The notes under the pieces: model-generated
The model's database searches: none
What the model saw: the letters and a program-made list of their open reading frames with translations, nothing else
What the model was told of the DNA's origin: nothing
Source: a virus
Lineage: Duplodnaviria > Heunggongvirae > Uroviricota > Caudoviricetes
Virus record (IMG/VR): IMGVR_UViG_2522572021_000019
Length of the DNA: 26,196 nucleotides
Reading direction: 5' to 3' (one strand)
Shown here: piece by piece, positions 1 to 26,196 of the stretch
Numbering within the stretch: position 1 is the stretch's first letter
Layout of the letters: every line of letters starts with the position of its first letter
Program-made: the position numbers and the translations under genes

Positions 1-21
1 TTCTATCATCGTCAGATTTTG

Positions 22-60
22 GGCACAGAGCAGACAGTTAGACTGGTTTGGCTCTGTGCC
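22..60. repeat. Perfect 10-bp inverted repeat (GGCACAGAGC ... GCTCTGTGCC) with a 19-nt loop, just 3' of the minus-strand HTH gene
   Basis: Read directly: 22-31 is the reverse complement of 51-60. No U-tract follows on either strand, so it is not a canonical intrinsic terminator. Confidence 0.3.
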
Positions 61-95
61 ATCTATGTGTCAGCTCATATCGGAGCTGGTTTATG

Positions 96-290
96 TTACT
101 CAATAACTCCCGCAAACCTGTAAATCTTGCGTGATGCCCATTTATTTGGGCAGGATTTAATATCAGGATCTGGAAAGTCTGGCCTGTATTTCTGGCCAGT
201 TCTCCTGTTTACGCTGTTCCAGCGAAGAACTGTCGATACTGAAACTCCACAGAAGTTGGCGACTTGTTTAGTTGTCATTAAGTTGTTCAT
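96..290 (-). CDS. Small helix-turn-helix DNA-binding protein, AlpA/excisionase-like (64 aa)
   Basis: ORF-track protein has a KQVANFCGVSVSTVLRW helix-turn-helix-like segment followed by an FPDP...W motif, as in AlpA/Xis-like prophage regulators. Its ATG at 290 overlaps the stop of the upstream minus-strand gene by one base. Confidence 0.5.
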   Translation of the reverse strand: MNNLMTTKQVANFCGVSVSTVLRWNSVNRRTGQKYRPDFPDPDIKSCPNKWASRKIYRFAGVIE

Positions 291-901
291 TACTTTACCT
301 CCTGCGGCGGCTCCGGTAGCGGCATCCAGTGGGTTACTTTCGATGCCGGTTCTTCCACATCGTCAGTAACTGCCCACCATTTGTTTCTCGACCAATCGTA
401 ATACCCTTCGAAGGTATCGCACTCAGTCCAGCCGTAAGACTTCCCCCAACACCAAACATACTGTTTATCGTCCGGCATTCGCTCACTACAGCTTATCCAA
501 CCATCCGGAGTTACCGGAGAGTTGCCCGACAGCTCGTTCAACTTGTAAGTCTGGCTTACAGGTTCGGTACCATGAAGCATGGCGGCGCGGCAGGCGTTCC
601 AGCCTTCATCAAAGCCGACTATGCCATTATTTAAAGACGGACGAACATCTGGCACCATCGGCACTGGCTTGGCTATATATAGCGGCTGAACATACCAGCC
701 CTTTGATAACCAACGGTCAGCAATGTTTTTACTCCGTGTTATTGCCGGAATACCTAAGCCATTGTCTGAATGCAGCCATGCCACCGGTTCTGCTTCCAGC
801 GATACCAAAGCAATTTCATAAGCACGGCGCTCAATATTGTCTCGCACATCCAGACTGCCTATGCGCTCTTTGATTTCTTTAATCAGTTCTTTGTCGGTAA
901 A
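290..901 (-). pseudogene. DUF551-family phage protein, 5'-truncated by the IS insertion (native part about 203 codons)
   Basis: ORF 290..994 has the Trp-rich C-terminal signature ...WISCSERMPDD...THWMPLPEPP. Its first 31 codons (994-902) are the reverse complement of the IS left end, and the native part has no start codon near the junction. Confidence 0.6.
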
Positions 902-926
902 TGAACCGCCCCGGGAATCCTGGAGA
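902..926. repeat. IS left terminal inverted repeat
   Basis: Exact reverse complement of 2187-2211. Confidence 0.9.
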
Positions 927-955
927 CTAAACTTCCTGAGAAAGAGGTAAACAGG

Positions 956-1282
956 ATGACTAAAAATACTCGTTTTTCCCCTGAAGTCCGTCAACGGGCA
1001 GTCCGTATGGTTCTGGAAAGTCAGGGCGAATATGACTCACAATGGGCGACAATTTGTTCCATTGCTCCAAAGATTGGCTGTACGCCGGAGACTCTGCGTG
1101 TCTGGGTTCGCCAGCATGAGCGGGATACCGGGGGCGGTGATGGAGGGCTCACCACCGCTGAACGTCAGCGTCTGAAAGAGCTGGAGCGTGAAAATCGTGA
1201 ACTGCGCCGCAGTAACGATATCCTTCGCCAGGCTTCCGCTTATTTTGCGAAGGCGGAGTTCGACCGCCTCTGGAAAAAATGA
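956..1282 (+). CDS. IS3-family transposase OrfA (108 aa, helix-turn-helix plus leucine zipper)
   Basis: ORF-track protein [19 protein letters not shown]...[36 protein letters not shown]. An A6 run at 1274-1279 spans the orfA stop and orfB start, the usual -1 frameshift window. Confidence 0.9.
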
Positions 1283-2169
1283 TGCCACTGCTGGATAAGC
1301 TGCGTGAGCAGTACGGGGTCAGACCGGTATGCAGCGAACTGCATATTGCCCCGTCAACGTATTACCACTGTCAGCAACAGCGACATCATCCTGATAAACG
1401 CAGTGCCCGTGCTCAGCGCGATGACTGGCTGAAGAGAGAGATACAGCGCGTATACGATGAAAATCATCAGGTGTACGGTGTGCGTAAAGTCTGGCGCCAG
1501 TTGTTACGCGAAGGTATCAGGGTGGCCAGATGTACAGTGGCGCGCCTCATGGCGGTTATGGGGACTTGCCGGTGTTCTCCGGGGTAAAAGGTCCGTACTA
1601 CCGTCAGCCGGAAAGCCGTTTCCGCAGGCGACCGCGTAAACCGTCAGTTCGTGGCAGAACGTCCTGACCAGCTGTGGGTGGCTGATTTTACTTACGTCAG
1701 CACATGGCAGGGCTTCGTCTATGTGGCGTTCATCATTGATGTGTTTGCCGGATACATTGTGGGGTGGCGGGTCTCATCGTCCATGGAGACGACATTCGTG
1801 CTGGATGCACTGGAGCAGGCGTTATGGGCCCGTCGACCGTCCGGCACGGTCCATCACAGTGATAAAGGTTCTCAGTATGTATCGCTGGCCTACACACAGC
1901 GGCTTAAGGAAGCCGGATTACTGGCATCAACAGGAAGTACAGGCGACTCGTATGACAACGCGATGGCGGAGAGCATCAATGGTCTTTACAAAGCGGAGGT
2001 AATACACCGTAAGAGCTGGAAAAACCGTGCAGAAGTGGAACTGGCCACACTCACGTGGGTGGACTGGTATAACAATCGACGATTGCTGGAAAGGCTGGGC
2101 CATACTCCTCCGGCAGAAGCAGAAAAAGCTTATTATGCTTCCATCGGAAACGATGATCTGGCAGCCTGA
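1279..2169 (+). pseudogene. IS3-family transposase OrfB (DDE integrase core) with an internal frame disruption
   Basis: The track splits it into 1279..1587 (102 aa), an out-of-frame bridge 1457..1639, and 1651..2169 (172 aa). 1279 to 2169 is exactly 297 codons; the frame leaves near 1564 and returns near 1586-1589, passing a TAA at 1585-1587. Confidence 0.7.
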
Positions 2170-2186
2170 GTTCACAGATAAAACAC

Positions 2187-2211
2187 TCTCCAGGATTCCC
2201 GGGGCGGTTCA
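2187..2211. repeat. IS right terminal inverted repeat
   Basis: Exact reverse complement of 902-926. Confidence 0.9.
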
Positions 2212-2415
2212 GTCAGACGGGAGTTTGCCATCTGGGCAAAAGCGGTCGTGCAGGTGCTGGAGACATTACCGGATATTCTGGAACGTGACTGCGGCCTGCA
2301 GCCTGCCGCTGTGAGCCGTGTTCAGTCCATTATTGATGATCTGCGCGATCAGATAGCCCTGCGGGTGACCGAAGCAGGTGCGGATGATGAGGAGGAATTA
2401 CAGCAGGAGGAGTAA
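2212..2415 (+). pseudogene. 3' remnant (67 codons, no start codon) of the probable terminase small subunit gene, truncated by the IS
   Basis: The frame ending in TAATG overlap with the large terminase ATG (stop 2413-2415) is open back to the IS boundary and contains no ATG; it reads VRREFAIWAKAVVQVLETLPDILERDCGLQPAAVSRVQSIIDDLRDQIALRVTEAGADDEEELQQEE. Assignment as terS is from position only. Confidence 0.45.
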
Positions 2416-4517
2416 TGCTGAATCAGGAAACCGCAAAGGCAGCACGAACCGATTCAGGTTATATCCTTCGCGCACCGAGACGAATGCGGGTTGCTGATGC
2501 CGTTGCTCAGTATATGCGGGTGCCCATGGGGGCCGGGAACTCAGTCCCGTGGGATCCGCTGGTGGCACCGTATGTTATTGAGCCGATGAACTGCCTGGCC
2601 TCGCGTGAATACGACGCAGTGATATTTGTTGGCCCGGCACGAACTGGCAAGACTATCGGCCTGATTGACGGCTGGGTGATTTACAACGTGATTTGCGATC
2701 CTGCTGATATGCTGATCATTCAGATGACGGAGGAAAAAGCCCGCGAACACTCCAAAAAACGACTTGCCAGAACGTTTCGCGTCAGCCCGGAAGTGGTCAG
2801 TCGCCTGAGTCCGAACAAAAATGACAACAACGTTTATGACAGAACATTCCTTGCTGGCAACTACCTGAAAATCGGCTGGCCGTCAGTCAATATCATGTCC
2901 TCATCAGATTATAAATGCGTGGCGCTGACGGATTATGACCGTTTTCCGGAAGATATTGATGGCGAGGGGGATGCCTTCTCTCTTGCCTCAAAACGTACCA
3001 CCACATTTATGTCCAGTGGTATGACGCTGGTGGAGAGTTCCCCCGGCAGGGATGTGAAGGATGTGAAATGGCGACGGACTTCACCGCATGAGGCTCCACC
3101 AACCACGGGGATACTGTCGCTCTATAACCGTGGCGATCGCCGTCGCTGGTACTGGCCCTGTCCACACTGTGGTGAGTATTTTCAGCCCTGCGGCGATGTG
3201 GTTGCTGGTTTCCGTGATATTGCCGATCCCGTGCTGGCAAGTGAGGCGGCTTATATTCAGTGTCCTTCCTGTTCAGGACGGATTATGCCTGAACAAAAAC
3301 GTGAGCTGAACGGACGTGGGGTCTGGTTGCGGGATGGTGAATCCATCAATGCGGATGGCAGTCGTTATGGTGATCCCCGACGCTCACGTATTGCGTCATT
3401 CTGGATGGAGGGTCCGGCAGCTGCTTACCAGACACTCTCGCAACTCGTTTACAAACTGCTTGCTGCAGAACAGGAATACGAGACAACCGGAAGTGAAGAA
3501 ACACTCAAGACGGTTATCAATACCGACTGGGGATTACCTTATCTTCCCCGTGCCAGCATGGAGCAACGAAAAAGTGAACTGCTTGAGCAGCGGGCAGAGC
3601 CAGTTCCTTCCCGCAGTGTGCCGGATGGCGTTAATTTCCTGGTGGCGACAGTTGATGTGCAGGCGGGACGTCATCGCCGTTTTGTGGTTCAGGTAACGGG
3701 CTATGGCAGCCGTGGCGAACGCTGGATTATTGATCGTTACAACATCACGCAGTCATTGCGCGGTGACAGCGACGGGGAGAGCCAGCGAATTGATCCGGCC
3801 AGCTATCCGGAAGACTGGGATGTCCTGCTGACGGATGTTTTTCATAAAAGCTGGCCGCTGGCCTCCGATCCTTCTCAACAAATGCGACTGATGGCAATGG
3901 CGGTGGACTCCGGCGGTGAAGACGGAGTCACTGATAATGCCTATAAATTCTGGCGTCGTTGCCGTCGTGATGGCCTTGGTAAACGTATTTACCTGTTTAA
4001 GGGCGACAGCATCCGGCGCGCAAAACTGATCACCCGTACATTCCCTGATAACACCGGACGAACGGGCCGACGGGCGCAGGCCGCAGGTGATGTACCGCTC
4101 TGGCTTCTTCAGACGGATGCCCTGAAAGACCGGGTGAATAACGCGTTATGGCGTGACTCGCCAGGTCCCGGCTATGTGCATTTCCCTGACTGGCTGGGGA
4201 GCTGGTTTTACGACGAACTGACGTATGAAGAGCGGAGCAGTGACGGGAAATGGAGTAAGCCGGGTCGCGGTGCCAACGAAGCTTTTGACCTGATGGTGTA
4301 TGCCGAGGCTCCGGTCATTCTGCATGGATACGAAAAGATCCGCTGGCCGGATGCACCGGAGTGGGCGAGCCGGGAAACCTGGCTGGAGTGTGTCCCGGAC
4401 AGTACCGAACCGTCACCCACACCGGAACCGGTATCCACGCCTGTTAAAAAACAAAAACGGAAGAAAACAGTAACTGACGATGTTAACCCCTGGCTGACTT
4501 CCGGAGGATGGTTATGA
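2415..4517 (+). CDS. Terminase large subunit, lambda gpA family (700 aa)
   Basis: ATPase motif VGPARTGKT and a PCPHCGE motif as in lambda gpA; sits immediately upstream of the W-like and portal genes. Confidence 0.95.
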   Translation: MLNQETAKAARTDSGYILRAPRRMRVADAVAQYMRVPMGAGNSVPWDPLVAPYVIEPMNCLASREYDAVIFVGPARTGKTIGLIDGWVIYNVICDPADMLIIQMTEEKAREHSKKRLARTFRVSPEVVSRLSPNKNDNNVYDRTFLAGNYLKIGWPSVNIMSSSDYKCVALTDYDRFPEDIDGEGDAFSLASKRTTTFMSSGMTLVESSPGRDVKDVKWRRTSPHEAPPTTGILSLYNRGDRRRWYWPCPHCGEYFQPCGDVVAGFRDIADPVLASEAAYIQCPSCSGRIMPEQKRELNGRGVWLRDGESINADGSRYGDPRRSRIASFWMEGPAAAYQTLSQLVYKLLAAEQEYETTGSEETLKTVINTDWGLPYLPRASMEQRKSELLEQRAEPVPSRSVPDGVNFLVATVDVQAGRHRRFVVQVTGYGSRGERWIIDRYNITQSLRGDSDGESQRIDPASYPEDWDVLLTDVFHKSWPLASDPSQQMRLMAMAVDSGGEDGVTDNAYKFWRRCRRDGLGKRIYLFKGDSIRRAKLITRTFPDNTGRTGRRAQAAGDVPLWLLQTDALKDRVNNALWRDSPGPGYVHFPDWLGSWFYDELTYEERSSDGKWSKPGRGANEAFDLMVYAEAPVILHGYEKIRWPDAPEWASRETWLECVPDSTEPSPTPEPVSTPVKKQKRKKTVTDDVNPWLTSGGWL

Positions 4518-4726
4518 ACCAGAATGATATCGAAGCCATGATTCAGCGTTATACGGAAGCTGAAATGGCGGTGCTGGACGGAAAATCCGTCACCTTTAAT
4601 GGTCAGCAGATGACCATGGAAAACTTATCTGAGATCCGGCAGGGACGGCAGGAGTGGGAGCGCCGCCTTGCGGCTCTGATTACACGACGACGGGGGCATC
4701 CCGGGTACCGGCTTGCGAGGTTCTGA
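4514..4726 (+). CDS. Head-tail joining protein, lambda gpW-like (about 70 aa)
   Basis: C-terminus ...RRRGHPGYRLARF resembles lambda W ...RRRGPAGFYV. GGAGG at 4503-4507 precedes the ATG at 4514, which overlaps the terminase stop (ATGA). Confidence 0.8.
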   Translation: MNQNDIEAMIQRYTEAEMAVLDGKSVTFNGQQMTMENLSEIRQGRQEWERRLAALITRRRGHPGYRLARF

Positions 4727-6234
4727 TGGCAATTCTTGATGATGTGATTGGCGTTTTTTCACCAGGATGGAAAGCGGCAAGGCTGCGTTCCCGTGCGGTG
4801 ATCCAGGCTTATGAGGCCGTAAAAACGACGCGGACACACAAAGCCCGGCGGGAAAACCGAACTGCCGACCAGTTAAGCCAGTACGGGGCCGTGTCGTTAC
4901 GTGAGCAGGCCCGTTACCTTGATAACAACCACGATCTGGTCATTGGTGTATTTGACAAGCTGGAAGAACGGGTGGTGGGGAAAAACGGGATTATTGTCGA
5001 GCCACATCCGGTATTACGCAATGGGGCCATTGCCCGTGATCTGGCAGCGGAGATACGCACCCGATGGAGTGAATGGTCTGTCAGTCCGGAAGTCACCGGG
5101 CAGTTTACCCGTCCGATGCTGGAACGTCTGATGTTGCGTACCTGGCTGCGCGATGGTGAGGTGTTTGCCCAGATGGTTTCCGGGCGCATAAACAGCCTGA
5201 CGCCTTCTGCCGGTGTTCATTTCTGGCTGGAGGCGCTCGAGCCGGACTTTATTCCCATGACCAGTGATGAGAGCAACAGGCTGAATCAGGGCGTGTTTGT
5301 TGATGACTGGGGGCGTCCCGAAAAATATCTGGTGTATAAAAGCCGTCCCGTATCCGGACGGCAGATGGAAACCAAAGAAGTGGATGCAGAGCGAATGCTG
5401 CATCTTAAATTTGTTCGCCGTCTGCACCAGATGCGCGGGACGTCTTTGTTGTCCGGTGTGCTGATCCGCCTCAGTGCCCTGAAAGAGTATGAAGATTCTG
5501 AGCTGACTGCAGCAAGGATCGCCGCTGCTCTGGGGATGTACATCCGGAAAGGCGACGGGCAGAGCTATGAACCGGATGGTAATGGCAGCAAGGATAAGGA
5601 ACGCGAGCTTACCATTCAGCCAGGCATTATTTACGACGATCTGAAACCCGGCGAAGAAATCGGAATGGTGAAGTCGGATCGCCCCAATCCTAATCTTGAA
5701 ACTTTTCGTAATGGTCAGTTGCGTGCCGTGGCGGCGGGCAGTCGTCTGAGTTTTTCCAGTACAGCGCGCAACTATAACGGCACTTACAGCGCCCAGCGTC
5801 AGGAGCTGGTTGAATCCACTGATGGCTACCTGATCCTGCAGGACTGGTTTATTGGTGCCGTCACCCGCCCGATGTATCGTGCCTGGCTGAAACAGGCTGT
5901 GGCATCCGGTGTTATCAGGCTACCCCGCGATCTTGATCGTTCTTCACTGTATACCGCGGTGTATTCCGGACCGGTGATGCCGTGGATTGACCCTGTTAAG
6001 GAGGCTGAGGCCTGGAAAATTCAGATTCGTGGTGGAGCGGCGACAGAATCAGACTGGGTACGTGCAGGTGGTCGTAATCCGGATGATGTCAAACGTCGGC
6101 GCAAGGCCGAAATTGATGAAAACCGCAAGCTGGATCTGGTATTTGATACCGATCCGGCCAGTGATAAAGGAGGCAGCAGTGCCGCAACGAAACGACAGGA
6201 GCCGCAGCACACCGACGACCAGTCCGAAGAATAA
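4726..6234 (+). CDS. Portal protein, lambda gpB-like (about 502 aa)
   Basis: Shared motifs with lambda B as recalled (RWSEW, DGEVFAQ, SELTAARIAA, IDPVKEAEAW). The ATG at 4726 overlaps the W-like stop; the longer track ORF from 4654 is probably not the true start. Confidence 0.9.
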   Translation: MAILDDVIGVFSPGWKAARLRSRAVIQAYEAVKTTRTHKARRENRTADQLSQYGAVSLREQARYLDNNHDLVIGVFDKLEERVVGKNGIIVEPHPVLRNGAIARDLAAEIRTRWSEWSVSPEVTGQFTRPMLERLMLRTWLRDGEVFAQMVSGRINSLTPSAGVHFWLEALEPDFIPMTSDESNRLNQGVFVDDWGRPEKYLVYKSRPVSGRQMETKEVDAERMLHLKFVRRLHQMRGTSLLSGVLIRLSALKEYEDSELTAARIAAALGMYIRKGDGQSYEPDGNGSKDKERELTIQPGIIYDDLKPGEEIGMVKSDRPNPNLETFRNGQLRAVAAGSRLSFSSTARNYNGTYSAQRQELVESTDGYLILQDWFIGAVTRPMYRAWLKQAVASGVIRLPRDLDRSSLYTAVYSGPVMPWIDPVKEAEAWKIQIRGGAATESDWVRAGGRNPDDVKRRRKAEIDENRKLDLVFDTDPASDKGGSSAATKRQEPQHTDDQSEE

Positions 6235-6247
6235 TTCCTGGTTCAGG

Positions 6248-8206
6248 ATGCAGGCAGGTCACCAGAGTGACGCGGATATTTATATTTATGACGAGATTGG
6301 TTTCTGGGGTGTTACGGCGAAGCAGTTTATCAGTGATCTGAATGCACTGGGCGATATCACCCACATTAATCTCCATATTAATTCACCGGGTGGCGATGTC
6401 TTTGAAGGCATCGCCATTTTTAATGCACTGAAAACACATGGTGCGTCCATTACCGTTTATGTCGACGGTGTGGCGGCGTCAATGGCGTCGGTCATTGCGA
6501 TGGTGGGAAACCCGGTCATTATGCCGGAAAACTCCTTCATGATGATTCATAAACCATTTGGCTTTACGGGCGGTGATGCGGAGGACATGCGCACCTATGC
6601 CGACCTGCTCGATAAAGTTGAGGCGGTTCTGTTACCCGCTTATGCACAGAAAACCGGGAAAACCACCGATGAAATTGCTGCCATGCTGGCGGATGAGACC
6701 TGGATGTCCGGTGCCGAATGTCTGGCACAGGGATTTGCTGATCAGGTGACACCAGCCGTTAAGGCAATGGCATGTATTCAGTCAAAACGTACAGAGGAAT
6801 TTAAAAAGATGCCGGAATCCATTCGAAATATGATTACTCCGCCACGCAACAGTGCTCCACGCGTACAGGATGATGGACCTGCAGCCTCCCGGACGCCAGT
6901 GCAGGCAGCAGCACCCGTGGTGGATGAAAACAGCATCCGTGCGCAGGTCCTGGCAGAGCAAAAAGCGCGTGTAAACGGTATTAATGATCTGTTTGCCATG
7001 TTTGGTGGGCGTTATCAGTCGCTGCAGGCTCAGTGTCTTGCCGATCCTGAATGTTCGCTGGAGCAGGCCCGCGAAAAGCTGTTGAACGAGATGGGGCGCG
7101 AGTCCACGCCATCCAATAAAAATACCCCGGCTCATATTTATGCCGGTAACGGTAATTTTGTGGGGGACGGGATCCGCCAGGCGCTGATGGCGCGCGCCGG
7201 GTTTGAAAAAACCGAACGTGATAATGTCTACAACGGGATGACCCTGCGTGAATATGCCCGTATGTCACTGACTGAACGTGGTATTGGTGTTTCCAGTTAT
7301 AACCCGATGCAGATGGTCGGTGCGGCGTTCACACACAGTACGTCTGACTTCGGTAATATTCTGCTGGATGTTGCGAACAAAGCCATTCTGCAGGGCTGGG
7401 AAGATGCCCCTGAAACCTATGAACAGTGGACGCGGAAAGGTCAGTTGTCTGATTTTAAAATTGCCCATCGTGTGGGTATGGGGGGCTTCAGTGCTCTGCG
7501 TCAGGTGCGTGAAGGGGCAGAATATAAATACGTCACCACCGGAGATAAACAGGCCACTATTGCACTGGCGACCTATGGCGAGCTGTTCAGTATCACCCGT
7601 CAGGCCATTATCAATGATGATCTGAATATGCTGACCGATGTCCCGATGAAGCTGGGCCGTGCGGCGAAATCCACTATTGCCGATCTGGTTTATGCCATTC
7701 TGACGTCTAACCCGAAAATCTCCACAGATAATGTAAGTCTGTTCGATAAAGCGAAACATGCAAACGTACTGGAGAGCGCGGCAATGGACGTGGCATCGCT
7801 GGATAAAGCCCGCCAGTTGATGCGCGTTCAGAAAGAGGGTGAGCGTCATCTGAATATTCGTCCTGCGTTCGTACTGGTACCGACGGCGATGGAGTCTGTT
7901 GCTAACCAGGTCATTCGCTCCTCAAGTGTCAAGGGGGCTGACATTAACGCCGGTATTATTAACCCGGTGAAAGATTTTGCGACCGTTATTGCAGAGCCTC
8001 GTCTTGATGATAACAGCCAGACCACCTTCTACCTGGCTGCGTCCAAAGGCTCCGATACGATTGAAGTGGCTTATCTCAACGGTGTGGATACGCCATATAT
8101 TGATCAGATGGAGGGCTTCAGTGTGGATGGCGTGACAACGAAAGTACGTATTGACGCTGGTGTTGCGCCAGTTGATCACCGCGGCCTAGTGAAATGTACG
8201 GCGTAA
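6248..8206 (+). CDS. Prohead protease (ClpP/S49-like) fused to scaffold and major capsid domain (about 652 aa)
   Basis: N-terminal IYIYDEIGFWGVTAKQF...INSPGGDVFEGIAIFNAL...SMASVIAMVG is ClpP-like; a coiled-coil linker follows, then a roughly 340-aa capsid-like domain. Start chosen as the first ATG after the portal stop; the track ORF from 5987 runs inside the portal gene. Confidence 0.85.
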   Translation: MQAGHQSDADIYIYDEIGFWGVTAKQFISDLNALGDITHINLHINSPGGDVFEGIAIFNALKTHGASITVYVDGVAASMASVIAMVGNPVIMPENSFMMIHKPFGFTGGDAEDMRTYADLLDKVEAVLLPAYAQKTGKTTDEIAAMLADETWMSGAECLAQGFADQVTPAVKAMACIQSKRTEEFKKMPESIRNMITPPRNSAPRVQDDGPAASRTPVQAAAPVVDENSIRAQVLAEQKARVNGINDLFAMFGGRYQSLQAQCLADPECSLEQAREKLLNEMGRESTPSNKNTPAHIYAGNGNFVGDGIRQALMARAGFEKTERDNVYNGMTLREYARMSLTERGIGVSSYNPMQMVGAAFTHSTSDFGNILLDVANKAILQGWEDAPETYEQWTRKGQLSDFKIAHRVGMGGFSALRQVREGAEYKYVTTGDKQATIALATYGELFSITRQAIINDDLNMLTDVPMKLGRAAKSTIADLVYAILTSNPKISTDNVSLFDKAKHANVLESAAMDVASLDKARQLMRVQKEGERHLNIRPAFVLVPTAMESVANQVIRSSSVKGADINAGIINPVKDFATVIAEPRLDDNSQTTFYLAASKGSDTIEVAYLNGVDTPYIDQMEGFSVDGVTTKVRIDAGVAPVDHRGLVKCTA

Positions 8207-8229
8207 ACGTCGCAGACAACAACTCTGAT

Positions 8230-8249
8230 GGCCCGTAAGGGCTTTTTTT
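8230..8249 (+). terminator. Rho-independent terminator after the capsid gene
   Basis: GGCCCGTAAGGGC hairpin followed by T7 (8243-8249). A second GC hairpin CAGCCCC-TGAAC-GGGGCTG at 8261-8279 follows. Confidence 0.6.
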
Positions 8250-8292
8250 GTACCTGAAATCAGCCCCTGAACGGGGCTGTGCGGAGACAGTT

Positions 8293-8616
8293 ATGGCAAA
8301 GAATTTTGTAGAAGAAGGAAAAACGGTGGCGATTGTTGCCAGTGCAGCCATCAGCAGCGGAGATCTGGTGCAGGTGGGTGATGTTTTTGCGGTGGCGCTG
8401 ACCGATATTCCACAGGGAGAAACAGGCGACGGCATAACCGAAGGTGTGTTTATGCTGCCTAAGCTGAAAACGGATGACATGAAAACGGGTAAGAAGGTTT
8501 ATATGAAGTCAGGAAAAGTTCAGCTGACTAACAGCGGCTCTGATCCGCTGGTCGGGGTTGTCTGGGCAGATGCCGGAACCAGTGCAGAAGAAGTGCCGGT
8601 AAAACTCAATGTCTGA
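8293..8616 (+). CDS. Small head protein, DUF2190-like, probable capsid decoration protein (about 107 aa)
   Basis: Position directly after the capsid gene; GGAG at 8283-8286 precedes the ATG at 8293. The track's earlier start at 8248 lies inside the terminator region. Confidence 0.6.
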   Translation: MAKNFVEEGKTVAIVASAAISSGDLVQVGDVFAVALTDIPQGETGDGITEGVFMLPKLKTDDMKTGKKVYMKSGKVQLTNSGSDPLVGVVWADAGTSAEEVPVKLNV

Positions 8617-8884
8617 TCCCTTTTCCCGGCTGGCAGCGCGTATGGATGCGATCACGGTCAGAAAGATGGGAAAGACAGCCTCGATTAATGATGTCGATAT
8701 GACTGTGATCCCGGGAGAAACACTGGCAGAGCTGAATGCTCTGTCCGGACCTGCGGTCTCTCTGGTGGTGTTTTCTTCGGGATACCGCCCACGGCGCGGG
8801 GATCGCGTTGTTTATGACGGACAACAATGGACGGTCACACGGCATGAACGCTTTAACGGTAAGCCAATGATCTTTATTGAGTAA
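8609..8884 (+). CDS. Head-tail connector, lambda gpFII-like (91 aa)
   Basis: Sits in the FII position before Z and shares the RRGD motif region (RPRRGDRVVYDGQQWTVT against lambda QLRRGDTLTIGEENFWV). Overlaps the upstream gene by 8 nt. Confidence 0.65.
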   Translation: MSDPFSRLAARMDAITVRKMGKTASINDVDMTVIPGETLAELNALSGPAVSLVVFSSGYRPRRGDRVVYDGQQWTVTRHERFNGKPMIFIE

Positions 8885-8895
8885 AGAGGTGTGGG

Positions 8896-9474
8896 ATGAA
8901 GGGGCTTGAGAATGCCATCCGCAATCTGAACAGCCTTGATACCCGTATGGTGCCACAGGCCAGCGCATGGGCGATAAACCGTGTGGCACAGAAAGCGGTC
9001 TCGGTTGCCACCCGGCAGGTTGCCGGGAATACCGTTGCGGGAGATAACCAGGTGAAAGGGATCCCCCTGAAACTGGTACGTCAGCGTGTCCGGGTGTTTA
9101 AAGCCAGTCCGTCAGGAAAAATGACGGCCAGGATCCGCGTTAACCGAGGCAATCTGCCCGCCATTAAGCTGGGGACAGCCCGGGTCAGACTGGCCCGGCG
9201 TGGTGGAAAACTGCAGTACCGTGGCAGTGTGCTGAAGGTGGGTAAATATCTTTTCCGGGATGCGTTTATTCAGCAACTGGCGAATGGTCGCTGGCATGTG
9301 ATGCGACGTATTGATGGCAAAAATCGTTACCCCATTGATGTGGTGAAAATCCCGCTGTCCGGACCGCTGACACAGGCATTTGAAGATGCCCGCGACCACA
9401 TCATTGCTGCGGAAATGCCGAAACAGCTGGGGTATGCACTGAAACAACAACTGAGGTTATGGCTGACCCGATGA
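8896..9474 (+). CDS. Minor tail protein, lambda gpZ-like (192 aa)
   Basis: Same length as lambda Z with conserved blocks (GLENAIRNL, NGRWHVMRRIDGKNRYPIDVVKIP, LGYALKQQLR). Confidence 0.85.
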   Translation: MKGLENAIRNLNSLDTRMVPQASAWAINRVAQKAVSVATRQVAGNTVAGDNQVKGIPLKLVRQRVRVFKASPSGKMTARIRVNRGNLPAIKLGTARVRLARRGGKLQYRGSVLKVGKYLFRDAFIQQLANGRWHVMRRIDGKNRYPIDVVKIPLSGPLTQAFEDARDHIIAAEMPKQLGYALKQQLRLWLTR

Positions 9475-9872
9475 ACCGACATACACAAATCCGCCAGGCC
9501 GTACTGGCACGCCTTCGGGAACAGTGTGGAGACAGCGCCACGTTTTTTGACGGGCTTCCGGCATTTATTGATGCGCAGGAACTGCCTGCCGTGGCGGTGT
9601 GGCTGAGTGATGCTCAGTACACCGGAAAAATGACGGATGAAGATGACTGGCAGGCTGTTCTGCATATTGCCGTCTTCATCCGGGCACAGGCACCGGATTC
9701 AGAGCTGGATATGTGGATGGAGAGCACCATTTTCCCTGCCCTGAATGATGTACCGGCACTTTCCGGACTCATCGACATCCTGATCCCACTCGGTTTTAAC
9801 TATCAACGTGATAATGAGATGGCCACCTGGGCGATGGCGGAAATCACGTACCAGATCACGTACACGAATTAA
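9471..9872 (+). CDS. Minor tail protein, lambda gpU-like (about 133 aa)
   Basis: ATFFDGLPAF...LPAVAVWLSDAQYTGK...HIAVFIRAQAPDSELDMWMES matches lambda U. Start at 9471 overlaps the Z stop (ATGA). Confidence 0.85.
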   Translation: MNRHTQIRQAVLARLREQCGDSATFFDGLPAFIDAQELPAVAVWLSDAQYTGKMTDEDDWQAVLHIAVFIRAQAPDSELDMWMESTIFPALNDVPALSGLIDILIPLGFNYQRDNEMATWAMAEITYQITYTN

Positions 9873-9882
9873 GGAGGTGGTA

Positions 9883-10626
9883 ATGACCACACCAAATCCA
9901 CTGGCAAAGACGAAAGGTGCGGGGACGACGTTCTGGATGTATACCGGCAACGGCGATGCGTTTGCGAACCCTTTGTCGGACACTGACTGGCTGCGTCTTG
10001 CGATGGTGAAGGATCTGCAACCTGGCGAAATGACCGCTGATGCAGAAGATGACACTTATCTCGATGATGAAGATGCAGACTGGAAAACGACAACCCAGGG
10101 GCAGAAATCCGTCGGTGATACTTCGGCGACGCTGGCCTGGCGTCCGGGTGACAGCGGGCAGAAAAAACTGGTTCAGTTGTTCGACTCCGGTGAAGTCTGC
10201 GCGTTTCGTATCAAATATCCCAACGGTACTGTTGATGTTTTCCGTGGCTGGCTGAGTTCACTGGGTAAAACCATTGCCTCAAAAGACGTGATGACCCGCA
10301 CAGTGAAAATCAGCGGTGTGGGGCGTCCGTATCTGGCAGAAGAAGGCACTGAAACCGTGGGCGTTACCGGGCTGACGGTGGCACCGGCATCTGCCAGTGT
10401 AAAAGTGGGAGCAACCACCACGCTGACCTTTACAGTAAAACCTGACGGAGCCAGTGACAAAGCGATCAGTGTGCATTCGACAGATCCACAGACTGCCACG
10501 GTGACCCTGAACGGGCTTGTGGCCACGGTGAAAGGCGTGAAGCAGGGCAGTGTCAGCATTGTGGGCATGACTTCTGACGGCGATTTTGTGGCAGTGGCTA
10601 CGGTGGCTGTCAGCGCCGCAGGTTAA
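9883..10626 (+). CDS. Major tail protein, lambda gpV-like with C-terminal Ig-like (Big_2-type) domain (about 247 aa)
   Basis: KGAGTTFWMYTGNGDAFANPLSDTDW...FRGWLSS matches lambda V; the C-terminal roughly 90 aa is an Ig-like decoration domain. AAGGAGG at 9871-9877 precedes the ATG at 9883. Confidence 0.9.
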   Translation: MTTPNPLAKTKGAGTTFWMYTGNGDAFANPLSDTDWLRLAMVKDLQPGEMTADAEDDTYLDDEDADWKTTTQGQKSVGDTSATLAWRPGDSGQKKLVQLFDSGEVCAFRIKYPNGTVDVFRGWLSSLGKTIASKDVMTRTVKISGVGRPYLAEEGTETVGVTGLTVAPASASVKVGATTTLTFTVKPDGASDKAISVHSTDPQTATVTLNGLVATVKGVKQGSVSIVGMTSDGDFVAVATVAVSAAG

Positions 10627-10645
10627 CAGGACGATACTCATCATT

Positions 10646-10669
10646 TGCCCCGATTATCCGGGGCTTTTT
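10646..10669 (+). terminator. Rho-independent terminator after the major tail gene
   Basis: GCCCCG-ATTATC-CGGGGC hairpin followed by T6 (10664-10669). Confidence 0.6.
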
Positions 10670-10683
10670 TGCAGGTGGAGAAC

Positions 10684-11073
10684 ATGATGTTTCTGAAACA
10701 GGGCACGTTTAATTATGAAAAGCAGTCCGTGGTGCTCAGTGAGCTGTCCGGGCTGCAGAGAATTGAATATCTGGCGTTTGTTCAGCAGCGAACGGCAAAG
10801 TTTGATGCCGAAGAGGGAGAACTGCCGGAGGCTGAACGACAGATTGCTTTTCTGCGGATGGGGATGGATATCAATGCCTGGCTGGTTTCCCGCTCACTGT
10901 GGAATGCGGATCAGTCTAAGGATGTAGAGACGCTTTGCGCATCCGTTATTACAACATGGTCGTATGATGCCCTGGGTGCGGGGGCGGAGATGGTTCTGTC
11001 GCTGAGCGGTATGGGGACCATTGATAAAGCCGGGGATGATGAGCATGAGGCGCTGACGCCGGAAAAGTCCTGA
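10684..11073 (+). CDS. Tail assembly chaperone, lambda gpG-like (about 129 aa)
   Basis: MMFLKQGTF...VVLSELSGLQRIEYLAF resembles lambda G (MFLKTESFEHNGVTVTLSELSALQRIEHLA). The track start at 10645 lies within the terminator. Confidence 0.8.
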   Translation: MMFLKQGTFNYEKQSVVLSELSGLQRIEYLAFVQQRTAKFDAEEGELPEAERQIAFLRMGMDINAWLVSRSLWNADQSKDVETLCASVITTWSYDALGAGAEMVLSLSGMGTIDKAGDDEHEALTPEKS

Positions 11074-11411
11074 CGCGGGAAATGCAGTTTGTCATGCGGC
11101 TTGCCCGGGAGTTCCGACGGGCAGACTGGCGGCGGATGCTGTCGGAAATGTCGGCCACTGAGCTTGGTGAGTGGGGCGATTATTTCCGGATGCAGAGCTT
11201 CAGTGATGTGTGGATGGATGCGCAGTTTGCCTCGCTGAAGGCATTGATCGTGAGAATGGTGTCCGGTAGCAGTGATGCTGCGGTGGCTGATTTCAGCCTT
11301 TTACCGGAAGAGAACGGGATACCGGAGCGAACGGACGAAGAACTGATGCATCTTGGGGAAGGTATTTCCGGAGGTGTGCGTTATGGACCAGATAGCCAAC
11401 CTGGTCATTGA
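11061..11411 (+). CDS. T-frame extension of the G-T tail assembly chaperone, reached by programmed -1 frameshift
   Basis: The -1 frame is open from 11049 (after a TGA at 11046-11048) to 11411, so the shift must fall within 11049-11073; the only slippery-like motif there is G_GAA_AAG at 11061-11067. Confidence 0.6.
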   Translation, partial: GKVLTREMQFVMRLAREFRRADWRRMLSEMSATELGEWGDYFRMQSFSDVWMDAQFASLKALIVRMVSGSSDAAVADFSLLPEENGIPERTDEELMHLGEGISGGVRYGPDSQPGH

Positions 11412-14400
11412 TTTGGGGATTGATGCGGCAGAGTTTAAAAATGAAATTCCCCGTATCAAAAACCTTCTGAATGGTGCAGCCAGCGATGCAGAACGGTCTT
11501 CTGCCCGTATGCAGCGTTTTATGGAGCGTCAGACTCAGGCCGCCCGGCAGACAATGCAGGCGGCTTCTTCGGCTGCAACTGCCGCATCCGTCCATGCGCA
11601 GACGGTGGAGAAGAGCGCACAGGCTCATGAACGCATGGCCCGCGAGGTGGAGCAAACCCGCCAGCGTATGGAGGCACTGAGCCAGAAAATGCGCGAGGAA
11701 CAGGCGCAGGCCATGGCTCTGGCGGAGGCTCAGGATAAAGCGGCTGCCGCGTTTTATCGTCAGATTGACAGTGTGAAACAGGCCAGTGCGGGGCTGCAGG
11801 AATTACAGCGTATTCAGCAGCAGATCCGACAGGCTAGAAACAGTGGCGGGATTGGTCAGCAGGATTATCTGGCGCTGATTTCTGAGGTTACGGCGAAAAC
11901 CCGTGTTCTTACGCAGGCTGAGGCAGAGGCTACCCGACAGAAAGTGGCGTTTATCCGTCAGCTTAAAGAGCAGGCAACCCGCCAGAATCTTTCTTCTTCT
12001 GAGTTGCTTCGTGCTAAGGCTGCCCAGCTGGGGGTAAGCAGTGCTGCAGAAGTGTATATCCGCAAAATGGAGCAGGCAGGAAAAGCCACGCATTCGCTGG
12101 GTCTGAAAAGTGCAGCGGCCCGCCAGGAGATAGGCGTTCTGATAGGTGAACTGGTTCGCGGCAATTTAGGTGCGCTGAGGGGATCCGGGATAACGCTGGC
12201 TAACCGTGCCGGATGGATAGACACACTGATGTCACCGAAAGGCATGATGCTGGGCGGGGTTATTGGCGGTATTGCCGCGGCCGTCTATGGTCTGGGTAAA
12301 GCCTGGTATGATGGTCAGAAGGAGGGGGAAGAATTTAACCGCCAGTTGTCGCTGACGGGGCATTATGCCGGAGTCACTGCCGGGCAGCTGTGGACGCTCA
12401 GTCGTGCTATTTCCGGGAATGGTATCACGCAACATGCTGCAGCCGGTGCGCTGGCTCAGGTGGTGGGGAGTGGCGCATTTCGTGGAAACGATATCGGTAT
12501 GGTGGCGAGAGCTGCCGCACAGATGGAGCGATCGGTTGGCCAGTCGGTCAGCGATACCATAAGTCAGTTTAAGCGGCTGAAGGATGATCCTGTAAATGCC
12601 GCGAAGGCTCTGGACAATGAGCTGCATTTTCTTACTGCCACTCAGCTTGAGCAGATACGTGTCCTTGGGGATCAGGGACGGTCCAGTGATGCTGCACGGA
12701 TAGCCATGTCTGCACTGGCAGAGGAAACCGGTCGGCGTACTGCGGATATTGATAATAACCTCAATGCGCTTGGCAGTACGCTGAAGTATCTGTCTGATTT
12801 GTGGAGTCGTTTCTGGGATGCGGCCATGAATATTGGTCGTGAAGACTCGCTGGATGAACAGATTGCCGCTTTACAGGAGAAAGTGTCGCGGGCGAAAAGA
12901 CTCCCCTGGACGGCATCATCTTCTCAGGTTGAATACGATCAGCAGCGTCTTAACGATCTTCAGGAGAAAAAACGCCAGAAGGATTTGCAGGATGCAAAAG
13001 AGCAGGCAGAGCGGAATTATCAGGAGCAACAGAAACGACGTAATGCTGAAAATGCTGCACTGAACCGGATGAATGAATCGGAAGCAGCACGACATCAGCG
13101 TGAAATTGCGCGTATTAATTCCATGCAGTACGCCGATCAGGCTGTCAGGGATGCAGCGATACAACGTGAAAATGAACGTTACGAGAAAGCCCTGGCATCC
13201 GGTAAGAAAAAAACACGCGAAACCCGTAATGATGAGGCCACCCGGTTATTGCTGCAGTACAGTCAGCAACAGGCACAGGTGGAAGGACAGATTGCTGCTG
13301 CAAGACAGTCAGCAGGCATTGCCACTGAAAAGATGACAGAAGCGCATAAACAGCTTCTGGCTCTGCAGCAGCGCATCAGCGATCTGGACGGGAAAAAACT
13401 GACGACAGATGAAAAGAGTGTGCTGGCCCGTAAAGATGAACTGATTCAGGCACTGATGCTGCTGGATGTAAAACAGCAGGAGCTTCAGAAACAGACGGCA
13501 CTCAACGATCTGAAGAAAAAAACAATTCAGCTGACCAGTCAACTGGCTGAAGAAGAGCGCGCTCAGCGTCAGCAACATGACCTGGATATCGCCACGGTGG
13601 GTATGGGTGATCAGCAGCGGCAGCGATATCAGGTACAACTGAGTCTTCGCCAGAAAAACCAGCAACAGCTGGAGCAGTTGAGGCGGGATAGTGAGCAGAA
13701 AGGGACATATAACACGGATGACTACAGAAAGGCCGAGCAGGCGCTGACGGAGAGCCTGAACCGACAACTGAATGAGAATCGCCGTTACTGGCAACAGCTT
13801 GAAGTTGTGCAGGGTAACTGGAAAAACGGAGTCCTGCGTGCATTTCAGGATTTTACCGTGGATGCAGACAATACGGCAGGAACAGCAGAACAGGTGTTCT
13901 CGTCAGCCTTCAGCAACATGGGAAATGGCCTGGCAACTTTTGTCACTACCGGCAAACTCAACTTCAAATCCTTCACCTCTTCGGTGCTGTCAGATATGGC
14001 GAAAATCCTGGCGCAGGCAACCATGATGAAATCGATAAAAGGGATTGGCAGTGTACTGGGATTTGATCTCAGCAGCCTTTCCCTGAATGCCAATGGGGGG
14101 ATTTATCAGTCTGCTGATTTGAGTCGTTACAGTGGCACGGTGGTTAACCGTCCGACGTTTTTTGCTTTTGCAAAAGGCGCGGGTGTGATGGGGGAAGCTG
14201 GACCTGAAGCCATTCTGCCACTGCGTCGTGGTGCTGACGGTAAGCTGGGGGTTGTGGCGGATATTGGTGGTTCAGGTATGGCGATGTTTGCCCCGCAGTA
14301 CAACATCGAGATCAATAACGATGGCACGAACGGGCAGATAGGTCCGGCTGCCCTGAAGGTGGTTTATGACCTTGGGAAAAAAGCGGCAGCGGATTTTATG

Positions 14401-14448
14401 CAACAGCAGGCCCGTGATGGTGGTCGGTTAAGTGGAGCATATCGGTAA
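11383..14448 (+). CDS. Tail tape measure protein, lambda gpH-like (about 1021 aa)
   Basis: N-terminus MDQIANLVIDLGIDAAEF and C-terminus ...NNDGTNGQIGPAALKVVYD...DGGRLSGAYR match lambda H, with a long coiled-coil centre. GGAGGTG at 11370-11376 precedes the ATG. Confidence 0.9.
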   Translation: MDQIANLVIDLGIDAAEFKNEIPRIKNLLNGAASDAERSSARMQRFMERQTQAARQTMQAASSAATAASVHAQTVEKSAQAHERMAREVEQTRQRMEALSQKMREEQAQAMALAEAQDKAAAAFYRQIDSVKQASAGLQELQRIQQQIRQARNSGGIGQQDYLALISEVTAKTRVLTQAEAEATRQKVAFIRQLKEQATRQNLSSSELLRAKAAQLGVSSAAEVYIRKMEQAGKATHSLGLKSAAARQEIGVLIGELVRGNLGALRGSGITLANRAGWIDTLMSPKGMMLGGVIGGIAAAVYGLGKAWYDGQKEGEEFNRQLSLTGHYAGVTAGQLWTLSRAISGNGITQHAAAGALAQVVGSGAFRGNDIGMVARAAAQMERSVGQSVSDTISQFKRLKDDPVNAAKALDNELHFLTATQLEQIRVLGDQGRSSDAARIAMSALAEETGRRTADIDNNLNALGSTLKYLSDLWSRFWDAAMNIGREDSLDEQIAALQEKVSRAKRLPWTASSSQVEYDQQRLNDLQEKKRQKDLQDAKEQAERNYQEQQKRRNAENAALNRMNESEAARHQREIARINSMQYADQAVRDAAIQRENERYEKALASGKKKTRETRNDEATRLLLQYSQQQAQVEGQIAAARQSAGIATEKMTEAHKQLLALQQRISDLDGKKLTTDEKSVLARKDELIQALMLLDVKQQELQKQTALNDLKKKTIQLTSQLAEEERAQRQQHDLDIATVGMGDQQRQRYQVQLSLRQKNQQQLEQLRRDSEQKGTYNTDDYRKAEQALTESLNRQLNENRRYWQQLEVVQGNWKNGVLRAFQDFTVDADNTAGTAEQVFSSAFSNMGNGLATFVTTGKLNFKSFTSSVLSDMAKILAQATMMKSIKGIGSVLGFDLSSLSLNANGGIYQSADLSRYSGTVVNRPTFFAFAKGAGVMGEAGPEAILPLRRGADGKLGVVADIGGSGMAMFAPQYNIEINNDGTNGQIGPAALKVVYDLGKKAAADFMQQQARDGGRLSGAYR

Positions 14449-14777
14449 TGGAGACGTTTCACTGGAAAGTGCGCCCGGATATGAATGTGGTATCAGAGCC
14501 GAAAGTGGTGACAGTGAAGCTGGGCGATGGTTATGAACAGCGTCGTGCGGCGGGACTGAATAACCAGTTGTCGATTTACAGCGTGACGATACGTGTTCGT
14601 AAATGTGAACACCCATCTTTAAAAGCCTTTCTGGAACGGCACGGTGGCGTCCGCGCATTTCAGTGGACGCCACCTTATGACTGGAAGCCGATCAGGGTGG
14701 TTTGTCGTAAATGGTCGGCAAGCGTGGGGGCGTTGTGGGTAACCATAACGGCAGATTTTGAACAGGTCGTGGCATAG
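14448..14777 (+). CDS. Minor tail protein, lambda gpM-like (109 aa)
   Basis: METFHWKVRPDMNVVSEP...GDGYEQRRAAGLN...FQWTPPYDWKPIRVVCRKWS...FEQVVA matches lambda M. Start overlaps the H stop (TAATG). Confidence 0.9.
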   Translation: METFHWKVRPDMNVVSEPKVVTVKLGDGYEQRRAAGLNNQLSIYSVTIRVRKCEHPSLKAFLERHGGVRAFQWTPPYDWKPIRVVCRKWSASVGALWVTITADFEQVVA

Positions 14778-14786
14778 GAGTCTCTG

Positions 14787-15485
14787 ATGCAGGATATTCC
14801 ACAGGAAACACATCATGAGACGACACGCCTCACTCAGTCAGCCCAGATGGTGCTCTGGGAAATCGATCTGACAGAGGTCGGTGGAGAACGTTATTTTTTC
14901 TGTAATGAGCAGAACGAAAAAAGTGAGCCGGTCACCTGGCAGGGGCGACAGTATCAGGCGTATCCCATTCAGGGGACGGGATTTGAACTGAACGGCAAGG
15001 GCAGTGCTGCCCGTCCGACACTGACGGTTTCTAACCTGTACGGTATGGTTACCGGTATGGTGGAAGATATGCAGAGTCTGGTCGGCGGAACGGTGGTCAG
15101 GCGTAAGGTTTACGCCCGTTTTCTGGATGCGGTGAACTTCGTCAACGGAAACAGCGACGCCGATCCGGAGCAGGAGGTGATCAGTCGCTGGCGCATCGAG
15201 CAGTGCAGCGAACTGAGCGCGGTCAGTGCCTCCTTTGTACTGTCCACGCCGACGGAAACGGACGGCGCTGTTTTTCCAGGACGTATCATGCTGGCCAACA
15301 CCTGCACCTGGACCTATCGCGGTGATGAGTGCGGTTATCACGGTCCGGCAGTCGCGGATGAATATGACCAGCCGACGTCCGATATCACGAAGGATAAATG
15401 CAGCAAATGCCTGAGCGGCTGTAAATTTCGCAATAACGTCGGCAACTTTGGCGGCTTCCTTTCCATTAACAAACTTTCGCAGTAA
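14787..15485 (+). CDS. Minor tail protein, lambda gpL-like (232 aa)
   Basis: Same length as lambda L, with the C-terminal Cys cluster (CTWTYRGDECGY ... CSKCLSGC). Confidence 0.9.
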   Translation: MQDIPQETHHETTRLTQSAQMVLWEIDLTEVGGERYFFCNEQNEKSEPVTWQGRQYQAYPIQGTGFELNGKGSAARPTLTVSNLYGMVTGMVEDMQSLVGGTVVRRKVYARFLDAVNFVNGNSDADPEQEVISRWRIEQCSELSAVSASFVLSTPTETDGAVFPGRIMLANTCTWTYRGDECGYHGPAVADEYDQPTSDITKDKCSKCLSGCKFRNNVGNFGGFLSINKLSQ

Positions 15486-15489
15486 TCCC

Positions 15490-16233
15490 ATGACAGAGAC
15501 AGAATCAGCGATTCTGGCGCACGCCCGGCGATGTGCGCCAGCGGAGTCGTGCGGCTTCGTGGTGAGAACGCCGGAAGGGGAAAGATATTTTCCCTGCGTG
15601 AATATCTCCGGTGAGCCGGAAGATTATTTCCGGATGTCGCCGGAGGACTGGCTGCGGGCAGAAATGCAGGGGGAGATTGTGGCACTGGTCCACAGTCATC
15701 CCGGTGGTCTGCCCTGGCTGAGTGAGGCTGACCGGCGGCTGCAGGTGCAGAGTGATTTGCCGTGGTGGCTGGTCTGCCGGGGTGAGATTCACAAGTTCCG
15801 CTGTGTGCCGCATCTCACCGGGCGTCGCTTTGAGCACGGGGTGACGGACTGTTACACGCTGTTTCGGGATGCTTATCATCTGGCGGGGATTGAGATGCCG
15901 GATTTTCATCGCGGGGATGACTGGTGGCGTAACGGTCAGAATCTCTATCTGGATAATCTGGAGGCCACAGGGCTGTATCAGGTGCCGTTGTCAGCGGCGC
16001 AGCCGGGCGATGTGCTGCTGTGCTGTTTTGGTTCATCGGTGCCGAATCATGCCGCCATTTACTGTGGTGACGGCGAGCTGCTGCACCATATTCCTGAACA
16101 ACTGAGCAAACGAGAGAGGTATACCGACAAATGGCAGCGACGCACACACTCCCTCTGGCGTCACCGGGCATGGCACGCATCTGCCTTTACGGGGATTTGC
16201 AACGATTTGGCCGCCGCATCGACCTTCGTGTGA
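15490..16233 (+). CDS. Tail assembly protein, lambda gpK-like (JAB/MPN plus NlpC/P60 domains, about 247 aa)
   Basis: MTETESAILAHARRCAPAESCGFVV and the HSHP metalloprotease motif match lambda K; C-terminal region is almost as I recall lambda K. Confidence 0.9.
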   Translation: MTETESAILAHARRCAPAESCGFVVRTPEGERYFPCVNISGEPEDYFRMSPEDWLRAEMQGEIVALVHSHPGGLPWLSEADRRLQVQSDLPWWLVCRGEIHKFRCVPHLTGRRFEHGVTDCYTLFRDAYHLAGIEMPDFHRGDDWWRNGQNLYLDNLEATGLYQVPLSAAQPGDVLLCCFGSSVPNHAAIYCGDGELLHHIPEQLSKRERYTDKWQRRTHSLWRHRAWHASAFTGICNDLAAASTFV

Positions 16234-16778
16234 AAACGGGGGCCGAAGCCATCCGGGCGCTGGCCACACAGATCCCGGCGTTTCGTCAGAAACTGAGCGA
16301 CGGCTGGTATCAGGTACGCATTGCCGGGCGTGATGCTGGTGAAACCGAATTGTCTGCCCGTCTTAATGAGCCGCTGGCAAATGGTGCCGTGATCCACATC
16401 GTGCCGCGTCTGGTGGGAGCTAAAAGTGGCGGTGTGTTTCAGGTGGTGCTTGGGGCGGCGCTGATTGCGGTGGCATGGTGGAACCCTGTGGGCTGGCTGG
16501 GTGCCGCGGCTGTATCGGGCATGTATGCGGCAGGGGCCAGTATGGTCCTGGGCGGAGTGGCGCAGATGCTGGCACCGAAAGCCAGAACTCCCACAGCGAC
16601 CAGCACGGATAACGGCAAACAGAACACCTATTTTTCTTCGCTAGATAATATGGTTGCACAGGGTAATTCGCTGCCGGTGCTGTATGGCGAAATGCGCGTG
16701 GGGTCCCGGGTGGTATCTCAGGAGATCAGCACGGCAGATGAAGGTGATGGTGGTCAGGTTGTGGTGATTGGTCGCTGA
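16131..16778 (+). CDS. Tail assembly protein, lambda gpI-like (215 aa)
   Basis: MAATHTLPLASPGMARICLYGDLQRFGRRIDLRVKTGAEAIRALATQ... and C-terminus ...MRVGSRVVSQEISTADEGDGGQVVVIGR match lambda I. Overlaps the 3' end of the K-like gene as in lambda. Confidence 0.85.
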   Translation: MAATHTLPLASPGMARICLYGDLQRFGRRIDLRVKTGAEAIRALATQIPAFRQKLSDGWYQVRIAGRDAGETELSARLNEPLANGAVIHIVPRLVGAKSGGVFQVVLGAALIAVAWWNPVGWLGAAAVSGMYAAGASMVLGGVAQMLAPKARTPTATSTDNGKQNTYFSSLDNMVAQGNSLPVLYGEMRVGSRVVSQEISTADEGDGGQVVVIGR

Positions 16779-16796
16779 TGAAAAACGTTTTATGTG

Positions 16797-16820
16797 AAAC
16801 CGCCTCCGGGCGGTTTTGTC
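16797..16820 (+). terminator. Terminator-like hairpin between the I-like and J-like genes
   Basis: AAACCGCC-TCCG-GGCGGTTT (perfect 8-bp stem) followed by T-rich TGTCGTTT. Likely a partial terminator, since J must be expressed downstream. Confidence 0.3.
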
Positions 16821-16835
16821 GTTTATGGAGCGTGA

Positions 16836-20237
<3,402 letters not shown>

Positions 20238-20255
20238 ATTTTATAACCCATAACG

Positions 20256-20279
20256 GGCGTCAGAAATGACGCCTTTTTT
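20256..20279 (+). terminator. Rho-independent terminator after the J-like gene
   Basis: GGCGTCA-GAAA-TGACGCC hairpin followed by T6 (20274-20279). Confidence 0.6.
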
Positions 20280-20303
20280 ATTGCAGAAAAGCGAGAGGTA
20301 ATT

Positions 20304-20903
20304 ATGCGTAAACTTTATGCCACCATTTTGTCCGCAGCCATCTGTCTGGCCGTATCCGGTGCGCCTGCATGGGCGTCTGAACATCAGTCCACGCTGAGCG
20401 CGGGCTATCTTCATGCCTCGACGAACGTTTCCGGCAGCGATGATCTGAACGGGATTAACGTGAAATACCGTTATGAGTTTACGGACACACTGGGGCTGGT
20501 GACGTCATTCAGCTATGCAGGAGACAAGAATCGCCAGCTTACCCGTTACAGCGATACCCGCTGGCATGAAGATTCAGTGCGTAACCGCTGGTTCAGCGTG
20601 ATGGCGGGGCCGTCTGTACGCGTGAATGAATGGTTCAGCGCGTATGCGATGGCGGGAGTGGCTTACAGCCGTGTGTCGACTTTCTCCGGGGATTATCTCC
20701 GCGTAACTGACAACAAGGGGAAAACGCACGATGTGCTGACCGGAAGTGATGACGGTCGCCACAGCAACACGTCTCTGGCGTGGGGGGCTGGCGTGCAGTT
20801 TAACCCGACCGAATCCGTGGCCATTGATATTGCTTATGAAGGCTCCGGCAGTGGTGACTGGCGCACTGACGGTTTCATCGTGGGTGTCGGTTATAAATTC
20901 TGA
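20304..20903 (+). CDS. lom: Lom outer-membrane protein (Ail/Lom/PagC family beta-barrel, 199 aa)
   Basis: Signal peptide [24 protein letters not shown] followed by a protein essentially co-linear with lambda Lom as I recall it; sits in the lambda position between J and the side tail fibre. Confidence 0.9.
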
Positions 20904-20930
20904 TTAGCCAGGTAACACAGTGTTATGACA

Positions 20931-20956
20931 GCCCGCCGGTTCAGGCGGGCTTTTTT
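20931..20956 (+). terminator. Rho-independent terminator after lom
   Basis: GCCCGCC-GGTTCA-GGCGGGC hairpin followed by T6 (20951-20956). Confidence 0.65.
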
Positions 20957-20961
20957 GTGGG

Positions 20962-23900
20962 GTGAATATGGCAGTAAAGATTTCAGGTGTACTGAAAGAC
21001 GGCACAGGAAAACCGGTACAGAACTGCACAATCCAGCTGAAAGCAAAACGTAACAGTACCACTGTGGTGGTGAACACGCTGGCCTCAGAAAATCCGGATG
21101 AAGCCGGGCGTTACAGTATGGACGTTGAGTACGGTCAGTACAGCGTTATTCTGTTGGTGGAGGGATTCCCGCCGTCACATGCCGGGACCATCACCGTGTA
21201 TGAAGATTCTCAACCCGGTACGCTGAATGATTTTCTCGGTGCCATGACGGAGGATGATACCCGTCCGGAGGCACTGCGACGTTTTGAACTGATGGTGGAA
21301 GAGGTGGCGCGTAACGCGTCCGCGGTGGCACAGAACACAGCAGCCGCGAAGAAGTCAGCCAGCAATGCCAGCACATCAGCCCGTGAGGCGGCAACCCATG
21401 CGACTGATGCTGCAGGCTCAGCACGCGCAGCCAGCACGTCAGCCGGACAGGCCGCGTCGTCGGCTCAGTCAGCGTCTTCCAGCGCAGGAACGGCATCAGC
21501 AAAGGCCACTGAAGCATCAAAAAGTGCTGCCGCTGCAGAGTCCTCAAAAAGCGCGGCGGCTACCAGTGCCGGTGCGGCGAAAACGTCAGAAACGAATGCG
21601 GCAGCGTCACAACAATCAGCAGCCACTTCTGCATCCACCGCGACCACGAAAGCGTCAGAAGCAGCCACTTCAGCACGGGATGCGTCGGCTTCAAAAGAGG
21701 CGGCAAAATCATCAGAAACGAACGCAGCCTCGAGCGCCAGCAGCGCAGCTTCCTCGGCAACGGCGGCAGGAAATTCCGCGAAGGCGGCAAAAACGTCCGA
21801 GACGAACGCCAGGTCTTCTGAGACGGCAGCGGGACAGAGCGCCTCAGCTGCGGCAGGCTCAAAAACAGCGGCTGCGTCGTCTGCCAGTGCCGCGTCAACA
21901 AGTGCCGGGCAGGCCTCAGCCAGTGCCACCGCCGCCGGAAAATCGGCAGAAAGCGCCGCATCATCCGCTTCAACAGCCACAACGAAGGCTGGCGAAGCCA
22001 CTGAACAGGCCAGCGCAGCAGCGAGTTCTGCTTCCGCAGCGAAGACATCCGAAACGAACGCGAAAGCGTCGGAAACCAGCGCAGAATCCTCAAAAACGGC
22101 TGCCGCATCGTCAGCCAGTTCGGCGGCGTCATCGGCCTCATCGGCGTCTGCTTCAAAAGATGAGGCGACCAGACAGGCGTCAGCAGCGAAGGGCAGCGCC
22201 ACGACGGCATCCACGAAGGCGACAGAGGCTGCTGGTAGTGCGACGGCAGCAGCTCAGAGCAAAAGTACGGCGGAATCTGCAGCAACGCGCGCTGAGACAG
22301 CGGCAAAACGGGCAGAGGATATTGCATCCGCCGTGGCGCTTGAGGATGCGAGCACGACGAAAAAGGGGATAGTACAGCTCAGCAGTGCGACCAACAGTAC
22401 GTCTGAAACGCTGGCGGCAACGCCAAAGGCAGTAAAATCAGCCTATGACAATGCAGAGAAACGTCTGCAGAAAGACCAGAACGGCGCTGATATACCCGAT
22501 AAGGGACGCTTCCTGAACAACATTAACGCGGTCAGTAAAACAGACTTTGCTGATAAGCGTGGTATGCGTTATGTGCGGGTTAACGCTCCTGCAGGTGCAA
22601 CATCTGGAAAATATTACCCTGTTGTTGTTATGCGTTCTGCTGGCTCAGTAAGCGAACTGGCATCAAGGGTCATTATCACCACGGCAACGCGAACCGCAGG
22701 CGATCCGATGAATAACTGCGAGTTTAACGGATTTGTTATGCCTGGTGGCTGGACTGACAGGGGGCGTTATGCTTATGGAATGTTCTGGCAATATCAAAAC
22801 AATGAACGAGCCATCCACTCAATAATGATGAGTAATAAGGGCGATGATTTGCGCTCTGTGTTCTATGTTGATGGCGCTGCTTTCCCTGTTTTTGCGTTTA
22901 TCGAAGATGGCCTGTCAATATCCGCACCTGGTGCTGATCTCGTTGTTAATGATACGACCTATAAGTTTGGGGCAACAAATCCAGCGACTGAATGTATCGC
23001 GGCGGACGTTATCCTTGATTTTAAGAGTGGGCGTGGTTTTTATGAGTCTCATTCGTTAATCGTTAACGATAACTTGTCGTGCAAAAAACTTTTTGCCACA
23101 GACGAAATTGTAGCGCGTGGTGGTAATCAGATTCGAATGATAGGTGGGGAGTATGGTGCATTATGGCGTAATGATGGCGCTAAAACTTACCTGCTGCTTA
23201 CCAATCAAGGTGATGTTTATGGTGGCTGGAATACATTAAGACCGTTTGCTATTGATAACGCAACCGGCGAGCTGGTTATTGGAACCAAACTGTCCGCAAG
23301 TCTGAACGGTAATGCATTAACAGCAACAAAGCTGCAAACGCCAAGACGGGTTTCTGGTGTTGAGTTTGATGGTTCCAAAGATATTACTTTAACCGCCGCG
23401 CATGTGGCTGCTTTTGCCAGAAGAGCAACGGATACGTATGCCGATGCGGATGGGGGCGTTCCATGGAATGCCGAATCAGGCGCTTACAATGTCACCCGCT
23501 CTGGCGACAGCTATATTCTGGTTAACTTCTATACCGGAGTCGGAAGTTGCCGGACCCTGCAGATGAAGGCGCATTACAGAAATGGAGGTCTGTTCTACCG
23601 TTCCTCAAGAGATGGCTATGGTTTTGAGGAAGACTGGGCAGAAGTTTATACCTCGAAAAATCTTCCACCAGAAAGCTACCCAGTCGGCGCACCAATCCCG
23701 TGGCCATCAGATACCGTTCCGTCTGGTTATGCCCTGATGCAGGGGCAGACTTTTGACAAATCTGCATACCCGAAACTTGCAGCCGCTTATCCGTCAGGCG
23801 TGATCCCTGATATGCGTAGCTGGACGATTAAGGGCAAACCTGCCAGTGGTCGGGCCGTATTGTCTCAGGAACAGGACGGCATTAAATCGCACACCCACAG

Positions 23901-24321
23901 CGCCAGCGCATCCAGTACGGATTTGGGGACGAAAACCACATCGTCGTTTGATTACGGCACTAAATCCACGAATAACACCGGGGCGCATACGCACAGTGTG
24001 AGCGGTACAGCCGCAAGTGCCGGAAACCATACTCATAGTGTCACAGGCGCATCAGCAGTCAGCCAGTGGTCACAAAATGGGTCAGTACATAAGGTAGTGT
24101 CTGCGGCCAGTGTGAATACAAGTGCTGCAGGAGCGCACACTCATAGTGTTAGCGGCACAGCCGCATCTGCAGGTGCTCACGCACATACTGTCGGTATTGG
24201 TGCTCATACGCACTCTGTTGCGATTGGCTCACATGGACACACTATCACCGTTAACGCTGCTGGTAACGCGGAAAACACCGTCAAAAACATCGCATTTAAC
24301 TACATTGTGAGGCTTGCATAA
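20962..24321 (+). CDS. stf: Side tail fibre protein, Stf-like (1119 aa)
   Basis: Conserved N-terminal anchor, a roughly 330-residue Ala/Ser/Thr repeat tract (KTSETNA-type units), and a C-terminal module with repeated HTHSV/HxH motifs typical of phage fibre tips. Confidence 0.9.
21322..22330 (+). repeat. About 1 kb of degenerate in-frame short tandem repeats encoding the Ala/Ser/Thr-rich shaft of the tail fibre
   Basis: Repeated GCN/TCN/ACN-rich units; they generate long spurious ORFs in other frames and on the opposite strand (21365..22372, 21465..22214, 21560..22327). Confidence 0.7.
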
Positions 24322-24896
24322 TGGCATTCAGAATGAGTGAACAACCACGGACCATAAAAATTTATAATCTGCTGGCCGGAACTAATGAATTTATTGGTGA
24401 AGGTGACGCATATATTCCGCCTCATACAGGTCTGCCAGCAAACAGTACCGATATTGCACCGCCAGATATTCCGGCAGGCTTCGTGGCTGTTTTCAACAGT
24501 GATGAGGCATCGTGGCATCTCGTTGAAGACCATCGGGGTAAAACGGTTTATGACGTAGCGTCAGGGGACGCGTTATTTATTTCTGAACTCGGTCCGTTAC
24601 CGGAAAATGTTACCTGGTTATCGCCGGAAGGGGAGTTTCAGAAGTGGAACGGCACAGCCTGGGTGAAAGATGCAGAAGCAGAAAAACTGTTCCGGATCCG
24701 GGAGGCGGAAGAAACAAAAAACAGCCTGATGCAGGTAGCCAGTGAGCATATTGCGCCGCTTCAGGATGCTGCAGATCTGGAAATTGCAACGGAGGAAGAA
24801 ATCTCGTTGCTGGAAGCATGGAAAAAGTATCGGGTATTGCTGAACCGTGTTGATACGTCAACTGCACAGGATATTGAATGGCCAGCACTGCCGTAG
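24321..24896 (+). CDS. tfa: Tail fibre assembly chaperone, Tfa-like (191 aa)
   Basis: [17 protein letters not shown]... with conserved C-terminus ...[29 protein letters not shown]. Start overlaps the stf stop (TAATG). Confidence 0.9.
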
Positions 24897-24993
24897 GGTA
24901 AAACATATAAATTCTATAATTAGATGTATCTTTCCATTTACGGCAAGGAAGGGGGCTTGGAAGACGTAAAGCATCTCACACCAAGATTATTTT

Positions 24994-25584
24994 TTATATG
25001 TCAGGTGTCTGAAGTTTTGCTTTGGCTCTTAAAATGGTTTGCCGCGAGGTTTTGAATTCCCGGGCAATGGCACTTATACTTACACCTGACTTAATCCGTT
25101 CGAATACCACCTGTTTCTGTTCTTCATTTAACACAGGTGGTCGACCAAAACGTTTCCCTGCGCCCCGGGCTCTTACTATCCCGGAATGAGTGCGTTCAAG
25201 TAAAAGGTCTCGTTCAAATTCAGCGACTGCTGAAATTACTTGCATCATCATTTTTCCTGTTGGACTGGTCAGGTCAATGCCCCCCAATGCTAAGCAATGC
25301 ACTCTGATACCTGTTTCGGTCAGTTGTTCCACTGTTTTCCTGATATCCATTGCATTACAACCAAGGCGATCCAGTTTTGTCACAATCAATTGATCACCAC
25401 ATTTCAGGCGAGCAAGCAACCGGTTAAAACCAGGACGCTCACTGGTTGCTGCTGAGCCGCTAATGTGTTCTTCGATTATTTGCTGAGGTTTGATTTTAAA
25501 ACCTGCACTTTCGATTTCCCGGCGTTGATTTTCGGTGGTCTGATCCAGCGTTGATATCCGACAGTAAGCAAAAATTCGAGACAT
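24994..25584 (-). CDS. Small serine recombinase, resolvase/invertase family (196 aa)
   Basis: N-terminal catalytic region YCRISTLDQ (active-site Ser) and [12 protein letters not shown], plus a C-terminal helix-turn-helix ([19 protein letters not shown]). The N-terminus does not resemble the Pin/Gin/Hin group as I recall it. Confidence 0.9.
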
Positions 25585-25962
25585 AGTGAGACTCTATACG
25601 AAATTGGTGTACATATCATAATGCATATCCAAAAATTATTTCGCTTATTATTGTACATATTTGTATGTATACGTTCGAAAATAAACGAATTCGGATGCAG
25701 TCCCGTAATTTTGGTGTAACCAAAAATCGATTTTTTGAAAAATGGCTTTAACTCGGTTTGTTTTTCGAACTCCGGGCGGACTCGAGGAAGACGAATAATA
25801 GTGTTGTATGTTATTTCAACCAGATTTTAAGTTGTTTGGTCGTGGAAAAGTGGAGCAAAATGTTGTTAAAGTGGAAAAATGGTAAAAAAAGTAGGTTGTT
25901 GCGGAATAACGTAGTTGTTGATATTTTTTTAATGCATTGAAAAATTATTTTTCAGGGGGGTA
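25585..25962. promoter_or_regulatory. AT-rich intergenic region upstream of the recombinase gene with direct repeats and dyad symmetries
   Basis: TGTACATAT at 25608-25616 and 25652-25660; TTTTGG-N5-CCAAAA at 25709-25725 overlapping the perfect 14-bp palindrome AAAAATCGATTTTT at 25722-25735; GTGGAAAA at 25842-25849 and 25871-25878. G+C looks near one third by eye. Confidence 0.4.
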
Positions 25963-26196
25963 TTACACTTTACCATTTAAATTTTGGTTGTCTTTAAGAA
26001 CTGATATCGCTGTTTGTAATAATTCTTTGTTATCCAGCCATGACTTTTTCTTTATGTTTCCTTCAATGTAATCAAGCAATGTTCTGGTATTGATAGGTCT
26101 TCCCTGTTTTGCTACTTCCACGACAGCATCTCCCAGGATAATTCTGACTTCAGGAAGCTGCGCAGGGAACCACTTTAGGGTGTCTTTTGATTTCAT
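25963..26196 (-). CDS. Hypothetical small protein (77 aa) in AT-rich sequence
   Basis: ORF-track protein MKSKDTLKWFPAQLPEVRIILGDAVVEVAKQGRPINTRTLLDYIEGNIKKKSWLDNKELLQ... with no family I recognise. Its ATG is the last three bases of the window, so the N-terminus may be incomplete. Confidence 0.4.
   Translation of the reverse strand: MKSKDTLKWFPAQLPEVRIILGDAVVEVAKQGRPINTRTLLDYIEGNIKKKSWLDNKELLQTAISVLKDNQNLNGKV

Follow-up and report, generated by a model that had tools for sequence, protein, structure and literature searches.

Loss of about 17 kb, including cos, the start of terS and the early and lysis regions, beside an IS629-group insertion sequence in an Escherichia coli O145:H28 prophage

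The lambdoid prophage at the chromosomal site yjjG–prfC of E. coli O145:H28 strains RM12581 and RM13514, members of an outbreak-associated lineage, is an ordinary cryptic remnant of 29.6 kb, whose present form is almost certainly the outcome of an insertion of an IS629-group element followed by a deletion of approximately 17 kb. The DNA analysed here, a stretch of 26,196 nucleotides referred to as the window, derives from this prophage. The first-pass annotation had alluded to either an IS-mediated deletion or a recombination between two IS copies, by which the small-terminase gene (terS), cos and whatever lay upstream would have been lost. A deletion is borne out by comparison with intact prophages at the same site, and the damage exceeds what was originally proposed, the immunity, replication and lysis genes having gone as well, together with Q and presumably the late promoter. 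The features concerned are listed below by their positions in the window.

96–290, minus strand: excisionase-like gene of 64 aa in the retained left arm (PHROG 1553 "excisionase", E 1.6e-34; no CDS in the RefSeq record)
290–901, minus strand: DUF551 gene, truncated by 9 bp at its 5' end (Pfam DUF551, E 5.5e-17)
899–903, no strand: left deletion junction with the flank AAA (IS-free genomes match through position 903)
902–2211, plus strand: IS629-group, IS3-family insertion sequence of 1,310 bp (inverted repeats, IS3-family orfA/orfB, ALIL pseudoknot; PGAP "IS3 family transposase, frameshifted")
902–926, plus strand: left terminal inverted repeat (IRL), TGAACCGCCCCGGGAATCCTGGAGA
956–1282, plus strand: orfA, 108 aa, HTH part of the transposase (Pfam HTH_Tnp_1, E 6.1e-13; NCBIfam IS3 transposase profile positions 1–86)
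1237–1353, plus strand: ALIL pseudoknot, stimulator of the programmed -1 frameshift in the IS3 family (Rfam RF01497, 117.8 bits, cut-off 50)
1279–2169, plus strand: orfB, catalytic part of the transposase, interrupted (ORFs 1279–1587 and 1651–2169 in one frame; PGAP "frameshifted")
1321–1662, plus strand: patch to which all 21 differences from the IS of sister strains at this locus are confined, the copies being otherwise identical (alignment)
2187–2211, plus strand: right terminal inverted repeat (IRR), perfect complement of IRL
2212–2214, plus strand: GTC, read as the surviving right copy of the 3-bp target duplication from IS entry into terS (strain 7784 has GTC/IS/GTC at the same nucleotide; intact gene GATGTCAGACGG)
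2212–2415, plus strand: 3' fragment of a Nu1-like terS (DUF1441) that keeps the final 67 of 163 codons and the stop (profile matches; PGAP "DUF1441 family protein, incomplete, missing N-terminus")
2415–4517, plus strand: terL, intact gpA-type large terminase of 700 aa (Pfam GpA_ATPase 8.6e-72, GpA_nuclease 7.8e-85; PHROG 15)

The Missing Interval

Related genomes had been suggested in the first-pass annotation as the means of establishing what is missing beside the IS, and the intact Ec1120 prophage, at the same chromosomal site, matches both flanks and defines the missing DNA. Window positions 1–903 are 100% identical to the corresponding intact gene region of Ec1120 and positions 2212–5248 match at 98.7%, with 16,965 bp between the two matches that are missing from the window. 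Lost with this interval are the yfdPQRS-type early genes, a cI-like repressor, cro, replication genes, RusA, the Q antiterminator, holin, lysozyme, Rz, the csp/gns cargo genes, cos, and codons 1–97 of terS; the late-promoter region, placed just downstream of Q, is presumed to have been lost as well. The position of cosN, as given by the ends of the deposited genome records of phages cdtI and Tritos, maps 186 bp upstream of the terS ATG and hence inside the lost interval. No copy of cos was found within the window. An intact terS elsewhere in the same prophage, which had been named beforehand as an observation against the proposed loss, was likewise not found between int and prfC.

What has been kept comprises int, the xis-like gene, and the module from terL to the tail fibre, in which none of the head–tail genes carries a pseudogene flag, in keeping with the apparently intact head and tail module described at the outset. 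No convincing inverted-repeat pair that would delimit an invertible tail-fibre segment was found beside the serine recombinase at 24994–25584. In the left arm, the excisionase-like gene gave further weak matches to HTH_17/MerR, below the Pfam cut-offs. The adjoining DUF551 gene has lost its first three codons (ATG ACC ACA) along with the upstream operon, the native start lying 9 bp past the junction in the alignment with RM12761. The earlier claim that the only start codon of this gene is inside the IS therefore stands in part: the native ATG is lost and the longest open reading frame opens at a TTG inside the IS (position 994), but in-frame starts remain in native DNA at CTG 886 (the choice of PGAP), GTG 847, TTG 808, and ATG 658.

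The Insertion Sequence

The element between the two arms displays traits of the IS3 family, IS629/IS1203 group, namely a length of about 1.3 kb, 5'-TG ... CA-3' termini, and an orfA (HTH) and an orfB (DDE transposase) that occupy the 0 and -1 frames and are joined by a programmed frameshift next to a pseudoknot. Its terminal repeats are perfect, as first described, with two arms of 25 nt that are 100% complementary (TGAACC...GGTTCA). The copy in RM12581 and RM13514 lacks an intact transposase frame; in alignment with the intact copies that 12E115 and 16003 carry at this locus, it has one G too many at 1560 and one A too few near 1585, which gives rise to a stop at 1585–1587. In the sister-strain copy, where orfB is intact, it matches NF033516 (4.4e-94). 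Because the transposase is intact in these sister strains, the orfB frameshift probably arose later or represents a sequencing error at homopolymers. The patch that sets the copy apart from those of the sister strains spans 342 bp and is approximately 99% identical to an IS variant present in many records, most of which, among the matches listed, are plasmid-sized; either gene conversion from another IS variant or a chimeric assembly of repeats accounts for it.

The Junctions

The absence of a target-site duplication, on which the first reading was built, can be read directly from the sequence, the IS being flanked by AAA (899–901) on the left and GTC (2212–2214) on the right. In other genomes, three simple insertions by elements of this group have duplicated their target (GTC/GTC, CTGG/CTGG, and AAC/AAC), and the absence here is meaningful because these comparators carry duplications of 3–4 bp. 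The missing duplication is thus the signature of a secondary rearrangement and does not run counter to the IS3 identity of the element. Both junctions are present in 19 complete genomes from various accession series, hosts, and countries. The same junction with a 3–4 bp duplication, named beforehand as a refuting observation, was looked for in related genomes and not found; the GTC duplication is confined to genomes that have terS in both its halves. At the left junction there is a microhomology of 2 bp, in which the first two IS bases, TG, equal the next two native bases of DUF551, a coincidence that chance alone would produce at one junction in 16.

The Small-Terminase Fragment and Its Relationship to Nu1

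To the right of the IS, the 67 codons at 2212–2412 contain no Met codon and end in a stop that overlaps the terL ATG as TAATG (2413–2417), as had been read in the first pass. The proposal that they represent the C-terminus of a small terminase is upheld by alignment of the fragment to profile positions 94–146 of 147 in Pfam DUF1441 (E 1.6e-12) and to positions 110–176 of 183 in PHROG 141, "terminase small subunit" (E 1e-28), the intact relative scoring 4.6e-44 and 2.7e-77, respectively. The fragment is 100% identical to the corresponding part of the intact gene in sister strain RM12761. With codons 1–97 deleted, any N-terminal winged-helix DNA-binding domain of the kind expected to recognise cosB is gone.

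The DUF1441 family appears to be a family of Nu1-like small terminases and is linked reciprocally to lambda Nu1 at the profile level: Nu1 (PHROG 57) matches PHROG 141 at 5.6e-8 and the intact DUF1441 protein matches PHROG 57 at 8.3e-9, with most of both proteins covered. A structure-based proof of this relationship was abandoned in favour of these reciprocal PHROG matches, as its results were weak. The AlphaFold2 model of the intact relative, of acceptable quality (pLDDT 79 as the mean of the whole model, pTM 0.39) and with a predicted strand-helix-helix-hairpin at residues 9–46, gave no Foldseek match below E = 0.36 against the PDB, a PDB sequence search returned nothing significant, and hhalign against the single Nu1 sequence aligned only the N-terminal HTH (45 residues, 12% probability). 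The gene order is that of lambda. The lambda module runs from cos through the small terminase Nu1 to a gpA-type large terminase, and terS here lies directly upstream of, and is coupled by TAATG to, a gpA-type terL; the distance from cosN to the start codon of the small subunit is 190 bp in lambda and 186 bp in the intact relatives. The cohesive-end sequence, GGGCGGGAGCGT, also resembles that of lambda, GGGCGGCGACCT. The lambda Nu1 and DUF1441 proteins themselves appear only distantly related.

Origin of the Deletion

Two steps would account for the locus. An IS629-group element would have entered terS at the boundary of codons 97 and 98 and duplicated GTC while the lambdoid prophage at yjjG/prfC was still complete, a step suggested by the identical simple insertion in O157-type genomes. 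Next, with the left IS end as its anchor, a deletion would have run approximately 17 kb leftward to a point 9 bp inside DUF551, the left copy of GTC being removed with the DNA. Such a one-ended, transposase-initiated event would constitute an "adjacent deletion", in which the IS-excision enhancer (IEE) of the lineage may have helped; iee is scored as present in RM13514 in a table of PMC5567499. IS3 copy-out-paste-in transposition alone does not predict deletions at the donor (bioRxiv 10.1101/2023.06.07.543989).

Several features of an adjacent deletion are present. One flank is that of the simple insertion, the other is distal DNA of the same replicon in the same orientation, and the duplication is lost. 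Nested deletions sharing one IS end are represented by strain 16003, which carries the same IS (0 differences from that of 12E115) and the same right junction, with the left junction between window positions 70 and 71, 831 bp further left. That junction reads ATGTGTC/TGAACC, in which there is a 4-bp microhomology (TGTC) only if it derived from a duplication-bearing ancestor; this and the 2-bp TG of the window are both compatible with chance. Given the nested case of 16003 and the absence of any genome with an IS at the DUF551 site and another right flank, a one-ended adjacent deletion is favoured and is, in our judgement, probably the route taken.

Homologous recombination by RecA between two direct IS629-group copies, one in terS (flank GTC) and the other 9 bp inside DUF551 (flank AAA), with the loss of 17 kb and a hybrid IS left behind, is the less likely route, to which we would give about half that weight. 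Its product, an intact IS without a duplication, would be identical to the one observed, and the sequence of the locus cannot distinguish between the two. Opportunity would have been ample, as there are dozens of IS copies in the lineage (31–35 matching places for IS-containing queries in RM12581), and the early region of the RM12761 prophage bears a truncated, inverted IS629-like copy, which marks the interval as an IS target. Nevertheless, the lone IS at the DUF551 site that this route presupposes is in no genome: an IS there with another right flank (in which AAATGTGGTCAT would follow the IS right end) was not found, and all 19 genomes with the left junction also carry the right one (19/19). 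Recombination between two copies would further require an extra insertion and an extra crossover to produce 16003, for which one extra end-anchored deletion suffices. Of the two routes named in the first-pass annotation, the balance therefore leans, through 16003, towards the IS-mediated deletion.

Two further readings dispense with an internal deletion altogether. The two arms, int-xis-DUF551 and terS'-terL-tail, could have come from separate prophages joined by an IS-mediated inversion or translocation; segment exchange is frequent among the lambdoid prophages of the lineage, according to PMC7067040, and the left arm is closest to Ec1120 (100%) while the right arm is closest to RM12761 (about 100%). 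Both arms, however, are found in the same order and orientation within single intact prophages at this very site, in Ec1120 as well as RM12761, and the chromosome on either side, from yjjG to prfC, is collinear. All of these observations are thus accounted for by a plain internal deletion, and a chimeric origin is very improbable. The collapse of an IS repeat in assembly, joining contigs that are not adjacent, might be brought to mind by the 342-bp patch and the two homopolymer indels within the IS of RM12581 and RM13514; the patch is confined to the interior of the IS and leaves the junctions untouched, and with both junctions recovered in 19 complete genomes the chance of such an artefact is negligible.

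A Possible Insertion Hot Spot in terS

The simple insertion invoked for the initial step is seen in five O157-type genomes (7784 and four others), in which a different IS629 subtype, IS1203, has entered at the identical nucleotide and is oriented as in the window, with both halves of terS and the GTC duplication in place. The equivalent state with the subtype of the window, in which the 5' part of terS would run into the IS as CCAGTGATGTC and then TGAACCGCCCCGGGAATCC, was found in no complete genome. A match in a swine strain was considered as a possible intermediate and set aside as unrelated, its IS lying in a gene beside the lysozyme gene rrrQ with an AAC duplication of its own.

It is tentatively suggested that the boundary between codons 97 and 98 (GAT/GTC/AGA) of the Nu1-like terS is a true insertion hot spot for IS629-group elements, although we regard this as doubtful. 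Two IS subtypes, separated by more than 50 differences, some of them in the terminal repeats, have entered at this one nucleotide with matching orientation. The prophages concerned, one from O157-type and the other from O145:H28 strains, occupy different sites in the chromosome. The same gene holds other IS insertions, in strain ECP19-198 (48 bp downstream) and in Sp4 of the Sakai strain. A hot spot, if true, would mean that targeting is directed by sequence or structure, or else that selection disarms packaging while sparing terL and the structural genes as a resource for co-resident phages.

Relation to Known Systems

IS-related structural polymorphisms of O157 were reportedly described by Ooka et al. 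in 2009, and deletions promoted by IEE are said to have been demonstrated by Kusumoto et al. in 2011. Both works are cited here through PMC9943667 and the bioRxiv review. In common with such IS629-associated deletions in EHEC, the locus keeps an IS629-group element and one of its original flanks, has lost kilobases of neighbouring DNA and shows no duplication, and iee is listed for the lineage; the present case differs in its IS subtype (53–58 differences from the O157 IS1203), its O145:H28 host and its location in the yjjG/prfC prophage. With regard to this junction, the O145:H28 genome papers (PMC3893438, PMC7067040) mention only prophage deletions in general and the abundance of IS629.

A second parallel is offered by Sp4 of O157 Sakai, a lambdoid prophage with nu1 disrupted by an IS (Asadulghani et al. 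2009, PMC2669165). The two are alike in that an IS has struck the small-terminase gene of a lambdoid prophage, and related O157-type genomes carry IS1203 at the very nucleotide concerned here. Sp4, however, keeps cos and both halves of the gene and is packaged in trans by the Sp14 terminase, whereas the window prophage has lost cos, the 5' half of terS, and the early and lysis regions, so that a rescue of the Sp4 type would not be possible.

The cryptic lambdoid prophages of E. coli K-12 (Qin, Rac, DLP12, and e14) are remnants with large internal deletions that form no particles and have mostly lost their structural genes. The prophage described here is similarly a partial phage genome, but it is the regulatory half that was lost and the structural half that was kept. 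Its intact relatives share Qin-type genes, namely ydfT, essQ, rrrQ, rzpQ, cspB/F/I, gnsB, and ydfK.

Implications

That prophages of Shiga-toxin-producing E. coli decay by IS-anchored deletion is well known, and the locus provides a further documented case of IS629-group elements eroding the EHEC prophage pool. From the gene content lost, the remnant is predicted to be incapable of being induced, of replicating, of turning on its late genes, of lysing the cell, and of being cut and packaged. In annotation, the 29.6-kb element should accordingly be handled as a non-inducible and non-packageable remnant, one that prediction tools scoring a complete head–tail module will overcall. The DUF551-IS-terS' junction offers a stable marker of the lineage: 19 complete genomes carry it, 16003 has a nested variant, and RM12761 and RM13516 retain the intact state. 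The remaining structural genes may still be recruited via recombination, and it is only as such a reservoir for other lambdoid phages that the remnant can be of use.

Location and gene order of the prophage

The chromosomes of E. coli O145:H28 strains RM12581 and RM13514 are 100% identical to positions 1-4600 of the window, and the host element is a lambdoid prophage that occupies the yjjG-prfC interval. Its features run as follows:

Just outside the left edge of the window: int plus two hypothetical genes, part of the same yjjG/prfC prophage
96-290, minus strand: excisionase-like open reading frame (64 aa; PHROG 1553, E 1.6e-34), overlapping the DUF551 stop codon by one base
290-901, minus strand: DUF551 gene
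902-2211: insertion sequence (IS) with orfA (HTH_Tnp_1 match), an ALIL frameshift pseudoknot (1237-1353, 117.8 bits) and orfB (IS3 transposase)
From 2212, in order: terS fragment, terL, portal gene, ClpP-capsid fusion gene
Beyond the fusion gene: tail genes, J, Lom, tail fibre gene and its assembly gene
Right end: serine recombinase gene, ydfK, DinI-like gene, then prfC

The excisionase-like frame carries no annotated CDS in the RM12581 RefSeq record. The serine recombinase (24994-25584, minus strand; Pin/Hin type, Resolvase and HTH_7 domains) sits immediately downstream of the gene for tail-fibre assembly. A search for inverted crossover sites or an alternative fibre segment turned up nothing convincing, and the gene may be an orphan invertase. 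Next to int, sister strain RM12761 carries a 2.1-kb gene for a CHAT-domain protein (L006 28461-30593), while RM12581 (L001 11024-12000) and Ec1120, a strain with an intact prophage at the same site, have two small hypothetical genes instead; related prophages seem to exchange cargo genes (morons) at this slot.

The insertion sequence and its flanks

The first-pass annotation had described an IS of the IS629 group without a target-site duplication, and this description was borne out: the 1,310-bp element is bounded by 25-nt terminal repeats with 100% complementarity and flanked by AAA on the left and GTC on the right. Since simple insertions of the same group elsewhere possess duplications (GTC, CTGG or AAC), the missing duplication is a real signal. 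The copy that strains 12E115 and 16003 carry at this locus shows 21 differences from that of the window and is otherwise identical to it; all 21 fall inside a 342-bp patch (1321-1662) with about 99% identity to another IS variant, which is carried by many records, mostly plasmid-sized among those listed. The patch, common to RM12581 and RM13514, contains two homopolymer indels breaking orfB (an extra G at 1560 and a missing A near 1585); it arose by gene conversion, or else it is an artefact of repeat assembly or of sequencing.

The claim that the only start codon of DUF551 lies inside the IS was upheld in part. The longest frame does start at an IS-internal TTG, but in-frame CTG, GTG, TTG and ATG codons persist in native DNA; PGAP places the start at the CTG at 886, and only ATG ACC ACA has been lost.

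Identity of the terS fragment

The proposal that the Met-less 67-codon fragment (2212-2412), whose TAA overlaps the terL ATG, is the end of a small-terminase gene was likewise sustained. Profile searches align it with the last third of Pfam DUF1441 (1.6e-12) and likewise of PHROG 141, "terminase small subunit" (1e-28), and its sequence recurs with 100% identity at the 3' end of RM12761's intact 163-codon gene. In deposited phages, mEp460 and Ayreon among them, the homologue is annotated as small terminase; in the O157 literature, nu1 is the name of the small-terminase gene in lambdoid prophages of Sakai (PMC2669165). Lambda Nu1, a PHROG 57 member, also matches PHROG 141 (5.6e-8), and the intact DUF1441 protein reciprocally matches PHROG 57 (8.3e-9) over almost its full length. 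In its AlphaFold2 model, long helices follow an N-terminal strand-helix-helix-hairpin; fold searches returned nothing informative, and hhalign against the single Nu1 sequence gave a weak match. Profile, synteny and cos geometry, rather than structure, are our grounds for calling the gene a Nu1-like small terminase.

The orfB stop codon (2167-2169) and the fragment share one reading frame with no intervening stop (2167-2250). The earliest codon from which a C-terminal TerS peptide could start is a GTG at 2248 (55 aa), with no evident ribosome-binding site ahead of it; a TerL-binding tail peptide might conceivably be expressed, but nothing supports this.

The missing interval and the cos site

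Comparison with Ec1120, which matches positions 1-903 (100%) and 2212-5248 (98.7%), places 16,965 bp between the two flanks. The gap relative to RM12761 is about 18.1 kb and includes a truncated, inverted IS629-like copy (L006 34630-35803, first ~136 bp absent); insertion sequences thus also target this prophage family's early region. In Ec1120 the lost interval contains:

Early genes: yfdS/R/Q/P, LexA-family cI-like repressor, cro-like, cII-like, replication and HTH genes
Further genes: PerC, RusA, KilA-N, DUF968, Q antiterminator (ydfT)
Remainder: csp genes, holin, lysozyme, Rz, gnsB, cos region, terS codons 1-97

A candidate cosN for this phage group was defined from record ends: the genome records of phages cdtI and Tritos both start with GGGCGGGAGCGTCGCGG, and that of Tritos, which is linear, finishes with ...CCCCTGCCACG. 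The two sequences adjoin in RM12761, with 186 bp between this site and the ATG of terS downstream, giving CCACG|GGGCGGGAGCGT (L002 7516-7545). The spacing is lambda-like, the left end of lambda lying 190 bp from nu1, and 8 of 12 bases agree with the lambda cohesive end. The site falls within the lost interval, and the window holds no copy of it at up to three mismatches. The earlier suggestion that terS, cos and upstream DNA are missing agrees with the comparison to Ec1120; apart from the fragment, the stretch from int to prfC holds no terS-like coding sequence, whether related to DUF1441, to lambda Nu1 or to the cdtI/Tritos proteins.

Origin of the deletion

Both window junctions occur together in 19 complete genomes; no simple-insertion intermediate was found in O145:H28. 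Strain 16003 (O145:H28; L003 5990-6010, 7305-7320) shares the IS and right junction, with its left junction at window 70|71, 831 bp further left, and has therefore lost the excisionase-like gene and DUF551 as well. One-ended adjacent deletions anchored at the same IS end would yield both structures, and we somewhat favour this as the most economical account. Recombination between two IS copies would require a new insertion and a crossover for each deletion, and appears the less probable route.

Published work associates deletions beside IS629 with the IS-excision enhancer (PMC9943667), and RM13514 is listed as carrying the enhancer gene (PMC5567499). The window junction shows 2 bp of microhomology (TG) and that of 16003 shows 4 bp (TGTC), the latter only if the strain descends from a duplication-bearing ancestor; these lengths are not decisive as to mechanism. 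Because copy-out-paste-in transposition alone predicts no donor deletions, we only infer the molecular step. The 16003 IS has GTC on both sides though its flanks are contiguous in no intact prophage, a "pseudo-duplication" explicable by the TGTC microhomology with such an ancestor or by chance (1 in 64).

Recurrent insertion in terS

In five O157-type genomes, the identical terS nucleotide is occupied by IS1203, a divergent IS629-group subtype, flanked by a GTC duplication (L004, strain 7784, 5990-6010, 7300-7320). As this copy differs from the window IS at 58 positions, some within both terminal repeats, and the flanking terS/terL alleles differ too, the two insertions are probably independent. 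O157:H7 ECP19-198 (L005 6040-6060, 7350-7370) bears an IS629-group insertion 48 bp downstream in terS with a CTGG duplication, and an IS in nu1 is reported for Sakai Sp4 (PMC2669165); terS may be an insertion hot spot for this group. NZRM4169 (NZ_CP032789.1, ~3,785,661-3,785,900) has the terS-5'/IS1203 left junction and is not among the genomes with a contiguous IS/terS-3'-terL right junction, which points to another IS-associated rearrangement in that strain.

Consequences

The prophage has no cos, no functional small terminase and no immunity, replication, Q or lysis genes, and the late promoter downstream of Q has presumably gone too. Judged by these losses, it would be unable to package its own DNA, as the first-pass annotation concluded, with greater damage than envisaged there. 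Sakai Sp4, with IS-disrupted nu1 and intact cos, is packaged by another prophage's terminase (PMC2669165); for the present prophage, unlike Sp4, such rescue is excluded. Excision by the retained int and excisionase-like gene is conceivable, and the genes from terL through the tail-fibre assembly gene, free of pseudogene flags, are still usable as a recombination substrate.

RefSeq already flags the terS pseudogene and the IS, and the O145:H28 literature covers prophage deletions in general terms only. The case is typical IS629-type erosion of an EHEC prophage, in a new and cleanly resolved instance, its one slightly novel lead being that different IS subtypes have repeatedly used the same terS nucleotide.

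Follow-up and report, generated by a model that had tools for sequence, protein, structure and literature searches.

Which DNA does the small serine recombinase of this lambdoid phage recognize, and are the overlapping dyad symmetries upstream of its gene part of it? The window, that is, the whole stretch of 26,196 bp that we have analyzed, belongs to the late-gene region of the phage, and its final 1.3 kb have 99.9% identity to Escherichia phage Lambda_2H10. The ATG of the recombinase gene is found at 25584 on the minus strand, and the dyads are located 125-151 nt upstream. The initial annotation described TTTTGG-N5-CCAAAA (25709-25725), which overlaps a perfect 14-bp palindrome (25722-25735), and proposed that they form a crossover site or an autoregulatory operator. 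Both dyads read as described, with TTTTGG at 25709-25714 and CCAAAA at 25720-25725. The two direct repeats reported in the same intergenic region are also present: TGTACATAT at 25608-25616 and 25652-25660, and GTGGAAAA at 25842-25849 and 25871-25878. The features of the locus are collected in Table 1.

Table 1. Features of the recombinase locus. Positions are those of the window; res sites are named by their equivalents in related transposons, and the intact transposon is the one found in plasmid pCFSAN004180G.
Feature	Position	Strand	Description
stf	20962-24321	plus	
tfa	24321-24896	plus	
Degenerate 38-bp terminal inverted repeat, tnpR side	24948-24985		Just 3' of pinR; aligns with both GGGGTCCGCTTGGAAAACGGAAAATATCCCACGCTAAG repeats of the intact transposon
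pinR/pinQ-type small serine recombinase gene	24994-25584	minus	196 aa; Pfam Resolvase and HTH_7 domains
Spacer between pinR and ydfK	25585-25962		378 bp; 33% G+C
res site III equivalent	25595-25616		Half-sites TATACGAAA (25595-25603) and TGTACATAT (25608-25616), in the same orientation
Putative -10 hexamer of the pinR promoter	25615-25620	minus	TATGAT; colinear with relatives
res site II equivalent	25626-25657		32 bp; TATCCAAAA ... TATTGTACA; length and position as site II of the intact transposon
res site I equivalent	25672-25697		26 bp; CGTTCGAAA-N8-ATTCGGATG; centre 25684-25685; presumed crossover site
Dyad 1	25709-25725		TTTTGGT-GTA-ACCAAAA; 7-bp arms, 3-nt spacer
Dyad 2	25722-25735		AAAAATCGATTTTT; 14 bp, the longest perfect palindrome in the window
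Third dyad	25730-25743		ATTTTTTGAAAAAT; overlaps AAAAATCGATTTTT
ydfK/ynaE-type gene	25963-26196	minus	77 aa; bounds the intergenic region; RefSeq 'cold shock protein YdfK' in K-12 Rac

The spacer between pinR and ydfK is a common feature of Escherichia coli: It is present in 2,800 of 5,426 complete genomes, and no annotation falls within it among the E. coli records listed. Neither six-frame translation nor blastx against PinR and TnpA has detected any hidden gene in 25698-25962. The ydfK/ynaE-type gene matches PHROG 2718 (function unknown). A homolog is found in a Salmonella phage in which pinR is absent; homology ends at the stop codon, and only the ydfK coding sequence is common to both. 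The ydfK side of the spacer has some features of its own. Degenerate tandem units of about 30 bp, GTTGTT-N4-5-GTGGAAAA(A/G)TGG, are found in 25833-25945, with four copies of GTTGTT and two of GTGGAAAA; this array is iteron-like and about 90% conserved in K-12. The dyad with the longest arms in the spacer (8 bp) is TGAAAAATTATTTTTCA at 25938-25954, located 9 nt past the stop codon of ydfK, on its 3' side; in K-12 Rac, unrelated sequence replaces the region around it (25901-25962). On the other side of pinR, the 3' end of tfa (24800-24862, plus strand) has a partial match to Rfam IS009, with 54.7 bits, below the gathering score of 117.

The recombinase is the PinR/PinQ protein of the Rac and Qin prophages of K-12, and its gene has 99.3% nucleotide identity to Rac pinR. 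Outside these prophages, it has a counterpart in a TnpR protein, 84% identical over 193 aa, which is encoded beside a 'Tn3 family transposase' of 995 aa on plasmid pCFSAN004180G. The plasmids which carry this TnpR are E. coli IncF plasmids, and copies of related transposons are found in 1,738 plasmid records, mostly from Klebsiella. The transposon in pCFSAN004180G (28586-32386) is intact: It is 3.8 kb long, has perfect 38-bp terminal repeats, GGGGTCCGCTTGGAAAACGGAAAATATCCCACGCTAAG, and the order tnpR-res-tnpA. Its architecture is that of Tn5403, a putative name which we have taken from the architecture rather than from the sequence. A paper on Klebsiella also annotates 'Tn5403-pinR' (PMC13253593). 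The recognition-helix region (HTH) of PinR is nearly unchanged when compared with the intact TnpR, so a change in specificity appears unlikely.

Other relatives, with 60-78% identity to PinR, are found in Shewanella, Photorhabdus, Erwinia, Mycoavidus, an Oxalobacteraceae metagenome-assembled genome (MAG) and Parasedimentitalea. A conserved array of TGTMCGAAA / TTTCGKACA half-sites is found upstream of the gene in each of them, and several have a divergent gene whose product contains an N-terminal DUF4158 domain, as found in Tn3-family transposases. The Erwinia oleae locus (L016, 1270-2650) contains two divergent PinR-like paralogues, with res-like half-site arrays for each of them in between. 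We should also note that pinR loci which are 99-100% identical to those of E. coli appear in MAGs labelled Alistipes, Draconibacterium and Caldithrix (L004, L007, L008); these are very probably E. coli contamination.

Remnants of such a transposon can be recognized on both sides of pinR. A degenerate copy of the terminal repeat, with its outermost GGGG altered, lies on the 3' side of the gene, and a degenerate res array lies directly upstream. The relatives provided 35 half-sites, from which we have derived a position-weight matrix with a lowest training score of 3.9. With this matrix, no head-to-head pair of half-sites other than sites I and II exceeds the threshold in the whole 26-kb window. 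Site I is colinear with the 26-bp TGTCCGAAACCGGTCATTTTCGGTCA of the intact transposon and with site I of the relatives. Site III is colinear with the tnpR-proximal half-sites of the intact transposon and of six relatives, and its two half-sites share one orientation in all relatives too. Its scores are 11.4 and 3.9 in the window, and 14.8 and 3.9 in the intact transposon; the low score corresponds to the inner half-site in both cases. The first copy of the direct repeat TGTACATAT is precisely this inner half-site, while the second copy merely overlaps the outer end of site II. Half-site scores in the window range from 3.9 to 11.4, as compared with 12.2-15.7 for five of the six half-sites of the intact transposon. 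The res array of K-12 Rac is even more decayed than that of the window.

A promoter for pinR may also be placed in this array. The hexamer TATGAT is aligned with TATAAT or TATGAT in the relatives from Shewanella, Photorhabdus, Erwinia, Mycoavidus, Oxalobacteraceae and plasmids. It was not called in our consensus scan because a good -35 box is absent. The rest of the transposon is missing. The window does not contain tnpA, and a search of 3 kb in phage 2H10 has found no inverted partner of the terminal repeat. By about 25700, homology to intact elements comes to an end. Taken together, these three observations indicate that the res array belongs to a remnant.

The resemblance to the res regions of Tn3 and gamma-delta (Tn1000) is close. 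The TGTMCGAAA consensus is very similar to the gamma-delta half-site consensus, TGTCCGAAAT. There are some differences: Site I is 28 bp long and site II 34 bp long in Tn3 and gamma-delta, as compared with 26 and 32 bp here, and the two half-sites of site III have the same orientation here. Moreover, the copy in the window is degenerate and lacks tnpA and one inverted repeat, and the dyads noted above are found outside the array. The general plan is shared, since the array is directly upstream of tnpR, its subsites are found in the order III-II-I away from this gene, and they are made of inverted half-sites with differing spacings around an embedded promoter, so that resolvase binding would be autoregulatory (PMC7157771). 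In Tn3-type elements, site III is beside tnpR, site I is the crossover site, and the binding of resolvase represses the embedded promoters (PMC7157771).

The comparison with the intact plasmid transposon is more direct. Besides the similarity of both resolvases, its 38-bp repeat and each of the six half-sites have their colinear counterparts in 24948-25697. In the plasmid, on the other hand, tnpA begins about 50 bp after site I, where the window contains unrelated DNA which includes the dyads. The region 25595-25697 is found directly upstream of a gene which is orthologous to the tnpR of transposons with a Tn3-family transposase and terminal inverted repeats; its paired half-sites have different spacings and are arranged from tnpR in the order III-II-I, as in the intact elements. 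Judging from this homology, 25595-25697 is probably the crossover and operator region of the recombinase. In the same way, pinR/pinQ appears to be the tnpR gene of a decayed, fossil Tn3-family transposon, embedded in a lambdoid phage with the tail-fibre assembly gene on one side and ydfK on the other.

If this is correct and the analogy to Tn3 and gamma-delta holds, the recombinase would bind half-sites of the TGTMCGAAA type. Since sites III and II overlap with the promoter of pinR, binding to them would repress this gene. Site I would be the crossover site, with strand exchange at its centre, as we infer from what is known about the Tn3 family (PMC7157771). The suggestion of the initial annotation that the location is suitable for a crossover site or an autoregulatory operator seems appropriate for the intergenic region, where the res array is found. 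It does not extend to the dyads, which begin 12 bp outside site I and whose arms fall below the scores of genuine half-sites.

The dyads are located beyond all homology to the transposon, which indicates that the inherited res does not include them. Similarity to the intact plasmid transposon stops directly after site I, by about 25700; among the listed matches from the 1,738 plasmid records mentioned above, none extends beyond about 25695. No match to 25698-25962 was found in any relative, plasmid or other phage: This DNA occurs only together with pinR. None of the related res regions has a homologous element at the position of the dyads.

The initial annotation also suggested a search for a second copy of the motif in either orientation. 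With up to three mismatches allowed, neither the window nor phage 2H10 (41 kb) contains another copy. Among 2,817 E. coli genomes, each pinR module carries the motif once, and it is absent from the rest of the genome. An exact 18-mer has 101 matches in a pinR context in IMG/VR and 19 in unrelated viral contigs; this recurrence in unrelated contigs is consistent with chance. A missing second site is not an argument against a site of the res type, because res acts on two copies present in a cointegrate or dimer. It does count against an invertase crossover site of the hix, gix or pix type, which we have rejected for the dyads: They are present in a single copy, and no inverted pair brackets an invertible segment.

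We have also rejected the dyads as an inherited res subsite or crossover site. Their arms, the best of which is TAACCAAAA(A), score 1.9-3.4 in the window and less than 2 in the K-12 type. All 35 training sites score higher, and there is no counterpart in related res regions. A weaker version of this proposal is that the dyads represent an extra PinR site, specific for this lineage: an additional (fourth) accessory subsite, for instance, or an operator placed upstream. In fact, TAACCAAAAA-TCGA-TTTTTTGAAA may be read as a 24-bp head-to-head pair of very degenerate half-sites. It has the polarity and roughly the size of a res subsite, only about 20 bp past site I, and a compensatory change is found in the outer pair of the palindrome. 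In addition, TAACCAAAAAT (25717-25727) is identical at 10 of 11 positions to the site II arm TATCCAAAAAT (25626-25636), although we estimate that about three 10/11 repeats would be expected by chance in the region. The low scores of the arms, under those of every real half-site, argue against this proposal, and so does the unchanged HTH of PinR. No relative has a fourth site, because tnpA begins about 50 bp from site I. An additional PinR site is thus unlikely.

The abrupt end of homology right after site I may be viewed in another way: The dyads might be what remains of an operator or promoter which belonged to a passenger or neighbouring module, now lost. A deletion comprising tnpA, or recombination between two res sites, could for instance have joined this module to res at or beside site I. 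In its distal half-site, site I has the CATCCGAA type, whereas the closest relatives have the TGACCGAA type. Passenger toxin-antitoxin operons of the Tn3 family are located just past site I, and hybrid elements arise at this site (PMC7157771). Nevertheless, 25698-25962 has no credible open reading frame or protein similarity in any frame and no homolog outside the pinR module, no promoter-like site is found at the dyads, and ydfK reads towards res rather than away from it. We have also looked for an empty site: Lambdoid phages without pinR share only tfa, up to about 24900. We consider a lost module improbable as the source of the dyads.

Are the dyads unusual in such AT-rich DNA? The initial annotation considered them to be uncommon by chance, and this is correct only in part. 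We have compared them with dinucleotide-preserving shuffles of the spacer, with its 33% G+C. A perfect palindrome of at least 14 bp appears in 306 of 5000 shuffles (6%). Combinations are less frequent: With a minimum arm length of 7 bp, two overlapping dyads are found in 34 of 3000 shuffles (1.1%), and the presence of at least three dyads has P=0.005. There is a nominally significant excess of dyads, which is real yet modest and largely comes from alternating A5/T6/A5 runs, which are broken up by the shuffling.

The base composition of the spacer might suggest that a nucleoid protein of the host (H-NS, IHF or Fis) binds or nucleates at the dyads, and would in this way silence or bend this AT-rich DNA. 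The IHF consensus is WATCARNNNNTTR, and AATCGATTTTTTG matches it at 12 of 13 positions. The high-affinity motif of H-NS is tCG(t/a)T(a/t)AATT, which TCGATTTTTT resembles at 7 of 10 positions. The single mismatch to the IHF consensus affects the conserved CAA, however, and the K-12 type does not keep the TTR part. Neither the IHF nor the H-NS resemblance is conserved there, A-tracts are poor H-NS sites, and the same proposal would suit any AT-rich spacer equally well. A dedicated nucleoid-protein site is hardly likely for these reasons.

Conservation gives limited help. When the window is compared with K-12 Rac, the dyads are 85% identical, res 88%, the flanking DNA 88-90%, ydfK 93% and pinR 99.3%. 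The dyads are no better conserved than their flanks. As res itself is degenerate and evolves like its flanks, an equal divergence does not separate a functional stretch from a non-functional one. We should also mention that, along 24321-26196, the identity to K-12 Rac changes in sharp steps, with 97.7% in tfa, 99.3% in pinR, 88% in the spacer and 93% in ydfK. This pattern suggests a mosaic history, or gene conversion which has homogenized pinR.

The variation of the dyads was read across 83 copies. The 12-bp core of the palindrome, AAAATCGATTTT, is kept in all copies which are not decayed. As its outer pair, the window type has A:T and the K-12 type has C:G, while about 8% of the copies have a broken pair (A:A, A:G or C:A). 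Both main lineages thus hold a perfect 14-bp palindrome, by means of a symmetric double change from A:T to C:G, which we estimate would arise by chance with a probability of roughly 0.04. Dyad 1 is also kept in both lineages with a different spacer; in the K-12 type it has 6-bp arms and a 6-nt spacer. The symmetric change is the sole hint of constraint on the dyads. We have not accepted it as covariation proving a function, since it is a single double change and intermediates with one change exist. A possible consequence should be considered: The dyads beside site I could have been kept by selection after the decay of the transposon, as a new control element of a domesticated PinR/PinQ, because a compensatory change from A:T to C:G would suggest so. 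In such a case, a host or phage factor, or PinR itself, might act at the dyads to gate the expression of pinR or direct its reported anti-phage inversion activity. We consider such selection quite improbable.

The hairpins which the dyads may form are weak, with energies between -2 and -8 kcal/mol and stems which carry at most two G-C pairs; the hairpin of dyad 1 has -4.7 kcal/mol on both strands. The consensus scan called nothing like a promoter or a terminator at the dyads, and Rfam 15 has no covariance-model match at E<=1 in 25585-25962. An intrinsic terminator was rejected: No such site was called, and the stems, with their two G-C pairs at most and energies of -2 to -5 kcal/mol, are not rich in G+C. 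A role as an RNA hairpin, terminator or attenuator, either on a read-through transcript from ydfK to pinR or on a plus-strand transcript from a vestigial promoter on the tnpA side, is very improbable: Hairpin 1 does appear in the centroid fold of the minus strand and persists in both lineages, and the plus strand has a U6 run 5 nt after it, but the stems have only two G-C pairs and reach -4.7 kcal/mol at best, and the fold z-scores (+0.5 for 106 nt, -1.5 for 378 nt) are not significant.

The explanation which we favor is the following. The dyads are part of the junction DNA which replaced tnpA next to site I, and most likely they have no specific function, with a probability of about 0.65. They would be a by-product of alternating runs of A and T, without any sequence-specific role in recombination or in the control of pinR. 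At most, they would contribute the generic properties of AT-rich DNA, such as weak hairpins, curvature and the binding of nucleoid proteins. The homology, the positions, the half-site scores, the pattern of conservation and the copy number are observations, while the lack of function is something we infer, in the same manner as the binding, repression and crossover point proposed above for the res array.

The name of the recombinase gene suggests a comparison with the sites of Hin, Gin, Cin and Pin (hix, gix, cix and pix). The dyads do not resemble these sites: They have no partner copy and do not flank an invertible segment. Dyad 1 has a polarity opposite to that of the hix and gix consensus, with its T-run outward and GG/CC towards the centre, and the ...AAACC arms are missing from dyad 2, whose core is TCGA (4 bp). 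Site I, on the other hand, does have some features in common with them. In the family of PinR resolvases it is also 26 bp long, with a 2-bp core. The pix half-site of e14, TTCTCCCAAACC, shares 9 of 12 positions with ATGTCCGAAACC, a half-site of the resolvase family (L109, the intact plasmid transposon, 3588-3615). Kirigo et al. (2025) have reported that overproduced PinQ and PinR invert the P segment of e14 at TTGGTTTGGGAGAAGG repeats (PMC12529663). They describe PinQ and PinR only as Pin-like small serine recombinases, and Tn3 is absent from their text (PMC12529663). The positions shared by pix and site I make a cross-reaction plausible, which could explain the inversion of the e14 P segment by these proteins.

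In summary, the dyads matter little in themselves, and their context is more useful. PinR and PinQ of the E. coli K-12 prophages have recently been reported as anti-phage DNA invertases (PMC12529663). In the library of papers that we have searched, none states that they come from a transposon. From the comparisons presented here, they appear to be resolvases of a fossil Tn3-family transposon, which still has an inverted repeat and a recognizable res array. Such an origin would explain why no invertible segment is found next to pinR. In any case, work on PinR and PinQ may start from the res array, in which specific binding sites are predicted and which is a candidate for an autoregulatory operator.
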